A stretch of DNA of 63,813 bases, counting the filler. It is 5 parts of 5 records of this genome, joined end to end, with 100 filler letters (N's around TTAATTAATTAA, not from the genome) between each part and the next. Parts side by side here need not be neighbours in the genome. Positions count along the whole stretch, not along the records: positions 22,093 to 29,777 come from SRR31156797_26072; 4 more parts are not named here. One strand, written 5' to 3'. Made by a program: the position numbers and the translations under genes. Shown in pieces: positions 1-63,813 of the stretch. Within the stretch, counting starts at the first letter, position 1; each line of letters starts with the position of its first letter. The notes under the pieces were generated by a model. That model made no database searches. It worked only from the letters and a program-made list of their open reading frames with translations, and was not told where the DNA came from.

Positions 1-104
1 GGGGTTGATACGCCCGCTTTTCATTTTCCGCCCGTCTGCGAGAGTCCGTTCCCGGCCGCGCACAATTTTCGCCGCGAACCCAGAGTCCCAGAAGACCAGA
101 GCAA

Positions 105-1595
105 TCAGAGATCAGGGGTGCGCCTGGGAGCAACCTCCACACGAAACCCGACGTCGTAGAGCCTGAGGTCCGGATAGTAACTGCGGCGGCAGGCGGCCCG
201 CGCGCACCACGCGAGCGTCATTTCCCCCAAGATCATTGTCGTTCCTGTAGTTTTGGTAGCTGTCCTCCCATTTGGTGGCGCACCATTCGCTCACGTTCCC
301 GCTCATGTCCAACATTCCGTAAGGACTTGCCCCTTTAGGAAAACAGCCTACCGCACTGGTGGTCCTGATCCCGGATTCATCATAATTGGCCTTGTCCGGG
401 TCGGGATCATCACCCCACGGGAAAATCAGGGCATCTTTGTCGCCTCTGGCCGCCTTCTCCCATTCCGCTTCCGTGGGAAGGCGCACCACCCAACCATCCT
501 GAGACAGACTATGTTTTATGGCCCCGGGTATACCGACCCGCCTTTCACGCATTTCTGTTGTAAACCATTGGCAGTAGGCCATTGCATCGTACCATGGTAC
601 ATGGACTACAGGATGATTGAGTGATCCTTTCAAACAATTTTTACTTTTCGGTTTGTATCCGCTTTCTCCCACAAACAACTTGAATTGCGACACGGTGACC
701 GGATAGACGGACATATAAAACATCCCCACGGTGAATTCATGCTGAGGTGTCTCTTTTTGATAAAAGGCTTCATCGCCGCCTAATCTCTTGATCAGTTGAG
801 GGAGATCTTTCTCCTCGGTCCCCATGGTGAACGATCCCTCGGGGATCTCCACGAAGCCGAACATCCCATCATCAGGCAAAAACCAGATATCAGAACGAAA
901 ACGGGGATCGCCCAGAGCCGCAAGGCCGTCCCCGGCGCCCGCTCGAACTTTTGCAGGCAAAACCGGATACTGCATGGTTTTCATTAATGCATCTTTCAAC
1001 CGCCCATGCATCGGTCCGTCCGAACCATTATCCGTTTCATCCAACCGTGCCACGGCCTCTTTCACACGGGCCGGGTCTCCGCTCCGCATCTCTACTCTTT
1101 TGGCTTGCCGGGGGTTTGGGGTAAGGCCGTGGGCAAACACTTCTCGAGTCATTTGGTCCATGCGGACGTCCTCGGGCATCATCTTTTCCAGGGCCTCGAT
1201 ATATCGGCCGACCTCATCCATGGCCAAAGGCGGCAGGTGAAAGGGTATCTGTATGATTTTCTGCAGATACATGTTCCCCTTGACGGGATTCTCCCTTCCC
1301 TCGGTCTTATCGCCGGCAAGAAATGAACCATAGTGGGCCTCAATCCCCCGCTCAACGGCCTCCGGGTCCATGCCGATCGGACAGATTTTTCGCCAAGACC
1401 GGTGATCTCTTTTTCAAGCATCCGCAAAAGGCTGGTCTTCCCGCTTCCCCATGGGCCGAAGACTGCCAGGGTGAGAGGTGTTTGAGCCTCCGTCAGGATA
1501 TTTTTCAAAGCAGGGATAAAATCTGAAAATTGAAGCTGATCTCGATCACTCCACCGGTCCGTCAAATAGGCGCCTGTTTTCACTTTTTCAACCAT
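105..1595 (-). pseudogene. Internally deleted/frameshifted KAP-family P-loop NTPase fused to an FGE-sulfatase (SUMF1/CLec-fold) domain
   Basis: ORF 1179-1595 has the KAP N-terminus (TPLTLAVFGPWGSGKTS). ORF 112-1371 continues in another frame with the KAP C-part (YLQKIIQIPFHLPP, NPRQAKR), and no Walker B is present. FGE motifs follow (F.MG, HPVV.V.W.DA..YC.W, RLPTEAEWEKAARG, YGMLDMSGNV.EW). The canonical FGE tail (RAACR...DVGFRV) lies in a shifted frame ending at 105. Confidence 0.75.
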
Positions 1596-1701
1596 TCCGT
1601 CTCTCCCTGCCTGGTTGATGTGTTTTTTTACTGCATTTTTTGATAAAATCGGAGGTCATTATTTCAATAGGCGACCATTAAACTCAAACCCAAGTTCCCG
1701 T

Positions 1702-3552
1702 CTACCCGGCGCCTATGGGACGACCCTCTTTCAATTTCTTATAGACCTTGTTTCTGGAAATTCCCAGGTCCCTCGACACGGCGGATATGTTTCCCCGGTG
1801 CCGTTCATAGGCCTCCAGAATAATTTCGCGTTCATGATCGGCCAGATTTTTCGGCGGCTCGGGGGGCTGAGCCGAATCCTTTGCGGAAAGAAGGCGCCGG
1901 ACGTCTTCGGCAAGCACCTTTCCGTCGGGGCAGGAGATCAACAGGCGCGTCAGAAGCCCTTTTAGTTCCCGGGTGTTTCCCGGCCAGGGGTAGGCCTTCA
2001 GAAGGGCAACGGCGTCGGGGGCCAAAACCAGGTCCCGCCCGAAACGCTTCAGGAGGGCGGCGAAGAGGGCTTCCAGATCGCGCCGTTCCCGGAGGGGCGG
2101 AAGACGGACCTCCATGGTATTGAGGCGGTAGAGAAGATCCGCCCTGAAACCGTGGCTGTCGGCGCCGGTGAGCTCTGCGTTGGTGGCCGAAATCAGTTGG
2201 AGGTCCACCCTGATTTCCCGGGTTTCCCCCACTGGTCGGATCTCCATCCTATCCAGAAACCGCAACAACTTGGCCTGCACCCGGGCCGGCATGGCCCCGA
2301 TTTCGTCCAGAAAAAGCGTTCCGCCCCGCGCCTGCACCACAAGCCCCTTGGAACCGCCTTTGCTAGACCCCGTAAAGGCCCCGTCCTGGTACCCGAACAG
2401 CTCCGATTCAATGAGATTTTCCGGAAGAGCCGCACAGTTGACGGGCACGAATTCGCCCATGCGTCCGCTGATGGCGTGGGCGTATCTGGCCATCAGCTCT
2501 TTTCCGGTCCCTGTTTCCCCCCGTATCAGGACCGGCACGTTCAGCTTAACGGCGCCCTTGACCAGGTACATGGCGGACCTGACGGCCGGATCCTCGCACA
2601 CCATGGCCGTTTCTTCCTTTGCGCGCGCCGGAAAACCCGACGGCGCCGTTTTCGCCGTCTCCTTCCGGGCAAACCCGTTGCACGGCTTTGCCGCAAAGGA
2701 ACTCCCCTCCCGATCCGTGATTTCCACCGTTCCGGCGCCCTGAAGCCGCCGGACAAACCTATTGAAGGGCGTCCTGAATATGTCGTCGAAATGGATTCCC
2801 GCCCTCAGGGAAATTCCCTGTAGGAAAAATCGCGCCTGACGGCTCGCCTCCACTAGAAATCCCCACTCGTCAAGGGCGAGCATGGCCGATTGCAGGGTCC
2901 CTAAGAATTCCCGGCGGTTGTGAATCTCAAAGACGAAATTGTTCTTGTGCCTGGCCCTGAAAAGGCCCTTTTCGATGGTGACGCACGACATCTCCACCAG
3001 AGCGAGGGTATGCCGCTGCCTGGAGCGGCAGTCCGAGGTGGCGTCGATGATCCCGACGGTTTCGCCATCGAGCCCGTAAATGGGCGCCGCCGCGCAGGTG
3101 AGCCCCGCGTGCTCCTTGAAATAGTGTTCGCCTCCATGCACGATTCCCGGTTTGCGGATGGTGGAAACTAAACCCAGGGCATTGGTGCCGTTGTTTTCTT
3201 CCCGCCAGATGTATCCCGGAGAAATCCGCCGCCCCTCCCTGCCGGAAACGGAAAAATCCACGATGCTGTCGAGAATGATGCCTTCGCGGTTGGCAAAAAT
3301 GATGGTGAAATTGGACCCGGCGATCTGCCTGTGAAGGTTTTCCATCTCGATCTTGGCCAGACGTCTGACAAAATGGTTTTCCTCCCTCAGTCTTCCCAGT
3401 TCCAAATGGCAGATACTGGCGAGATTGGGCGTTCCGTACGGATCGAGACCGATTTCAAAACACCGTTTCCAGGATGCGCGAATTTCTCGATTGAAATATT
3501 CCCGGGGCACCGACCCGTTGCGGGTCAGCAGGGCGCGAACATTGTCCTCCAT
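1702..3552 (-). CDS. Sigma54-dependent transcriptional activator, AcoR-like (GAF + AAA+ + Fis HTH)
   Basis: N-terminal SWxRC and GTNALG GAF motifs; GETGTGKE, ESELFG, GAFTGS, FLDEIG, WPGN; C-terminal NISAVSRDLGISR HTH. Confidence 0.92.
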   Translation of the reverse strand: MEDNVRALLTRNGSVPREYFNREIRASWKRCFEIGLDPYGTPNLASICHLELGRLREENHFVRRLAKIEMENLHRQIAGSNFTIIFANREGIILDSIVDFSVSGREGRRISPGYIWREENNGTNALGLVSTIRKPGIVHGGEHYFKEHAGLTCAAAPIYGLDGETVGIIDATSDCRSRQRHTLALVEMSCVTIEKGLFRARHKNNFVFEIHNRREFLGTLQSAMLALDEWGFLVEASRQARFFLQGISLRAGIHFDDIFRTPFNRFVRRLQGAGTVEITDREGSSFAAKPCNGFARKETAKTAPSGFPARAKEETAMVCEDPAVRSAMYLVKGAVKLNVPVLIRGETGTGKELMARYAHAISGRMGEFVPVNCAALPENLIESELFGYQDGAFTGSSKGGSKGLVVQARGGTLFLDEIGAMPARVQAKLLRFLDRMEIRPVGETREIRVDLQLISATNAELTGADSHGFRADLLYRLNTMEVRLPPLRERRDLEALFAALLKRFGRDLVLAPDAVALLKAYPWPGNTRELKGLLTRLLISCPDGKVLAEDVRRLLSAKDSAQPPEPPKNLADHEREIILEAYERHRGNISAVSRDLGISRNKVYKKLKEGRPIGAG

Positions 3553-3854
3553 TGAGCCTCACCTCCCAATAAAATCCTGTGAAATTCCGATCTATTCGGT
3601 TGCTGGGCGCAGTTCCGTGTTCTGCTCTAAGAAAGCCGGATTGTTAATTTTATATGGGGAAAAGTCAAGCCGGAACCGGCAAGGCGAAGGTTTCGATTCC
3701 GGGCGGGAAAGGGGGTGTTCATTTTGGCAACACCCTGAAACACCCCGCTGTTCATTTTGACCACAACCATTATCCACCCAATTGCACTGCATCGACTTCC
3801 ACCTTATTCATAACCATTTGTTTTCAGGGATCAATCATCATGCTGACCCGACGT

Positions 3855-3869
3855 TGGCATGCAAGTTGC
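3855..3869 (+). promoter_or_regulatory. Sigma54 -24/-12 promoter of the adh-ABC-lip operon
   Basis: TGGCATG-CAAG-TTGC matches TGGCACG-N4-TTGC with correct GG-N10-GC spacing; ~110 nt upstream of adh and divergent from the activator gene. Confidence 0.85.
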
Positions 3870-3978
3870 CTTTGGACAAGCGTCGATTCTCCGAAAAGAG
3901 TCCCGTTTTTGTCGGAAACCATCGACAAGAGTACGGATGAATAATGAACCGAAACATAAAATTCGCGGTTAAGAGAAC

Positions 3979-5022
3979 ATGAAGGCAGCATTGTTGTACC
4001 AATTCGATGAATCGCTGAACGGGTCGGACTGGCTGTCCTACGAGGACGCATCGGATCCCGTTATCGAGGAACCGAACGATGTTATCGTCAGGATCGGCGG
4101 CGCCGGAGTGTGCGGAACGGACCTTGCCTTGATCAAGGGTTCGTGGCGGGATCACATGCGGATAGCGCTGCCCATAATTCTCGGGCATGAAAACGCCGGC
4201 TGGGTGGAGGAAATAGGACCGGCCGTAAAATCGGTGCGGATCGGAGACCCGGTCATCGTGCATCCCATGGGGACGGGGGCCCCTGCGGAATCTTGCGCCG
4301 GCGACATCAACGGGGCCGGCAATCGCGGGCTTTATCCCGGCTTCAACCGCAACGGGGGATTTGCGGAATACATGCTCGCCCGGGAGAACACGCTTCTGAA
4401 ACTGCCGTCCCATCTCTCCCCCATGGACACGGCTCCGCTGGCCGACGCGGGCCTGACAGCCTACAACGTGGCGCGCAGGGCCGCAAAGCACCTGGCCCCG
4501 GGCCACTATACCCTTGTGATCGGCGCCGGAGGTCTCGGTCATATCGGCATTCAGCTTCTGGGAGCGCTCAGTTCCACCGAAATCATCGTGGTGGACAAAT
4601 CGAAAGCCGCTCTGGATCTGGCGCGAAGCGTGGGCGCCCACTACACCTTTATTGCAGACGAACACTACACGGAAAAAATCCTTGCATTGACCGGTGGAAA
4701 GGGAGTGGAAACCGTCATCGACTTCGTGGGAACGGACGCCACCGTCAAAAGCGGCCTGTTTGCCACCAGAAGGGGCGGTTACTACTATCTCGTGGGCTAC
4801 GGGGGCAGGTTGACCATATCGACGCTCGAGTTGGTCCGATCCGAAAAAAACATCGTCGGCGTTCTTGGAGGAACCTTTACCGACCTGAAAGAACTTCTCA
4901 CCATGGTCGATCGCGGGCTCGTCGCGCTGACCACCCGGGAATATGCGTTAAACAACGTGAACAAGGCCCTTAGGGATCTTAAGGATGGTAGGGAAATAGG
5001 ACGTACGGTCTTAATTCCTTAA
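3979..5022 (+). CDS. Zn-dependent (MDR) alcohol dehydrogenase
   Basis: GVCGTD, LGHENAG and Rossmann GAGGLG motifs. Confidence 0.9.
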   Translation: MKAALLYQFDESLNGSDWLSYEDASDPVIEEPNDVIVRIGGAGVCGTDLALIKGSWRDHMRIALPIILGHENAGWVEEIGPAVKSVRIGDPVIVHPMGTGAPAESCAGDINGAGNRGLYPGFNRNGGFAEYMLARENTLLKLPSHLSPMDTAPLADAGLTAYNVARRAAKHLAPGHYTLVIGAGGLGHIGIQLLGALSSTEIIVVDKSKAALDLARSVGAHYTFIADEHYTEKILALTGGKGVETVIDFVGTDATVKSGLFATRRGGYYYLVGYGGRLTISTLELVRSEKNIVGVLGGTFTDLKELLTMVDRGLVALTTREYALNNVNKALRDLKDGREIGRTVLIP

Positions 5023-5055
5023 AACGAAACCTTTTTTTGGAGAACAGGAGGAAAC

Positions 5056-6585
5056 ATGAAAAAGTATTTACTAGTTTCGGTTTTGACCCTTCTACTGGCG
5101 GCGAGCGGTTTCCCGGTGCACGCGACCGACTATTCCAAGTACGGCATCGAAAAAGATGTCCCGGGAATCGGTTCCTACGAGTCCATCGATGCCAAGGATT
5201 ACTCCGGCAGAACCCTGAACATCATCACCCATGCGGTTCCGGTCATGGGCGAGCCCACGGCGCTTCACGCCAAACAGTTCGAGGAACTGACCGGCGCCAA
5301 AGTGAACGTGGTCCATGTTCCTTTCGGCGATCTGTTCCAAAGAATCATGATCCCCTTCCAGACCAAACAGGACGCCTACGATGTTCTCTTTTACGGATCT
5401 CTCTGGATCGGCGACCTGAACAACTACCTGGCCCCGGTTCCCGAGGCGTATCTCAACAGCGGCGCCATGAAAGAAGTGACCCTCAACTACCAGGACGTCG
5501 CCAAATGGGGCGATACCATGATCCAGTTCCCGGTGGACGGCGACCGTCACTACCTGAAATACCGTTCCGACATTTTCGATGATCCCAAGATGCAGGCCCG
5601 CTACAAAAAAGACACGGGAAAAGATCTCCGGGTTCCACAGACATGGGAAGAATACAACGCGGTTGCCAAATACTTTTCCGGCTGGGACTGGAGCGGCGAC
5701 GGAGAGAAGAACTACGGCACCGCCGAAGTGGCCAAACGGGACGACCTCATGTTTTCGGCCTTCATCAGCCGGGTCGCCCCCTTTGCAAAGAACCCGAACG
5801 TGAAGGGCGGCTTCTTTTTCGATCTTAAAACCATGAAACCCCTCGTGAACACGCCGGGATGGGTTCGGGGCCTCGAACTTTTCGTGGATGCCCAGAAGGC
5901 CTTTCCCCCGGGAGGAAACAATTTCGGCCTCGGCGATGAAATCTTCTCTTTCGGCGGCGGCCAGGTGCTCATGAGCTACAGCTGGGACGACGCCTTTATC
6001 CAGGCCATGCAGAAAGACAGCCCCATCCGCAACAAGGTCGCAGCAGCCCCGCTGCCGGGCGCTAGTGAAGCGTGGAACAGGATCACCAACAAGTGGGACA
6101 AATTTTCCCCGCCCAACCGCGCTCCCTACATTTGCTGGGGATGGACATCGGCCGTTTCCAAGATCAGCAAGAACAAGGACATGGCTTTCGACTTTCTGGC
6201 CTTTTTCAGCAACCAGGCCAACACCCTGCACGATCTTCAGATCGGCCGTTTCGGCGTAAACCCCTACCGATCAACCCACTTTGATCCCGATTTCTGGGTG
6301 GAAAAGCTGGGATGGGACAAGAATACCGCCGAAACCTATGTGGAAACCCTGTCCGGCATGGATCTGAGCCAGAACCGCGTCTTCGACCTCAGGGTTCCCG
6401 GCGTGGGTCAGTTCATGAGTTCCCTTGCGGCAGGCGTTTCCAAGGCCCTGGCGGGTCAGGAAACGCCCCAGAAGGCGCTGGACGGCGTGGCCAAAGAATG
6501 GACGCAGATTGTCGATCGCATCGGCAAGGATCGGGTTCGCGACGCTTACAAGAACGTGGTCGCCCTCGAGGACAACCTACGCTGA
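5056..6585 (+). CDS. Carbohydrate/polyol ABC transporter substrate-binding protein
   Basis: Signal peptide, family-1 SBP motifs (PQTWEEY, ETPQKALD), followed by permeases and ATPases. Confidence 0.88.
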   Translation: MKKYLLVSVLTLLLAASGFPVHATDYSKYGIEKDVPGIGSYESIDAKDYSGRTLNIITHAVPVMGEPTALHAKQFEELTGAKVNVVHVPFGDLFQRIMIPFQTKQDAYDVLFYGSLWIGDLNNYLAPVPEAYLNSGAMKEVTLNYQDVAKWGDTMIQFPVDGDRHYLKYRSDIFDDPKMQARYKKDTGKDLRVPQTWEEYNAVAKYFSGWDWSGDGEKNYGTAEVAKRDDLMFSAFISRVAPFAKNPNVKGGFFFDLKTMKPLVNTPGWVRGLELFVDAQKAFPPGGNNFGLGDEIFSFGGGQVLMSYSWDDAFIQAMQKDSPIRNKVAAAPLPGASEAWNRITNKWDKFSPPNRAPYICWGWTSAVSKISKNKDMAFDFLAFFSNQANTLHDLQIGRFGVNPYRSTHFDPDFWVEKLGWDKNTAETYVETLSGMDLSQNRVFDLRVPGVGQFMSSLAAGVSKALAGQETPQKALDGVAKEWTQIVDRIGKDRVRDAYKNVVALEDNLR

Positions 6586-6646
6586 TTCGACCCAAACCAG
6601 GACAGGATCGCAGCCCCACCGTGTTCCTGTTCTCTAACTTTACATC

Positions 6647-6675
6647 GGGGGCTTTTCCTGACAGGCAAAGCCCCC
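6647..6675 (+). other. Intergenic stem-loop after the SBP gene (mRNA stabiliser or partial terminator)
   Basis: GGGGGCTTT...AAAGCCCCC inverted repeat without a U-tract. Confidence 0.5.
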
Positions 6676-6694
6676 CGCCCTTCTCAGAGGCGCC

Positions 6695-7561
6695 ATGCTG
6701 CGATTGAAACACAAATATATTTTTCTCCTTCCCGGGCTCATCGTCCTGGCGGCCATCATCATTTTTCCGCTCCTCTTCACCATCAGGGTCAGCTTTTCCA
6801 GCTGGGATGTGGTTAAACCCGGGCTCGACTGGATCGGAGGCCAGAACTATTCGCGGCTCTTTTCGGACGGCAGGTTCTGGGAAGCGCTCAGAAGGCTCAG
6901 CTTCATGGCCGTGGGTTCGGTCCTGCTCCAGTACGCGCTCGGTTTCGGCCTTGCGCTTCTGGTATGGCGCGACGTTCTCATGAAACGGTTCGTCCGTGTC
7001 CTTTTTCTGGTGCCCATGATGACGACGCCGGTCATCATGAGCGTTATCTGGCGGACCATCCTGCACGAATCCCTGGGACCCGCCAACGACATCGTCCAAC
7101 TGCTCGGTTTCGGGCCGGTCACCTGGCTTTCCACCGGCGGCATGGCCATGGTCAGCGTCATCCTCGTGGAAACGTGGCAGTGGACCCCGTTCATGTTCCT
7201 GCTGCTTCTGGCCGGTCTGCTCTCCCTTCCCCGGGACCCTTACATGGCCGCCGCCATCGACGGCGCGGGACCTTTCAGGACATTTTTCAGCGTCACCTTT
7301 CCCTTGATGGCGCCCATCTCCATCGGAGCGATCATGATCAGGCTCATCGAGGCAAGCAAAATCATGGAAACCATCTATGTCCTGACCTCCGGGGGACCCG
7401 GAACAGCAACGGAAACCAGCAGTTATTACATTTACATCCGGGGGATGCGCGACTACCAGATCGGTTATTCGGCAACGCTCTCCATCACCTACCTTGTCAT
7501 CATGATCATCAGCCTCACGATCATCGCAAAGATCTTGACGCGCAACATAGCACGGGATTAA
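6695..7561 (+). CDS. Carbohydrate ABC transporter permease (MalF-like)
   Basis: Hydrophobic segments, WQWTPF and EAA-like loop (AAAIDGAG), GGPG.ATET. Confidence 0.9.
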   Translation: MLRLKHKYIFLLPGLIVLAAIIIFPLLFTIRVSFSSWDVVKPGLDWIGGQNYSRLFSDGRFWEALRRLSFMAVGSVLLQYALGFGLALLVWRDVLMKRFVRVLFLVPMMTTPVIMSVIWRTILHESLGPANDIVQLLGFGPVTWLSTGGMAMVSVILVETWQWTPFMFLLLLAGLLSLPRDPYMAAAIDGAGPFRTFFSVTFPLMAPISIGAIMIRLIEASKIMETIYVLTSGGPGTATETSSYYIYIRGMRDYQIGYSATLSITYLVIMIISLTIIAKILTRNIARD

Positions 7562-7564
7562 TTC

Positions 7565-8410
7565 ATGAGAACCCTCTACCTCGCATTCAAATACGGAGCG
7601 ATCCTTCTCTGGTCCTCTTTTGTAGCGCTCCCTTTTCTCTGGGCGCTCACCACTTCGTTCAAGACCGCAAACGGCGTCACCGGAGGCGCCACCTACATCC
7701 CCTGGCTCCAGTACAAACCCTCCCTGGAAGGGTGGAAAGTGCTGGTCAGATCGGGCGGGCAGGGCATCGACATCGTGCAGCCCTATATTTCGAGCATCAT
7801 CGTCACGGTGAGCGCCAGCATCATAAGCCTGGTGCTCGGGACCCTTGCCGCCTACGGCCTGGCGCGATTCACCTACAAGGCCGGGTTCGTCAAGAACAGC
7901 GACATCACGTTCTTTTTCATCTCCCAGAGAATCATGCCGCCCATCGTGCTCTCGATCCCCTTTTTCCTCATGCTGCAGTTTCTAGGCCTTCTCGACACAA
8001 TCCCGGGGCTGATTATCGTTTACGTAGCCCTGCTTCTGCCCATCGCCACGTGGGTCATGGTCGATTTTTTCAGCAACGTGCCGAAGGAAATGGACGAAAT
8101 GGCCATGATTGACGGGTGTACACCGGTCGGCGCCTTCCTGAGGGTGGTCCTGCCCAATTCCATACCGGGAATCGTGGTGGGAGGACTTTTTTGCATCATA
8201 TTCGGATGGAACGATTTTTTCTTCGCCTTCACCCTCACCTTCACCAAAACCCAGCTGCTTCCGGTAGCCGTGGTGGCCCTCAACTCTTCGGTGACGCCCT
8301 GGTGGAGCCTATCGGCTTCGGCCCTGGTTTCCGTGGCGCCGTTGGTGATCATCGCTTTCGTTGTCGAACGCTTTCTTTCCAGCGGCAACCTGGCGGGCGC
8401 TATCCGCTAA
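7565..8410 (+). CDS. Carbohydrate ABC transporter permease (MalG-like)
   Basis: AAYGLARF, EMAMIDG loop, WNDFFFA. Confidence 0.9.
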   Translation: MRTLYLAFKYGAILLWSSFVALPFLWALTTSFKTANGVTGGATYIPWLQYKPSLEGWKVLVRSGGQGIDIVQPYISSIIVTVSASIISLVLGTLAAYGLARFTYKAGFVKNSDITFFFISQRIMPPIVLSIPFFLMLQFLGLLDTIPGLIIVYVALLLPIATWVMVDFFSNVPKEMDEMAMIDGCTPVGAFLRVVLPNSIPGIVVGGLFCIIFGWNDFFFAFTLTFTKTQLLPVAVVALNSSVTPWWSLSASALVSVAPLVIIAFVVERFLSSGNLAGAIR

Positions 8411-8423
8411 GGAGGATGTTTTT

Positions 8424-9503
8424 ATGTCGTTGCTAATGAAAAACTTTGACATTCGAATAGACGGCGTCCCGCACCTGGACGACGTAAGCCTTGAGTTCAA
8501 ACGTGGAAAGCTTTACACGATTCTCGGCCGAACCCTGTCGGGGAAAACGACCCTGCTCAGAACCATCGCCGGTCTCCAGCCCCCCCAGAAGGGGGAGTTG
8601 ACCCTGCACGGAAAAGAGTTCCTGAGCCTTCCGGTCTGGAAACGGGGGGTGGCCATGGTCTACCAGCAATTCATCAATTACCCGCATCTGAACGTGCTGG
8701 CTAACGTGACCTTTCCCCTTAAACGCGCACGGGTCCCGATGCGCGAAGCAAAAAAGAGGGCGCGTGAAGTCCTCGCTAAAGTGGGGCTCTCCCGGTTTGA
8801 AGAGCGACGCCCCCGCGCCCTTTCCGGCGGTCAGCAGCAACGGGTCGCCCTGGCGCGGGCACTGGTCAAACGCTCGGACATCCTCTTGCTCGACGAACCC
8901 CTGGTCAACCTGGACTACAAGCTCAGGGAGCAGCTCAGGGAGGAGTTCCTGAACATTTTTCAGGGCCAGAACGACGCCATCGTCGTCTACACCACCACGG
9001 AGCCCGGAGAGGCCATCCAGCTCGGTCACGAACTGATCGTCATGGATGAAGGGGCCATCGTCCAGCAGGGCGATCCGCTGGAGGTTTTCAACTCTCCTTC
9101 GACCATTCGGTGCGCCGAAATCATCAACGACCCGCCCATAAACATACTGCAGGGGTCGATCCACGGGGGGGATCTCAATCTGCGCGGGGAAGTAACATTT
9201 CCGGCGCCAGACCACTTGAAGGGACTCCTTGACGGGGCCTACCTTTTCGGCCTGCAAGCCGCCGACCTGTACATTGGCGGCGACATTGCCGCAGAGATTG
9301 AGCTCAGCGAAATCAGCGGTTCCCAGACAATCCTCCACATGCAAGGGGGGATCGGGTCCTTTATCGTCCACGAGGCCGGAGTCCACCACCACCCCATCGG
9401 GAGCACCGTCGAGATCGGGATCGACCAGAACCGCATTTATGCTTTTTCCATTGACGGGGAACTCATGCGTCCTCCCACCGCAACGTCCGGACAAGGGAGG
9501 TAG
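8424..9503 (+). CDS. ABC ATPase (GlpS-like, glycerol/polyol-type)
   Basis: GRTLSGKT, LSGGQQQR, LLDEPL; ATG 8424 follows the RBS GGAGG. Confidence 0.88.
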   Translation: MSLLMKNFDIRIDGVPHLDDVSLEFKRGKLYTILGRTLSGKTTLLRTIAGLQPPQKGELTLHGKEFLSLPVWKRGVAMVYQQFINYPHLNVLANVTFPLKRARVPMREAKKRAREVLAKVGLSRFEERRPRALSGGQQQRVALARALVKRSDILLLDEPLVNLDYKLREQLREEFLNIFQGQNDAIVVYTTTEPGEAIQLGHELIVMDEGAIVQQGDPLEVFNSPSTIRCAEIINDPPINILQGSIHGGDLNLRGEVTFPAPDHLKGLLDGAYLFGLQAADLYIGGDIAAEIELSEISGSQTILHMQGGIGSFIVHEAGVHHHPIGSTVEIGIDQNRIYAFSIDGELMRPPTATSGQGR

Positions 9504-9509
9504 ACCATT

Positions 9510-10595
9510 ATGGCCAAGATCGAACTTTCAAACATCGCTCACACGTACGAGCCGACGGTTGAAAACCCTTTCTACGCATTGAAGAAACTGAACATGGTGT
9601 GGAAAGACGGGGGAACCTACGCACTTCTGGGCCCTTCCGGGTGCGGAAAAACCACGATGCTCAACATCATCTCCGGACTGGTCCGACCGAGCCACGGACA
9701 GGTACTCTTCGACGGGGTCGACTTCACGGAGTACTCGACGCCGGCCCGAAACATCGCCCAGGTGTTCCAGTTTCCCGTGATCTACACCCTCATGACCGTG
9801 GAAGAGAATCTCGACTTTCCCCTCAAGTGCAGAAACGTGCCGGAACAGGAGCGCAAAAAACGGGTCCTTGAAGTCGCCGAACTGCTCAACCTTTCGGACA
9901 AGTTGAAAAGACCCGCCCGGAAGCTGGCGGCCGACGAAAAGCAGCTGATCTCCCTGGGCCGGGGTCTTGTCCGCAGCGACGTTTCCGCCCTGCTTCTGGA
10001 CGAGCCCCTGACCGTCATCGACCCTCAGCTCAAATTCGATATCAGGAGAAAGCTCAAAACCATCAACGAGCGCTACGGTCTGACCATGGTTTATGTGACC
10101 CACGATCAGAACGAGGCCATGAGCTTTGCCGACACCATCGTCGTCATGAACAACGGCGAGGTGGTCCAGGCCGGCACGCCCCAGGAACTTTACGAGAAGC
10201 CCGAAACCACCTATGTGGGTTATTTTATCGGGTCTCCGTCCATGAATTTTATCAAATGCGGCTTCGACGGCGGCAGGCTTCACACAGCCGGGGGCTCAAT
10301 CCCCCTGCCCGCTTCGGTTTCCGTACCGGAAGACGGGACGAACCTGAAACTCGGAATCCGGCCCAGGTTTGTTTCATTCGGCCCCCCCGGCGCCGACGGC
10401 GCCCTTAAAGGCAAAACCGAGATGGTGCAGGAATTCGGCAATTACCGGATCGCAACCGTGAGAATCGAAGAAGATATTATCCGGCTCAAGCTGCCGCCCG
10501 GCGCCGAGATCCCGGCCGACGACGCATGGATAAGTTTTCCCGAGAACAAGATCTGCTTGTACGCAAACGACGTTTTAGTAGGCGGCAACCGGTAA
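9510..10595 (+). CDS. ABC ATPase (GlpT-like, glycerol/polyol-type)
   Basis: GPSGCGKT, degenerate signature LAADE, LLDEPL, VTHD. Confidence 0.88.
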   Translation: MAKIELSNIAHTYEPTVENPFYALKKLNMVWKDGGTYALLGPSGCGKTTMLNIISGLVRPSHGQVLFDGVDFTEYSTPARNIAQVFQFPVIYTLMTVEENLDFPLKCRNVPEQERKKRVLEVAELLNLSDKLKRPARKLAADEKQLISLGRGLVRSDVSALLLDEPLTVIDPQLKFDIRRKLKTINERYGLTMVYVTHDQNEAMSFADTIVVMNNGEVVQAGTPQELYEKPETTYVGYFIGSPSMNFIKCGFDGGRLHTAGGSIPLPASVSVPEDGTNLKLGIRPRFVSFGPPGADGALKGKTEMVQEFGNYRIATVRIEEDIIRLKLPPGAEIPADDAWISFPENKICLYANDVLVGGNR

Positions 10596-10626
10596 CCGTT
10601 TAAACCTTTATTCGACGGAGGTTAAT

Positions 10627-11931
10627 ATGTCCAAGACAAGAGTAGCGATCGTCAAAACAGGACCCCTGAAAGGGAATCCGGAATTTTTAGGCGGGAAATT
10701 TGTCCGCTACGAGGAAGACATTGAATCACTCAAAAAGAAGATAGCCGAAGCCATCTCCCTTTCGTTGGGAAGCATCGACGATATCATCAAGGAAGGAGAA
10801 ACCGTCCTAATCAAACCGAACCTGGCCTTCCTGGCGCCCCCGGAGAGCTTTTCGGTGGTGGATCCGCGAATGATCGAAGCCATGGTGAGCTGGCTCAAGG
10901 AAAACTCCAAAGCCCGCGAGATCTGGGTCGGAGACAACCCCTCCCTCGGACAGCACGTGGGCCGGGCTCGCCCCGCATTCGACGCTTCAGGCATGAAAGC
11001 CGCGGCCTTTCGCGGCGGCGCCGACAAGGTCCTCTTCTTTGACGAAGAGGAACTGGTGGATGTGGAAATCGAGGGAGCCCGCCTCTATCGCAAGGCCAAG
11101 ATATTCAAGCCGCTTCTGGACGCGGACAGGGTCATCAATCTGCCCAAGATGAAAACACATCTTGCGGGAACCGTCACCCTCGGCATAAAGAACTGGCAGG
11201 GGATCATCCCCAACATTCATCCGAGCGGAGAGCAGCAGGACGTACACAGGCTCGACCTCGGCCAAAAATGCGCGGATCTTCTTCGCGTTCGCAAGGCCGA
11301 TCTAACCTTCGTGGATGGGCTGATCGCCATGGAGGGTCAGGGGCCCCACGCCGGAACCCCTTTGGAGATGAACCTCATGATCGCCGGCGTCGACACCGTG
11401 GCCGTGGATGCGGTCACTTCGTACGTGATGGGTTTCGAGACCGTCGAAATACCGGCTGTCAGGATCGCGGCCACCGAGGGCCTGGGCGTGCGCGGCTTCG
11501 ATAAGATCGACGTGGTGGGAACCCCAAAGGAAGAGGTCAGGACCTTCTTCAAGCGTCCCATGAACGATCCGGTGGGACTCATTCCCGGAATCAACGCCGT
11601 AATTCAGCAGACCTGTCCGGGCTGTTTCGCAAATATCCGCGGAGGGCTCGACAACTTCAACAACACCGTCGACGTCAAGGATTTCATCCTAAAGGCCGGG
11701 GAAATCTACATCCTGGCCGGCGGCGTACCCGACTTCAAGCCCGAGTGGACGATGGGGAAACACCTCTTCATCACCGGCGACTGCTGGAAGCTCTTTCCGT
11801 CCAAAGACAAGGTGGAAGAAGCCAAGAAACTTGCCAAGAGCGTTACCGAATACCCCGGATGCGCGCCCGTGTATATTTTCGCGCAGCTCAACGGCGACTT
11901 GCAGGCATTATACCAGAAATGCCGTCAATAG
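10627..11931 (+). CDS. DUF362 domain protein with a C-terminal Cys-containing (putative Fe-S) domain
   Basis: VLIKPN, INLPKMKTH, TLGIKN, DTVAVD motifs; C-terminal CPGC...GDC...PGCAP. Confidence 0.8.
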   Translation: MSKTRVAIVKTGPLKGNPEFLGGKFVRYEEDIESLKKKIAEAISLSLGSIDDIIKEGETVLIKPNLAFLAPPESFSVVDPRMIEAMVSWLKENSKAREIWVGDNPSLGQHVGRARPAFDASGMKAAAFRGGADKVLFFDEEELVDVEIEGARLYRKAKIFKPLLDADRVINLPKMKTHLAGTVTLGIKNWQGIIPNIHPSGEQQDVHRLDLGQKCADLLRVRKADLTFVDGLIAMEGQGPHAGTPLEMNLMIAGVDTVAVDAVTSYVMGFETVEIPAVRIAATEGLGVRGFDKIDVVGTPKEEVRTFFKRPMNDPVGLIPGINAVIQQTCPGCFANIRGGLDNFNNTVDVKDFILKAGEIYILAGGVPDFKPEWTMGKHLFITGDCWKLFPSKDKVEEAKKLAKSVTEYPGCAPVYIFAQLNGDLQALYQKCRQ

Positions 11932-11936
11932 AAACC

Positions 11937-12680
11937 ATGCCGGAGGACGCGACACCCTTGGAAAATGGAAAATGCCTGTGGCTCGACCTGGGACTGATGC
12001 CCTACGCACCGGCCTTTGACATTCAGGCCGCGCTGTACAGGGAGCGCATAGAAGGAGAGCTGCCCACGATCGTCATCGTACAGGAAAACCATCCTGTTTT
12101 TACCATCGGAAGGACCGGAAGCCGTTCCAACATTCTGGCGCCGGAGAAAATGCTTGAAACCCTCGGCATCGAGGTTATCGAGGTCAATCGCGGAGGGGAC
12201 GTGACCTTCCACGCCCCCGGGCAGATCATCGTCAGTCCGCTTTTTTTCCTGGGCGACATCGACCTGAACGCCAATCAGTATTTTCACCGGCTCGAGGACG
12301 TCCTCATATCGGTTCTGGCCCGGTTCGAAATAGAATCGGAAAAAAAAGAGGGCTACCCGGGCGCCTGGTGCGGCCCGGAAAAAATCGGTGCGGTGGGCAT
12401 TGCCGTGCGTCACGGTTACACGTGCCACGGATTTTCCCTGAACGTAAACCCGAATCTCTATCCTTTCGAACTCATCAACCCGTGCGGGGTCGAACGGATG
12501 CCGGTCACCTCCATGCGCAAAATGCTCAACCGTGAGATACCGGGCGATCAGGCCCGAAAGGCCATCAGAGACAACTTGGGAAAAGTGTTCGGGTTCGATT
12601 TCCGGGATATCACCCTGAACGATGCGTTGAACATGCTGAAAAACCCTCCGCCCGCAATAACAGCGAAAGGTTTTTCATAA
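11937..12680 (+). CDS. lipB: Lipoyl(octanoyl) transferase
   Basis: HPVFTIG, RGGDVTFHAPGQ, KIGAVG, HGFSLN, INPCG; likely ATG 11937. Confidence 0.9.
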   Translation: MPEDATPLENGKCLWLDLGLMPYAPAFDIQAALYRERIEGELPTIVIVQENHPVFTIGRTGSRSNILAPEKMLETLGIEVIEVNRGGDVTFHAPGQIIVSPLFFLGDIDLNANQYFHRLEDVLISVLARFEIESEKKEGYPGAWCGPEKIGAVGIAVRHGYTCHGFSLNVNPNLYPFELINPCGVERMPVTSMRKMLNREIPGDQARKAIRDNLGKVFGFDFRDITLNDALNMLKNPPPAITAKGFS

Positions 12681-12711
12681 AAATCAAAACAACCTGAAGG
12701 AGCCAAAACAA

Positions 12712-12951
12712 ATGGATTACGATATTGTTGTGCCTTCAACGGCAGACGGATCACTCCAGGTGACCATCGTTTCATGGATACGGAAACCTGGAGACGAAGT
12801 GGAAATGGGTCAGGATATGGCCGAAGCCTCCACGGAAAAGATCACCCTTTACATCACCGCGCCGGCTGACGGAATCATGAAGCGGGTCGTGGTTGCCGAA
12901 GGCGAAAAGGCGGACGTGGGCGATGTGGTGGGAATCATGAGCGACGAATAG
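12712..12951 (+). CDS. Stand-alone lipoyl domain protein
   Basis: 79 aa; W...PGDEV..G..M.E.STEK...I.APADG biotinyl/lipoyl pattern with the lipoyl Lys. Confidence 0.85.
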   Translation: MDYDIVVPSTADGSLQVTIVSWIRKPGDEVEMGQDMAEASTEKITLYITAPADGIMKRVVVAEGEKADVGDVVGIMSDE

Positions 12952-12960
12952 GAGGGGTAA

Positions 12961-13713
12961 ATGCGACTCGAAAACAAGGTAGCCCTGGTGACTGGCAGCA
13001 GCCGGGGCATCGGCCGGAAAATAGCCTTCGCCATGGCGCGGGAAGGCGCCCACGTCGTCATCAACTACAGTCGGAGCGAAGAGGCGGCCCTGGAAGCAGT
13101 AGCAAAAGTGCAGGAGATGGGAAGACGGGCCATCGCGGTGCAGGCCGGCGTCACAAAACGATCCGAAGTGGAGAGAATGGTCGCCAGGACCATCGAAGAA
13201 TTCGGTCGCCTCGACGTTCTGGTCAACAATGCCGGAGGATTTCCCATCAAGCCTTTTGCCCTGATCACGGACGAGGACTGGGACGAGGTTATGGATCTCG
13301 ATCTCAAGAGCGTTTTTCTCTGCAGTCAGGCCGCCATGGCGGTCATGCGACCGAGAAAAAGCGGCGCCATCGTCAATATTGCCTCTGTCTCGGGTCTGGT
13401 GGGCGCGGTGAGCATGGTGCCCTATTCCGCCGCAAAGGGCGGCGTCATCGCCTTTTCCAAGGCTCTCGCAAGGGAGAGCGCTCCCATGGGCATCAGGGTC
13501 AACGCCATCGCCCCGGGGATCATCGAAACGGACACGGCCCTCTCCGTATTCCCTGAAAGCGCCCTCAAGGCGTACACCACCTATCAGGTTCCCATGGGAA
13601 GGCTGGGACGGCCGGAAGAGATCATGGGGATGGCCGTATTCCTGGCATCGGACGAGGCTTCCTACATCACCGGTCAGGTATATGCCGTTGATGGGGGCTT
13701 TACCATGCAGTAG
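12961..13713 (+). CDS. Short-chain dehydrogenase/reductase (FabG-like)
   Basis: TGSSRGIG, NNAG, YSAAK, NAIAPG, VDGG. Confidence 0.92.
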   Translation: MRLENKVALVTGSSRGIGRKIAFAMAREGAHVVINYSRSEEAALEAVAKVQEMGRRAIAVQAGVTKRSEVERMVARTIEEFGRLDVLVNNAGGFPIKPFALITDEDWDEVMDLDLKSVFLCSQAAMAVMRPRKSGAIVNIASVSGLVGAVSMVPYSAAKGGVIAFSKALARESAPMGIRVNAIAPGIIETDTALSVFPESALKAYTTYQVPMGRLGRPEEIMGMAVFLASDEASYITGQVYAVDGGFTMQ

Positions 13714-13757
13714 AAGGATAAACGGGCGCCCGGGAAAAGGATGGCGCCGATTGAATC

Positions 13758-14555
13758 CTATCCGGAAATAACGCCGGCCCTGGATGCGGTTGTGTAATTA
13801 CGGCAGAAGCGATCCCGGCCGAGGAGTAATTCAGTGGCCAACAACGCCTCCCGCATGGATGTTTCCGTGGGATCGATGATGGCGGAATCCATCCCGGCGG
13901 CCAGAGCAAGGGTTAAAAATGTCCTGTTGATCAGATGGCGGTGGGGAAGCCCGAAGGAGACATTGCTGAGCCCCATGGTGATGTGGGTCCGGGGAAATTC
14001 TTCACGGATGCGCCTGATGACTTCAAGCGTAGTATTGCCCGCCGCCATATCCGTGGCAATGGATAACACCAACGGGTCGATATAGAGGTTTTCGTCGGCA
14101 AGACCCTTTTCCCGGGTGAGACCGACCATCCGGCGGATAACGCCGAGACGGCTGTCCGCTGTCTTGGGAATACCCCCCTCATCCAGGGCCAGCGCGATGA
14201 GTTCGCAATCGTGCTCCGCCGCCAGCGGCAGGATATTTTCCAACCGCTTCGGTTCCCCGCTGATGGAATTGATCATCGGTTTGTGGTTTACTTCTCCCAG
14301 TGCGGCCCTTAACGGTTCAGGACGTGAACTGTCCAGGCAAAGCTGGGTATCCACCGCGTCCTGCACCGTCCGAACCAGCCACACAAGATCTTCCGTTTCA
14401 CGGTCCGGCGTGCTCCCGGCGTTTACATCCAGAACCGCGGCGCCGGCCTTAACCTGGGATTTCGCCAAGGAGACGATGTAATCTTCATCCCTATGGCCGA
14501 TGGCCCGGGCCACGGATTTTCGGGTTCCATTAATTTTTTCTCCGATGATTTTCAT
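13758..14555 (-). CDS. Methyltetrahydrofolate:corrinoid methyltransferase (AcsE-like pterin-binding; MT2)
   Basis: IIGEKING, LDVNAG, LDS, INSI, DPL, GLSNVSFGLP. Confidence 0.9.
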   Translation of the reverse strand: MKIIGEKINGTRKSVARAIGHRDEDYIVSLAKSQVKAGAAVLDVNAGSTPDRETEDLVWLVRTVQDAVDTQLCLDSSRPEPLRAALGEVNHKPMINSISGEPKRLENILPLAAEHDCELIALALDEGGIPKTADSRLGVIRRMVGLTREKGLADENLYIDPLVLSIATDMAAGNTTLEVIRRIREEFPRTHITMGLSNVSFGLPHRHLINRTFLTLALAAGMDSAIIDPTETSMREALLATELLLGRDRFCRNYTTASRAGVISG

Positions 14556-14582
14556 TTTCTTTTCAACTCCATAATCTTGTTT

Positions 14583-16418
14583 TCAGGTTTTAAACCGCAT
14601 GGCCCTCACGAACAATCGGCTGAACCGGGAATCGTTGGCCATTTCCATATGGCGTGCGCCAAAAGCGATGGCCGCTACGCGTTCTCTTTCTTCATTGCTC
14701 ATGAGCGCCAGAGAGGCGCCCGCCAACGCCGCGTTTCCAGCCTGGACAAAGCGGGCTTTCGGCAGTTCGGGAAACAAGCCCACGGCAAGAGCGCTTTGGA
14801 GGTTCAGATGGGCGCCGAAGGCGCCTGCCAGATACACGCGGGCTACTTCCTCAGGGGGTGTGCCGGTTCTTTCCAGCAACGTTTTGATGGCCGCATGGAT
14901 GGCACCCTTGGCCAGCTGAATTTCCGAGACATCCCGCTGGGTGAGCAGAATATCGCGACCGGAACCGCTGGTCTCCGCCGACGCCAGCCGGTAGAACGGA
15001 CCGTCCGGCCCCGAGAGGATGCGGTCTCCGTTCTTCTTTAAATGCCCCCTCTTATCCACGAAGCCGATCCTTAGGAGCTCGGAAAGTGCATCCAGGATAC
15101 CGGATCCGCAAAGACCCAGAGGCGGTTCATGGTTGATGGTTTCAACCACCGGGCCGCTTTCGGTTATCCGAACCCCTTTGATGGCCCCCGGCGCCGCCCG
15201 CATCCCGTCGCGGATGTGCGCCCCTTCAAGGGCTGGGCCGGAAGCGCAGGACGCAACGAACAGTTCTCCCACGGGACCCGGCTTTGCCAAAACAATCTCC
15301 GTGTTTGTGCCGATGTCCACCCCTAGAGCCGTATCCGGACTCCGATCAAGGTTGCAGGCGAGAATCATGGCCACGTGGTCGCCGCCTACAAACCCTTCGA
15401 TGCAGGGCATGATCAGTATCCGGGCACAGGGGACATTATTCAAGCCCAGATCTCCGGCGGAGATTTCAAGGGGACTGGAAAATCCGGCGATATAGGGGGC
15501 CCGGGCCAGGGGGGCAACCGGCAACTGCAACAGGAGATGGGACATGGCGGTATTGCCGCAGACGGCCATTTGAAGAACCTGATCGGGCGATAATTGGCCC
15601 TTACTGCACAGGTCTCGGGCCAGGTCATTGAGCGCATCCAAGAGCATGCTTGCCAGTTTTCGGCCGCCCTCATTGCCATGAACGGCATAATCCATTCGGC
15701 TGACAATGTCTTCGCCAACAGAGATTTGTGGGTTCACCATTCCGGCTGAACAAACTTCATCTCCGGATTCAAGGTTCAGAAGCCGCCCGGCAATGGTTGT
15801 GGTCCCCATGTCAACGGCCACGCCCAGGGGCGCCGTTTTCTCGGGCGCCAACCCCACGGGCACGCCGTCTCGAAGGAAAACCGTAAAAGGCCCCTCACTC
15901 GACCTGATGATTTCGGAAAGGCGCCGCACAAAATGCGGATGCACTTTCCATTCCTTAATTTCGGACGCGTGCATTGCCGCCATCAACCGTTTCAGGTCCG
16001 ATTGTTGATCTCGCAAGGTCGGTGGGTCAATGGCCACTTGAACGGAAGTGATTAGCGGCGCGCCGTCGTAGGAACGCAATCGCCCATGAACCTGAACCAC
16101 CGGGTCATATTTCCACAAGGCGTTTGACACATATATCCCGGCATCGCCGTCCACCCTTGTCCGGCACGCCAATCTCTCTTTCGACGAAGCGCCTTTACGC
16201 TTAAGCGCGCTCTTTTCATCTGGATTCGGTGGCGAAATGTTTCCCGAAAGTATTTCGACCCTGCACCTGCCGCATTTACCCCTGCCGCCACAGTCCGAGG
16301 CCAGAGGCACCCCGGCCTGGCGCGCCGCTTCAAGAAGCGTTGTGCCGGCGGGGACTTCAATGCGTTTGCCGAGGGGATGAAATTCGATATTGCCGGTTTT
16401 TTTAGAATTCAGTGACAT
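14583..16418 (-). CDS. ATP-dependent corrinoid reductive activase (RACo/ASKHA, N-terminal 2Fe-2S)
   Basis: CGGRGKCGRC...RLAC; DMGTT, GNTAM, DIGTNTE, GPALEG, CGSG, QLAKGA, AGAFG. Confidence 0.9.
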   Translation of the reverse strand: MSLNSKKTGNIEFHPLGKRIEVPAGTTLLEAARQAGVPLASDCGGRGKCGRCRVEILSGNISPPNPDEKSALKRKGASSKERLACRTRVDGDAGIYVSNALWKYDPVVQVHGRLRSYDGAPLITSVQVAIDPPTLRDQQSDLKRLMAAMHASEIKEWKVHPHFVRRLSEIIRSSEGPFTVFLRDGVPVGLAPEKTAPLGVAVDMGTTTIAGRLLNLESGDEVCSAGMVNPQISVGEDIVSRMDYAVHGNEGGRKLASMLLDALNDLARDLCSKGQLSPDQVLQMAVCGNTAMSHLLLQLPVAPLARAPYIAGFSSPLEISAGDLGLNNVPCARILIMPCIEGFVGGDHVAMILACNLDRSPDTALGVDIGTNTEIVLAKPGPVGELFVASCASGPALEGAHIRDGMRAAPGAIKGVRITESGPVVETINHEPPLGLCGSGILDALSELLRIGFVDKRGHLKKNGDRILSGPDGPFYRLASAETSGSGRDILLTQRDVSEIQLAKGAIHAAIKTLLERTGTPPEEVARVYLAGAFGAHLNLQSALAVGLFPELPKARFVQAGNAALAGASLALMSNEERERVAAIAFGARHMEMANDSRFSRLFVRAMRFKT

Positions 16419-16486
16419 CCGTTGACGGTAATGTTCCACTTCACATGAAAAATAACGGAAGTGGAACAATGCTTTCCATAATGGTT

Positions 16487-17620
16487 TTATACAACACCGA
16501 ACTCGCGGCTCGCAGCCACGAAAGCTTCAAAGTTTTCAGGTTTGGCATTTAAAGGTCCGTCACATCCCGGAGCGAGCAGCAAACCATCAGGACCCACATC
16601 ATTGACAAGATTTCGAATATAATTGCGGACGTCTTCGGGTGTGCCTGTTGAAAGGATTGAGGCGGGCAGATCGCCCATTATAGCCGTATGGCCTTTAAGG
16701 ATTTGCTTGGCTTTTCGAATATCCGTCATGCCGTCCAGATTGAGCACGCATTTTTTTGCCGGCAATTCCAGAAGCCTTTCAAGATCCCTGTTCCAATCCT
16801 GGTCCCAATGGAACACCGGCGTGATGCCTTCTTCAATCAACTCAAGGGCTATTTTTTTAAAATATGGCCAGACAAAGCGATCCCAAAGTTTTGGGGCGAG
16901 CATGGCACTGGCCGTTCGCCAGCCGCCCACCCAGATGGCAGGCACCCCGGTGATTTTGGCCATGTTTTTGCCGTGTTCAATATAAAAAGGGAGTATAACA
17001 TCCATGGCTTCTTGTACTTTGTCGGGAATGCGATACAGATCAAAAAAGAATTGGTTCATGGACCTGACGCCGCAAAGGGGTTCAAAAGGTATCGTTGTAA
17101 TTGAAGGGACCGTAACCACATATCCCGCTTCTCGAAATTTCCCTGCAACGCCTCCGATATGGGCCTCGTTCCAGGCCATATGCTCCCCCATCATTTTCAT
17201 ATCACATACCTGGGGAAGCATTTTTTCCAAAAATGGGCCGTAGCCTTTATCGATAATGAGATCATAATCATCCACGGACATGATTTCCTTTTCGACAACC
17301 TGCCAAAGCGCTTCTTCATCGAGATCTATTCCGGGAATCAAGACTTTGGAGAGCCATAAGCTTGTCAGGTTCATGGGATGAATGCCCGAGGGCATAAGGT
17401 TGATGCCGTCCACATCCCCAAGCTTTTTCATTGCCTCAATGGTTACATCCACCGCGGCACTCGCATCCAGACAGAATTTGTGTTGCGTCATCCCCATGTA
17501 TTTTGGGGCAAAGGCTGTGCCCATAAAGAGACAAGGCACCTTGTCCACCGGATCACAATTTATGGCGTTATGAATGCGGCTCAATCTTTCCTGATAAAGC
17601 TTTTCATTTTCAGTGCTCAT
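16487..17620 (-). CDS. UroD/MtaA-family methyltransferase (probable substrate-specific MT1)
   Basis: UroD-fold signatures (DKVP, FFFDLYRIP.KV, MGDLP, GTPEDV..Y, APGC, NAKPEN); overlaps the corrinoid protein gene. Confidence 0.8.
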   Translation of the reverse strand: MSTENEKLYQERLSRIHNAINCDPVDKVPCLFMGTAFAPKYMGMTQHKFCLDASAAVDVTIEAMKKLGDVDGINLMPSGIHPMNLTSLWLSKVLIPGIDLDEEALWQVVEKEIMSVDDYDLIIDKGYGPFLEKMLPQVCDMKMMGEHMAWNEAHIGGVAGKFREAGYVVTVPSITTIPFEPLCGVRSMNQFFFDLYRIPDKVQEAMDVILPFYIEHGKNMAKITGVPAIWVGGWRTASAMLAPKLWDRFVWPYFKKIALELIEEGITPVFHWDQDWNRDLERLLELPAKKCVLNLDGMTDIRKAKQILKGHTAIMGDLPASILSTGTPEDVRNYIRNLVNDVGPDGLLLAPGCDGPLNAKPENFEAFVAASREFGVV

Positions 17621-18240
17621 GATAACCACTCCTTTGCCAGAGTTACGGCCGCCTGTGCATCAGCGCCCCAGTTGTCCGCACCCGTATATTTGCATACGGT
17701 CTCATCGACGGGTCCACCGCCGATCATGATTTTGACCCTGTCCCGCAGATCCGCTTCTCCAAAAGCGTCCACCGTTGCCTTGATGGAATCAAATGCAATG
17801 GTCAGAAGCGCTGACAGGCTTACCACCGTTGCGCCGGTCTCTTTAACGGCTTCCACAAAGCGCTCCGGGGGAACATCCACTCCCAGATCGACCACCTCCA
17901 TGTTTCCTGATTTGAGCATGCCCACCACAAGATCCTTGCCGATATCGTGGATATCGTCCTTGACGGTGCCCACAACCACTTTTCCCATGGAGGTTCCGCT
18001 GCCGGCCCCGATGCTCGGGCCCAACAATTCGCTGATCTGTTTGAATATTTCACCGGCCATCATCAAATCGGAGATGTAATACTTGCCCTCCTCGAATCTT
18101 TTCCCGACGCCTACCATGCCTTCCTGGCAGGCGGCAAGGATCTCGTTGATATCTACGCCTTCATCGATCTGTTTTTTGACCAATGCCAGAACCTTTTCCT
18201 CTTCCAGTTCCGTCATCAGTCCGGCTACATGATTGTCCAT
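17617..18240 (-). CDS. Corrinoid (cobalamin-binding) protein
   Basis: Cap domain plus DIHDIGKDLV (DxHxxG), LSALLT, IMIGG. Confidence 0.93.
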   Translation of the reverse strand: MDNHVAGLMTELEEEKVLALVKKQIDEGVDINEILAACQEGMVGVGKRFEEGKYYISDLMMAGEIFKQISELLGPSIGAGSGTSMGKVVVGTVKDDIHDIGKDLVVGMLKSGNMEVVDLGVDVPPERFVEAVKETGATVVSLSALLTIAFDSIKATVDAFGEADLRDRVKIMIGGGPVDETVCKYTGADNWGADAQAAVTLAKEWLS

Positions 18241-18321
18241 AACCTATCTCCTTTCCAAAATAAATGGTTTTTGATCCCGCCGCCCCAAAAAGATGGGACA
18301 CAGGCTTTGTGGGTACACGGT

Positions 18322-18993
18322 TCACCCGTTTTCCCCCATAAACATTTCGTACAAAATTTCCTCTCCAGGCCCTATGACTTTTAAATGACGGTTCGCTCCG
18401 CCATTAATCAACGCATCAAATAAGGCGGTTGAACCTGTAATTTCTCCATATTCCAGCCCGAACGCCAACGCTTTGGAGCGGGCATAGGCGAGATGGGTCC
18501 CGGCGTCCGCGGATTTGTCCGTATGGATATAGGAGAGATGCGTGTAATTTTTGAGCAGCATATCCATTAACCGGTCCGCTTTTTTTTGACCGAATCGCTT
18601 CAGCATATGGCCGTATTCTTCAAAGGGCGTTGAGCCCGCCTCCACCCACCCCCGGCTAAGAAAAAAAGTGCCCGGGGCCGATTTCAGTTGATTCAAATGG
18701 GCGGTTCTTGAACCCAGGAACAGACCGATACAGTCATCCACCAGTGGAATAATGATTCTGGAGCGCTTCGATTTCAGTCCCTCCACCGCCCTGGAACATA
18801 GACCGTATCCCAAAACAAGGGTTTCGAAGTCTCGCTCCGCCCGGTCAATGGCCTCTTGAAGCGTGGCTCTCAAACGCTCCGGGTGGACATGAAGTGCAGG
18901 GTCGATGACTCGAACGGGGAGAGCGTCACCGATTCTCCCATGCAGTTCCTTGGCCACCACCTCACAGGCGATCAGAACTGAATCTTTTCGCAT
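18322..18993 (-). CDS. DUF1638 domain protein
   Basis: IAC, LH..PE.L, LGYGLC, DDCI..FLG, GTFFL..GW motifs; typical neighbour of corrinoid genes. Confidence 0.8.
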   Translation of the reverse strand: MRKDSVLIACEVVAKELHGRIGDALPVRVIDPALHVHPERLRATLQEAIDRAERDFETLVLGYGLCSRAVEGLKSKRSRIIIPLVDDCIGLFLGSRTAHLNQLKSAPGTFFLSRGWVEAGSTPFEEYGHMLKRFGQKKADRLMDMLLKNYTHLSYIHTDKSADAGTHLAYARSKALAFGLEYGEITGSTALFDALINGGANRHLKVIGPGEEILYEMFMGENG

Positions 18994-19385
18994 ATGGATC
19001 CCCCGGGCTTGATCCAGGTAGTGGATACATTGTTGTCGGCAGCCAGTTCATCCATGGAATCGAGGAGCAGTTTTTTGATCCGGATCACGGGCAACCCTAG
19101 GACATGAGCGTTTAAGGCAAGCTCCATGTACCCGGGCCGGCCGATAATCTTCCCTTCGGACGACGCAGGGCGTCTTCCGTCCGTAATGCTCACCCGCAGC
19201 CAGGAATCTTGCGGACCCTTGGCAAAGCCCTTTATGTGACCGATCAGGGCGCCTTCCTCCAACATGCAGCGTCTGGCCAACCGTTCCATCAAAGAGATGA
19301 TGGCCCCATTCAAGGAATCTTCCGGAGAACTGTCCAACCGACTTATTCTAAGCTTCACCGCATACGGCTCCAGTCTCATATCCAT
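18972..19385 (-). CDS. Hypothetical protein, partner of the G3E GTPase
   Basis: 137 aa with an IGHIK motif; overlaps both neighbouring genes. Confidence 0.65.
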   Translation of the reverse strand: MDMRLEPYAVKLRISRLDSSPEDSLNGAIISLMERLARRCMLEEGALIGHIKGFAKGPQDSWLRVSITDGRRPASSEGKIIGRPGYMELALNAHVLGLPVIRIKKLLLDSMDELAADNNVSTTWIKPGGSICEKIQF

Positions 19386-19972
19386 GGCAAAAGCGCTCCC
19401 GATACATCCGGCCCGAGTTCATGGCGGGCGCTGATGGTAAATATCCGATCCTCCGGCATATACTGAAGGACCGTCTCATGAGTATATTTCAGCTCTTCCG
19501 CGGACGCCTCATCCGCCTTGTTGATCAGGATCACATCGGCTTGTTTTATGGTTGCCTCAATCAGCGGGGTCGCGACCGCCATGAGCATCTCCATACGTAA
19601 TGAATCGAGCAGGGCCGCCTTTGTCAGACTTTCAAACGGCCGACCTTTATAGCCGGCCAAAACACCAACCAGGTTTCGGGGGTCAGCGGCGCCGCTCGGT
19701 TCCAAAAGCACCAGATCCGGTTGATACTCCTTTTGAACTCTATCCAATGTGCCGGTTACATCCCCGGCCAAGGAGCAACAGATACATCCCCCCAAAAGCT
19801 CCCAGACATTGAATCCCAGCTGCCGCATCAGTTGGTTGTCGATTCCGATTTCGCCCACCTCATTGACCAGGATAGCCACCTTTTTATTGTGGTGCCGGGC
19901 CAGTTCCGCCAGGCGCAACAGCAATGTGGTCTTTCCGCTGCCCAAAAATCCCGTGATAAGTAAAAGATGCAT
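19376..19972 (-). CDS. CobW/HypB/UreG (G3E) family metallochaperone GTPase
   Basis: GFLGSGKTT, NEVG, GGCICC, EPSG, NKAD. Confidence 0.9.
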   Translation of the reverse strand: MHLLLITGFLGSGKTTLLLRLAELARHHNKKVAILVNEVGEIGIDNQLMRQLGFNVWELLGGCICCSLAGDVTGTLDRVQKEYQPDLVLLEPSGAADPRNLVGVLAGYKGRPFESLTKAALLDSLRMEMLMAVATPLIEATIKQADVILINKADEASAEELKYTHETVLQYMPEDRIFTISARHELGPDVSGALLPWI

Positions 19973-20020
19973 GTCAACTCCCAAAAAAACGTACGATTTT
20001 CAATTTACATTCTATTAACC

Positions 20021-20042
20021 ACATATTATAATAAGTTGTCAA
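20021..20042 (-). promoter_or_regulatory. Near-perfect 16-bp palindrome adjoining a TTGACA -35 box; probable GntR operator
   Basis: ACATATTATAATAAGT at 20021-20036; TTGACA on the minus strand at 20042-20037, upstream of the corrinoid operon; the -10 box is not clear. Confidence 0.5.
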
Positions 20043-20243
20043 CTAAAAAAATGAGGCCGGAAAATTTCTCTTTTCCGCCCTGTTAGGGCTCCATGCATGA
20101 AAGAGTTCACAATTTTACGAGTTGATTTAATCCGGTTAACCGGATATTCATATAACCGTGACGGCGACCGATCCAAATGGATGGACAAAACACGCGACAT
20201 AACGACGTCGACGAGATTAAGAGCACTTCAAAATATTTAAGGT

Positions 20244-21017
20244 ATGGAAAAAACATTCTCGATCAACCGAAAATCTTATCAACCGGCCTATGCGCAGATT
20301 GTTGACGCCATTCGGCAGCAGATCGCTTCAGGCGCGTACCCTCCGGGCACGCGCTTGCCTTCCGAGTCCCAATTGCGCAAACAGTTTCAGGTAAGCTCGG
20401 TAACGGTGCGCAGGGCCGTCAGCGTCCTGGTGGATCAAGGCGTGGTGGATACAACCCAGGGTAAAGGGTCTTTTGTAAAGCCGCTGGAGTTCAGCAGCGT
20501 CTCTTTTCAACTCAATGCGCTTCAAAAAATTTTTGAAGACCGTGAACATACCCAGGTAAAGCTGTTGTTTGCCCGGATCATTTCGGCGGATCGATCCCTG
20601 GCGGAAAAATTGCCCGTGGCCCAAGATGACCGGGCGATTCATATTCGGCGCCTCATCAGCAACCATCACACACCTTTGATCTACCACCATCAATATATGA
20701 TTTACGATCCCAGCCGGCCCATTGTGGAGGCCGAACTGGACCTCACTTCACTGGGCGGTCTGTTTACGGGGTCGGGGAAGACCCACCTGAAAAACGGTCT
20801 TTTGAATTTGAGGCCGGCCGCGCTCAATGAAGATGAAGCCCTCCATCTTAAAGGGCAATCAGGAATGCCCGCATTTTGTCTGGAACACACTTTTTTTGAT
20901 CTGAAGGATCAACAAGTGAGCTGGGGATGGTTCATCTTTCTGGAGAAGCGACTGAATTTCAGTGCAAAGGTCGGTGTCTGGCCGGAAACCAAAGGAGAGC
21001 AAAATGCCCAACCATGA
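20244..21017 (+). CDS. GntR (HutC/UTRA) transcriptional regulator
   Basis: RLPSE..L...F.VS..TVR.A wHTH, QGKGSFV, UTRA-like C-terminus. Confidence 0.9.
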   Translation: MEKTFSINRKSYQPAYAQIVDAIRQQIASGAYPPGTRLPSESQLRKQFQVSSVTVRRAVSVLVDQGVVDTTQGKGSFVKPLEFSSVSFQLNALQKIFEDREHTQVKLLFARIISADRSLAEKLPVAQDDRAIHIRRLISNHHTPLIYHHQYMIYDPSRPIVEAELDLTSLGGLFTGSGKTHLKNGLLNLRPAALNEDEALHLKGQSGMPAFCLEHTFFDLKDQQVSWGWFIFLEKRLNFSAKVGVWPETKGEQNAQP

Positions 21018-21669
21018 CGACCTATTCCCGGAGGCCGGCCGCCTCATGCATTCACTGCTGGCCCTTGAAGAGCGCAAATCGCTGGCTCTGGTGCAAAAAC
21101 TGGTTTCGGACGGCGTCGATCCCCTTCAAATCGTGGAAAGTTGCCAGTCCGCCATGAGGGATGTGGGAACCTACTATGAAACAGGCCGCTATTACCTTTC
21201 CGGCCTGATGATGGCCGGCGAGATATTGCGTCAGGTCATGGAAATGGTGCTTCCCGTTCTCAAGGAACGGATTCAGGGATCCTGTTCGGGCAGGGTGCTC
21301 ATCGGAACCGTGCAGGGTGATATCCACGATATCGGAAAAAACCTGGTGGCCATGCTGTTTCGCTGTCACGGTTTCGACGTCCTGGATCTCGGCGTGGATG
21401 TGCCGCCGCCGGAATTCATTGACCGGGCAAGGGCGTTTCTCCCGGATATCGTCGCCATGTCGGCGCTGTTGACAACGGCTCACGACGCCATCAGGGAAAC
21501 CATCGGGCTGTTTTTGGATCAATCGGTCACGGAATCAAGGGGGCTTAAGACCATCGTGGGCGGCGGATTCATGACGGAACAAGTGTGCCGTTATGTGGGA
21601 GCCGACTATTGGGCGCGGGATGCAATGACCGGCGTGCGCTATTGTCAGAAACTGATCTCCGAAAAGTGA
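21004..21669 (+). CDS. Second corrinoid-binding protein
   Basis: GDIHDIGKNLV, MSALLT, VGGG; ATG 21004 overlaps the gntR end. Confidence 0.9.
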   Translation: MPNHDDLFPEAGRLMHSLLALEERKSLALVQKLVSDGVDPLQIVESCQSAMRDVGTYYETGRYYLSGLMMAGEILRQVMEMVLPVLKERIQGSCSGRVLIGTVQGDIHDIGKNLVAMLFRCHGFDVLDLGVDVPPPEFIDRARAFLPDIVAMSALLTTAHDAIRETIGLFLDQSVTESRGLKTIVGGGFMTEQVCRYVGADYWARDAMTGVRYCQKLISEK

Positions 21670-21694
21670 CCGGGAATGGGAATCACATATGGTT

Positions 21695-21992
21695 CTACAG
21701 TGGATGTGAGGAGAAATCCCCCTGCCCCAGAAGCGGCGGAAGAATCTCCAATCCGGGCCTCCCGCCCAGCACCGCCTCGATCAAGGCAAGTTTTGCATTT
21801 GATTCAAGATTCGGATAATGAATCCTGACCCGTTTGGGCTCCAGGTTGAAACGTCGCAAACGGACCAGCATTTCAGCCAGGCGGACCGCCGGATAAATTA
21901 ATGCAAACCGTCCTTTTTTGGCGAGGAGCGTTGCGGCAGCTTCCAGGGGATCATCCAGGGAGGCCAGGATCTCATGCCTGGCAATGGCCTTT
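21695..21992 (-). CDS. tRNA1(Val) A37 N6-methyltransferase family, C-terminal part (truncated by contig end; not in ORF track)
   Basis: Manual translation KAIARHEILASLDD...LLAKKGRFALIYPAVRL...LEPKRV...LALIEA...LPPL. Confidence 0.75.
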
Positions 21993-22092
21993 NNNNNNNN
22001 NNNNNNNNNNNNNNNNNNNNNNNNNNNNNNNNNNNNTTAATTAATTAANNNNNNNNNNNNNNNNNNNNNNNNNNNNNNNNNNNNNNNNNNNN
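21993..22092. other. Artificial contig linker
   Basis: N44-TTAATTAATTAA-N44 (stops in all six frames). Confidence 0.98.
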
Positions 22093-22719
22093 CCAGGGAA
22101 GAAACGGCTCCTCCTCAAAACAGAGGGCCAGCAGCGCATCATACTCTTCCCGGGTGGATACGATCAATGGATTCCGGCCCTGATCAAGGGCCTTGAAAAA
22201 GTCGCTTTTCACCGAAGTCAACACCCCTGCCGAATCAAACAATCCCAGGGACAGGATCTGTTCCGGCCGGTTTCGCGAATAGATCAGGGACACAAGCCCT
22301 CCCATGGAATTTCCCGCCAGATGAAACCGTGTGAGGCCAAGCTTGCCAACCGCCGCGGCCAGGCGCCTTTCCATGCTGATCACGTCGTAAGCTCCGGCGA
22401 AATCAAGGGAACTCTCCCCATGTCCCGGAAGATCCACCGCGATCACCCGAAAGGATTCTGGAATATATCGTGCAAACCTGAGCCAGTTGTCCTTATCCGC
22501 CCCAAAACCGTGGAGGAACACCATCACCTCCCCGTCCCCCTCCCGTTCCAGGTAACAAAGGGTCCGCCCCTCCACCATGACGGATTTTTTCTCCATGCCC
22601 GATTTGCTCCGTTCCATGGAAAGTCCGACCCTGAACACCGGTTCCTCGATGATACTGCATCCGCTACAAAACAATAAGGAAACAAAAATCAAGATTGTAA
22701 TTCGTAATTGTAATTTCAC
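22093..22719 (-). CDS. Alpha/beta-hydrolase (lipase/esterase), probable lipoprotein, 3' truncated
   Basis: LHGFG, DLPGHG, GNSMG nucleophile elbow; lipobox-like SGC. Confidence 0.88.
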
Positions 22720-23155
22720 TGCACAGACCTCCTGTATGGGGACGTTCCGGTATTACTGCCTGACTCATACCCATTTCATGGTGAGGCCAAAAACACAATA
22801 TTTTTTTTTGCCTTAACCATTTTCGCAGCCTGTTACAGCCCATGATCTCCCGGGGACCGATTCATTTTGAACTTGACAAAAAGACCCACAAATAGTTCAA
22901 TTGTTACGGGATGCGGAATCGAAAGCATATGTCATAAACGTCCTTATTATCAGGGTTATATTTAACGAATTCACCATACGATAAGAATTGTTTTATCTCA
23001 CTCTGTTTCGCCGGTTTCCATACAATCTCCCAGATCCCCTATCGCCAGCAAAAACAATCCGTTTTTTGGCTGAAACAAGATGTTACCCACATAGCGATGG
23101 TTTAAGATAGCCTTTATCACTTATCACCTACCGATCTTTTTTAAAGGGGTGGGGA

Positions 23156-24922
23156 ATGGAAAAAGTCCTGCAAACCTGGCTGTTTCATCAATGCCGGCAG
23201 CTGTCCGGATCGATACATGCCATGTTGTTGACAAATCCATCCGATGAAGGGCCGGACAAGCGGGTCCTGTTCTGGCCGGACAACCAGCGTGATCACACGC
23301 GGCTGTCCCGGGTTGCCCGGACGGCATTGCGCACGGGCCAGCCGGTGATAAAGCCCCACAATAACGAGATGAAAAAGACCGGTGAACCGCTGGATACCCT
23401 GGCCTGCCCGCTGTTTTTAAAGGGCCTGGTGTTCGGGGCGGTGGCCGTCGAGATGACCAACCGGTCCAAGCCCATGCAGGAAACAACGGTGGACCAGCTC
23501 AAGGCCGGTGCGGCATGGCTGGAAACCATGATTCTGCTGCATAACTCAACGTCCAGGGACCAACTGATGAATCTTGTGGACCTGGTTGCCTCGGGCCTTG
23601 AACAGGAACGGTTCAGACTGGCCGCAAGGGAGGTGACCAACGAACTTGCCCGACGTTTTTCCTGCAAGCGGGTGAGTATCGGTTTTCTGCGTTACAACAC
23701 TGTAAGGGTCGAGGCCCTGTCCCATTGTTCCCGGATCGACCAGCATTCCACCCAGGTTCAGGCCATCCGGGATGCCATGGCCGAATCCCTGGACCAGGGC
23801 GCCACCATGGTGTATCCCCCGGATCCCAACGCCCCCCCGATGGTCACCCGGTTCCATGCACAGCTGGCCAAAACGCAACATGGAACGGCCATATGCACCT
23901 TGCCACTGGTAAGAAACAACAAACCTGTCGGCGCAATGCTGCTGGAGCGCACCGTGGAGACCCCCTTTCCACCGGAAACGGTGGTGCAATGTGAGCAGAT
24001 CGGGCTGCTGCTCGGGCCGGTGCTGGAGACCAGAAGAAGGGACGAACGGCCCTTGCACTCAAAACTCCTTGAATCCTTGCGAACCGGGTTGGTCAAACTG
24101 TTCGGTCCGCGTCATCTGACGCTGAAAGCGACCGTCTTTGCGGGCGCAATTCTTCTGACCTGGCTTTCCATGGCCACCGCCATGTTTCGCATCTCCTGCG
24201 ATTCCGTGCTGGAACCCGGGGTCTGCCAGGTGGTGGTGGCCCCCCAGCAGGGGTATATTGCCCAGGCCCATGCCCGGGCCGGGGATCTGGTTCAGGCGGG
24301 GGATCTGCTGGCGACCCTGGATGACCAGGATTTGCTTCTCGAACAACGCAAATGGCAAAGCCAGCGGGCCCGGCTGCTCAAGGAATACCGAAAGGCACTG
24401 GCCGGCTTCGACCGCGCCGAAGTGGCCATTCTCAAAGCCAGGCGCGCCCAGGCCGAAGCCCAGCTGGAACTTACGAAAAAGCAGCTGGAACGCACAACCC
24501 TTGTGGCCCCGTTTTCCGGCCTGGTGGTGAAGGGCGACCTGAGCCAGGCCCTGGGTTCACCGGTCACCCGGGGCGAGGTGCTGTATGAAGTGGCTCCCAC
24601 GGGCCAATACCTGGTTATCCTGAAGGTGAATGACCGGGATATCGGTCTGGTCTCACCGGGACAAAGGGGGAAGTTGAAACTGTCCGGCATCCCCGACCAG
24701 ACCATCGCCATCACCATTGACCGGCTGACACCCGTGTCAACACCTGAAGAGGGACGCAACTACTTCCGGGTGGAGGCGACCATGGAAACACATTCGGATC
24801 TCATGCGCCCCGGCATGGAAGGCATCTCAAAAATAGAGATCGGCCGGCAGAAGCTGCTCCGGATCTGGGCCCGGCCATTGATTGAACGGCTGCGCCTCTT
24901 TTTCTGGAAACGGTTACCGTAA
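23156..24922 (+). CDS. GAF-domain HlyD-type membrane fusion protein
   Basis: Two GAF-like regions, one TM segment, VVAPQQG...GD.V..GD.L barrel-sandwich, coiled hairpin, APFSG.V, LMRPGMEG. Confidence 0.82.
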   Translation: MEKVLQTWLFHQCRQLSGSIHAMLLTNPSDEGPDKRVLFWPDNQRDHTRLSRVARTALRTGQPVIKPHNNEMKKTGEPLDTLACPLFLKGLVFGAVAVEMTNRSKPMQETTVDQLKAGAAWLETMILLHNSTSRDQLMNLVDLVASGLEQERFRLAAREVTNELARRFSCKRVSIGFLRYNTVRVEALSHCSRIDQHSTQVQAIRDAMAESLDQGATMVYPPDPNAPPMVTRFHAQLAKTQHGTAICTLPLVRNNKPVGAMLLERTVETPFPPETVVQCEQIGLLLGPVLETRRRDERPLHSKLLESLRTGLVKLFGPRHLTLKATVFAGAILLTWLSMATAMFRISCDSVLEPGVCQVVVAPQQGYIAQAHARAGDLVQAGDLLATLDDQDLLLEQRKWQSQRARLLKEYRKALAGFDRAEVAILKARRAQAEAQLELTKKQLERTTLVAPFSGLVVKGDLSQALGSPVTRGEVLYEVAPTGQYLVILKVNDRDIGLVSPGQRGKLKLSGIPDQTIAITIDRLTPVSTPEEGRNYFRVEATMETHSDLMRPGMEGISKIEIGRQKLLRIWARPLIERLRLFFWKRLP

Positions 24923-24927
24923 GAGGA

Positions 24928-27078
24928 ATGATGAACCAATCGCTGTTCAGCACATATTGGTTTCGTGTCGCAAACCTCAAGCCAATGCTGCGGGATTCCA
25001 CCAAAATTTTCCGGCATGTCTACAAGGGCCAGCCCTGGTACGTGCTGATGAACAGCCTGAATGGGCGCAATCACCGGTTCAATGGGGCCGCCTACGCCAT
25101 GATCGGCCAAATGGACGGCACACGAACGGTTCAGGAGATCTGGGACAATGCCTGTCAACGGGCTGGCGATGCCGCCCCGACCCAGGATGAAATCATTCTC
25201 CTGCTCGCTATGCTGCACCAAACGGATCTGATCCAAAGCGACATTCTGCCCAGCACGGCGGAACTGTTCCGGCAGGCCCGGGGAGGGGCGGACAATAGTT
25301 GGAAAAAGCGGATTTCCAACCCGTTCTCCATGCGGTTTCCCCTCTTTGATCCGGACCGGTTTCTGAACAAATGGGGCTTTCTCACGGCGCCCCTGTTCAC
25401 CCGGGGAGCTTTTTTCGCCTGGTTGCTCATGGTGGCGGCGGCCATGGTGGCGGCAGGACTCAACTTTCCCGAATTATCCGGCAACCTGGCCGACCGGCTC
25501 TTTTTGCCCCGGAACCTGCTGCTGCTCTGGCTGGTTTTTCCCCTGGTGAAGTTGTTCCACGAATTCGGTCACGCCTTTGCCGTAAAAAAATGGGGGGGCG
25601 AGGTGCATGAGGTGGGAATCATGCTGCTGGCAATGACCCCCATCCCCTATGTGAATGCCACCGCCTCCGCCTCTTTTCCCGAGAAACGGCACAGAATCGC
25701 CGTTGCCGCAATGGGAATGGCCGTGGAGTTGCTGCTGGCATCCCTTGCGCTGCTGGTCTGGCTGAATGTGGAAACCGGCCTGGTCAGCGCCATTGCCTAT
25801 AACGTCATGCTCATCGCCGGGGCCTCCACCGTGCTGTTCAACGGCAATCCCCTGCTGCGATACGACGGATACTACATCCTGGCCGACCTGATCGAAATTC
25901 CCAATCTGAGCCAGCGCTCCACCCGCTATCTCGGCTATCTGTTCCAGCGCTATCTGCTGGGGATTGAAACGGCTGAATCACCGGTTACCGCCCCCGGGGA
26001 AAGAATCTGGTTCCTGGTTTACGCCCCGGTCTCCTTCTGCTACCGTATGGCCGTTCTGGTGGGACTGATGCTTCTGATCAGCAGCCGTTTTTTCGGCCTG
26101 GGGATGCTGATTGCCCTGTGGGGGGGCATCAATCTGTTAATCCTCCCTCCGGTCCGCACCCTGTCCCGCTTCCTGAACAGCCCGGCGGGACGCAGCCGCC
26201 GTACCCGCCTGGCCGCCATGGCCATTGGGCTGGCCCTGGGGGGGGCCCTCCTGTTTTTCATCCTCCCGGTTCCCCTCCGGACCGCCACCCAGGGAGTGGT
26301 CTGGCTGCCTGAACAATCAGCGGTCAGGGCCGGCACAGATTGCGAGGTGGTTGAAGTGCTGACACCTGTGGAAGCGTTCGTAACCAGGGATGTTCCCCTG
26401 ATCCGTGGGACCGATCCCTTTCTGGACGCGGATATCGAAATTTACAAAGCCCGCCTGGAGGAACTCTACGCCGCTTACAATGCCCAGCCGCGCCACAAAC
26501 GGGTAAAACGGAAAATGCTGCTGGAAGAGATCCAACGGATCAAAAAGGATCTGAAGCAAGCCGAGGCGAAACGGGAGAAGCTGGTGGTGCACAGTCCGGC
26601 CCAGGGCCTGTTTATTTTGATGGAAGCCCGGAACCTGCCCGGCCATTTTGTCAAAAAAGGGGAACTCCTCGGTTATATCCTTGCGGAACAATCCCCCACG
26701 GTCCGGGCCGTGGTTCGCCAGGCAGATATCGGGCTGGTGCGGAAAAAGGTCACCGGGGTGGAGGTGCGGCTGGCCGAACAACCGGGAACACCCATCCGGG
26801 CCCGGATCAAACGGATTATCCCGGCAGCGGCCCTTAACCTGCCGTCGGCGGCCCTGGGCACCGCAGGCGGCGGAGACATCCCCATGGATCCCACCGATCC
26901 GGAAGGATTGCGGGCCCTGGTAACCCATTTTCAGCTGGATCTCAGCCTGCCGGAAGGGATAAGGACGCCCCATATCGGCGGAAGGGTCTTTGTACGCATC
27001 GAGCATGGGGCCATGCCCCTGGCCATGCAGTGGTACCGCAGGTTACGCCAACTGTTTTTAAGGAAGTTTTATGTTTAG
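24928..27078 (+). CDS. M50 (site-2) metalloprotease fused to an N-terminal PqqD-like domain and a C-terminal MFP-like domain
   Basis: HEFGH and NGNPLLRYDG zinc motifs in a TM region; MDGTRTVQEIW PqqD-like pattern; C-terminal G..V..G.LLG barrel-sandwich. Confidence 0.85.
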   Translation: MMNQSLFSTYWFRVANLKPMLRDSTKIFRHVYKGQPWYVLMNSLNGRNHRFNGAAYAMIGQMDGTRTVQEIWDNACQRAGDAAPTQDEIILLLAMLHQTDLIQSDILPSTAELFRQARGGADNSWKKRISNPFSMRFPLFDPDRFLNKWGFLTAPLFTRGAFFAWLLMVAAAMVAAGLNFPELSGNLADRLFLPRNLLLLWLVFPLVKLFHEFGHAFAVKKWGGEVHEVGIMLLAMTPIPYVNATASASFPEKRHRIAVAAMGMAVELLLASLALLVWLNVETGLVSAIAYNVMLIAGASTVLFNGNPLLRYDGYYILADLIEIPNLSQRSTRYLGYLFQRYLLGIETAESPVTAPGERIWFLVYAPVSFCYRMAVLVGLMLLISSRFFGLGMLIALWGGINLLILPPVRTLSRFLNSPAGRSRRTRLAAMAIGLALGGALLFFILPVPLRTATQGVVWLPEQSAVRAGTDCEVVEVLTPVEAFVTRDVPLIRGTDPFLDADIEIYKARLEELYAAYNAQPRHKRVKRKMLLEEIQRIKKDLKQAEAKREKLVVHSPAQGLFILMEARNLPGHFVKKGELLGYILAEQSPTVRAVVRQADIGLVRKKVTGVEVRLAEQPGTPIRARIKRIIPAAALNLPSAALGTAGGGDIPMDPTDPEGLRALVTHFQLDLSLPEGIRTPHIGGRVFVRIEHGAMPLAMQWYRRLRQLFLRKFYV

Positions 27079-29083
27079 TTCATCCCTTGCAGAAGACATC
27101 AAAGCCATGCGCCCCGGTCCCATCGCGGGCCAGTATCCCCAGCGGTGCAGCCGTGAAGACGGATGGCTCGAGGACGCCTTGGGCGCCCTTAAGGGAACGC
27201 TGATGCGGCTGACCATGGACGGCCTGACAAGCCTGCCCGGAATCGCCGCGAGCATCAGCCGCAGGGGAGAAGCGTTGACCGGTCTTGACAACACAGCTCT
27301 CAACGCCCTGGGGGTAAAATTGCGCCATGATTTCCTCCGCCGGGGGCTGGTCCCACGGCTCTGCATGGAATCCTTCGCCCTGATCCGGGAACTTGCCATG
27401 CGATCAATCCGGTTGCGGCATTACGATTCCCAGGTCATGGCCGGCTGGGTGATGCTCCAGGGCCGGCTTGCGGAAATGGAAACCGGAGAGGGAAAAACCC
27501 TGGCAGCCACCTTGGCAGCGGCCACCGCGGCCCTGGCCGGAATCCCTGTCCATGTGATCACCGTCAACGAATACCTTGTGGAACGGGACGCGGCCGCCAT
27601 GGCCCCCCTCTACCGGGCCCTGGGCCTGACCGTGGGGGTCGTCATCCAGGCCATGGCGCCGGAACGGCGCCGGGCCGGGTACGGGTGCAATATCACCTAT
27701 TGCACCAACAAGCAGGTGGCCTTTGATTATCTGCGGGACCGGCTGCTCCTCGGCAACACCCCCAGCCGGTTGCGGCTGCAACTGGAACCGGCCTATTCCG
27801 ACAATCACCGCCTGGGCCGGTTTCTGCTGCGCGGACTCTGTTACGCCATTGTGGACGAGGCGGACAGTGTCCTGATCGACGATGCCCGTACCCCCCTTAT
27901 CATAACCCGCAACACCGACGGCCAGGCGCAACACGCGATTTATCAACATGCCCTGAACCTGGCCGGCCCCATGGAACCCGGACGTGATTTCTTCCTGGAT
28001 CCCGGACGACACGGGGTACGGCTCAGCCTGGCCGGGCAACAGCGGCTGGCAGGTCTCCACCGGTCCGAAAAAGGGCTGTGGCAAAATACCCGCCACCGGG
28101 AAGAACTGGTCTGCCAGGCCCTCCATGCCCTGCATCTTTTGCACAGGGACCGCGACTACCTGGTGCACGAGGGCAAGATCGTGATTATCGATGCCAACAC
28201 CGGGCGGACAATGCCTGACCGCTCCTGGGAACGGGGGCTCCACCAGCTGGTGGAAGCAAAAGAAAACGCTCCCCTGACCGGGACCCGCGATCAGTTGGGA
28301 CGGTTGACCTATCAACGTTTTTTCCGCCGTTACCTGCACCTTGGCGGCATGACCGGAACAGCCCGGGAAGGCGCGTCCGAACTATGGTCGGTATACCGGC
28401 TCAAGGTCCGTGGGATTCCCCTGCACCGCCCCTGCCGGCGCCAGGAGCTGCCCCCCCGGATTTATCCCCGGGCCGGAGAGAAATGGGCAGCGGTGATCAA
28501 TGCGGTCAAGGGGATGCAACGCCGGGGAAGACCGGTGCTGATCGGTACCGGTTCGGTGGCCGATTCAGAGTTGTTGAGCCGACGACTGACTGCGGCAAAG
28601 ATCCCCCACCAGGTATTGAACGCCCGGCAGGATAAGGAGGAGGCACGGATTATCGCGGCCGCCGGCAGGCAGGGGCAAGTCACCGTTGCGACCAACATGG
28701 CGGGCCGGGGCACCGATATCCCCCTTGCCGGCGGGGTGGCCGCCCTGGGAGGGCTGCATGTCATCGCCACCTGCCGTAACCGGGCCAGACGAATAGACCG
28801 ACAGCTCTACGGACGCTGTGCCCGCCAGGGAGACCCCGGCAGTTTTCAGGAAATTCTTTCACTGGAGGATGAATTGATCCAACAGAACTGTCACCCGGCG
28901 CTGGTCAAATTTATGGGTCGGCCCTGGACAATGGCCCGCCGGTTTCAAGGCCAACTGAATCTGTTCATCATAGGACACGCCCAACGGGGCATCGAACGCC
29001 GGCATCGCGAAAACCGGCGAACACTTTTGCAGCATGACCGGCAGACCGGCCGGCTGCTGGCATTCAGCGGTCCTCTGGAATAG
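27071..29083 (+). CDS. Short SecA-like DEAD ATPase (accessory; lacks the C-terminal SecA domains)
   Basis: EMETGEGKT, TVNEYL..RD, FDYLRD, IVDEADSVLID, GMTGTA, ATNMAGRGTDI, RIDRQL.GR..RQGDPG, SLED; only 670 aa. Confidence 0.9.
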   Translation: MFSSSLAEDIKAMRPGPIAGQYPQRCSREDGWLEDALGALKGTLMRLTMDGLTSLPGIAASISRRGEALTGLDNTALNALGVKLRHDFLRRGLVPRLCMESFALIRELAMRSIRLRHYDSQVMAGWVMLQGRLAEMETGEGKTLAATLAAATAALAGIPVHVITVNEYLVERDAAAMAPLYRALGLTVGVVIQAMAPERRRAGYGCNITYCTNKQVAFDYLRDRLLLGNTPSRLRLQLEPAYSDNHRLGRFLLRGLCYAIVDEADSVLIDDARTPLIITRNTDGQAQHAIYQHALNLAGPMEPGRDFFLDPGRHGVRLSLAGQQRLAGLHRSEKGLWQNTRHREELVCQALHALHLLHRDRDYLVHEGKIVIIDANTGRTMPDRSWERGLHQLVEAKENAPLTGTRDQLGRLTYQRFFRRYLHLGGMTGTAREGASELWSVYRLKVRGIPLHRPCRRQELPPRIYPRAGEKWAAVINAVKGMQRRGRPVLIGTGSVADSELLSRRLTAAKIPHQVLNARQDKEEARIIAAAGRQGQVTVATNMAGRGTDIPLAGGVAALGGLHVIATCRNRARRIDRQLYGRCARQGDPGSFQEILSLEDELIQQNCHPALVKFMGRPWTMARRFQGQLNLFIIGHAQRGIERRHRENRRTLLQHDRQTGRLLAFSGPLE

Positions 29084-29097
29084 GAGATAAAACATCC

Positions 29098-29777
29098 ATG
29101 GTGATTATACGCAAAACAACCTTTTTCACCCTGACGCTAACCGCCATTTCGATGTTGTGGATTACGGCAGTATGGGCCGAAACAGTGGAATACGACGGCC
29201 TGATCGAACCCGATCTCATTGTCGAGATCGGGGCGCCTGCAGAAGGAATTGTCACCAGGGTAGCGGTCGATCGCAGCAGTCCGGTAACGGAAGGAGAAAC
29301 CCTTGTGGAACTGGAATCCTCGGTGGAACAGGCGGCGTTGGAAAAAGCGGAAGCCCTGGCCGCCTTTGACGGCGAAATCCGCCTGCATCAAACCCAGCTT
29401 GCGTTTACCAAACGGGCTCACCAACGGGTTAAACAACTTGAAGCGGTCTCCACCCATGACAAGGACATGGCCGCCACCGAGATTATCCAGACCCGACATC
29501 GCCTGAAAAAGGCCCGGGAAAAGCGCACCCTGGCCCGGCTGGAGCTCAAAAAGGCCCGGGCGGTGCTGGCCCTGCGCTCCATCAAAAGCCCGATCTCCGG
29601 CGTGGTGGCGGAGCGCTATGTTTCCCCCGGCGAATATGTCAACAGCCAGCCCCTGCTCCGGGTGGTCAAGATCGACCCCTTGCGGGTCGAAGTGATCGTT
29701 CCCGCCCGGATATTCGGCAGGATCACCCCCGGCATGACCGCGGCCATTATTCCGGAACTGCCGGAATACGGGGAAAA
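29098..29777 (+). CDS. RND/HlyD-type periplasmic adaptor (MFP), 3' truncated
   Basis: Signal peptide, G.V..V.V, coiled hairpin, IKSPISGVV, PGEYV, DPLRVE. Confidence 0.88.
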
Positions 29778-29877
29778 NNNNNNNNNNNNNNNNNNNNNNN
29801 NNNNNNNNNNNNNNNNNNNNNTTAATTAATTAANNNNNNNNNNNNNNNNNNNNNNNNNNNNNNNNNNNNNNNNNNNN
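29778..29877. other. Artificial contig linker
   Basis: N-run with TTAATTAATTAA; GC content drops sharply across it. Confidence 0.98.
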
Positions 29878-29925
29878 TCAAAGTTTTACTTTTGAGACGG
29901 CCTCTTTATTTTTTATGATGTTTGC

Positions 29926-30306
29926 CTATAGTGCATTTTCAATTGCTTTTTTGATATTGTCAAAGGCATTATCATCTTTTACAACGTAGTTGGCAGCATT
30001 CTCACGTACAAAGTCGTAAACAAGATTTCCATCTTCCTGTCCACTTAAAATAATAACTTTTACCTTGCTGTCTTTCTTTTTTATTTCCTTTAAAATATCT
30101 AAACCATTCTTAGCATTTGGATTTTCACTGTTTAAGAAATAATCTAATACAATAATATCCGGGTTAAGATGCAAGTGATCAAGACATTCTTCTCCGGACT
30201 GAAATCCTATGATGTTATATTTTTCATCATCAACCAGACTTTCTTTAAGCATTTCTAAAAAGATAAAGTCATCATCTACTAGTAAAATGGTATGTTTGTC
30301 ACTCAT
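29926..30306 (-). CDS. Single-domain response regulator (REC)
   Basis: LVDDD, VLDY, LSG, VVK. Confidence 0.92.
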   Translation of the reverse strand: MSDKHTILLVDDDFIFLEMLKESLVDDEKYNIIGFQSGEECLDHLHLNPDIIVLDYFLNSENPNAKNGLDILKEIKKKDSKVKVIILSGQEDGNLVYDFVRENAANYVVKDDNAFDNIKKAIENAL

Positions 30307-30366
30307 ATTGTCAGATTTTGATTACAAAATTAAAAATTGTGTAATAATATTCAAGTCAATAAAATG

Positions 30367-32721
30367 TTAATTATTTAGAAATAGCCTTATTTCTTCTTCA
30401 ACAAGCGGCCATTTTTCATTAAGGTTATTCACATCATCTTCTAAAGGCTCAATCTCCCCATTTTGTTTAATGGTTTGTTCAATATTTTTAGAATTTTCAT
30501 ATAAATCATTGCAACCCAGGTATGTCATTTTGGGTTTTAAAGCATGTGCCTTTGCTCTTGTTTTTTCATATTCTTTGTTATAGAAACTATTATAAACCTC
30601 ATTTACTTCATCTTGTACAGATTCGATATACATTCTCAGAATTTTACTTATGCGCTTATAATCGCCTTTATATAGCTTCTCAAGATAACTTAAGTCGAGA
30701 TATTTAAAATCATTATTATTAGATTCCGGGATATAATTTATTTCTGATTTCTCAGAGTCGTCAGCCATTTCCAATAAAGTTTGAAAAGTTTCACCTGCTT
30801 TTACTTTTTCCTGAATTTGCTCACTTGCATAAAAGATTATCTTTTGCGTAAGAACTTCAGGAGCAAATGGTTTTGAAATATAATCATCGATACCTGCTTT
30901 AATAAAATGATCTCGCTCATTTTTTAATGCATGAGCAGTCATGGCAATTATTGGCATATTTTTGGAATCATCGGGAAATCTTTCGCGTATATATCTTGTG
31001 GCTTCAATTCCGTCCATTTCAGGCATTTGAATATCCATAAATATCATGTGATATCGTCTTTTTTCTAATAATTCGATTGCTTGTTTTCCATTTTCAGCCA
31101 CATCTATATTCACTTTGCTTTCCCAGCTTTTAATGGTATCCAAAGCCAGCTGTTGATTAATTTTATTATCCTCAGCCAACAGAATATATACTGATTCGGG
31201 ATTAGCTAGTTGTTTTTCTATGTGATCTGAAGCTTTGTGTACGCTAGAGAAACGACCAATTGCAAAGCTTAGGAAAAAAGTGAAAGTTGAACCTTGTCCT
31301 TCTTTGCTATTCACGAAAATTTCACCGTTTTGAAGCTCCACTAGCTGTTTTACTATGGCTAATCCTAAACCTGTGCCACCATATTTACGTGTAGTTTCAT
31401 TTTCTGCCTGAGTAAAACTATTGAAAATACGACTTATTTTATCTTTACTAATACCTATACCATTATCTTCGACCTCAAATTTAATTTCAATTTTGTTTTT
31501 CAGTTTTTTATTTTTTGAGATACGCAATTCAACCACGCCATTTGTTTCAGTAAACTTAATGGCATTACCGATAAGATTCATAAGGATTTGATTCAAACGG
31601 GTAGGGTCGCCAATTAAAACTTCAGGCAATTCAGGATCAATGTAGTGAATAAGTTTTAAATTACTTTCATCTGCTTTTACTTTCATAGTATTTATAAGCA
31701 GATCAATTTGTTCTGTTAGTAAAAATGATATTTTTTCGAAGGTAAGCTTTCCTGCTTCAATTTTTGAGAAATCTAATATATCATTAAGTACAATTAAAAG
31801 ATTATCACCGGAGGCCTTAATATTTCTTAGATATGCTAACTGTTTCTTATTTGGATCCATATTGAGTAGCAAATTTGTAAACCCAATAATGGCATTCAAT
31901 GGTGTTCTTATTTCATGACTAGTATTTGCAAAGAAGATTTCTTTCATCCTGGCATGATGCTTAATTTCTTCGTTAGCATGCTTAAGCTCTTCTTTTTGTT
32001 TGTTAATCACCTCTACAGCTTCTTGTAATTGTTTTCTTTGTCTTTCATTTTCCAGTAACGCTTTTTGAAGCTGTATATGATGTTTACTACTGTGCTTAAA
32101 GGCTTTCTCTAGTTCTGCTCGTTGCGCTTCAGATTCCTTATTCTCTGCAATAATACTGGTTAATTCTTCTTGTTTTTCTCGTAGCAACTTTTCGCTACTG
32201 CTGATTTTATTATGCAATACAGTAGTATCTTGCAGTATAAGTACTAGTTGTTTATTTAAGCTTTTGGCATCATCACTAATTAAAATCGTAGCATCGTAGT
32301 GATAGATTTCCTGATCCGTTTTTATATATACAGGAAAATGTTGTGGGGCCTCATTTACTATAATCTCATCAAGGTAATTAAGCAAGTGCTTATTGATAAA
32401 AACCTGGTCAAAAGTTTTACTATTTAGCGTCTCATTAAGGTTTAGAGTATTAAAATGCTTTTTAGCCGCACTATTCATACCTTGTATTTGATATGAAAAA
32501 TCGTAATACAAGGTTGGCATAGGAAGTTTATTAAGTAAATTAATACTGAATTTATTTGCAGGTATTCCCAGTCCAAATGCACTTCTTCTGCTTTTAATGT
32601 TTTCAATAATAAGCCAAATAACCAATCCTGTAATGATTACAATCAAAACATAGATAACAGGCATTTCATTAAAAAAAGAACCCGATATGGCTGGTATGTC
32701 TAAAATATTCATTGCTAGCAA
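30367..32721 (-). CDS. Hybrid histidine kinase (TM, PAS-like, HisKA, HATPase, REC, HPt-like)
   Basis: SHEIRTPLN, NLIGNAIKF, DNGIG, GGTGLGL, AED/MDIQMP/KP; C-terminal AHALK. Confidence 0.93.
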   Translation of the reverse strand: MLAMNILDIPAISGSFFNEMPVIYVLIVIITGLVIWLIIENIKSRRSAFGLGIPANKFSINLLNKLPMPTLYYDFSYQIQGMNSAAKKHFNTLNLNETLNSKTFDQVFINKHLLNYLDEIIVNEAPQHFPVYIKTDQEIYHYDATILISDDAKSLNKQLVLILQDTTVLHNKISSSEKLLREKQEELTSIIAENKESEAQRAELEKAFKHSSKHHIQLQKALLENERQRKQLQEAVEVINKQKEELKHANEEIKHHARMKEIFFANTSHEIRTPLNAIIGFTNLLLNMDPNKKQLAYLRNIKASGDNLLIVLNDILDFSKIEAGKLTFEKISFLLTEQIDLLINTMKVKADESNLKLIHYIDPELPEVLIGDPTRLNQILMNLIGNAIKFTETNGVVELRISKNKKLKNKIEIKFEVEDNGIGISKDKISRIFNSFTQAENETTRKYGGTGLGLAIVKQLVELQNGEIFVNSKEGQGSTFTFFLSFAIGRFSSVHKASDHIEKQLANPESVYILLAEDNKINQQLALDTIKSWESKVNIDVAENGKQAIELLEKRRYHMIFMDIQMPEMDGIEATRYIRERFPDDSKNMPIIAMTAHALKNERDHFIKAGIDDYISKPFAPEVLTQKIIFYASEQIQEKVKAGETFQTLLEMADDSEKSEINYIPESNNNDFKYLDLSYLEKLYKGDYKRISKILRMYIESVQDEVNEVYNSFYNKEYEKTRAKAHALKPKMTYLGCNDLYENSKNIEQTIKQNGEIEPLEDDVNNLNEKWPLVEEEIRLFLNN

Positions 32722-32726
32722 AAGTA

Positions 32727-35087
32727 TTACAGTTTTATACCAATAATTAATACATCATCGATCTGTTCAAAATCGGCCTTCCATTTTGAAAATATTTCAT
32801 GAATTTTATGCTTTTGTTCTTCCATTGGTAGATCCAGCATTTGTTGAAACATATTTTTAAATCTGCTATATCGGAATTTTTTACCCTGACGGCCTCCAAA
32901 TTGATCAGCCATACCATCTGAAAACATGTAAATGATATCGCCTTTTTTGTAAGGTATTGTCAGTGTGTCAAAATGAACTTTTATATCTTCAGTGTCCATC
33001 ATACCCACAGAAAATATACTTCCTTTAAAAACGGATAGTTCATTATCTCTGAAAAGATACAACGGATTGCGTGCTCCGGCAAATTTAATTTCTTTTTTAT
33101 GACTGTCTAGACTGACGAGCGCCATATCCATGCCATCTTTGGCATTATTTTCATCACTTTTTTTATTTAAGGTCTTGATAATCCTCGCATTTAAGTTATT
33201 CAGTATTTCACCCGGATCATAAATTTCCTGACCTGAAACAACCTCTGAAAGCCCGTCTTTTGCTATTATAGACATCAGTGCACCAGGAATACCATGACCT
33301 GTACAATCTATGGCTGAAATCATTTTAATTCCACCATTTTGATTATTAATTTCGTCAAACCAATAGAAATCACCACTCAATCTTTCTTTGGGTTTAAAAT
33401 AAATGAAGCTTTCAGGGAACGATTTTTTAATACTTTTTAATGGTGGAAGAATAGAATTTTGAATTCGTTCGGCATAAATTATTGAATCAGTAATGTCTTT
33501 GTTTTTTATTTCGAGTAAATGATGCTGTTCTTGAATTTTATCTCGTTGTGTTTGAATTTCTTCATTTTGAACTTCAAGTCGTTCACTCTTCTCACTAATC
33601 TCTTTAAATGATTGCTCAAGCTTTTTCTGTTGAGCTTCATTTTCTCTTAATGCTTTATGAAGTTTGATATGATCAGCTGAAGACTTTTTAAATGCTGCTT
33701 CTAATTCTTCATTAAGATTCTCCATTTCAATTCTTTTCTTATGAAGTTCTTCTGTAATAGCCATGTTTTCAGCTATTTGCTCCTGAAGCTCAGCGTTTTT
33801 CGTTTCTAATGTTTGTGTGCGTTCATTAACTTTTTGTTCTAATATCTGATTTTGTTCTTCAACTACTTCATTTAATTTCTTCAGATTCTCGATATTGGCT
33901 TTTTGGGTGATGGCATGGCTTATTTGAAGTCTCTTATACAAGGAGAGTGAAATAAAACTTAATTGTAAAATAACTAAAAGCTTTAAAACCAGGTGGAATG
34001 TTTCATACCCATTTTCAGCCATATAATGTTGTATTCCAAATACAAAAATGATAGGTAGACTAAAAATTATTGCCCACCTAAAATACTGATAGCTATGATC
34101 TTTGGCATGTAAAGTACTTCCGTAAAATAATAAATATCCAATAAGGACTAATGATACTACCAAAATGAGCAACATGCTAATGTGGATATTAAATTGCAAA
34201 ATGGCTGAAGCCGAAAATAATATCAGGTTTATTATTATGATGCTTGAAACAACTCTATTAAAAGTGTAGGAAGTTGCAACTAGTTTAAAATAATGAAGAC
34301 TTAAACTACCAAATAGCGCAATAATAATAAAAGGAAATATTTTGATTATATAGCTTGTAATATAAGGTTTGTCGCTAAAAATATATTGAAGCGCATACCC
34401 ATCTAACATGAAAAATAATGCTATGAAAGATAGCATATAAAACATGTAATAGAGTTGAATTTTGATTTGAAACTTTAAAATTAGAAATAATAGGCCGGTA
34501 AGCATTAATGTAATTAATACACCATACATTAATCCTGCCTGGAGGTTGTCACTAGAGGTTCGAAGATTAAACCCCTGCTGATCGTAAATTTTAACAGGTA
34601 TTTTTACCTGGTTCATATGGTTCTTTATACGCGCAAATACAGTATACTTTATTCCAGGTTCAAGCATTAGCTGCTTTACAAAAAATCTGGTTTTAATCTC
34701 TCTATTTTGAAAAGGGAAGCGAGTTCCGGACTGTTTTTTATGTATTAGTAAAAAATCTTTCTTTATAAAAAACTGTATTTCCTGAATATTAGGATTTCTA
34801 TATTCAAGCAAAAGATTTATTGGGTATTTATTGGTATTACGAATGGTAAACTTGGTCCAAACTAAACTATCTCGTGTTGTAATTTCTATAAGCTCCTTAC
34901 CATTTTCATAAAAAAGATGATCAATATATAATACATCATTTATTTCCCTAAATCCCTTGGCGGGTTTAAAGATTTTAACCTTAGAAGTTATATCAATTTC
35001 GCTCTGCTGGCCAAATTCAACTACATTTTTGCTAAAAGTTGATAAGGGTACTAAGCTGAATATTAGTATAATAGATATAAGACGCAT
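32727..35087 (-). CDS. 7TM-DISM sensor with a SpoIIE/PP2C phosphatase
   Basis: DISMED2-like ectodomain, 7 TM segments, coiled coil; SGDFYW, DCTGHG, DGMD, SDG..DQFGG, QIDD. Confidence 0.9.
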   Translation of the reverse strand: MRLISIILIFSLVPLSTFSKNVVEFGQQSEIDITSKVKIFKPAKGFREINDVLYIDHLFYENGKELIEITTRDSLVWTKFTIRNTNKYPINLLLEYRNPNIQEIQFFIKKDFLLIHKKQSGTRFPFQNREIKTRFFVKQLMLEPGIKYTVFARIKNHMNQVKIPVKIYDQQGFNLRTSSDNLQAGLMYGVLITLMLTGLLFLILKFQIKIQLYYMFYMLSFIALFFMLDGYALQYIFSDKPYITSYIIKIFPFIIIALFGSLSLHYFKLVATSYTFNRVVSSIIIINLILFSASAILQFNIHISMLLILVVSLVLIGYLLFYGSTLHAKDHSYQYFRWAIIFSLPIIFVFGIQHYMAENGYETFHLVLKLLVILQLSFISLSLYKRLQISHAITQKANIENLKKLNEVVEEQNQILEQKVNERTQTLETKNAELQEQIAENMAITEELHKKRIEMENLNEELEAAFKKSSADHIKLHKALRENEAQQKKLEQSFKEISEKSERLEVQNEEIQTQRDKIQEQHHLLEIKNKDITDSIIYAERIQNSILPPLKSIKKSFPESFIYFKPKERLSGDFYWFDEINNQNGGIKMISAIDCTGHGIPGALMSIIAKDGLSEVVSGQEIYDPGEILNNLNARIIKTLNKKSDENNAKDGMDMALVSLDSHKKEIKFAGARNPLYLFRDNELSVFKGSIFSVGMMDTEDIKVHFDTLTIPYKKGDIIYMFSDGMADQFGGRQGKKFRYSRFKNMFQQMLDLPMEEQKHKIHEIFSKWKADFEQIDDVLIIGIKL

Positions 35088-35445
35088 ATATAATGTTCAC
35101 TTTTGGGAAAGATAATATTTCTTTTTCGCTTAAACAAGCGTAGATATAAGGCTATTTTTGAAATTCCTTAAATAATTTAATAATGTCTCACACTTTTCAA
35201 TTGTTTTTATTGTCACCTAATTATCTGCATATTTAGTATGTTATTTTACTTTTAGATGGTAAATATTACATTTTGAGTAAAATAGAATGAATTATTCTTA
35301 AATCTTATAAAAGAAATATTACGACAAAAATATTCGTTTATTTCGCAGTCGTAATGCAAAAAATTATAGACTTTTGTATCAATCAGAATTTATAAGCTGA
35401 AAATTGGATTACAATTAACTAAAATTATTGTGAAAACATAGCTGC

Positions 35446-37785
35446 ATGAAAAAGAGAACCCTTTTACTGCTGAGTTTGTTGGCAAGTATTGCTTTACAAG
35501 CTCAGAACTTCACCTTAAGTGGATATTTAAAAGATGCACAAACTGGTGAGTTGATTATTGGTGCCAATGTATATGATTCATTAACGCTCAAAGGTACCAT
35601 TACAAATACATATGGATTTTATAGTTTGACTCTACCCAAAGGAAAACATAAGATAATATATTCTTTTGTGGGGTATACGGCTAAAGCTTTTACCGTTAAC
35701 TTGAAACAAGACACCCTTGTTTCTTTAGGTTTAATCGGAGGAGAGATACTTGATGAAATTGTTGTTTCAGCCGATGCGAAAGACCATATTGAAAGCCCGC
35801 AAATGAGTATGCATAACATTAGGATTTTAAATGTGAAAAAGATGCCTGCATTATTTGGTGAGGTTGATATTATGAAAAGCATCCAAAAACTACCGGGAGT
35901 ACAATCAGCCAACGAAGCCTCTTCCGGGGTTTATGTGCGAGGAGGCTCTCCAAGTCAAAACCTGATTTTGCTAGATGGAGTTCCCGTTTATAACGTAAAT
36001 CATTTATTTGGTTTGTTTTCGGTATTTAATGCTGATGCTATTAACAATGTAAGTGTTATAAAAGGAGGTTTTCCTGCCAGGTATGGTGGGCGAATATCTT
36101 CGGTAATTGATATAAGGCTGAATGAAGGAAATATGAAAAAGACGAAAGTTGAAGGAGGCATTGGTATATTATCCAGTAATTTGACGATTTCAGGCCCCAT
36201 TAAGAAAGATACCACTTCATATATGATATCTGGACGTCGATCATATTTTGATTTGTTTACACGTGCTTACAGTGCTTCTAAAGGTATTGGAACAGGAGGA
36301 TATTGGTTTGGCGATCTAAATGCTAAGGTTAATCATATTTTTAGTGCAAAAGACAGATTATATCTTAGCTTCTATATGGGCCAGGATGAGTTTTTTGTAA
36401 AGGACCAATTTGATGATTTTGGTTCAAAAGAAGAATTTGATTTTAGTATACGCTGGGGAAATATTACGTCTGCTTTGAGATGGAATCATATATTTTCATC
36501 AAAACTTTTTGCAAATACCACAGTAACATATAGTCAATTCAGGTTTTTAGATGAAATATCCATCGATTATAAAGATAATTATGATGATTTTAGCTATAGG
36601 TTTGAGCAAGAATATGTTTCAGGTGTTTACGATTGGGCTGTAAAGCTTGATATGGACTATTATCCCAGTACAGCCCACCAAATTAAGTATGGAGCTGAAT
36701 ATACATACCATACTTATGCTCCGGGTGTAAATACCATTAAAACAGAAGTGTCTGGGTTTGATGATATTAGCGATAAGAGAGGAAGTAATAACATTTACGC
36801 TCACGAAATGGCAGCCTATATAGAAGATAATTGGAAAATTAATGATATTTTTCAAACAAACCTGGGGGCACGCTATAGTAGTTATTTTGTAAATAATAAG
36901 TTTTATCAAAGTTTAGAGCCTCGTGCCAGCTTAAGAACCTTAATCAATAATAACCTAAGTGTAAAAGGGTCTGTTGCTAATATGAAGCAATACATTCATT
37001 TATTGAGTAACAGTTCAATTACATTACCCACAGATTTATGGGTGCCTGCTACTGATAAAGTGCCACCGCAAATAAGTTGGCAATATGCATTGGGGGTGAA
37101 CTATATTTATAATAGAACCTGGAAATTAAATTTGGAGGGATATTATAAAGATATGCAGAATGTAATTTCCTATAAAGAAGGAACACAATACATGCCTTCT
37201 GATGAAAACTGGCAAGACAAAGTTGCAAGTGGTAAAGGTTGGTCATATGGTCTTGAATTTATGGCAGAAAAGGAGTGGGAACATACCAATTTAAGCGTAG
37301 CATACACATTATCATGGACATATAGACAATTTGATGAGATTAATAGCGGTAAAGTTTATCCCTATAAATATGATCGTCGACATGATATAAACATTTCGCT
37401 TACCCACAAATTTAATGACCGGATCGATATGGGTATTAATTGGATTTATGCCACTGGAAATGCATTTACTATCCCATTCGAAGTTTATAATGGAGCAGGC
37501 GATCCTTTCGGTGGTGATTATGGCTACCAGGATGAAGTCACATATTTTAAAAGTAGGAATAATTACCGTGCACCTGCGTATCACAGGTTAGATGTTGGTA
37601 TTAACTTCCATAAACAAAAACGTTGGGGAGAAAGAACCTGGATGTTCTCTGTATTCAATGCTTATGGAAGATATAATCCTGTATTTATGATTGTTGAAAA
37701 TGATTATGAAAATGGATTGGAGCTTTATCAGGTAACACTCTTCCGCTTTGTGCCTTCTATTACTTACCGTTTTAAATTCAATTAG
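35446..37785 (+). CDS. TonB-dependent outer membrane receptor
   Basis: CarboxypepD_reg-like N-terminus, plug (PGV...VRGG...QNL..LDG), YHRLD, C-terminal F. Confidence 0.92.
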   Translation: MKKRTLLLLSLLASIALQAQNFTLSGYLKDAQTGELIIGANVYDSLTLKGTITNTYGFYSLTLPKGKHKIIYSFVGYTAKAFTVNLKQDTLVSLGLIGGEILDEIVVSADAKDHIESPQMSMHNIRILNVKKMPALFGEVDIMKSIQKLPGVQSANEASSGVYVRGGSPSQNLILLDGVPVYNVNHLFGLFSVFNADAINNVSVIKGGFPARYGGRISSVIDIRLNEGNMKKTKVEGGIGILSSNLTISGPIKKDTTSYMISGRRSYFDLFTRAYSASKGIGTGGYWFGDLNAKVNHIFSAKDRLYLSFYMGQDEFFVKDQFDDFGSKEEFDFSIRWGNITSALRWNHIFSSKLFANTTVTYSQFRFLDEISIDYKDNYDDFSYRFEQEYVSGVYDWAVKLDMDYYPSTAHQIKYGAEYTYHTYAPGVNTIKTEVSGFDDISDKRGSNNIYAHEMAAYIEDNWKINDIFQTNLGARYSSYFVNNKFYQSLEPRASLRTLINNNLSVKGSVANMKQYIHLLSNSSITLPTDLWVPATDKVPPQISWQYALGVNYIYNRTWKLNLEGYYKDMQNVISYKEGTQYMPSDENWQDKVASGKGWSYGLEFMAEKEWEHTNLSVAYTLSWTYRQFDEINSGKVYPYKYDRRHDINISLTHKFNDRIDMGINWIYATGNAFTIPFEVYNGAGDPFGGDYGYQDEVTYFKSRNNYRAPAYHRLDVGINFHKQKRWGERTWMFSVFNAYGRYNPVFMIVENDYENGLELYQVTLFRFVPSITYRFKFN

Positions 37786-37787
37786 CC

Positions 37788-38714
37788 ATGAAAAAGATAA
37801 TCAGCTATATAATAGTACTAGTCGTTTTGACATCTTGTGAAAAGACCATTCCAATTGATGTGGAAATTCAGGATCCGAAAGTAGTCGTCAATGCATTGTT
37901 TGATAATACGAGAAACCTTGAAGTAAGTGTATCACGTTCTGCTATGATTGATAATCCAAACGGACCATTGAGTATTAATGATGCCGAGGTTAACTTATAC
38001 GAAAATGGCATTTTTTTAAGGCAGTTAACCAGCGAAGGATTTCAGGGACTTTACACCTGTACAGATACATTGCAACCAGATAATACCTACAGACTTGATG
38101 TTTCATGCGATATTGGAAGCGTAACAGTTAGCAATACAGTACCTGAAGTTGTTCCGGTAATATCGGTTGATTCCATAGTGGAAACTCAAATTGTAGATGA
38201 TTTTTGGGGTGAATCACTGGAAGCTTTGATGTTCTATTTTACATTCCAGGATAAACCCGGAGATCAGTATTATGTAATTAAAGTTGTTCGTGAAGGTTCA
38301 ATTCCAGAGCTGGGCTCAGAAGATTTGGGATATATGTTTTATTACGAGTATAATTATCAAAGCAACGCTTCCGGGATTGGAGATAATAGTTCTGTAGAGT
38401 TCTTTGAGTATTTACGTTTTCCTGATGGTTTGTTTGATGGCGAATTAAAAACATATAAGTTCGGTGTAGAATATGACCCTTACATGTTACAAGAATATAT
38501 AGATGAAGGATATACATTCAAATTGAAATTTTATTCCATTAGTGAAGATTTCTATAACTATTTACAAACTTATGATGCTTATTGGAATGCAGAAGGAAAC
38601 TTTTTTGCTGAAAATATCAACCTGTTTAGTAATGTTGAGGGTGGTTTGGGCATTTTTGCCGGTGCTGCTATGTACGAAGTGGAATTAGATATGATAGCAA
38701 TAATTACAAACTAG
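37788..38714 (+). CDS. DUF4249-family lipoprotein
   Basis: LTSC lipobox; C-terminal SNVEGGLGIF; coupled to the TonB receptor. Confidence 0.85.
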   Translation: MKKIISYIIVLVVLTSCEKTIPIDVEIQDPKVVVNALFDNTRNLEVSVSRSAMIDNPNGPLSINDAEVNLYENGIFLRQLTSEGFQGLYTCTDTLQPDNTYRLDVSCDIGSVTVSNTVPEVVPVISVDSIVETQIVDDFWGESLEALMFYFTFQDKPGDQYYVIKVVREGSIPELGSEDLGYMFYYEYNYQSNASGIGDNSSVEFFEYLRFPDGLFDGELKTYKFGVEYDPYMLQEYIDEGYTFKLKFYSISEDFYNYLQTYDAYWNAEGNFFAENINLFSNVEGGLGIFAGAAMYEVELDMIAIITN

Positions 38715-38756
38715 ATTAATTTTGCATGAGTCTATTCATCATAAAAAGTATTTTTC

Positions 38757-38764
38757 TATCTTTG
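38757..38764 (+). promoter_or_regulatory. Bacteroidota -7 promoter element for the tRNA locus
   Basis: TATCTTTG matches TAnnTTTG. Confidence 0.6.
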
Positions 38765-38817
38765 CAAACGCTTATCGCAAATTGGATGTAGCTCATTCCA
38801 GAAAAGTTTGTGATAAT

Positions 38818-38938
38818 AAGGCGGGATGTAGCTCAGTCCGGCTCCGATTTTACCAAATCTGAGATTTGGATTTAAAATCGTGAGTCCTCGAAAAAAGATG
38901 AAATCAAAGATTTCTGTTTTTTCGGGATTAGAGTACTG
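38818..38938 (+). repeat. 5' tRNA-Pro fragment interrupted in the D-loop by an 86-nt twin-hairpin insert
   Basis: 38818-38841 is identical to 38956-38979; insert at 38842-38927; 38928-38938 is identical to 38980-38990. Confidence 0.85.
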
Positions 38939-38959
38939 CTACATCTGGAAACGAAAAGG

Positions 38960-39037
38960 CGGGATGTAGCTCAGTCCGGTTAGAGTACTGGTCTGGGGGA
39001 CCAGGGGCCCCGAGTTCAAATCTCGGCATCCCGACCA
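38960..39037 (+). tRNA. tRNA-Pro(GGG)
   Basis: CGGGATG/CATCCCG acceptor stem, D-arm, CTGGT-CTGGGGG-ACCAG anticodon arm, CCGAG-TTCAAAT-CTCGG T-arm, ACCA end. Confidence 0.95.
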
Positions 39038-39081
39038 TGAAAAGGGTTAATCTATTGATTTATAGGTTAATCCTTTTTTTA

Positions 39082-39102
39082 TTGCTCCTACTTTGCTCCT
39101 AC
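39082..39102 (+). repeat. Putative integrase arm-type sites (left)
   Basis: TTGCTCCTAC x2 at 11-bp period; resembles the right-end TTGCCCCCAA x2. Confidence 0.6.
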
Positions 39103-39294
39103 ACGTCAATATTTCACACTTTTTATAAAATTATTACCTTTGTCCTAATGCTATTTGAATAGTATTAAAAGTTCAGGAAAGGGCAATATCTTAGTTTAGG
39201 ATTTTGTCCTTTTTGTTTACTCTTTCAAAAACTGTGATTTTTCAAAATTTTATTAACTTGCGTCCGAGCAAAGAAATTCTTTGTTTACTGACAT

Positions 39295-39328
39295 AAGGGG
39301 GCTACCATTTTTTGGTAGCCTTCTTTTT
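39295..39328. terminator. Intrinsic terminator (probably bidirectional)
   Basis: AAGGGGGCTACCA-TTTT-TGGTAGCCTTCTT hairpin followed by Ts, just downstream of the PRTase gene. Confidence 0.65.
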
Positions 39329-39340
39329 AATACAAAGCAA

Positions 39341-39988
39341 TTAATCTCTAGTTGTATTTCCGGTTAGAGGATTATATATAATTACCCCAGTATTTGCACC
39401 TTCAACTTGATCCGGGACATCTGCAAAGCTCTCAGTTTGAAGCATTGCACAACATTTAATGTTACTATCAGGGTGAGTTTCTTTGATTTTTTGATAGCAT
39501 GCCATCATGGTTCTTCCCTGTGTTACCACGTCATCCACAAGAAGTATATTTTTATGTGGTAAAATGATATTTAATACGTCAATACTTTCTTTATGTTCTG
39601 CAACTGTAACTCTATTTTCACTAGGTTGTCTAGATGAAGACCGAACGGCTTTATTTCTTTTTAAAAGAATAGAAATATCTTTTGCAAAACCAGCTTCTAC
39701 AATAGCTTTACAAATCTCTAATGATGGCCACAATGCATCATTTACCATTAAATGACTTCTAACTACTGGGACTAAAGTTACATCTTCATTTATAAACTCC
39801 TGAATTATTTCGGGCTTTATATTAAACTGTTCCAATAAAAAATTAATAGCTGCTTTCTTACCCCCTTTTATTGCGTCACAGATTTTTTTTGAGCGCATAG
39901 CACGTGTATCATTTTTCCGAGGATAATATTTGGCAAATGATAAATATTCGATTTCTATTCCTGGATCATTACTGCTAAGCAAAATCAA
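39341..39988 (-). CDS. ComF-like phosphoribosyltransferase (ShosT-like)
   Basis: LVPV, ILLVDDVVTQGRT PRPP-binding loop; overlaps dprA. Confidence 0.85.
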   Translation of the reverse strand: MILLSSNDPGIEIEYLSFAKYYPRKNDTRAMRSKKICDAIKGGKKAAINFLLEQFNIKPEIIQEFINEDVTLVPVVRSHLMVNDALWPSLEICKAIVEAGFAKDISILLKRNKAVRSSSRQPSENRVTVAEHKESIDVLNIILPHKNILLVDDVVTQGRTMMACYQKIKETHPDSNIKCCAMLQTESFADVPDQVEGANTGVIIYNPLTGNTTRD

Positions 39989-40646
39989 ATTTTTCGGTTA
40001 AACTTGGAATATTATCTAAAATGTAATCTTTATTTTCTTGAGTAAGTACAACAGCTCCATAATCAAGCATTTGTTTTGCCCATGAAATAGAATTGTCATT
40101 TAATAAATTTTCCATTATATAAAGATGTCTCCCTAATCTTAACGCTTCCCAACCCTGATGCCTAGTACCGCTCTTTTCACTTGCTTCAATAATTATAGTA
40201 GCATCTGAAATAAGCGCCATTGTTCTATTTCTAATCGGAAAGTTGCTTGGTTGAGCAGGATAACCAACTGGAAATTGTGAGATTGCTAAATGATTTTTTT
40301 TAATTTCTTCTAATAGTTCAAAATTTGACGAAGGATATGTTTTATTTAATGAAGTTCCCAAAACTGCTATAGTTTTACCATTTTCATTAATTGCAGTAGA
40401 ATGAGCAACCGTATCAATACCCTGTGCTAAACCACTTACAACAGTAATATCTCTTTGAACTAATAGTTTTGTGATATAGCTTGCTCTTTTCAGACCTAAT
40501 TTGCTTGGATTTCTTGATCCAACTACAGAAACCCTTCTTCCATTATCCAAAAGAGTAGCATCCCCAGAAACAAATAATTCATTAGGGGCATACTTCTTCT
40601 CAAAATCATTAAATTTTTGAGAATATTCTTTATAATCAAAGTTCAT
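39975..40646 (-). CDS. DprA/SMF (SLOG) protein lacking SAM and winged-helix domains (ShosA-like)
   Basis: VVGSR, VVSGLAQGIDTVAH, TIAVLG, FPIRNR, IIEA..KSGT; 223 aa. Confidence 0.9.
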   Translation of the reverse strand: MNFDYKEYSQKFNDFEKKYAPNELFVSGDATLLDNGRRVSVVGSRNPSKLGLKRASYITKLLVQRDITVVSGLAQGIDTVAHSTAINENGKTIAVLGTSLNKTYPSSNFELLEEIKKNHLAISQFPVGYPAQPSNFPIRNRTMALISDATIIIEASEKSGTRHQGWEALRLGRHLYIMENLLNDNSISWAKQMLDYGAVVLTQENKDYILDNIPSLTEKFDFA

Positions 40647-40777
40647 TTTTCAGGTGTTTATATATTAATTTGGTCAGAATTGAAATATCAAACAAACTAA
40701 CTTAATTTTTCTTAATTCACAATAACAATTTTATAAAATAACCTCTATTTTAATAGACATTGTAACAACATCTTTGT

Positions 40778-41464
40778 TTATACTTTATTCTCTCCAACCA
40801 ATATTGATTCAATTTCAGTTTGTTTTTGATTAATTAATTCTTTCTTTTCTGCAATTAGTTTTTGACAAATAGTAATTATAGAATTTATTTCAGAGCTGAA
40901 GTGAAACACCTCTTTTTCACCATTTTTTTCTGAATATATATCAGCTTGGTTTAATTCCCTGAGCACTACACCAATTGGGCGGTAATAAGGGCTATTTCGT
41001 ACTTTATTTACAATTTCTCGGACTGAATTAATATTAATATTTTCAGCATTAACAAAATCTTCAGGTTTCATGCGAAGGATATCAATAAATTCATTCTTCA
41101 TTTTCTTTAATTCTATTTTTTCTGCATATAATTCTTTTTTCAATCTATCAAATCGCTTTTTATTAATATAGTTTCCATACAAAGAGTTGATTTTGTCAGC
41201 CTTTATTACATAGAAAATTGTAAAACATCCAATCACAATAGTGATTAGATTTACAATGTTGTTCCAAATTGAATTTTTGGTAAAAACCTCGATTGGCTTA
41301 TCTAGTTGAGATTCCACCTTTTCAATATTCTTTTCTATAGTGCTGATTTTCTGAGCCAAGCTGTCAATTTGAATTTGCTGAGCAACAATAATAGAATCTT
41401 TACTATTTGATCCAATAATAAATGTAGTTGTAAATATGAAAGAAAAAAGAATTATATACTTCAT
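40778..41464 (-). CDS. Hypothetical membrane protein (cargo)
   Basis: Signal/TM segment, coiled coil, second TM segment; AT-rich. Confidence 0.65.
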   Translation of the reverse strand: MKYIILFSFIFTTTFIIGSNSKDSIIVAQQIQIDSLAQKISTIEKNIEKVESQLDKPIEVFTKNSIWNNIVNLITIVIGCFTIFYVIKADKINSLYGNYINKKRFDRLKKELYAEKIELKKMKNEFIDILRMKPEDFVNAENININSVREIVNKVRNSPYYRPIGVVLRELNQADIYSEKNGEKEVFHFSSEINSIITICQKLIAEKKELINQKQTEIESILVGENKV

Positions 41465-41466
41465 AC

Positions 41467-42015
41467 TTAATTAAATGCTTTGTGATTAAGTTCATTAATA
41501 ACTGTTAAGGCTTTATGTATTATTAAAATACTACTAAAAAAGCTGTCTAAACATAAATAGTAAGTAAGGGGTTCTTCCGATATTTGGTAAAAAAGCTTGT
41601 GATTTTTCATGCTACTGTGAGCTATTCTAGAATATATAAATCCTTCAAAAATATTTCTATAGCTTAATTCATTATCATTAACTTTTATGGGCCATTTTTT
41701 ATCTATTTCACTATTAAAAATCTCTACTATAGTCAAAAATTCATTTTTGAGCTGTTCATTTTTACAATGCTCGAGATAAGTTGATTTAAGTCTTATTAAA
41801 GAAATTGGTTCATTCCACTGAATAAAAAACCTTAAATTTAAAACATAGCTATCAATAGCTTCTTCATGTGGAATCTTGCAATTTTCAAGTTGTATGCCTG
41901 TTTCAAAATTATATGATAAGTTCCAACCATTGTTTGTCAATTCACTAATTAGCGTTGAATTACGAAGTTTTTCGAATTTTTCGTCATATAGTTTAAGAGT
42001 ACTGTCCAAGTCCAT
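41467..42015 (-). CDS. Hypothetical protein (cargo)
   Basis: 182-aa ORF, 2 nt upstream of the next gene. Confidence 0.65.
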   Translation of the reverse strand: MDLDSTLKLYDEKFEKLRNSTLISELTNNGWNLSYNFETGIQLENCKIPHEEAIDSYVLNLRFFIQWNEPISLIRLKSTYLEHCKNEQLKNEFLTIVEIFNSEIDKKWPIKVNDNELSYRNIFEGFIYSRIAHSSMKNHKLFYQISEEPLTYYLCLDSFFSSILIIHKALTVINELNHKAFN

Positions 42016-42331
42016 TAAATAAGAATTTAATTGTAATAAAGATAGAACTTATTTCACAATGTTTTAATAATTGAGACCCTTCTTTCGTGTAATTTTCAGG
42101 TATTACACTTTTGGAATTTTAAAACGTAGGATGTTTTTGCATTAATAAACAGTATTTTACAATATGTAGAAAGCAAAAGCCCCCACCTATTGTGGCAAGG
42201 GCTTTCATATTATGAACAATAGAAGTCTACATGCATAATAACACATTAGACAATTTCTTCTACAACCTATAAATATGTCATGGAAAGAATTTGTGGGGGG
42301 CGTAACGTATTCTGCATAAAAATTTATCGTC

Positions 42332-42715
42332 TCACAGTACCTTTTCATTTTTCTTTTCTTTTTTCAACTTCCTATTCAATACGATTTTTTCCCGGCATGC
42401 GTGTATTTCCTCTTTAGTACAATTACCAACTTTCTTATGTAAAATTTTATTGGCAATATAACTATCAGTTAATTGTTCTTTATGTCTTTGATTAACTTTC
42501 CGTTGCATTGCCCTTGCTTTTTCCGGGTTGGCCTTTCTCCATGCTTTGTCTCTCTGGTAAATAATATCCGGGATTGCTGATCTATATTTTATACTTCTTG
42601 CCTTGTCGCATTCAATGCAGTAATATGACAATCCAAATTTCTTAGTTTTATTCTTATAAAACTGCTCTAATGGTTTATATTGCTTACATTTGGTGCATCG
42701 TTTCTTTTGCTTCAT
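42332..42715 (-). CDS. Phage-type zinc-finger protein
   Basis: CTKC...EQFYK...YCIEC pattern, as in the N-termini of phage HNH/EndoVII-associated proteins; no nuclease motif visible. Confidence 0.65.
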   Translation of the reverse strand: MKQKKRCTKCKQYKPLEQFYKNKTKKFGLSYYCIECDKARSIKYRSAIPDIIYQRDKAWRKANPEKARAMQRKVNQRHKEQLTDSYIANKILHKKVGNCTKEEIHACREKIVLNRKLKKEKKNEKVL

Positions 42716-42748
42716 TATATCAAAATTTAGGGGCTAAGTGCCCCTTTA

Positions 42749-43336
42749 TTATGCTTCAATCCTTAAAATTCTTTGATAATCAATTTTACCATTAAAAACC
42801 AGCGTATCACGCCCGTAAAATAGTTCGTTTAAATCCTGCATCGCAATTGGTTTGTTTTGTAATTGCCCTAAAGTTGTTTGTAGCTCTTTGTGTATTGTAA
42901 TAAGCTGTTCCAACTGATTAACAATCTTGATTTGCCCGGGTGTTAGTTCATGTGTATACTTTTGAGTAAAAAAGCTTTTAGCATTGTTTAACTTAAATTC
43001 TCCTTTGTTGACAACCCAATTATCATAAGGTATTAAACCAACTAAATAAAATCTGTTATGTAAATCCCTGTGATTTCCCAACCAGCCATATTTTTGACCT
43101 AATATTTTTAGTTGTTGCTGCCTTAGTTCTTCAGGCAAGGCATCATATTTTGATTTCTCCTTTTTTGTTGCAATTTGTTGCGGCGTTTCCCTTCCAAAAA
43201 ATAAATTCAGCGTTGATTCTTTATCAGGGTCTAGACCGGCATCTTTAATAAGTACCCACAGGTTACTTAATTTTGGTTGTACCTCATTTACAAGCCCTAA
43301 GGCGTGGTTTAATTCGACTTTGTTAATCCATTTCAT
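42749..43336 (-). CDS. Hypothetical protein
   Basis: Probable ATG 43336 (MKWINK) overlapping the upstream stop. Confidence 0.6.
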   Translation of the reverse strand: MKWINKVELNHALGLVNEVQPKLSNLWVLIKDAGLDPDKESTLNLFFGRETPQQIATKKEKSKYDALPEELRQQQLKILGQKYGWLGNHRDLHNRFYLVGLIPYDNWVVNKGEFKLNNAKSFFTQKYTHELTPGQIKIVNQLEQLITIHKELQTTLGQLQNKPIAMQDLNELFYGRDTLVFNGKIDYQRILRIEA

Positions 43337-43565
43337 AATTATTAGTATTAAGTTCCTTTTGTACTGCCATTTCACACAATTTCTTATAACCATCTGAATT
43401 TTCGGCTGTAATGCCAATATGATTGGCAACGGACGCCAATGCTTCAAATGTGTTTGCTTCTCTTTCAATAAGTGATTGAATTTTTATTCTTTCACTTTGA
43501 ACACCCTCGTTTACTACCTCGTTGTAAACATTTGGGTACTTAAACTTTAATTCTTCTCTTGTCAT
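43323..43565 (-). CDS. Small protein resembling the scaffold region of phage prohead proteases
   Basis: MTREELKFKYPNVYNEVVNEGVQSERIKIQ pattern (recognised by eye). Confidence 0.5.
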   Translation of the reverse strand: MTREELKFKYPNVYNEVVNEGVQSERIKIQSLIEREANTFEALASVANHIGITAENSDGYKKLCEMAVQKELNTNNYEMD

Positions 43566-43665
43566 TTTTTAACTTTTATTTGTTCATAATCCCGGCTTGA
43601 CTTTACAAGTTCCGTTTTAATAATTCGCTTTCTGTGTTTCATATTATTGATTTTGATATTCATTT

Positions 43666-43920
43666 TCAGCTTTTAACATTGCTTTCGATCTTACTTCTAA
43701 TCAAATAGCAGATTGCCCAATTTATGGCACAATTTGGCCTTGTAAAGTATATTTCTTTGCCATACGAATGAGCGTAATTATTATTCACAATGACTTTGCG
43801 GTTGTCCTTAAATAAAATAATTGTTTCACCCTCTTTTTTAAAGTCAATTTGCCTGATTTGATTAAAAACACCTTTTGCGAAATTTTCCTGATTAAATCCT
43901 TTTATTTCATTTATTTTCAT
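43666..43920 (-). CDS. Hypothetical protein
   Basis: Short ORF in the rep operon; likely start MKINE. Confidence 0.5.
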   Translation of the reverse strand: MKINEIKGFNQENFAKGVFNQIRQIDFKKEGETIILFKDNRKVIVNNNYAHSYGKEIYFTRPNCAINWAICYLIRSKIESNVKS

Positions 43921-43930
43921 GCTTATAGTT

Positions 43931-44758
43931 TTATTTTCCCCAATCCTCAATGATGTTTGTTTCTTTGGTCTTTCCTTTCTCTATGAAATATTTGATATAT
44001 GGAATACCCTCTTTTTTATTCATTAGAAGTTTTCTAATGTTTAATACTTCACTTCTCCAAAAGCTATCATTTTGAGCAAATTTTAATGCTTCAATTATTT
44101 TAAAATGATTATATCCCTCTTTTATAAGTTTTTGATAGTCTTTTTCCCATTGATAAACCTCATTTGGTTTTGTAGGGTGCAAATGTTCCGGGAACCCCTC
44201 AATAACTTCTTTTAAATTTTCGGATATATTTATTTTATTATTTTTAATATCATTATTGTTATTGGTCGCTTTTTGACATTTTGTCGGTCGCTTTTCCTGT
44301 TTTTTGTCGGTCGCTTTTGGAATTGTTGTTTTATCTGTTCCTTTATTTACAATTGATTCAGGACTTTTTTTGTCGGTCGCTTTTATGCTTTTCTGTTGGT
44401 CGCTTTTTCCGGTTTTGTCGGTCGCTTGCCGGTCGCTTTTTAAATCTTCATCCTGATAACTTGCATAATTACAGATAGTTATTATACTAAATCTGTTGGT
44501 CGCTCGAGTCTGGATTTCTCCTGTTTTTATAAGTTTCTGTAAACAAGTTCTGATTTGTCGATCTGTAAGGCCGGTATCTTTGGATATGGTCGGGCGACTT
44601 GTAACTAATTGCCCTCTTTTTATCTCGATTCCCTGCCATTGTGCCGGGGCGTGGTTGGCCTTTAGTAGCAAATAAATCCATATTTGCACCATTTCAGGCC
44701 GTTGGAACCATTCCCATGCAATCAATGATCTGTGTATGCTTATCCAGCCCTTTTGCAT
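43931..44758 (-). CDS. Phage-type replication initiator (wHTH N-terminus, internal iterons)
   Basis: GWISIHR...WEW...YLLLKANH...I.RGQ..TS...QIRT.L..L...GEI N-terminus; internal DNA repeats. Confidence 0.78.
   Translation of the reverse strand: MQKGWISIHRSLIAWEWFQRPEMVQIWIYLLLKANHAPAQWQGIEIKRGQLVTSRPTISKDTGLTDRQIRTCLQKLIKTGEIQTRATNRFSIITICNYASYQDEDLKSDRQATDKTGKSDQQKSIKATDKKSPESIVNKGTDKTTIPKATDKKQEKRPTKCQKATNNNNDIKNNKINISENLKEVIEGFPEHLHPTKPNEVYQWEKDYQKLIKEGYNHFKIIEALKFAQNDSFWRSEVLNIRKLLMNKKEGIPYIKYFIEKGKTKETNIIEDWGK
44260..44504. repeat. Iteron array (8 copies of ~TGTCGGTCGCT), putative origin of replication
   Basis: Copies at 44260, 44282, 44305, 44371, 44394, 44416, 44427, 44494. Confidence 0.8.
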
Positions 44759-44759
44759 T

Positions 44760-45038
44760 CTACTTTACCAGCTTTTTGATTTCAGATTCTGAATAAAAAA
44801 CTTTGCCACCTATTTTTTTTGCCTTCAAAAATCCGTTTTTATTCCAACGCCAAAGGCTTGCCGGGCTTATTCCGAATAATTCTATAATTTCATTTCTTGT
44901 GTAAAGCTTTTCTTCTTGCTTGTCAAGTATTATTTGCGCTGTGTGAGTAGCTACAATATTGGCGAATTCTTGTAATTCCTTTCCGGTAACTGTTAGATTA
45001 ATTCCGGGGTGCTGATTGATTAAATTTGTGATGTCCAT
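44760..45038 (-). CDS. HTH excisionase/AlpA-like protein
   Basis: YTRNEIIELFGISPASLWRW...KIGGKVFY HTH_17 pattern. Confidence 0.85.
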   Translation of the reverse strand: MDITNLINQHPGINLTVTGKELQEFANIVATHTAQIILDKQEEKLYTRNEIIELFGISPASLWRWNKNGFLKAKKIGGKVFYSESEIKKLVK

Positions 45039-45091
45039 ATTTCAATATTTTTAAATTATTTTCACTACAAATTTATGTTGACTAACAAGCT

Positions 45092-45189
45092 GTTACCCAC
45101 AGGTAACAGGGTAACAAAAAAGGGTAACAATCCCGTTACCCTTAAATAGTCCAATGTTTAGAATATAACTTTAAATAAGATTGTTACCC
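45092..45189. promoter_or_regulatory. GTTACC(C)/(G)GGTAAC operator-like array upstream of xis
   Basis: Six copies in both orientations; TAAATTTG -7 element on the minus strand at ~45067-45074. Confidence 0.6.
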
Positions 45190-45894
45190 TGTGTAAAGCT
45201 CTTTTAGTTTTTCTTTTGCTTTTTCCTTTGCATTACCTTTCAATAAATTTACACAAATGTCCAAATTTTGCTTAGTTAAATATTGTTTTTGTGTTGCATT
45301 GTCTTTAGGTATTTCATACCACAGCCTTTTAAAATATGAGAATGAAACCTGCTGGTTATCTTTTTCGCTTTCAAAATATTTTTTAAGGCTCTTAAATCCT
45401 TTAGTATTATAATGTTTAGCTTCATTTTCAAAATACTTACACAAAACATATATAATACCGTCTGCCTGTTCAATACCTTGTTTTTGCTTTGGGGGCTCTG
45501 CTTTCTTAAAATCTGTAATAGATTCTTTTTTCATATCTAAAAATCCCAACCATTTATAAACAATTGGAATATTCTCTTTTAAACGGTGCTTAAATTTATG
45601 TTGTATGTGTTCATCCTTGAAAGGGTTCAACAATTTATTTAAACGTTCCATTTCCCAAATAACAAAATGCTTTTCGGGCTCTGTTGTGTCATTTAACCTG
45701 CGTTTATAGAATAATTCAAACTCACTTTCATTATACTTTTCTAGTGGTTTTGCTTGTTCTACTATCCGCTTTTCAGGTTCATTTTTTATACGTTTTTCCG
45801 GCTGTTCTTCATATAGTGAAACCTTTACACCTTCATTTGAATATTGGCTAAAATATGCAACTATTTCAAGCTCTTTTATTAGAAATTCATCCAT
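45184..45894 (-). CDS. Hypothetical protein downstream of the integrase (possible regulator)
   Basis: 236-aa ORF between int and xis. Confidence 0.6.
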   Translation of the reverse strand: MDEFLIKELEIVAYFSQYSNEGVKVSLYEEQPEKRIKNEPEKRIVEQAKPLEKYNESEFELFYKRRLNDTTEPEKHFVIWEMERLNKLLNPFKDEHIQHKFKHRLKENIPIVYKWLGFLDMKKESITDFKKAEPPKQKQGIEQADGIIYVLCKYFENEAKHYNTKGFKSLKKYFESEKDNQQVSFSYFKRLWYEIPKDNATQKQYLTKQNLDICVNLLKGNAKEKAKEKLKELYTG

Positions 45895-45901
45895 AACTTA
45901 A

Positions 45902-47182
45902 CTATTTAGCCGTTTTAATAAATTCGCCTTGTTTCTGCCAAAATTCAACTATCTTTTTAGCATGCTGTTCCGGTGAAACCTTAATGTATTTCAAAAATGC
46001 TGATTCCGTTTTATGGCCAGTTATTGACCTTATATGTAAGGTTTCCATACCAGCCAAATACATATTAGTAGCAAATGAACGGCGGGCGGTGTGGCTTCCA
46101 ACTAATTGATATTTGGGTAAATGTTTCAACACTGTTTTACCTGTTTTTTCATCAACTACCGGACTTTTAAAGGGTGCTATTGTAGTCAGTCCGGCAAGTT
46201 TGCAAGCTTCTTTTAAATACTCATTATATTTTTGGTTGCTGATTGGTTCCGGTAAATTGCCGTTGTATTTTTCCAAAACCTCTTTAACAATCGGGTGCAA
46301 TGGTATTACAACCCTGTTACCTGTTTTGGACTGCTTTACATAAATTAAATCATTACTGATATTCTCCTTTGTAATACTTGTTAAGTCTCCAAATCTTAAA
46401 CCTGTATATGAACCGACAATAAACATATCCCTAACTTTTTCTAATCTCTTATTCTCACTAAAATCATGGTTGTATAATTGCTTTAGTTCTGTTTCATCAA
46501 AGTGAATATTATCAGTTTCAATCTTTTTAACTTTCCAGCCTAAATATTTATCATACGGATTTTTACCATCGTATTTAGCATCATTCAGGAATATTCTCAA
46601 TGTGGTAATTTTGCGAACAATGGTGTTTTGATGCAATCCTTTTTTTCTAAGGAATTCCGTAAAATTCTCTTTAAATTCTTTGTCCATATCCACAAATCCA
46701 AGTTCTTTGCCGTTGTTTTCTTCTTTGCAATAATCTTTCAGGTAATTAAATGTTACTTCATATTCTCTTTTGACTTTGTAGGAAACCGGGTTCCCTGTTT
46801 TTTCATTGATTCGCTTATGAGAGTTATCAACAAAGTTTTGAACATAGCCGAATAGGGTTTCAGTGGATAAATACTTGTCAGGATTATAAAATTTATCTAT
46901 TTGGGTTTCAAGCCAGTTTTTATCTATTTGGGCTTTGTCAGTTGTATTGTCGTGTGCTTCTTCAATTGCTCTTTTTAGCCCTGAAAGTTTCTTTTGCGTG
47001 TCTTCCTTGCCGTCAAATGGAATTTCTCTTAAGGTCTGTTTGTTTGGGTTCCAATGTTCCGGCAATACTGTTATTGGTGTTTTAATTGATAGGTCAAATT
47101 GATTGCCCTGCTTAAATCTTATCCTAACAGTTGCTCGAGGGCTTTTCTTAGATACACGAATGAAATATTTGAATGTTGCCAT
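45902..47182 (-). CDS. Tyrosine integrase
   Basis: GLRFGD, HTARRSF, TGH, LKYIK catalytic residues; arm-binding and SAM-like N-terminal regions. Confidence 0.95.
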   Translation of the reverse strand: MATFKYFIRVSKKSPRATVRIRFKQGNQFDLSIKTPITVLPEHWNPNKQTLREIPFDGKEDTQKKLSGLKRAIEEAHDNTTDKAQIDKNWLETQIDKFYNPDKYLSTETLFGYVQNFVDNSHKRINEKTGNPVSYKVKREYEVTFNYLKDYCKEENNGKELGFVDMDKEFKENFTEFLRKKGLHQNTIVRKITTLRIFLNDAKYDGKNPYDKYLGWKVKKIETDNIHFDETELKQLYNHDFSENKRLEKVRDMFIVGSYTGLRFGDLTSITKENISNDLIYVKQSKTGNRVVIPLHPIVKEVLEKYNGNLPEPISNQKYNEYLKEACKLAGLTTIAPFKSPVVDEKTGKTVLKHLPKYQLVGSHTARRSFATNMYLAGMETLHIRSITGHKTESAFLKYIKVSPEQHAKKIVEFWQKQGEFIKTAK

Positions 47183-47219
47183 AATGAAAAGTTTAAAAGT
47201 TCACTACAAATATAGGAAT

Positions 47220-47240
47220 TTGCCCCCAACTTGCCCCCAA
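47220..47240 (+). repeat. Putative integrase arm-type sites (right)
   Basis: TTGCCCCCAA x2 at 11-bp period. Confidence 0.6.
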
Positions 47241-47436
47241 TATTTTAAAATTAATGAAAAGTAGTGAAAAGAGTATAATTATAAAAAATCACAAATACCC
47301 AATATATACTAGCCAAATGAAATATTAAGATTTCATCTGATTTCTTTTAATTAGGTTAATTTTCGTTTCGGCATCCCGACTGAAAATTAGAAACCGTTCA
47401 ATTAAGTTTGGACGGTTTTTTTAGTATAAGGGGCAA

Positions 47437-47551
47437 GCCCCGAGTGCCGAAAACACCAAATTTTAATTTGGATTGTTTTCGTGCATTCACGATTTACCAT
47501 ACAAATTGAAAATTTGTGTAAATCGGAATTCAAATCTCGGCATCCCGACCA
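47437..47551 (+). repeat. 3' tRNA-Pro fragment interrupted in the T-arm by an 84-nt twin-hairpin insert
   Basis: GCCCCGAG (47437-47444), insert 47445-47528, then TTCAAATCTCGGCATCCCGACCA. Confidence 0.85.
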
Positions 47552-47817
47552 TGAAACGGGTTAATCTATTATTTTTTAGGTTAATCCGTTTTTTTTTTGC
47601 CCGGGAAAACAATTAGATTCAAATTTTCTTAGAATTATCCGATATCCATTTATCTCGGATCTAATATCTCTTAATTACTTTTTTGACTGTCAAATTTACT
47701 TGATATGAAAAATGATTTATTCAAGTATCTAGATTATTAAATCCGTTCGGTCATTTTGTCAATTTGATTAAATTTGTACGGCTTTTGATAATGGGTTACT
47801 TAAAAAATTAAAATATT

Positions 47818-48825
47818 ATGGCATTATTTAAATCACTCGACAATTTAGAAGAGAATACAGAAAATAAAGAATGGCCAACTGGCGATGCTGAAAAAGTTAA
47901 ATGTTTAATCGTTGGTTCTGGACCTGCAGGTTATACAGCTGCCATTTATGCAGCCAGAGCAAATCTTAGCCCTGTGATGTATGAAGGTATGCAACCTGGA
48001 GGGCAGCTAACTACAACTACAGAGGTTGATAATTTTCCTGGTTATCCTAGTGGTGTAACAGGCCCAGAGATGATGGAGGATCTTAAAAAACAAGCTACCC
48101 GTTTTGGTACTGATGTACGCTGGGGAATGGCGACAAAGGTAGATTTAAGTAAGCGTCCTTTCAAAGTTGCCATTGATGATAAAACACTACTTGAGGCTGA
48201 AACTTTAATTATAGCCACTGGAGCGACAGCAAAATACCTTGGACTGGAGTCTGAAGAGAAATACAAAGGTGGTGGTGTATCTGCATGTGCTACTTGTGAT
48301 GGTTTCTTCTACAAAGGCAAAAAAGTAGCTGTCGTGGGTGGTGGAGATACTGCTGCAGAAGAAGCTACATATTTGTCAAATTTGGCTGAAAAAGTATATT
48401 TAATTGTTCGTAAAGACTATATGCGTGCTTCAAAGGCAATGCAAAAACGTGTGGATAATACCAAAAACATTGAAGTACTTTATGAGCATAATACCAAAGA
48501 AATATATGGTGAAAATGGTGTTGTAACTGGTGTCAAATTAATTAAACGCAAGGGAGAAGCTGATGAAGCTGAAGTTGATATTGCAATTGACGGTTTCTTC
48601 CTGGCTATTGGTCACACTCCAAACAGCAAGGTATTTGAAGAGTTCCTTACAACTGACAAAGAAGGATATATTATTACTGATCCTGGATCAAGTAAAACAA
48701 ATATTCCGGGCGTATTTGCTTGTGGTGATGTACAGGATAAAATTTATCGTCAGGCCATTACAGCAGCAGGTTCTGGTTGTCAGGCGGCATTAGATGCTGA
48801 AAGATTCCTTGGCGAGCAAGAGTAA
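47818..48825 (+). CDS. trxB: Thioredoxin-disulfide reductase
   Basis: GSGPAG, CATCDG, GGGDTA, GVFACGD, QAITAAG. Confidence 0.96.
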   Translation: MALFKSLDNLEENTENKEWPTGDAEKVKCLIVGSGPAGYTAAIYAARANLSPVMYEGMQPGGQLTTTTEVDNFPGYPSGVTGPEMMEDLKKQATRFGTDVRWGMATKVDLSKRPFKVAIDDKTLLEAETLIIATGATAKYLGLESEEKYKGGGVSACATCDGFFYKGKKVAVVGGGDTAAEEATYLSNLAEKVYLIVRKDYMRASKAMQKRVDNTKNIEVLYEHNTKEIYGENGVVTGVKLIKRKGEADEAEVDIAIDGFFLAIGHTPNSKVFEEFLTTDKEGYIITDPGSSKTNIPGVFACGDVQDKIYRQAITAAGSGCQAALDAERFLGEQE

Positions 48826-48847
48826 TTCTCAAACATAAAATAACATG

Positions 48848-48878
48848 AGGGAAGGACGGTGGTTCTTCCCTTTTTTTT
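48848..48878 (+). terminator. Intrinsic terminator of trxB
   Basis: AGGGAAG...CTTCCCT followed by a T-run. Confidence 0.75.
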
Positions 48879-48920
48879 GTTTAGTTTATAAAATGTTGTA
48901 AAACAGTTTAATCGAAGCAG

Positions 48921-49151
48921 TCCCTCTCCTTGAGGAGAGGGTTTGGGTGAGGTGAATTAAGGCAGATAATACTTGAATTCGTTATTAATTATATCCTCCA
49001 CACACCTCACTTACTCTCCTGAAGGAGAGAACCTCCAGCGCACAGTTCATGGGATTTTTATGACCTATTATAAATTTTACATTTGTTTAAATTCTTAAAC
49101 AGTAGGATAATCGGAGAGTTCCTTCTCCTTTAGGAGAAGGTTAGGATGAGG
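48921..49151. repeat. Cluster of three REP-like palindromes
   Basis: CCCTCTCC-N4-GGAGAGGG...GGTGAGG at 48921, inverted copy at ~49005, CCTTCTCC-N4-GGAGAAGG...GATGAGG at 49121. Confidence 0.75.
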
Positions 49152-49284
49152 TAAATTAGCGGAAGCGTTCCCTTTAACTATTGTCGGGAAAGGCTCTTGA
49201 ATAGTAGGTTGGTAAGGTGTTAAGCGTATGACTTGCTGCATCCCTTTCCTTTAACTATCTTTGCTGCACTGAAATCACTATAAA

Positions 49285-49569
49285 ATGCCTGAAACTCAAA
49301 AAACACGCATCAACAAATATTTAAGTGAAGTTGGGTATTGCTCTCGTCGCAAGGCTGATGAATTAATTGAAAAAGGACGTATTACAATCAATGGAAAAGT
49401 GCCGGAAATGGGTACTAAAGTTGATGCAGATGATGAAATTAGAGTCGATGGTAAATTGATTACTGAAAAAGAAAAGGAACCAATATATATTGCTTTTAAC
49501 AAACCAATAGGAATTGTTACGACTACAGATACTAGAAGGGAAAAAGATAATATTATTGATTTTATCAAT
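49285..49569 (+). CDS. rluF: 23S rRNA pseudouridine synthase (RluF/RsuA family), 3' truncated
   Basis: S4 domain RINKYLSE.G.CSRR.AD, FNKP.GIV. Confidence 0.8.
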
Positions 49570-49669
49570 NNNNNNNNNNNNNNNNNNNNNNNNNNNNNNN
49601 NNNNNNNNNNNNNTTAATTAATTAANNNNNNNNNNNNNNNNNNNNNNNNNNNNNNNNNNNNNNNNNNNN
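49570..49669. other. Artificial contig linker
   Basis: N-run with TTAATTAATTAA. Confidence 0.98.
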
Positions 49670-50285
49670 TTTTTGATTCTAACTCTTTATCTTTTAAAGG
49701 CTCAAACTTATCAAACATTTTATCTCTGATTACAGGATAAAGCATATTTATCAAAATAATTACTGCAAAAATAAATATAAATCCCCAAATCCACCAATTT
49801 GAAAAGTTTCCTATAATCCAAGAAATAGCACCAATTACTAAAGACCCAAATATTAAAAATAGTATTCCTGTTTTAATAGTGTCTTTGATAAATAAACTTG
49901 GAGTCATATTTGAAAATCCATATTTTTTATCTAATTTAAATGTTGCATATAAATCAAAAGGTAAGCCTAAAATCCAATTTATAACAATAAATAAATCAAT
50001 AAAAACAATTGCTTTTAACCAAGCTTGTTCAATATTTACTACTGAATCTAAAGCAGAAAGCCCAAACCCAATCCAAAATATAAAAATAAGAAAGCTATAA
50101 AAAGAAGATAAAATAGCTACTTTTTCTTTTTCAATAGAATAATTAGCAGCTTCAAAATATTTTTGAGAATCCAAAATTATAGGTTTTAAATCTCTTGCAT
50201 TTTTAACAAACCCTATTTGCATAAATGATGTATAAATTGTAAAGAAAAAATAAATACAATATGCGGCAACAAAAAATCCTAACAC
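49670..50285 (-). CDS. M48 (Ste24-like) metallopeptidase, N-terminal part
   Basis: LPF..Y.TF.LD.KYGFS.MT..LFI.D and F.PL...L motifs; truncated before HEXXH. Confidence 0.8.
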
Positions 50286-50366
50286 AAAATAATCCTTTAT
50301 TTGATATTTATAATAAAGTCCTATTTTACCCTTTTTGAACTTTTTATTTATTGAAAATAGCTATCA

Positions 50367-51374
50367 TTACTCTTTATTGAAATCATCTTTAGATAACATT
50401 ACCCTATTTCTTCCTGCTTTTTTTGCATCGTATAAAGCCACATCTGCTCGATGAAGCACAGTTTCCAAGTCAGGATCAGTTGAATGAAGCATCGTGACAC
50501 CTATACTTATAGTAAACTCTATTCTTGCATTTTTAGGAGAAAGTATTTCAAGAGTTTCAATCTCTTCTCTAATGTTTTCGGCAGCTTTTAAAGCTCCCCT
50601 TTCTGAAGTATTAGGTAAAACAGCGGCAAACTCTTCTCCACCCAACCTTCCAAAAATATCAGACTTTCTTAATGTCTCTTCTGTTTTTTGTGCCATTGTT
50701 CTTATAACATCATCACCAACTGCATGACCATGAACATCGTTTATAAGTTTAAAGTTATCAATATCAATCATTAGCAATGCTAATTTTTTATTTTCTCTTC
50801 TTGCATATCTTATCATTGGAGATGAAGATTCAAAAAAGCTTCTTCTATTTTTTACACCTGTTAAAGAGTCTGTTGTTGCAAGAACTTCAAGTTTTACATT
50901 TATATCGTTTAACTCTTTTGTTCTTTTCTCTACTGCACTTTCTAAAACTCGTTGATATTCTTCAAGTCTTCTGTCTTGAGCATTTTGTTTTATTGCTTCT
51001 AAAATAATAAGCTCAAAATCAACTTTATCAAATCGTCTTGGAATAACTTGATAAATTGATGCAGTGTTAATTATATTTGCTAAAGATTCTACAGTTACAA
51101 CATCTTCAAATAATATATTTTTTGTGTTTGGGGAGTTTTTATGTAATTCACTGATAAACTTATCACACTTGATTGGAGAACAATCTTTACCTAAAATTGT
51201 AATTAAAATCTCTTTTCCCGAAATTATATAATTGTAACACCCAATTAATGCTTGTTCTGCATTTATATAACTTTCTACCAAATAATCAGTGTCAACTATT
51301 CTTGATATTTTATTATATAAAGAATCTAAAACCTCTACATCACTATCGATACAGGCAATCACATATTTTCCCAA
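50367..51374 (-). CDS. Diguanylate cyclase with a degenerate REC-like N-terminus
   Basis: TDSLTG, DIDNFK.IND.HGH..GD, RKSD I-site, GGEEF. Confidence 0.92.
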   Translation of the reverse strand: MGKYVIACIDSDVEVLDSLYNKISRIVDTDYLVESYINAEQALIGCYNYIISGKEILITILGKDCSPIKCDKFISELHKNSPNTKNILFEDVVTVESLANIINTASIYQVIPRRFDKVDFELIILEAIKQNAQDRRLEEYQRVLESAVEKRTKELNDINVKLEVLATTDSLTGVKNRRSFFESSSPMIRYARRENKKLALLMIDIDNFKLINDVHGHAVGDDVIRTMAQKTEETLRKSDIFGRLGGEEFAAVLPNTSERGALKAAENIREEIETLEILSPKNARIEFTISIGVTMLHSTDPDLETVLHRADVALYDAKKAGRNRVMLSKDDFNKE

Positions 51375-51560
51375 AATAACCCCTAAAACATATTGTAAAA
51401 AAGCAAAAAAGTAATAAAAAAATGTATAATATCTAAAAATAAATAAAACATAAGATTATAAAATTAACTTTTTTATATATCTAAATATTATTTAATTGTT
51501 ATGCTTGATTTATATATTTGTTATACTAATAAATTGAGTAAATATTTAAAGGTTACTATC

Positions 51561-51923
51561 TTAATTTAAAACTTCTAAAATATTTTTAGGGATTCTAGAT
51601 GGTTTGTTTTCTTTTAAATATACAAGTTTTACTTTAGCAGTAAAAAGTAATTCTTCATCTCTTAACACTTTTTGAAAAATTTCAACACTTGCACCTTTAT
51701 TTGTAAGAAGTTCAGATGTTACATCAATCAAATCTCCAAATTTTGCACTTTGGTGGTATTCTGCTTCAACTTTCTTTACTACAAAAAATTCATTTTCTTG
51801 GTGTGGAGATAAACCCTTTTCAAAAAAAAGATTACTTCTTGCTCTTTCACAAAACTTTAAATAGTTTGCATAGTAAACAATACCTCCACAATCTGTATCT
51901 TCATAATAAACTCTGATTTTCAT
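51561..51923 (-). CDS. YbgC/FadM-family acyl-CoA thioesterase
   Basis: RVYYEDTD.GG.VYYANYLKF.ERAR. Confidence 0.92.
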   Translation of the reverse strand: MKIRVYYEDTDCGGIVYYANYLKFCERARSNLFFEKGLSPHQENEFFVVKKVEAEYHQSAKFGDLIDVTSELLTNKGASVEIFQKVLRDEELLFTAKVKLVYLKENKPSRIPKNILEVLN

Positions 51924-52056
51924 GCTAAATTTCCTTATTTTTTTAATTATTAATCCACTATGCTATATTTTGAATAATATTTATAGGATTTTAGCACTAA
52001 ATAAGTACAAGAATGCTTACTTTAGTTATTTTAGAAAGTATTATTAAATTTTGTTT

Positions 52057-52497
52057 TTAACCTTTTAAAGTACTAAAATATCCATCTTCAACAGGTTCAA
52101 GCCATTCATTACTTGTCTCTTCGCCTGGAACCTCTACAGAAATATGACTAAACCAACTATCAGCTTTCGCTCCATGCCAGTGTTTTGTATTTGCTGGGAT
52201 AATAACAATACTTCCTTCTTTTAAACTAACAGCTTCTTGACCATCTTGTTGATACCAACCCTCACCTGCTGTACAGATTAAGATTTGACCTCCACCACTT
52301 TTTGCTTTATGGATATGCCAATTATTTCTACATGCTGGTTCAAAAGTAACATTAGCAAGAAATATTGGAGATTCTTTTGGATTTACTAAAAATTTAAGAA
52401 AAGAATCACCAATAAAATATTTTGCATATGCATCATTTGCCTCACCTTGTCCAAATATATTTGCTTTATCAAATTCTACTTTATTCATATATTTCAT
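52057..52497 (-). CDS. Cupin domain protein
   Basis: NVTFEPACRNNWHIH, HWHGA. Confidence 0.88.
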   Translation of the reverse strand: MKYMNKVEFDKANIFGQGEANDAYAKYFIGDSFLKFLVNPKESPIFLANVTFEPACRNNWHIHKAKSGGGQILICTAGEGWYQQDGQEAVSLKEGSIVIIPANTKHWHGAKADSWFSHISVEVPGEETSNEWLEPVEDGYFSTLKG

Positions 52498-52621
52498 AAT
52501 TTACTCCTATAATATATTTAAAAATATAGATTAATAATTATTATAAAATAAAGTAAAAAAAGTATGTAGAATTATTCTTTAAATAACTTGCCTAATTCTC
52601 GAAATTTTAGATTTTTAAAAC

Positions 52622-52813
52622 TTAATGTTTTAAATCCTTTATTAATTTTGGCATTATTTCACCTATTTGTTTGTAATCGTAAGAGAAGCTAAATTTTACA
52701 AGCTCATATAACTCGTGATTTTTATATTTTTCATGCCACTTAAGTTCTTTATTTTCAAATATATTAAAATATTCAAATCTCATTTTATATGCTTTTTCCA
52801 GTTTTTTATTCAT
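52622..52813 (-). CDS. Small hypothetical protein
   Basis: 63-aa ORF co-oriented with its neighbours. Confidence 0.45.
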   Translation of the reverse strand: MNKKLEKAYKMRFEYFNIFENKELKWHEKYKNHELYELVKFSFSYDYKQIGEIMPKLIKDLKH

Positions 52814-53058
52814 AGTATTTTCTTATTTAATAATTTTAAATATATATTATCTAAAAATAATTTATTAATACAATTTATTTTAATTTGATGATACTTTTAG
52901 ATAATAAGTATTTTGTGACTAACACTAACTTACCGAAGATTTTTTGCAACTTTTAAGAAATTTATTGAAATTTAACTTTATTTTTTAAATTAATATAAAA
53001 AATTAATTAAAAACCTTATATAATAATTTTTTTAAATTTTATACCTATTAGTTGGACT

Positions 53059-54981
53059 ATGAATACAAATAAGAATAATGAAAAGAATCTAATCAATATA
53101 ATAAAATATGGTGCAGTGATGCCGATAATTGCCCTTTCCATAATATTTACTTATATCTTTATTCAATACAAAAATGAAGAATTAAAAAAAGAAGTAAATG
53201 ATATAAAAATCAAATTCTTAAATAAAAACAAAAAAGATGTAAAAGAGGAAGTTAACCGAGTTATAAATAGTATCAATCATGAAATTAGTAAAAGTGATTT
53301 AGACTTAAAAATATTTCTAGAAAAAAAAGTCTATGAAGCCCATAAAATTGCGACTAGCATATATAACACAAATCTCAAACAAGGAACTAAAAGTAAAGAA
53401 GAGATTTTTGAAATAATCAAAAATGTGCTTGAAAACATAAGTTATAGTAACAATAGAGGGTATATATTTATGGATGATATAAATGGTATAAAAATACTCC
53501 AACCCAAAAACAAAGAGTTTGAAGGAAAAGACTTTTCTGAGTTTGAAGACCCAAAAGGATATAAGTTTGTAAAGAAGATTATTGAAACTATTAAAAATAA
53601 ATCAGAAACTTATGATAAATACTATTGGTTTAAAAATGCACAAGATAGTATTGCATATGAGAAAATGAGTTTTTATAAATACTTCGAACCTTATGATTTA
53701 GCTATTGGAGCTGGTGAATATATAGTTGATTTTGAAAAACAAATTCAAAAAAAGATGTTAGAAAGAATCAAAAGAATAAAATTTCAAGACAATGGATATA
53801 TTGCAGTATTTAACTCAAAAGGAAAGTATTTATCACACTTTGTAGAAAATAATATTGGTAGAAATGGTTTTGATATAAAAGATAGTGAAGGTAGATATTT
53901 TATCAAGGAGTTTGTAGAGTTTGCAAAGAAAAATAAAGAAGGATTTGTATCTTATATAGCTAGTTCTAAACCTAATGGTGAAAATAAAAACAGAAGAAAA
54001 ATTTCTTATGTAAAATACTTTAAAAAATGGGATTGGATTATATTATCAGGATTCTATTTAGAAGAGTTAAACAATGAAATCAAAATCAAAGAGATTGAAC
54101 TTACTGACAAATATGAAAAAATGATTCAAAAAATCATTACTATTAGTTTTCTTGTAACTATAGTTTTAATTTTGTTTTCTTTTTATATTTCTAGAGTTAT
54201 TTTTAATAGATTTAATGATTATAAAAAAGAACTAAAAACAGAAGTTGATAAAAAAATAGAAAATGAAAAACTATTAATACAACAATCAAAAATGGCTATT
54301 ATGGGTGAGATGATTGGAAACATTGCATATCAATGGAAACAACCTTTAAATCTCATCAGTACATCAAACAGTCTTTTAAAATTAAATAGAGAAATTGATA
54401 ATTTTAGTACTCCTGAACAAATTGAAGAGGCACTAAAGAATATAGATGATTCAGTTATTTATCTTGCAGATACAATTGATGATTTTAAAACATACTTTAG
54501 CCCTAGTAAAATAAAATCAGTATTCAAGATAGGTTACATATTCAATAAGACTTTTAAACTTCTAAATCTGAAATTTCAAGAACATAAAATTGAAATAATC
54601 TCTGATATTGAAGAAATAGAGATGTATGGATATGAAAATGAACTTCTACAAGCAATTATTACACTAATGAAAAACTCTATTGATGAACTTCAAAACATAA
54701 ATGAAAATAGAAAAATATTTATCTCTGTAAAAGAGAAAAACAACGAAGTAGTAATTAAAATAAAAGATAATGCAGGTGGAATACCACCAGAACAACTTAA
54801 TAAAGTATTTGAAGCTTATTTCTTAAGTAAAAAAGAAAAAAGTATAGACCTTTATATGTGTAAACAAATAATCACGAACCTAAAAGGTAAAATATCTGCT
54901 TCAAATGTAGAGGTTGAGGACAACAATGAAAAGTATGATGGTACACAATTTACAATAAGACTACCTAAAGATATAAAATAA
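53059..54981 (+). CDS. Cache-domain sensor histidine kinase-like protein with a degenerate H-box and G2 box
   Basis: Two Cache repeats between TM segments; EMIGNIAYQWKQPL, DNAGGI, FEAYF, no GxGxG. Confidence 0.85.
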   Translation: MNTNKNNEKNLINIIKYGAVMPIIALSIIFTYIFIQYKNEELKKEVNDIKIKFLNKNKKDVKEEVNRVINSINHEISKSDLDLKIFLEKKVYEAHKIATSIYNTNLKQGTKSKEEIFEIIKNVLENISYSNNRGYIFMDDINGIKILQPKNKEFEGKDFSEFEDPKGYKFVKKIIETIKNKSETYDKYYWFKNAQDSIAYEKMSFYKYFEPYDLAIGAGEYIVDFEKQIQKKMLERIKRIKFQDNGYIAVFNSKGKYLSHFVENNIGRNGFDIKDSEGRYFIKEFVEFAKKNKEGFVSYIASSKPNGENKNRRKISYVKYFKKWDWIILSGFYLEELNNEIKIKEIELTDKYEKMIQKIITISFLVTIVLILFSFYISRVIFNRFNDYKKELKTEVDKKIENEKLLIQQSKMAIMGEMIGNIAYQWKQPLNLISTSNSLLKLNREIDNFSTPEQIEEALKNIDDSVIYLADTIDDFKTYFSPSKIKSVFKIGYIFNKTFKLLNLKFQEHKIEIISDIEEIEMYGYENELLQAIITLMKNSIDELQNINENRKIFISVKEKNNEVVIKIKDNAGGIPPEQLNKVFEAYFLSKKEKSIDLYMCKQIITNLKGKISASNVEVEDNNEKYDGTQFTIRLPKDIK

Positions 54982-54983
54982 AA

Positions 54984-55019
54984 TATATGATAAAACCCTA
55001 GTAAAGGGTTTATCATATA
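54984..55019. terminator. Bidirectional terminator between convergent genes
   Basis: TATATGATAAAACCCT...AGGGTTTATCATATA inverted repeat. Confidence 0.7.
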
Positions 55020-55028
55020 AAAACTTTA

Positions 55029-56048
55029 TTAACCCATTGGATATAAAATCTCTTTTTGAACCTCTTCAATTTTTGTTAATAATTCAGAAGATATTTCAAA
55101 ATCCAATGCATCTAAAGATTCATCAAGTTGAGAAAGTTTTCTTGCTCCAATAATAGTTGAAGCAACAAAATCAAAGTGTTTTGAATATGCAACTGCTAAA
55201 GTAACAGGAGTTGTTCCAAACTCTTTTGCTAATTCCATATATCTTTTTGTAGCTTCAATTGTTTTATCATTTACAAATCTTTGCGCTTGAGCTTGAACTC
55301 TTGGGCTTTTATGTTTTGCATATGCTGTAAATCTACAACCATCTGGATATAAACCACTATTGTATTTTCCTGATAAAACCCCTCCTCCAATTGGTGAATA
55401 TGGAAGAAGTGAGATATTTTCTCTTCTACATACATTTGCTAACTCATCATGGAATCTTGGGTTTAATAATGAGAAGTTATTTTGAATAGATTCAAATCTA
55501 ACCAAATCTTTATATTTTGAAGCCTCATTTGCTTTTGTAAGACCATAAGCAGAATCATTTGAAGTTCCAATATATCTTACTTTTCCCTCACGAACTAGCT
55601 CATCAAAAGCTTTTAAACTCTCTTCAATAGGTACAATTGTATCTGGCCAATGCATTTGATAAAGGTCGATATAATCAGTATCAAGTCTTTTTAAACTTCC
55701 CTCAACTGCTCTTTTTATATGAAAAGAATCTATTGCTGTAAGACCATGTCTTGTAGGTGGAACAAACCATCCTGAAGCAGCACCTGCTACTTTTGATGCT
55801 AAGATGATTGATTCTCTTGGCTTGCTTTTTAACCACTCCCCTACTATTTTTTCAGTTGTACCTTCATAAGAAGCTTTTGGAGGTACTGGATAGATCTCGG
55901 CTGTATCATAAAAATTAATTCCTCTTTCATAAGCTCTATCCATAATCTTGAAAGCTTCAGCTTTATCAGTTGAGCTTCCAAATGTCATCGTTCCTAAACA
56001 AATAGGAGTTACTCTAAGTCCACTTTTACCTATATAGTTATATTTCAT
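55029..56048 (-). CDS. Aldo/keto reductase (Tas-like)
   Basis: LGTMTFG, DTAEIY, DYIDLYQMHWP, GKVRYIG.SN. Confidence 0.92.
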   Translation of the reverse strand: MKYNYIGKSGLRVTPICLGTMTFGSSTDKAEAFKIMDRAYERGINFYDTAEIYPVPPKASYEGTTEKIVGEWLKSKPRESIILASKVAGAASGWFVPPTRHGLTAIDSFHIKRAVEGSLKRLDTDYIDLYQMHWPDTIVPIEESLKAFDELVREGKVRYIGTSNDSAYGLTKANEASKYKDLVRFESIQNNFSLLNPRFHDELANVCRRENISLLPYSPIGGGVLSGKYNSGLYPDGCRFTAYAKHKSPRVQAQAQRFVNDKTIEATKRYMELAKEFGTTPVTLAVAYSKHFDFVASTIIGARKLSQLDESLDALDFEISSELLTKIEEVQKEILYPMG

Positions 56049-56105
56049 TATATTTCCTTTATAAAAAAGAAAGATTATAACGCTTTATATTTTAAGAAGA
56101 AATAA

Positions 56106-56526
56106 TCACTCCATTATACATATCTCTTTTTTGAATATGTGTACAAGTGTTTCTTTTGCTACTAAAGAAACTATTAAAAGAGTTAAAAAAGTAAAAACAT
56201 AAGATAAAACCCAATAAAAATCATCATGTGTTAGTTCATACATAAGAATAGTCGCAATAGTAACAGCATCCATAGGAAAAGTAAAAGCCCACCATGAGAT
56301 AAAAAATTTGATGTTAATATAGTTTTTATACATCACAAAAACTAAGATAGTAAAAAACAAAGCTAAACTATATAAAATATGTGCAAAAAAATCTAAACTT
56401 GAAGTTAGTTTTATATATGCAACAAAACCAATAGCTGGTGGGGCAATAAGTATAAATAAAGTTGGCATAAATTTTGGAGCAAATTGATTATGAAATATAA
56501 TTCTATTTAAAATAATTGCAAATAAA
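56106..56526 (-). CDS. SLAC1/TehA (TDT) family channel, C-terminal part
   Basis: PTLFILIAPP, F.ISWWAFTFP; open to the contig edge. Confidence 0.85.
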
Positions 56527-56626
56527 NNNNNNNNNNNNNNNNNNNNNNNNNNNNNNNNNNNNNNNNNNNNTTAATTAATTAANNNNNNNNNNNNNNNNNN
56601 NNNNNNNNNNNNNNNNNNNNNNNNNN
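56527..56626. other. Artificial contig linker
   Basis: N-run with TTAATTAATTAA. Confidence 0.98.
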
Positions 56627-56643
56627 TTATTAAGGAGCAAAAT

Positions 56644-58608
56644 ATGTTTAAAAATCTAAAACTTGGTGCAAAGCTTTCAATCGGATTCGGAACAGTACTG
56701 GCAATTCTTATAGTGATAGGAGTGATAAGCTGGTCAGCACTGAATACGGCGTCGCAAGGGTTTAAAGAGTATCGGGGCCTGGCAAGAGATTCGATTCTGA
56801 CGGGAAGACTGCAGGCTAACATTCTGATGATGCGCATGAATGTCAAAGACTTTATTATAACCGGCAATGAAAAAGACAAAGAGCAGTTTCAGGAATACTG
56901 GACACGGACTATGGGATTCCTCGAACAGGCACACATGGAGATACAGAAAAAGGAGCGCGCCGAAAGCATCAATTTTATAGACGGGGCATTGAAGGAGTAT
57001 ATTGAAGGCTGGGACCATATCGTTGAAGCTCGGGTTCAGAGGGATGATCTTGTTCTTAACATTCTGGACGTCAATGGTCCCCTGATGGAAAAGGATCTTA
57101 CAAGCATAATGGAATCCGCTTATGCGGACAGGGATTCTGTTGCGGCATATTATGCTGGCTTGGCGCTGCGGAATCTTCTTCTTGCGAGGTTATACGTAAC
57201 AAAATTTCTTGATACGAACGCTCAGGCCCATGTCGACAGGGTCAGAACAGAGCTGGATGCGTTCAAACTTCAGCTTAGCATCCTCGACAAAGAGATTCAA
57301 AATCCGACAAGACGGGGTTATCTTGCCAACATCGAATCGAAATATGTACTTTATTCCAACAGCTTCGAAGAACTTGTTACCGTAATATTCAATCGCAACG
57401 ATGTCATTACGAACACCCTCGACAGAATAGGTCCCGAGATAGCGGGGTCGATTGAAGATGTAAAGCTTTCCGTGAAAGATGAGCAGGACGCTCTTGGGCC
57501 GCTTCTGCAGAAGTCAAACGATAATTCAGTCCGCCTTGTCCTTATCTCCGTTATCGTAGCATTAGCCGTAGGCATCGGCGCCTCAATTTTATTGACCAGA
57601 ATGATTACATTACCCTTGCAAGAGGCCGTTGCCGCTGCTATAAAGATTTCTTCCGGAGATCTTGTCGGTATAAATATCAAAGCCACTTCAGACGATGAAA
57701 TTGGAGATCTGATAAAATCACTCCAGAATATGGTCGTAAAATTATCAGAGGTCGTTTCTTCCATTCAGACAGCCTCTTCAAGTGTCCATTCCGGGGCAAG
57801 GCAATTATCCGATACCGCGCAGACTATTTCTGAAGGCGCAACTGAACAGGCGGCAACCGCTGAAGAGGTGTCAGCATCGATGGAAGAGATGCGCGCTACG
57901 ATCAGCCAGAACAATGAGCATTCCAGTCAAACGGAAAATATAGCCGGGAAATCGGCGGACGGTGCGGAGTCAGGAGGAAGCGCCGTATTGGAAGCAGTAG
58001 AGGCTATGAGGTTGATTGCGGATAAAATCAAAATAATCGAAGAGATTTCAAGAAACACGAACCTGCTATCTCTTAATGCCGCAATTGAAGCAGCACGTGC
58101 AGGTGAGCATGGAAAAGGATTTGCCGTTGTCGCTTCCGAAGTCGGAAAGCTTGCGGCTAACAGCAAATCAGCTGCTAATGAAATCCTGAATATTGCCACT
58201 TCAAGCGTAGTAAAGGCGAATCAAGCCGGAGAGCAGATACAGGGCATAATTCCTGATATTAGAAAAACTGCGGATCTTGTATCAGAAATCACAGCGGCAA
58301 GCAAGGAACAGGAGGCGGCGGCTGAACAGATAAACAATACGATGTTACAGCTTGATCAGGTTATCCAGCAGAACGCAGCGGCATCTGAAGAATCTTCTGC
58401 AATGTCAGAGGAACTCGCAAGTCAGGCGGATCAATTGATCGATATCATCAGCTTCTTCTCAACAAGCGGCAAGGCACAGAGGCTTGAGACCAAAACTGCC
58501 GAAATCCCCGTAGACACTCAATTGAATCTTCCTGAAAACTCCGGGGATACGATTACCCCTATGAGGAGTGACGAAGGAGCGTCCGACAGTGCGTTTGAAA
58601 GCTTTTAA
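56644..58608 (+). CDS. Methyl-accepting chemotaxis protein (large helical sensor + HAMP)
   Basis: Two TM segments, [35 protein letters not shown]. Confidence 0.95.
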
Positions 58609-58800
58609 ACCGGTAAACGAAGGTTGATTCAATAGGTTTCGGATACAATGAAATATGAGCCGTTTTTATTGAAGAATACATTGTTGTTCGGTCAATAGAA
58701 TACGCAGGCTCCAAAAGCCTTGTTCATTCACTGGGAATGCGTGTAAGCATTATACCTCTTGTCAGAGTGGACCTTTAGCGTAAGAGAATCAAAGCTCTGA

Positions 58801-58967
58801 GGGTCCACTCGCTGGAGAGTAAGAACGATGGACAAGGAGGCAGGCATTTCAAAGTCGACCGTTCAACGAATCTGGAGCGCTTATGGACTCTCAGCCTATA
58901 GACAGAGCTCTTTATCATTGAAAAGGCTCGCGATATTGTCAGACTCTATCTGAGCCTTGTTCTTCTG
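58801..58967 (+). pseudogene. IS630-family transposase remnant
   Basis: GSTRWRVRTMDKEAGISKSTVQRIWSAYGL, then FIIEKARDIVRLYL in a shifted frame. Confidence 0.7.
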
Positions 58968-59179
58968 TCATGATTCGTCCTGTATTTTATCTGATTTATT
59001 ATGGCAAAAGTATCTTATTCAGACTTTTGTGTAGGCTCATCCATTCTATAAACAGAACATGCCAGAAAGGTTCACCTTAAAGGGCGGGGAATTATCCATC
59101 CTTAGATTAAATTTGATTTATGGATTAAGAAGGATTTATAATTTTCTAAGAGGCATCCGCGGAATCAGTCGGAGGAAAA

Positions 59180-60589
59180 ATGAAAAAGAAAACAATTATA
59201 ATGGCGTCTGTTTTCGCAGCGGTGGTCATTACCGTTCTCCTGATAATGAATGGCCGGGGACGAACAGAAAAGGAAGAACAGATTACAGAAGACCGGGAGA
59301 CCCGGGCTGAAGGGGCGCAAGACATGGATTTATCGGCCTGGACCAGTGCCGGTATTGATTGGCGCCAGTTCGAAGGCAGCAGTCTTTCTGTTTTGGCCGA
59401 TGCCCAGGCAGGATTCATGGCTCTCCGCCGGCAGCTTCCCCTATTCGAAGCTCTGACCGGGATAGAGGTGGGAATCGATTCGGTGGAGCAGGCGAAGATG
59501 CGGGAGAAAAGGGAGGTTGATCTGAGTTCAGGCAGCGGCATATATGATGTTTTCCCCATCGGCGTCACCTATCTCGGCACGGCCTATCAAAATGGCTGGT
59601 TCGAGTATCTCGACCCCTACCTGGCCGATCCGGATTTAACGGATGCAGACTGGTATGATTTCTCCGACATAAGCCAGAACAGCATAACCCTTTGTCAGAT
59701 AGACGGGCATCTGGGCTCACTGCCTTTTGACTATTCCGCTCCTATTCTTTTCTACCGCAAAGACCTGTTTGACAAATATGGGATTCCGGTTCCGGACAGC
59801 TATGAAGAAGTGGCTGAGATGAAGAAGAGTATTCAGAAGGCCCTGGAGGATGACGGTGTGTCGGATGTGTATGGATTCGCCGGCCGGACACGGATAGGGG
59901 CAGGTATGAACACATGGACTGTGATTCCCTGCATACGATCCTATGGATCGGATATCCTGGATCAGAAGGGGCAGCCCATCTTCAACAATCCCCAGGGAGT
60001 GCGAGCCCTGGAGGTTTACAATGATATGTCCAACGGATACGGAAATCCCCCGGACAGCCGGGTCCTGCATTTTTATGATATCCGCCGTATGTTCAGGGAA
60101 GGCAAGCTTGCTTCGGCTCTTCTGGCCTCCCATTTTTTCAATGAGATAAATACCCCTGAGAAATCGGAGATCTGGGATAAGTGGGACGCCGCGTTGACTC
60201 CCAGGGGCCCCGCGGCGAGAGAAACATCGCCATGGGCCTGGGCCCTCAGCATTAACAGCGCCTCGAAGAATAAAAAGGCTGCCTGGCTGTTCATCCAATG
60301 GGCCACATCCAAAGCGACTGCGGAACTCCTTCATGACGGAGGCGCCCCCGCCAGATTGTCGACCTGGGACTCCGAATACTATGCGACTATGGAGCAAAAG
60401 GGGCTGATCGAGGCGGTCAAGTGGATACTCAATGAGGGAACGGTTTCATCTATACAGGCAGGTGTTCCCGAGTTCCCAGAAGTGGGAGATGTCATTTCCA
60501 CTGCTTTCAGCGAAATCTTCTACGGGGCCCCGGTTCAGAAAAGCCTGGATGATGCCGCAGTCAAGGTAGAGTCTATTATGGGGAATTGA
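59180..60589 (+). CDS. Membrane-anchored family-1 solute-binding protein with no adjacent permeases
   Basis: N-terminal TM segment, LFYRKDLF, VPDSYEE, AAWLFIQWAT. Confidence 0.85.
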   Translation: MKKKTIIMASVFAAVVITVLLIMNGRGRTEKEEQITEDRETRAEGAQDMDLSAWTSAGIDWRQFEGSSLSVLADAQAGFMALRRQLPLFEALTGIEVGIDSVEQAKMREKREVDLSSGSGIYDVFPIGVTYLGTAYQNGWFEYLDPYLADPDLTDADWYDFSDISQNSITLCQIDGHLGSLPFDYSAPILFYRKDLFDKYGIPVPDSYEEVAEMKKSIQKALEDDGVSDVYGFAGRTRIGAGMNTWTVIPCIRSYGSDILDQKGQPIFNNPQGVRALEVYNDMSNGYGNPPDSRVLHFYDIRRMFREGKLASALLASHFFNEINTPEKSEIWDKWDAALTPRGPAARETSPWAWALSINSASKNKKAAWLFIQWATSKATAELLHDGGAPARLSTWDSEYYATMEQKGLIEAVKWILNEGTVSSIQAGVPEFPEVGDVISTAFSEIFYGAPVQKSLDDAAVKVESIMGN

Positions 60590-60607
60590 GCGACCTGGCA
60601 AGGACTG

Positions 60608-62824
60608 ATGATTATGAGATTATCTATAAGATACAAGATTCTCTTATCCATAGGCGTTATCATAACAGCTGTCATGGGGGTTAGTACGGTAGCGTTCATC
60701 CAGCAGCTGAAGCAAAGTTATTTAGAAGCGGTGCAGCAGCGCTCTACCGCGTTTACCGGCGAGATCGTATCCGATATAGAAACACAAAGGCGTAAAACAG
60801 ATAATGTCTCCTGGATCCTCAAAATACAGACCATCAAATGCATACAACTGTATGATTCGGGACTGATAGAAGACGTTAACTATATCGCCGTTTCAGATAA
60901 TGCCGGCACATTGGTTGCGCACAGCGACCATAGCCTGATAGGAGGAATGCTGGGGGAAGAGAGCCTGATAAAGATACAGAGCGCCGGAGAGGCGGGAACA
61001 TTCCGTTTGAATCAGAGTTACCTGACCTTGATTCCGGTATTCGATGACGCGGCTGTGTTTATGGGGACCGTTATCGTGTCCATCGGAAGCCGGGAAATAG
61101 ACAGAGCCGTCAGCGATATTGTGCAGACAGCGCTTTTGATATTTCTCATATCAGTAATCGTCGGAGCTATTATCCTCTATCCTCTGCTTCATAAACTCCT
61201 TATAAAGCCTATCACAGAACTGAATAACGCCACGGAAAGCATTGCGGGGGGCAATCTGAATGCAGAAATCAAGGTAACAAGCAAGGACGAGTTGGGTTTT
61301 CTCGCCACCAGCATCACAAATATGAGGGATTCGATCAAAGAGAAGATTGCCGCTTTAAAGGAGTATCAGGACAGCCTTGAAGAGCAGGTGGATCAGAGGA
61401 CCGCCGATCTTGTCAAAGCGAAAGAAAATGCGGAAATGGCAAACAAGGCGAAATCAGAATTTCTTGCGAATATGTCTCATGAGATACGGACGCCGATGAA
61501 CGCCATTCTGGGGTTCAGCGAGATTCTGTTCAGAAAGGAGGTAGACCAGGAAAAGCTCCATTTTCTGGAAGCCATAAACCTAAGCGGCAAGGCTCTTCTG
61601 TCCATCATCAACGACATTCTCGATCTCTCCAAGATAGAGTCGGGAAAACAAAAGATTCAATATACCTCCATTGCTTTGAAAGCACTTACGAAAGAGCTTC
61701 AGGCTATGTTCTTACAAAGAACGGAGGAAAAAGGCCTATCCTTCAGTATCAATACTGATGATGGACTTCCCGAAGCTCTCATACTCGATCATATCCATTT
61801 GAGGCAGGTTATGATCAACCTGATCAATAACGCCATAAAGTTTACGGATGCGGGCTTTATCAAAGTGAATTTCACAGAAGTGAAAACCGATCAGGAGAAA
61901 ATCGGCAGCGTCCGCCTTCAGATAGAGATCCGCGACAGCGGCATTGGGATACCGGAAGATGACCAGAAAAGGATCTTTAACAGCTTTGAGCAGATGCGGG
62001 AGCAGGATAATCGTCAATACGGAGGAACCGGCCTGGGGCTCACCATCAGCAAGAACCTGGTGGAACTGATGGGCGGCAGCATCTCCCTGGAAAGCAAGCG
62101 GGGGGAAGGGACGATCTTCAAATTGGAATTTCCCGAAGTGGAAATCTCTTCGGGAACGGTAGAAGTGCAGACAATGGATTCCTACGATACCCCGGTAGAC
62201 TTTGATCCGGCGACGATTCTGATAGTTGACGACATTGACTACAATAGGATGGTCCTTTCCTCCTTTCTGCAGGATTGGGATTTTACCATCCATTTCGGAG
62301 AAAACGGAGAGGAGGCGGTTGAGTTGTCTCAGTCGGTGGAACCCGACATTATATTTATGGACATGAAAATGCCCGTTCTGTCCGGATACGATGCGTCGAA
62401 GATTATAAAAATGGACGAACGGACAAAATCCATCCCGATTATAGCCGTCACGGCTTCGGCGCTGAAGAGCGATGAGACCTACATATCCCAACTCTGCGAT
62501 GGATATTTACGAAAGCCGATCGACAGAAACGACTTGCTCTCTGAGTTGTCCAGATTCATTCCCAACAGAACCTGCGAAACAGCTATAGCCAGCAGTGAAG
62601 GGGAAGAGGGTTCAGAAAGCATGGAAATCCCGGATGATGAGACCATAGCCACACTTCTCAAGCTGGCACTCAAGGGCAACCTGGCGGAGATTTCAAGGCA
62701 GGCAGAAGCCCTTGAGCAAAATGAGAAAAGATTCAGATCCTTTTCATTAAAGCTCAGGGGTCTGGCTTCTGCCTACCAGGATGAACAGCTAATCGATTTT
62801 ATAGAACATTGCAGGAGATCATAG
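60608..62824 (+). CDS. Hybrid sensor histidine kinase (HAMP, HisKA, HATPase, REC)
   Basis: [39 protein letters not shown]. Confidence 0.94.
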
Positions 62825-62825
62825 T

Positions 62826-63813
62826 ATGGCTGATGGACCGATCGATGCCCTAACAAAAAATCTTGAAGGCTCTGTGATGATCGTCGATGATAATCCATCA
62901 AACATCGGGTTGATAGAAAGCCATCTGAAAGAGTGGGGCTTGACGACCTATGTCGCCACCAGCGGAGAGCTCGCCTTAAAGAGAATAGCCTATGCCGTAC
63001 CTGACATCATACTCCTGGATATCCTCATGCCGGGGCTCAGCGGATATGAAGTATGCGAAAGAATAAAGTCTATGGAGTCGGTTGCCAAAATTCCCGTAAT
63101 CTTCATGACAGCATTGAAAAATACGGATGAAAAAATAAAAGGGTTCAACGTGGGCGCTGTCGACTTCATCACAAAACCGATCCACAAAGACGAACTTTTT
63201 GTCAGAATCCGCTCCCATCTGAGAATACACAAATACAATGAAATGCTTGAGCATGAAGTGATGGAGAGGACGAACGAAATCAAAGAGCATATGCGCTCTC
63301 TGGAGTCAGAGATTCAGAGGAGAAAAGAGACAGAACTCGCTTTGAAGGCCAGTGAAGAGAGATTCAGAACGCTTTATAATAACTCTCCGGATATGTATCT
63401 GTCCATAACCCCCGACGACTACCGTATACGCCTTTGCAATGAAACGCTCTTAAAAGTGACAGGATACGAATACGATTCCCTTATGGGCAGATCCATAGAC
63501 TTCTTTTTCGATGAGGAAAGCGTATTGTACCTCAGGAGAGCCCTCTCACGTTTTGTAGAGGTACACATCAGTCCTGAGGAAAAACTTTCCATGAGGACCT
63601 CTGACGGAAAGCATATCTATGTCAACTTAAACCTGGGAACAGTGAGAGAGGACTCCGATACTTTGCATATCATTATCAGCCTGCGGGACATCACACACCA
63701 GACGCTGATCGAGGAAGAGAAAAAAAGACTGCAGGATCAGTTGAATCACAAGAGCAAACTCGATGCCATCGGAGAACTGGCCAGCGGCATCGCTCATGAT
63801 TTCAACAATATTC
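62826..63813 (+). CDS. REC-PAS-histidine kinase, 3' truncated (not in ORF track)
   Basis: Manual translation from ATG 62826: IVDDNP, LLDILMP, ITKP, PAS region, LASGIAHDFNNI at the window end. Confidence 0.9.
   Translation, partial: MADGPIDALTKNLEGSVMIVDDNPSNIGLIESHLKEWGLTTYVATSGELALKRIAYAVPDIILLDILMPGLSGYEVCERIKSMESVAKIPVIFMTALKNTDEKIKGFNVGAVDFITKPIHKDELFVRIRSHLRIHKYNEMLEHEVMERTNEIKEHMRSLESEIQRRKETELALKASEERFRTLYNNSPDMYLSITPDDYRIRLCNETLLKVTGYEYDSLMGRSIDFFFDEESVLYLRRALSRFVEVHISPEEKLSMRTSDGKHIYVNLNLGTVREDSDTLHIIISLRDITHQTLIEEEKKRLQDQLNHKSKLDAIGELASGIAHDFNNI

Follow-up and report, generated by a model that had tools for sequence, protein, structure and literature searches.

How might a Gram-negative bacterium move polypeptides out of the cell with adaptor proteins, an intramembrane protease and a SecA-type ATPase, and with no ABC transporter among them? 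This question is raised by four same-strand ORFs in the window, i.e., the whole stretch of DNA analyzed here (63,813 nucleotides), which consists of five contigs joined by N spacers. The four ORFs lie on a Desulfobacteraceae-like contig of 7,685 bases (22093-29777) and are spaced by a 5-nt gap, an 8-nt overlap (the start of the SecA paralogue overlaps the stop of the M50-MFP gene), and a 14-nt gap. The fourth gene ends at the contig edge, followed by an N spacer from 29778. ORF analysis together with Pfam and NCBIfam searches confirmed what the first-pass annotation had described at this locus, i.e., four tightly coupled genes encoding three adaptor (MFP) domains, an M50 protease, and a SecA-type motor. 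The features of the contig are the following:

22860-23155, + strand: conserved upstream non-coding region (alignment with L001, L002, and L003, long identical blocks)
23156-24922, + strand: GAF-MFP gene (588 aa)
24928-27078, + strand: RRE/M50/MFP fusion gene, here called M50-MFP (716 aa)
24982-25242, + strand: RRE-like (PqqD-like) fold, aa 19-105 of M50-MFP (AF2 model, VIA-align)
25354-26262, + strand: M50/site-2-protease-like membrane domain, aa 143-445 of M50-MFP (motifs, VIA-align, NCBIfam)
26266-27027, + strand: C-terminal periplasmic MFP adaptor, aa 447-700 of M50-MFP (Foldseek, VIA-align)
27071-29083, + strand: truncated SecA paralogue gene (670 aa)
29098-29777, + strand: small secreted MFP adaptor gene (first 226 aa visible, cut by the contig end)

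A TTGACA lies at 22873-22878 in the upstream region, which aligns with three of the related loci described below, and the ATG of the first gene is preceded by a G-rich ribosome-binding stretch. This region may serve as the promoter and a long 5' leader of the operon. An Rfam search of the contig gave no match in this region, none of 36 predicted base pairs covaried among four sequences, and the promoter scan did not place the TTGACA-bearing region among its predictions; the promoter and terminator scans of the contig performed no better than on shuffled sequences. A 'Prion_pknot' Rfam match inside the M50-MFP gene was sub-threshold (E 0.0056) and was taken as chance. An alpha/beta hydrolase gene located upstream of the operon is common to L001-L003 only and was not counted in the module.

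Conservation of the gene set and its published counterpart

We have compared the operon with 80 related loci (1.19 Mb), taking the counts over the loci with room. The SecA-like gene follows the M50-MFP gene in 69/71 of these loci, and the GAF-MFP gene precedes the M50-MFP gene in 72/73. With the order kept in this way, the linkage is far beyond chance, and the first-pass reading, which hinged on a conserved association of the secA-like and M50-MFP genes, holds on this point. According to the record titles, the loci belong to at least nine phyla, including Desulfobacterota, Gammaproteobacteria, Planctomycetota, Acidobacteriota, Chloroflexota, Verrucomicrobiota, Bacteroidota, Rokubacteria, and Nitrospirota, and cultured carriers such as Desulfosarcina alkanivorans PL12, Desulfoluna limicola, and Syntrophorhabdus aromaticivorans UI are found among them. 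The only recurrent extra genes in the 80 loci encode DUF3467 and OEP proteins. The DUF3467 gene is present in 35/80 loci, commonly upstream of GAF-MFP; neither the window nor L001-L013 has it.

No ABC or RND gene was found on the contig of the operon, as the first-pass annotation had stated for the visible part, and the only ABC ATPase homologues of the window (8436-10511) are located on another, unlinked contig. Nor does a conserved pump appear in the homologous loci past the point where our contig breaks: ABC ATPase homologues occur in 3/80 related loci, none of them adjacent, and inspection of the N-termini of the ORFs of at least 900 aa, one of which was scanned with Pfam, revealed no RND-like gene. 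A TolC-type OEP gene was not found on the 7.7-kb contig of the operon either. OEP/TolC genes lie inside 12/80 related loci, none of them in L001-L012, and are absent from the other 68; the link of similar clusters to TolC made in the first-pass annotation is borne out for those 12.

This gene set has already been described. From comparative genomics, Kamneva, Poudel, and Ward (PLoS One 2015; PMC4452313) defined a 'secondary SecA_DEAD' T1SS-related module, and the part of the paper available to us proposes that the SecA_DEAD protein is the ATPase and that the Peptidase_M50 protein may form the membrane pore, with no ABC component and with an OEP gene only sometimes near the module. It also presents Methylobacterium extorquens AM1 as a cultured carrier, whose operon (MexAM1_META1p2402-2399) has the order GAF, M50, SecA_DEAD, HlyD and was, for the most part, un- or barely expressed in exponentially growing cells. 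The four proteins of the window match these, also in their order, with a SecA_DEAD protein that lacks SecA_SW. The marks of the module are all found here: a wing-less SecA_DEAD, its adjacent partners (GAF plus HlyD/Biotin_lipoyl, a weak Peptidase_M50 plus HlyD, and HlyD/Biotin_lipoyl) in the four-gene order, and cross-phylum orthology and neighborhood. To the examples in the available part of that paper, the window adds a Desulfobacteraceae-like one, cut at the fourth gene. The four genes are a genuine, ordinary member of a known, uncharacterized candidate secretion system, and the idea of an ABC-less, SecA-powered machine with the M50 protein as pore is not new, having been published in 2015. 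The same part of the paper names no cargo, does not contain the term 'DUF4347', and mentions no leader motif or RRE-like fold. The details that are new here are the RRE-type leader-binding fold, the intact zinc-protease motifs, and the SecA ATPase motifs in a protein without the C-terminal third. The first-pass annotation knew of no mechanistic characterization, and we have likewise found no experimental study of the module in the literature, although it has been in print since 2015; the available part of a review on tripartite pumps (Chem Rev 2021; PMC8277102) does not mention it.

Domains of the four proteins

The GAF-MFP protein (Pfam GAF, E 4.5e-9; HlyD_3/HlyD_D23, E 5.9e-22) shares 88% identity with its L001 counterpart. 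It consists of tandem GAF domains (aa 1-129 and 131-298), a membrane helix at about aa 321-339, and an HlyD/MFP adaptor (aa 341-566); the GAF domains are predicted to be cytoplasmic, and the adaptor, with an alpha-hairpin, periplasmic. In VIA-align comparisons of its AF2 model (pLDDT 84.2), aa 131-298 matched the GAF domain 3trc_A (Z 16.6, 156 aligned residues, rmsd 3.2), aa 1-298 matched the tandem GAF of PDE2A 3ibj_B (Z 16.3, 245 aligned, rmsd 16.2), and aa 341-563 matched EmrA 4tko_B (Z 16.0). The small MFP protein (Pfam HlyD_D23 and HlyD_3) shares 92% identity with its L001 counterpart and has a hydrophobic N-terminus that ends in ...VWA; its full length in the closest loci is 275-310 aa.

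The best NCBIfam matches of the adaptors are RND and metal efflux adaptor subfamilies, all below their cut-offs, and NHLP bacteriocin-type HlyD models gave weak matches. The former would suit a small-molecule or metal efflux system, or a stress device, that merely uses MFP adaptors. However, no RND, ABC, or MFS pump is linked to the genes, and a polypeptide motor of the SecA type and a leader-binding fold would have no role in small-molecule efflux, so that we find this explanation extremely improbable.

The M50-MFP protein, 88% identical to that of L001, is matched by three Pfam models, two of them below their cut-offs: Peptidase_M50 scores 21.8 bits, below its gathering score of 27.2, PqqD scores 20.8 bits (E 4.8e-4), below its cut-off of 23.4, and HlyD_3 scores 24 bits. 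Its closest named protease families in NCBIfam are the daptide and epipeptide (YydH/LiaK) leader peptidases. Residues 25-395 match the daptide HExxH intramembrane protease NF041824 with 140.8 bits (E 6e-41) against a cut-off of 300, which makes M50-MFP a homologue, not a member, of this family.

In the AF2 model the N-terminal domain has three strands (E26-32, E35-42, E47-51) followed by three helices (H53-60, H68-82, H86-98), i.e., the winged fold of an RRE. With VIA-align it superimposes on the lasso-peptide B1 proteins 5v1u_A (Z 9.0, 83/84 residues, rmsd 2.9) and 6jx3_B (Z 8.7, 84/85 residues), both of which were solved with leader peptides, and the domain may be a cytoplasmic leader-binding domain. 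A complex prediction with residues 1-150 of the L001 M50-MFP and the first 45 residues of the giant protein encoded in the same locus, with alignments unused, scored 0.03 against a mark of 0.34, which speaks neither for nor against binding.

The membrane domain contains an HExxH motif at aa 211-215 (nt 25558-25572). M50 proteases also have a downstream zinc-ligand motif of the NxxPxxxxDG type in membrane helices, and residues H211, E212, H215, N305, N307, P308, and D313 show no variation among 47 aligned homologues. The domain matches an RseP orthologue (7w6z_A; Z 9.4, 132 aligned) and SpoIVFB (8vjl_A; Z 9.4, 134 aligned) in VIA-align, so that the HExxH, the downstream motif, and the S2P fold all assign it to peptidase family M50. 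The first-pass annotation had proposed that leader cleavage is coupled to export; the modeled RRE fold and the intact HExxH and NxxPxxxxD motifs make this more plausible. The reading of the M50 domain as pore is a proposal: no S2P-family protease is known to form a protein-conducting pore, and a monomer model cannot show one.

The C-terminal adaptor, with an alpha-hairpin at H497-519/H525-550, matched MexA and MacA in Foldseek (E 5.7e-10 and lower-ranked matches), and 4l8j_A, the MacA-MexA protein 4dk1_A, MexA 1vf7_A, and MacA 5nik_D in VIA-align (Z 13.4-13.8). When the whole M50-MFP model was searched against the PDB with Foldseek, only adaptor proteins were retrieved, with no protease or RRE match; the structural matches of these two domains come from the VIA-align wide search only.

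The third gene encodes a SecA paralogue that matches only SecA_DEAD (E 1.7e-92), SecA_PP_bind, and P-loop_SecA in Pfam. Its best match among solved structures is SecA2 6sxh_A (E 2e-115), and all the NCBIfam SecA/SecA2 equivalogs score below their cut-offs (558.4 bits against 814 for the best one), placing it outside these families. The motifs GEGKT (Walker A, aa 139), VDEADS (aa 261), TNMAGRGTD (aa 541), and GRxxRQGDPG (aa 581) are present, and key residues in the columns of Walker A, aa 541-552, and aa 572-586 are about 97-100% conserved in 66 homologues. NBD1, NBD2, and the preprotein cross-linking domain are all present, but of the scaffold helix only the start. The alignment to the 802-residue SecA 1m6n_A covers residues 35-601, and the protein ends there; the C-terminal third, with the two-helix finger, the wing domain, and the C-terminal tail, is missing. 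Canonical SecA uses the two-helix finger and the wing domain at SecY.

Natural fusions of SecA with the other components were also considered. Among the 120 longer proteins listed, two (P0001 and P0002) joined SecA with M50/adaptor domains, but both are single-sequence clusters in which the conserved end of M50-MFP is replaced by Arg/Ala-rich stretches, like out-of-frame read-through. They look like frameshift read-throughs, and therefore they give no Rosetta-stone support.

Giant LEPR-XLL proteins as candidate cargo

In the clade of the window (L001-L013), a giant gene directly follows the small MFP gene on the same strand in 13/13 loci with room. The giants of the closest loci begin with a LEPR-XLL leader, in which a basic stretch is followed by ...YEELEQRVLFSAD..., so that the link to giant repeat proteins named in the first-pass annotation is recovered in the nearest relatives. 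A regular expression for the leader motif gave 23 matches in 23 loci, all of them within the first 100 residues and none internal, in frames of 669-2,718 aa, and a further leader was found by eye in L010. The L002 giant scores 19.5 bits with the NCBIfam LEPR-XLL model (cut-off 17) and contains DUF4347 and cadherin/Big_9 repeats in Pfam; no Pfam match to RTX repeats was found in this complete protein at E <= 0.01. The giant gene is followed by PAS-GGDEF genes in L001, L002, and L005; L021 and L058 carry a receiver-PAS-GGDEF-EAL gene upstream.

In 5/5 whole genomes from which loci were taken, the long frame adjoining the module has an N-terminal LEPR match. It is over the cut-off at that frame in four of them, whereas in G002 the adjoining frame scores 16.1 bits (below 17) and the match over the cut-off is elsewhere; none of 14 control genomes has a LEPR match over the cut-off. 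The adjoining frames of these whole genomes reach 10,672 and 9,014 aa, and open frames of 9,000-19,211 aa adjoin the module in related genomes. Among 201 Desulfobacterota genomes, LEPR was found in 7/16 of those with a protease-plus-adaptor match vs. 3/185 of those without (Fisher p = 5e-7, not corrected for relatedness), and module and LEPR adjoin on one contig in 5 of the 7 co-occurring genomes. LEPR matches are missing from the other 9 of the 16 module-bearing genomes, and LEPR occurs without the module in 3 genomes; fragmented assemblies or the weak 24-position model may account for these mismatches. In the organism of the window, the giant gene would lie just past the contig break. The window ends at 29777 without a cargo gene, and thus the cargo link is an analogy with relatives that are 53-88% identical.

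The presence of a leader-binding fold and a protease would also fit a different type of cargo, i.e., a small ribosomal peptide of the RiPP or bacteriocin type that the module matures and exports, with the giants as bystanders. The RRE fold is that of the lasso-peptide B1 proteins, and the matches to daptide and epipeptide peptidases and the weak ones to NHLP adaptors would be consistent with such a function. But clustering of the 785 ORFs of at least 80 aa in the related loci revealed no conserved small ORF or modifying enzyme, the 436-nt gap upstream of the operon in the window contains only unsupported ORFs of 31-79 aa, and the leader motif sits on the giants themselves. A peptide cargo seems to us very improbable.

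A further possibility is that the module is not a translocon and that it processes, tethers, or releases the N-terminus of a giant adhesin exported by a separate type I ABC transporter, resembling the action of LapG/LapD on LapA, with the GAF domains as sensor. GAF domains are typically sensors, the GGDEF genes near some of the loci would fit such a regulation, and a leader-binding fold plus a protease would be enough for processing. This leaves unexplained, however, a motif-intact SecA-type ATPase in 69/71 loci and three adaptor paralogues. Moreover, no RTX match was obtained in the L002 giant, no ABC gene is linked, and the active site, predicted from the AF2 model to lie on the cytoplasmic side, would meet the N-terminus before export, not after. 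We consider a purely processing role quite unlikely.

The giants also bear on the question of whether SecY takes part. In a two-step route, the SecA paralogue would be a targeting ATPase that hands LEPR proteins to SecYEG, M50-MFP would act as their dedicated leader peptidase at the membrane, and the adaptors with TolC would provide the passage of the periplasmic intermediate across the outer membrane. In Gram-positives and mycobacteria, SecA2 proteins function together with SecY channels, and RseP, an M50 protease, cleaves membrane-embedded segments. The intact preprotein cross-linking domain and NBDs of the paralogue and the RseP fold match of the M50 domain would fit this route, which also removes the need for an unprecedented pore. 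Against it, the paralogue ends before the finger and the wing, the leader of the giants has no hydrophobic core like that of a Sec signal, and frames of 9,000-19,000 aa seem unlikely as free periplasmic intermediates. A passage through SecYEG thus appears unlikely, with slightly more to commend it than a role limited to processing.

The proposed route and its place among known systems

The reading that we favor, and hold to be fairly probable, is that the operon represents the core of the conserved 'secondary SecA_DEAD'/T1SS-related module and encodes an envelope-spanning machine for the export and maturation of a LEPR-XLL giant. The cytoplasmic RRE-like domain of M50-MFP would bind the leader, and the SecA paralogue, having lost the SecY-contacting parts, would feed the unfolded chain, N-terminus first, at the expense of ATP. 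The receiving membrane assembly may be formed by the M50 domain, with its seven helices, together with the single adaptor helices. The zinc site of the M50 domain would remove the leader, and the three adaptor paralogues would build a periplasmic duct to a TolC-type channel encoded elsewhere. Binding of a small ligand, possibly a cyclic nucleotide, to the tandem GAF domains might gate the process. Whether all this amounts to a distinct class of Gram-negative secretion, i.e., ABC-independent and driven by a truncated SecA, for very large proteins addressed by a LEPR-XLL leader that is read by an RRE and cut by an M50 protease, is in our opinion evenly balanced.

Type I secretion systems export giant adhesins and RTX proteins, as exemplified by HlyB-HlyD-TolC and by LapBCE for LapA, with LapD and LapG. 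The module resembles them in its periplasmic MFP adaptors (three domains in the operon), the TolC-type OEP found in 12/80 loci, a giant, repeat-rich candidate cargo of surface type, and c-di-GMP genes nearby. It differs in that no dedicated ABC transporter is linked to it or found on the contig, and in that a SecA paralogue is the predicted motor. Two of its three adaptor paralogues are fused to other domains. In addition, the candidate signal of the cargo is N-terminal (LEPR-XLL), not C-terminal, and the L002 giant shows no RTX repeats in Pfam.

PCATs and the RiPP leader peptidases that work with an RRE (lasso B1/B2; daptide MpaP-type and YydH/LiaK HExxH proteases) combine leader binding, cleavage, and export. 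Judging from the models, the module would follow a similar logic, in that a single membrane assembly binds the leader, cleaves it, and serves in export. Unlike in PCATs, the protease is of the M50 and not the C39 type and is fused to an MFP adaptor instead of an ABC pump; none of the four proteins has a C39 or ABC match in Pfam or NCBIfam, which sets them apart from PCATs. The substrates of the module are probably not peptides but proteins several thousand residues long.

The paralogue has NBD1 and NBD2, with the ATPase motifs, and the preprotein cross-linking domain in common with SecA and SecA2, but at 670 aa it stops soon after the scaffold helix begins. Unlike that of SecA2, its gene is translationally coupled to the protease-adaptor gene and is not linked to secY2/asp genes. 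SecA_DEAD domains embedded in giant proteins of Omnitrophota and Actinobacteria have been reported (West-Roberts et al., bioRxiv 10.1101/2023.11.21.568195), and the likeness is that of a SecA ATPase without wing and scaffold associated with giant-protein export. In that case, however, the SecA domain is part of the giant itself, and the available part of the preprint describes no MFP or M50 partners.

The window is one more, truncated example of the module, and its value rests in the family. The module is a widespread gene set whose probable role is to export and trim giant surface proteins with no ABC pump involved. If true, this would add a secretion route that is missing from the textbook list, and it would explain the surface placement of proteins of thousands to nearly twenty thousand residues in many environmental bacteria of at least nine phyla, according to the record titles. 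It would also mean that three known parts have been put to unexpected new uses: SecA as a motor that works away from SecY, a protease of the S2P type that takes part in export, and a RiPP leader-recognition fold that acts on giant proteins.

The operon and its contig

The window of 63,813 nt consists of five contigs, with N spacers at 21993-22092, 29778-29877, 49570-49669 and 56527-56626, each holding TTAATTAATTAA in its middle. The G+C content is about 51-62% in the first two contigs, about 24-38% in the next two, and reaches up to about 47-48% along the fifth. Given this swing, from about 57% to 24-35% between contigs, the contigs need not share one source organism, and they may come from different organisms, as in a mixed bin or an unbinned assembly. 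The operon contig (22093-29777; 7,685 nt) carries the following genes:

22093-22719, minus strand: alpha/beta-hydrolase gene, cut (family taken from the orthologue in the related locus L002)
23156-24922, plus strand: ORF 1, encoding protein 1 (GAF-adaptor)
24928-27078, plus strand: ORF 2, encoding protein 2 (M50-adaptor)
27071-29083, plus strand: ORF 3, encoding protein 3 (SecA paralogue)
29098-29777, plus strand: ORF 4, encoding protein 4 (small adaptor), incomplete, running into the N spacer

A gap of 436 nt separates the hydrolase gene from ORF 1, and the four ORFs follow one another at +5, -8 and +14 nt, so that the first-pass annotation was correct in describing four tightly spaced genes. 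The non-coding stretch ahead of them (22860-23155) is unusually highly conserved with the related loci L001, L002 and L003, and contains a TTGACA at 22873-22878, about 280 nt ahead of the start codon. This conservation suggests that the stretch may be a long regulated 5' leader; it matched no Rfam family, and no covariation was seen in the comparison with the same three loci. Within the M50-adaptor coding region, a match to the Rfam family Prion_pknot (25427-25457) scored 32.7 bits against a gathering score of 39 and is most likely due to chance. Two adjacent importer-like ABC ATPase genes lie on the first contig (8361-10595); they are physically unlinked to the operon and should not be taken as its missing pump.

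Architecture of the four proteins

Protein 2 (716 aa) gives weak Pfam scores for Peptidase_M50, HlyD_3 and PqqD, and matches the NCBIfam daptide HExxH intramembrane protease with an E-value of 6e-41, below the model cut-off. Its structural model, based on 47 homologues (pLDDT 82.5), resolves three parts. Residues 19-105 form a three-strand, three-helix fold that superposes on the leader-binding B1 proteins of lasso peptides (5v1u_A, Z 9.0, 83 of 84 residues; 6jx3_B, Z 8.7), whose matched structures were solved with leader peptides. Residues 143-324 match two site-2 proteases, SpoIVFB and RseP, both at Z 9.4, and H211, E212, H215, N305, N307, P308 and D313 are invariant in the 47 homologues. 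Residues 448-700 resemble MexA, MacA and EmrA (Z 13-14). Seven membrane helices, counted by eye as the hydrophobic helices of the model, would make the leader-binding fold cytoplasmic and the adaptor periplasmic.

Protein 3 (670 aa; SecA_DEAD, E-value 1.7e-92) is by its sequence an unmistakable SecA relative that falls below the cut-off of every SecA and SecA2 equivalog model of NCBIfam. Its alignment to a solved SecA stops at residue 601 of 802. Set against the SecA domain map, this end point leaves it with both nucleotide-binding domains, the preprotein cross-linking domain and the first part of the scaffold helix; the wing domain, two-helix finger and C-terminal tail would be missing. The protein has a Walker A, a DEAD-like and an arginine-finger motif. 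A check of Walker A and the two NBD2 motifs among 66 homologues showed their key residues to be about 97-100% conserved. Wing-less SecA domains are described within giant proteins in a 2023 giant-gene preprint (bioRxiv 10.1101/2023.11.21.568195), an arrangement that is related but different.

Protein 1 (588 aa) matches Pfam GAF and HlyD_3/HlyD_D23, and its AlphaFold2 model (40 homologues, pLDDT 84.2) contains a pair of GAF-like domains, a single long membrane helix and a complete adaptor that includes an alpha-hairpin. In VIA-align comparisons, residues 131-298 matched GAF domains (Z 16.6), residues 341-563 matched EmrA (Z 16.0), and residues 1-298 matched the tandem GAF modules of phosphodiesterases (Z 16.3) with a large rmsd, since the two halves are oriented differently. 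Protein 4 is a small adaptor whose N-terminus is hydrophobic and signal-like.

Conservation of the module and search for a linked pump

We found 140 relatives of protein 2, taking one genome per species, and kept the best 80 loci (among them L001-L013, in the clade of the window), in which neighbouring genes were located by tblastn with the window's proteins. Among these best 80 of 140, 71 loci leave 900 nt or more of room behind the M50-adaptor gene, and in 69 of them the SecA-like gene comes immediately next (the exceptions are L045 and L048). The M50-adaptor gene is immediately preceded by the GAF-adaptor gene in 72 of 73 loci with room, the exception (L078) being a split alignment. The linkage between the secA-like and M50-MFP genes is thus conserved, and the first-pass annotation is not refuted on this point. 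By record titles, the loci belong to Desulfobacterota, Gammaproteobacteria, Planctomycetota, Acidobacteriota, Chloroflexota, Verrucomicrobiota, Bacteroidota, Rokubacteria and Nitrospirota. In the nearest locus, L001 (a Desulfobacteraceae MAG), each of the four proteins, as well as the hydrolase, is 88-92% identical. A small DUF3467 gene, absent from the window and its clade, precedes the GAF-adaptor gene in 35 of the 80 loci.

In four loci (L053, L071, L072 and L073) the contig is binned as Anaerolineales (Chloroflexota), to which a TolC-type outer membrane is not usually ascribed; they could be a case of mis-binning or an interesting exception. Downstream of the module in L014 (17419-21736) come an Hsp70-like protein that carries DUF3731 ('DNA-K related protein'), a second member of its cluster and a protein with a Nitro_FeMo-Co domain; the same clusters follow the module in L015.

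ABC ATPase homologues were found in three of the 80 loci (L004, L013 and L020; 1.19 Mb searched), several kb away and not conserved, and no RND-like ORF was recognized among those of at least 900 aa, judged by the start of the sequence, the L014 Hsp70-like protein being the one scanned with Pfam. The proposal of a machine working without a conserved ABC or RND pump downstream therefore agrees with the homologous loci. OEP (TolC-type) genes lie inside 12 of the 80 loci and in none of L001-L012.

Giant LEPR-leader proteins and the proposed working

In all 13 loci of the window's clade with room (L001-L013), the small adaptor gene is followed on the same strand by the start of a very long frame, whose product begins with a short basic stretch and YEELE(Q/P)RVLFSAD. 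A regular expression for this leader gave 23 matches in 23 of the 80 loci, all within the first 100 residues of frames 669-2,718 aa long (many of which run off the end of the locus) and none internal; E16, E19 and R21, numbered as in the L001 leader, do not vary among the 23. The giant of L002 is complete (1,587 aa), with the NCBIfam LEPR-XLL model (NF012209) at residues 21-36 (19.5 bits, cut-off 17), Pfam DUF4347 at residues 77-245, and cadherin, Big_9 and He_PIG repeats; no RTX repeat matched in it.

Fourteen further loci have long frames whose N-terminus falls beyond the stretch fetched; in two of them (L031 and L037), whole-genome search found a LEPR match at the head of a frame (10,672 and 9,014 aa long) whose other end adjoins the module. 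Over-cut-off LEPR matches occurred in 5/5 module genomes versus 0/14 control genomes, and headed the frame adjoining the module in four of the five, the neighbouring match in genome G002 scoring 16.1 bits, below the cut-off. Two further searches, of 201 Desulfobacterota genomes each, detected the protease-plus-adaptor in 16 genomes (the protease part alone in 10 more) and a LEPR match in 10, distributed as 7 of the 16 module genomes versus 3 of the 185 others (Fisher p = 5e-7, relatedness ignored). The remaining nine module genomes had no LEPR match. Module and LEPR frame stand side by side on one contig in five of the seven, and the frames reach 19,211 aa. The link to TolC and giant proteins named in the first-pass annotation holds up, better for the giants than for TolC.

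LEPR-headed frames ending beside the module in related genomes include G194:C2:23891 onward (19,211 aa), G004:C1:583632 onward (10,672 aa), G035:C1:1915 onward (9,417 aa) and G003:C1:2250764 on the minus strand (9,014 aa). G001, the complete genome of L007, has two M50-adaptor genes (1095 and 881 bits), in the stretches G001:C1:3723845-3741860 and G001:C1:5440968-5447534; no more than about 16 kb from each is a frame with a LEPR leader, 2,683 or 3,364 aa long. The gene next after the giant encodes a PAS-GGDEF protein in L001 (19308-20340), L002 (19801-21456) and L005 (20011-22145). In L021 (5199-7322) the module has a receiver-PAS-GGDEF-EAL gene close upstream, with the same cluster in L058; these neighbours hint at c-di-GMP control.

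In its anatomy the module resembles a peptidase-containing exporter assembled anew from other components, and on this ground we favour, with some reserve, a dedicated export and maturation machine for the LEPR-leader giants. A leader-binding fold and a leader protease would be combined in one membrane protein (protein 2), protein 3, whose gene overlaps that of protein 2 by 8 nt, would be the polypeptide motor, the three adaptors could bridge to an outer-membrane channel, and a sensor domain (GAF) would sit on one of them. That the M50 domain itself forms the pore seems to us rather unlikely. Rivals to the favoured reading are a hand-over of the cargo to SecYEG with TolC-dependent exit, a device that processes or tethers adhesins which another system exports, a peptide (RiPP) exporter, and small-molecule efflux.

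Kamneva, Poudel and Ward reported in 2015 (PMC4452313) that GAF/HlyD, Peptidase_M50/HlyD and HlyD/Biotin_lipoyl proteins share a conserved neighbourhood, with an OEP sometimes close by and the ABC transporter absent. They proposed that the SecA_DEAD protein is the ATPase and that the M50 protein might be the pore; their paper names no cargo and states the biological role as unknown. The interpretation made in the first-pass annotation is reasonable and partly supported, by the linkage, the lack of a linked pump and the association with giants and TolC, and it is preceded by that proposal. A full-text literature search, with most subscription journals outside its coverage, turned up neither experiments on the module nor a paper tying it to LEPR-XLL or DUF4347 proteins. 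The window's copy is a truncated, otherwise typical member of a known, uncharacterised candidate secretion system; it contributes little except another lineage, and the family is worth experiments.

What the first reader, a model, noticed from the sequence alone, without database searches (positions are those of the whole stretch)
38818..47551. tRNA-Pro is bracketed by its own half-copies, each split by a twin-hairpin insert of the same geometry
Seen: upstream, a 5' tRNA copy carries an 86-nt insert at CCGG^TTAG in the D-loop (38842-38927). Downstream, a 3' copy carries an 84-nt insert at CGAG^TTCA in the T-arm (47445-47528). Each insert is two 41-43-nt hairpins built as 3 bp, 1-nt bulge, 8-bp stem starting CGA, 2-3-nt bulge or internal loop, 6-7-bp stem, tiny loop. 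The two hairpins are mirror images with bulges facing inward. The four stems differ in sequence but keep pairing (cgatttta/taaaatcg, cgaaaaaa/ttttttcg, cgaaaaca/tgttttcg, cgatttac/gtaaatcg). Both inserts sit at G^TT with no target duplication. Inference: a small structure-defined mobile or recombination element (REP- or attC-like, recognised by extrahelical bases) that targets tRNA sequence, or a structured RNA or att-site decoy. I know no named family that matches.
Basis: partly seen in the sequence, partly recalled or inferred. Interest (0 to 1): 0.85.

Follow-up and report, generated by a model that had tools for sequence, protein, structure and literature searches.

The report
Twin-hairpin relics of tRNA-nested nuclease cassettes
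The two 85-base double-hairpin inserts that split partial copies of the proline tRNA gene are gene-less leftovers of a small, apparently undescribed selfish DNA module of Bacteroidota that lodges in tRNA genes next to a tiny GIY-YIG nuclease gene while keeping one tRNA copy intact.

Summary
Each insert (38842-38927, 47445-47528) folds into two mirror-image bulged hairpins (z about -7). They belong to a real family: a pattern scan of 185,579 species genomes gave 118 loci, of which 78 of the 80 listed carry Bacteroidota names. Stems covary with Watson-Crick pairs and almost no G-U, and both strands score alike, so this is a DNA palindrome, not an RNA.

Of 128 non-redundant copies, 59 split a tRNA fragment beside the intact cognate tRNA. 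The polarity is strict: D-arm junctions lie upstream (44 of 44), T-loop junctions downstream (13 of 15), nearly always at G^T.

Fifteen of 128 copies abut a 77-110 aa GIY-YIG gene, often in tandem units of 350-415 bp whose reading frame runs into the tRNA. The window has no such gene, so its copies are relics. The 5' relic is shared with four related genomes. The 3' module is absent from them.

The 8.3-kb integrase island is a separate, later event with its own 13-bp repeat.

The closest published analogue is the Ssn nuclease with its NTS hairpins. Seven literature searches found no description of the tRNA-nested form. This scan has met the same class on other DNA. The mechanism is inferred, not shown.

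The parts
38757..38764 (+). promoter-like box TATCTTTG upstream of all tRNA fragments
   Evidence: Read. The box (TATnTTTG) is conserved in all 5 orthologous loci aligned. That it fits the Bacteroidota -7 consensus TAnnTTTG is recalled, not tested.
38784..38799 (+). degenerate third 5' tRNA-Pro fragment, no insert
   Evidence: Repeat family D4, 71% identity. Also present in G001.
38818..38841 (+). outer 5' copy of tRNA-Pro (4 upstream bases plus tRNA bases 1-20), displaced
   Evidence: 100% identical to 38956-38979. The match to the intact tRNA is 24 nt long, with the junction after tRNA base 20.
38842..38927 (.). 5' twin-hairpin element (hairpin A 38842-38884, hairpin B 38885-38927)
   Evidence: Fold. 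Covariance model 84.1 bits on + and 74.7 bits on -. Orthologous copies in G001, G007, G008 and G009.
38928..38938 (+). short inner tRNA piece (11 nt, continues the D-arm after the junction)
   Evidence: right-hand match 11 nt.
38939..38955 (+). 17-nt spacer where complete cassettes in other genomes carry the GIY-YIG gene
   Evidence: Compare D. orientale L157, where an ORF fills this position. The spacer differs strongly between orthologues.
38960..39037 (+). intact tRNA-Pro(GGG)
   Evidence: ARAGORN. Rfam RF00005, 64 bits.
39023..39035 (+). 13-bp direct repeat of the island (left copy, inside the tRNA 3' end)
   Evidence: Same 13 bases at 47368-47380. G001 has the tRNA joined directly to the sequence that follows 47380 in the window.
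39036..47367 (-). integrase island, a separate later insertion: ShosT 39341-39988, ShosA 39975-40646, HTH_17 44760-45038, tyrosine integrase 45902-47182
   Evidence: Pfam. PADLOC ShosA 6e-74 and ShosT 1e-18. Absent from the orthologous G001 locus.
47368..47380 (+). right copy of the island's 13-bp repeat (displaced tRNA 3' end)
47381..47422 (+). terminator hairpin that directly follows tRNA-Pro in G001; read as the terminator brought by the 3' cassette
   Evidence: The outgroups G007 and G008 have a different (gggttaatc-type) terminator behind this tRNA.
47430..47444 (+). short inner tRNA piece before the 3' element (gccccgag is an exact 8-nt copy of variable loop and T-stem; the 7 bases before it are a looser match)
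   Evidence: with the comparison to the tRNA.
47445..47528 (.). 3' twin-hairpin element (hairpin A 47445-47485, hairpin B 47486-47528)
   Evidence: Fold. Covariance model 77.6 and 75.8 bits. Absent from the G001 locus.
47529..47551 (+). outer 3' copy of tRNA-Pro (T-loop to CCA), displaced
   Evidence: Repeat D1, 90% identity over 72 nt to 39012-39083.
47552..47598 (+). terminator of the type that is native behind tRNA-Pro(GGG) in related genomes
   Evidence: 86% identity (G007) and 81% (G008) over 72-74 nt that include this stretch. Sequences read.

Best explanation
Both inserts are copies of a Bacteroidota-wide family of about 85-bp, two-fold symmetric DNA palindromes. Each is two back-to-back bulged hairpins with the conserved foot TNC-CGA...TCG-n-GNA.

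The palindrome forms one end of a small selfish cassette that nests in tRNA genes. The complete cassette is 350-415 bp. It carries a 77-110 aa single-domain GIY-YIG nuclease gene and a spare copy of the tRNA end that it displaces. One tRNA therefore stays intact, while the displaced outer end is left behind, cut off from a short inner tRNA piece by the palindrome.
- Cassettes that enter at the D-arm lie upstream of the tRNA.
- Cassettes that enter at G53^T54 lie downstream.

In this window both a 5' and a 3' cassette have lost the nuclease gene, so they are relics or non-autonomous forms. The 5' relic is old. The 3' one is younger. A tyrosine-integrase island carrying ShosTA later integrated into the tRNA 3' end between the tRNA and the 3' relic.

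Shown: the anatomy, the family, the polarity rule, the linkage to the nuclease gene, and the order of events.

Inferred: the nuclease recognises the hairpins in single-stranded DNA, as Ssn nucleases do with NTS hairpins. The dyad symmetry would put a cut at each border, one per strand. Break repair or recombination would then spread the unit and amplify it in tandem.
For: Family and DNA-level structure:
- The genome scan gave 118 loci, and 78 of the 80 listed carry Bacteroidota names. At least 120 of the 137 pattern matches have a clean second hairpin.
- In 65 aligned copies, 95.7% of cells are paired against 75.3 +/- 0.5 in shuffles. There are 413 double changes against 110.7 +/- 10.6 in shuffles (0 of 500 shuffles reach this). 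Only 8 changes are one-sided, and I count 15 G-U cells among 2251.
- Both strands score alike.

tRNA rule:
- 59 of 128 copies have flanks that are contiguous in an intact tRNA within 700 nt.
- 44 of 44 upstream copies have junctions at tRNA bases 6-21. 13 of 15 downstream copies sit at the T-loop start.
- The junctions are G^TT in 45, G^CT in 9 and other in 5 of the 59.
- In G001, 12 of 15 strong copies follow this layout.
- Removing the element in silico gives a whole tRNA in only 2 of 120 cases.

Nuclease link:
- 15 of 128 copies have a GIY-YIG ORF within 450 nt. Pfam PF01541 matches at E 1e-14 to 2e-20.
- Tandem units occur in G004 (3), G003 (2) and G005 (2), with the gene and the element adjoining.
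- The ORFs end inside the tRNA 5' part.
- The same small genes sit directly behind tRNAs, with other hairpins or none, in 6 of the 10 further GIY regions fetched, 5 of them without the twin element.

This window:
- No GIY ORF was found.
- The 5' relic is orthologous in G001, G007, G008 and G009.
- G001 shows that the island repeat is 47368-47380.
- G007 and G008 carry the terminator type that, in the window, lies behind the insert-bearing 3' copy.

Analogue: Ssn nucleases are single-domain GIY-YIG enzymes that cut ssDNA beside hairpin repeats flanking their gene (PMC11893778, passages read).
Against: - 113 of 128 copies have no GIY ORF within 450 nt.
- Genome G002 has at least about 55 copies and gave no hit to the L134 nuclease query. 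About a third of copies lie in short tandem arrays, not in tRNA sequence. So the element may also spread, or persist, without the cassette.
- GIY cassettes exist without this palindrome (L248, L250), so it is not obligatory.
- No cleavage, excision or insertion event was observed.
- No clean filled-versus-empty pair for the palindrome alone or for a gene-bearing cassette was found. The 3' module's absence from G001 looks like a secondary deletion.
- The alternative that the insert-bearing 3' copy derives from a relative of the island is not excluded. It is 90% identical to the island arm, against 86% and 81% to the outgroup loci.
- In three of five orthologues hairpin A has decayed, so no lasting constraint on the whole twin structure is evident.
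- The scan pattern was derived from this window and may bias the sample toward one subfamily.
Confidence: 0.7

Rival explanations
1. The 85-nt element is a stand-alone miniature mobile palindrome (MITE- or REPIN-like) with a target preference for G^TT in tRNA-like sequence. It survives only in dead tRNA fragments. The nuclease cassettes are merely frequent neighbours, or they supply the enzyme in trans.
For: - 113 of 128 copies lack a nearby GIY ORF.
- Several near-identical copies occur at different loci in single genomes: at least about 55 in G002, and the same variant at 2-3 loci in each of several MAGs.
- Copies occur in non-tRNA contexts.
- Other small inserts occupy the same T-loop site.
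Against: - The polarity rule is strict (44 of 44 upstream, 13 of 15 downstream). The accompanying partial tRNA duplications, with a short inner piece of 5-19 nt, are not expected from random hits on decaying tandem tRNA copies.
- There is no target-site duplication at tRNA junctions.
- No empty site for the element alone was found.
- No transposase gene is adjacent: Y1 transposase genes are present in 4 of 5 genomes but none lies next to a listed copy.
Confidence: 0.17
2. The element is a host- or cassette-serving structural spacer. It breaks up the repeated tRNA tract, so that recombination cannot delete the unit, or so that integrases and tRNA-processing enzymes ignore the dead copy. It would act as a decoy or insulator rather than a nuclease site.
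For: - It always lies in the displaced copy, never in the working tRNA.
- It splits the T-arm or D-arm exactly.
- The island integrated into the working tRNA, not the split copy.
- Hairpin B plus the next 9 bases are nearly invariant in 5 orthologues.
Against: - The conserved foot sequence, the bulge geometry and the dyad symmetry across many genera point to recognition by a protein rather than to a mere spacer.
- The copies in short tandem arrays have no tRNA tract to protect.
- Hairpin A decays in 3 of 5 orthologues.
Confidence: 0.08
3. It is a structured RNA (a processing signal or small RNA in the pre-tRNA leader or trailer).
For: - The 5' copy lies between a conserved promoter-like box and the tRNA, so it is probably transcribed in the leader.
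- The fold is strong.
Against: - Only 15 G-U cells among 2251, and 8 one-sided against 413 two-sided changes.
- Both strands fit the model equally.
- Copies occur upstream and downstream of tRNAs, behind terminators, and in arrays.
- No Rfam family matches at gathering score.
Confidence: 0.03
4. It is an assembly artefact or chimera at tRNA repeats.
For: The window comes from an unnamed record, and tRNA repeats can mislead assemblers.
Against: - A second assembler's contig from run X1 (possibly the same sample) spans the whole stretch with 0 differences.
- The same 5' arrangement appears in four other assemblies.
- More than 100 family members occur in other genomes.
Confidence: 0.01

Closest known systems
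Ssn nucleases with NTS/SRM hairpin repeats (SsnA of Neisseria meningitidis; Chenal et al. 2025, PMC11893778; passages read, supplements not seen)
   Same: - A small single-domain GIY-YIG protein.
- Its gene is flanked by a hairpin-forming repeat that also occurs in many gene-less copies.
- The hairpin foot is similar (ATTCCC...GGGAAT there; TCCCGA...TCGGGA or TTCCGA...TCGGAA here).
- Ssn cuts beside the hairpin, and only in ssDNA.
   Different: - Here the repeat is a pair of long AT-rich bulged hairpins in mirror orientation.
- 0 of 128 copies fit the paper's SRM search motif.
- The unit nests in tRNA genes and duplicates part of them. The paper's main text has 0 occurrences of 'tRNA' and 0 of 'Bacteroid'.
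- Whether the proteins fall in cd10448 could not be tested. The nearest solved relatives are the UPF0213 proteins 1zg2 and 1ywl.
Free-standing GIY-YIG homing endonucleases of T-even phages, notably SegB in the T4 tRNA gene cluster (PMC2330249 and PMC13096335; search listings and abstracts only)
   Same: - A selfish GIY-YIG gene sits among tRNA genes.
- Nuclease-driven copying of the gene with its flanks.
- SegB-linked segmental amplification resembles the tandem units seen here.
   Different: - That Seg proteins carry a separate DNA-binding domain is recalled, not checked here. The proteins here are 77-110 aa, catalytic domain only.
- No palindrome module or partial tRNA duplication is mentioned in the listings and abstracts I saw for Seg genes.
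- The hosts here are bacterial chromosomes.
REP/BIME (REPIN) elements with RAYT transposases (PMC3733652, abstract only; otherwise recalled)
   Same: - Short imperfect palindromes, often as inverted pairs.
- Tens of copies per genome.
- Thought to be handled as single-stranded hairpins by a dedicated nuclease gene flanked by the repeats.
   Different: - No GTAG or CGTC head.
- The partner is a GIY-YIG gene, not a Y1 HUH gene. No Y1 gene is adjacent.
- Strong tie to tRNA D-loop and T-loop positions.
tRNA-targeting integrative islands (tyrosine integrases), as the one in this window
   Same: They insert into a tRNA gene and carry a replacement for the displaced tRNA end, leaving a displaced fragment as a direct repeat.
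   Different: - The unit is 20 times smaller and has no integrase. Only 1 of the searched loci (L104-L236) has a relative of the window's integrase.
- It also enters at the 5' side (D-arm).
- The displaced copy is split by a palindrome.

Membership tests
Ssn/NTS system | single-domain GIY-YIG protein of about 100 aa of CDD family cd10448 | tested here: inconclusive
   The partner genes in other genomes are 77-110 aa and match PF01541. CDD is not available here. The nearest solved sequences are UPF0213 proteins, at 1e-7 and 4e-6. No such gene lies in the window.
Ssn/NTS system | hairpin repeat fitting the SRM search motif of the paper | tested here: not met
   0 of 128 elements (with 15-nt flanks, both strands) match the SRM pattern quoted in PMC11893778.
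Ssn/NTS system | repeat flanks the nuclease gene | tested here: met
   15 of 128 elements lie within 450 nt of a GIY ORF. In tandem units the gene is flanked on both sides.
Ssn/NTS system | site-specific cleavage of ssDNA only | not testable with these tools
   Needs enzyme assays.
Seg-type free-standing homing endonuclease | GIY-YIG catalytic domain plus a separate DNA-binding domain | tested here: not met
   Only the catalytic domain is found. The SegE_GIY-YIG model scores below its cut-off (17.6 against 25 bits). Lengths are 77-110 aa.
REP/BIME with RAYT | GTAG- or CGTC-headed palindrome | tested here: not met
   The heads are T-N-C-CGA in 65 of 65 aligned copies. The definition is taken from the PMC3733652 abstract.
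REP/BIME with RAYT | Y1 (HUH) transposase gene flanked by the repeats | tested here: not met
   PF01797 genes are present in 4 of 5 genomes. None lies next to a listed element, and G005 has elements but no such gene. The element lists are incomplete.
Integron attC | single imperfect palindrome with RYYYAAC ... GTTRRRY ends, in cassette arrays beside intI | tested here: not met
   The ends are TCCCGA...TCGGGA, and there are two separate hairpins. Only the G^TT junction resembles attC. intI was not searched. The attC definition is recalled.
IS200/IS605-derived PATE | subterminal hairpins in the same orientation on one strand, and a conserved 4-5-nt target at the left end | tested here: not met
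   The hairpins are terminal and mirror images, and both strands are alike. Only the last flank base (G in 58 of 59) is conserved. The definition is recalled.
Classical MITE | terminal inverted repeats plus target-site duplication | tested here: not met
   Inverted ends are present. There is no duplication at the tRNA junctions, where the flanks are contiguous tRNA sequence.
att site of the adjacent integrase island | direct repeat bounding the island | tested here: not met
   The island is bounded by 39023-39035 and 47368-47380. The insert-bearing copy lies 57 nt further on, behind the terminator that follows the tRNA in G001.

The most novel reading that the evidence does not exclude
The twin hairpin is the recognition and cutting site of the mini GIY-YIG nuclease acting on single-stranded DNA. 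Its dyad symmetry places one cut at each border, on opposite strands.

Together, the nuclease gene, the palindrome and a spare tRNA end would form an autonomous mobile element of only 350-415 bp. That would make it among the smallest known. It would home into tRNA genes at the D-loop or T-loop without killing them, amplify in tandem, and decay into the gene-less palindromes seen here.
Probability: 0.3. Interest if true: 0.85.

Novelty: new variant of a known kind. Interest (0 to 1): 0.62.

Why it matters
- If the reading holds, many odd partial tRNA copies and palindromes beside tRNA genes in Bacteroidota genomes have one common cause, which helps annotation.
- It would also mean that a catalytic-domain-only GIY-YIG nuclease with a defined DNA hairpin partner drives a tiny tRNA-nested selfish element.
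- That gives a directly testable system, with cultured hosts such as Draconibacterium orientale, for how Ssn-like nucleases relate to mobility.
- It may also provide new structure-specific single-stranded DNA nucleases as tools.
- For this window itself the copies are inert-looking relics.

Tried and rejected
- The window's own genome is not held.
- A genome scan with the neighbouring DUF4249 protein found no relative.
- A looser twin-hairpin pattern in viral contigs gave 103 stretches. None had two good stems, so these are chance matches.
- Rfam at gathering score found only the tRNA.
- The idea that the element is part of integrase islands was dropped. tblastn with the window's integrase hit 1 locus (L182) among the loci L104-L236.
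- The RAYT idea was dropped.
- A search for solitary hairpins flanking a gene mostly returned twins whose partner hairpin carries a mismatch. No gene bounded by single hairpins was seen.
- Simple decay of tandem tRNA duplicates was rejected because of the polarity rule.
- A composite cassette bounded by both elements was rejected because the 5' and 3' elements have different ages.
- No RNA holder was listed among the sequencing runs, so expression could not be examined.
- Run X2 holds only small shares. These are short pieces resembling hairpin B and the tRNA and are not used as evidence.
- Look-ups of earlier scan notes by place and by sequence found nothing.
- 17 of the 137 pattern matches without a clean second hairpin were left out of the flank analyses. 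Identical places were merged, giving 128.
- Literature searches that found no description of the tRNA-nested form.
- The supplementary tables of PMC11893778 (homologue and SRM lists) could not be seen and might include such loci.

Full report
**1. Observation**

tRNA-Pro(GGG) lies at 38960-39037.
- Upstream, 38818-38841 repeats the 4 bases before the tRNA plus its first 20 bases exactly. An 86-nt insert follows (38842-38927), then 11 more tRNA bases (38928-38938). The insert therefore sits between CCGG and TTAG of the D-loop.
- Downstream, 47437-47444 repeats 8 bases ending with the 5' T-stem strand. An 84-nt insert follows (47445-47528), then the T-loop-to-CCA segment (47529-47551) and a terminator.

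Each insert folds as single-stranded DNA into two hairpins: 3 bp, a 1-nt bulge, 8 bp starting CGA, a 2-3-nt bulge, 6-7 bp, and a small loop. The second hairpin is the mirror image of the first. Energies are -22.6 and -23.7 kcal/mol, z is -7.08 and -7.32, and 0 of 200 shuffles fold as well. The complementary strands fold alike.

In the window only these four hairpins have perfect 8-bp CGA...TCG stems. A Logan contig from run X1 spans 38600-47800 without a difference, but X1 may be the source sample.

**2. A real family**

No genome is held for the window.

A loose pattern in viral contigs gave only chance matches. A 20-base pattern drawn from the inserts, scanned over one genome for each of 185,579 species, gave 118 loci. 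Of the 80 listed, 78 carry Bacteroidota-lineage names (Salinivirgaceae, Prolixibacteraceae/Draconibacterium, Lentimicrobiaceae, Rikenellaceae, Bacteroidales, Fluviicola and others) and 2 are labelled Chlorobiota.

Of the 137 matches, 120 have a clean second hairpin by script. Most of the rest have one with a mismatch, and one looks like chance.

Sixty-five diverse copies align to the consensus TCCCGA...TCG-n-GGA|TCC-n-CGA...TCGGGA. On this alignment:
- 95.7% of cells pair, against 75.3 +/- 0.5 in shuffles.
- 413 cells carry changes on both sides, against 110.7 +/- 10.6 (0 of 500 shuffles reach this).
- Sliding the partner columns collapses the signal.
- One-sided changes number 8, and by my count G-U cells number 15 of 2251.

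The columns fixed by the scan pattern are invariant by construction. The covariation lies in the free columns.

A covariance model finds only the two inserts in the window, with similar scores on both strands. Watson-Crick-only covariation together with dyad symmetry points to a DNA palindrome, not an RNA.

Matches counted on both strands, with only 150 candidates scored per genome, were 34, 107, 24, 12 and 4 in five carrier genomes. That is roughly 2 to more than 50 copies per genome.

**3. Link to tRNA genes**

After merging identical places, 128 elements were examined. The 17 matches without clean ends had been dropped.
- 59 elements have flanks that are contiguous in an intact tRNA within 700 nt.
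- All 44 that lie upstream of that tRNA have their junction in the D-arm region: after base 15 in 23, after base 19 or 20 in 16, and after bases 21, 10, 6 or 18 in the other 5.
- Of the 15 downstream, 13 sit at the T-stem/T-loop border. One (L194) has a D-loop junction within a tRNA-Ala array. One (L129) lies in a repeated downstream flank.
- The junction is G^TT in 45, G^CT in 9 and other in 5 of the 59.

The outer side of each element carries the long tRNA end with its flank. The inner side carries only 5-19 tRNA bases in most cases. Removing the element in silico restores a predicted whole tRNA in only 2 of 120 cases.

In G001, the closest relative found, 12 of 15 strong copies follow this layout at ten different tRNA species. 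Three lie in short arrays.

Of the 69 elements without an intact tRNA neighbour:
- 10 have D-arm- or T-loop-like flanks.
- At least 26 lie at a unit boundary in tandem arrays of 7- to 16-mers. By eye about 14 of the 33 classed as 'other' are of the same kind.

**4. Link to a nuclease gene**

Downstream of tRNA-His in G004 the unit is repeated three times at a 415-bp period. Each unit holds, in order: tRNA 3' end, terminator, a 95-aa ORF, a short tRNA piece, the twin hairpin. The ORF runs into hairpin A.

The ORF is a GIY-YIG domain protein (PF01541, E 1e-14; other members down to 2e-20). Homologues adjoin elements in Draconibacterium (L151, L157, L182), Fluviicola (L168), Salinivirgaceae (L117, L147), Carboxylicivirga (L120), Lentimicrobiaceae (L128) and others.

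A profile search finds a GIY ORF within 450 nt of 15 of 128 elements, and none in the window. By genome coordinates the gene and the element adjoin in G004 (3 units), G003 (2), G005 (2) and G001 (1). G002 gave no hit to this query.

In 5'-type units the order is: outer tRNA start, element, 6-14 tRNA bases, about 10-20 nt, ORF, tRNA. The ORF ends inside the tRNA: its last codons and its stop are the tRNA's own first 10-20 bases.

Of 10 further GIY regions fetched, 6 lie directly behind a tRNA in the same orientation. Five of these lack the twin element and carry other hairpins at the same site. In three of those five (L248, L250, L254) a mini-hairpin with the same TCCCG or TTCCG foot replaces the anticodon arm of the cassette-borne tRNA copy, and two of them (L248, L250) have no insert at the T-loop site.

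The palindrome is therefore a frequent but not obligatory module of tRNA-nested GIY-YIG cassettes.

**5. History of this locus**

The orthologous contig of G001 has the same promoter-like box, the same degenerate fragment, and the same 5' copy split by an element differing at 4 of its 86 positions. The 17-nt spacer has diverged much more.

G007, G008 and G009 also carry the 5' relic. Hairpin B and the next 9 bases are nearly invariant, whereas hairpin A is deleted, truncated or mutated. The 5' relic is thus old and gene-less in all five genomes.

In G001 the tRNA ends with the 13 bases found in the window at 47368-47380, followed by the terminator found at 47381-47422, and G001 has no island. 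The island (39036-47367) carries a tyrosine integrase, an HTH_17 protein and ShosTA. It is therefore a later, separate insertion bounded by 39023-39035 and 47368-47380.

The insert-bearing 3' copy lies behind that terminator. It carries a terminator of the type that directly follows tRNA-Pro(GGG) in G007 and G008 (86% and 81% identity).

I infer the following order:
- The native 3' end and terminator were displaced by a 3' cassette made of a new 3' end, a terminator, a short tRNA piece and the element. The nuclease gene was since lost.
- G001 later deleted the displaced part. It keeps the bases just before it.

The 90% identity of the displaced copy to the island's own arm leaves room for an island-related origin.

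**6. Mechanism**

Shown: the anatomy, the polarity rule, the linkage to the nuclease gene, and the order of events.

Inferred, by analogy:
- Ssn nucleases are single-domain GIY-YIG proteins that bind hairpin repeats flanking their gene and cut next to them, in ssDNA only (PMC11893778, passages read).
- Here each strand reads 5' to 3' as the same pair of hairpins. A nuclease cutting 5' of the first hairpin would therefore cut one strand at each border, which are exactly the observed junctions.
- Break repair against a cassette-bearing copy would spread the unit. Because an intact tRNA is recreated, repeated rounds would add tandem units.

The nearest solved relatives of the protein are the UPF0213 proteins 1zg2 and 1ywl. 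Dunin-Horkawicz et al. place these in the bacterial Slx1-like, minimal GIY-YIG group (PMC1564403, passages).

Nothing here shows cleavage or movement.

**7. What is known**

Seven full-text searches found no description of GIY-YIG cassettes nested in tRNA genes with palindromes. The Ssn paper's main text mentions neither tRNA nor Bacteroidota. Its supplements were not available.

Earlier notes of this scan describe the same class on other DNA (Patescibacteria and Bacteroidota) and supplied the lead to the Ssn paper. I had found the nuclease link independently. Look-ups by sequence found no earlier copy of this AT-rich twin element.

**8. Verdict**

- The window holds two gene-less relics of an apparently undescribed variant of nuclease-plus-hairpin selfish DNA.
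- The island is unrelated.
- Confidence is 0.7 for the identity and about 0.3 for the proposed cutting mechanism.

Noticed in passing
window 39036-47367: An 8.3-kb integrative island in the 3' end of tRNA-Pro. It carries a tyrosine integrase, an HTH_17 (excisionase-like) gene, a ShosTA defence pair (PADLOC ShosA 6e-74, ShosT 1e-18) and six ORFs without any family match. The island arm next to the tRNA carries a tRNA 3' end with CCA plus a terminator like the native one of related genomes.
   Followed up: partly
L231 (G001, tRNA-Val) and L247 (G006, tRNA-Pro CGG): A different conserved insert of about 50 nt (starting CCGACGAC, with an AGGAGG...ATG stretch) sits in the T-loop of displaced 3' tRNA fragments, in one case right after a twin-hairpin element.
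   Followed up: no
L248, L250 (G004, tRNA-Lys), L254 (G005, tRNA-Leu): GIY-YIG cassettes carry nearly full-length tRNA-like copies in which the anticodon arm is replaced by a mini-hairpin with the same TTCCG/TCCCG foot. The ORF stop codon lies in the D-arm of that copy.
   Followed up: partly
L251 (G003, tRNA-Asp): A GC-richer, shorter twin hairpin (44 nt) of a different sequence occupies the same G53^T54 site next to a GIY-YIG gene.
   Followed up: no
L104, L130, L145, L204, L173 and many others; genome G002: Many copies sit at a unit boundary within tandem arrays of 7- to 16-mers. One array unit, TCGTGGA, equals the hairpin foot. G002 has at least about 55 near-identical copies of this kind, and no GIY hit with the query used.
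   Followed up: partly
L257 (G001 contig C80) 1035-1195: Hairpin A of a twin element behind tRNA-Phe is itself split by an unrelated insertion of about 130 nt.
   Followed up: no
run X1, loose ends at window 38877/38927: Other contigs of the probable source sample join a hairpin-B-like sequence to a tRNA-fMet 5' fragment. The same community or genome therefore holds further copies at other tRNAs.
   Followed up: no
window 38885-38936 and orthologues: Hairpin B plus the next 9 bases are almost invariant in five species-level genomes, while hairpin A decays. This asymmetric constraint is unexplained.
   Followed up: partly
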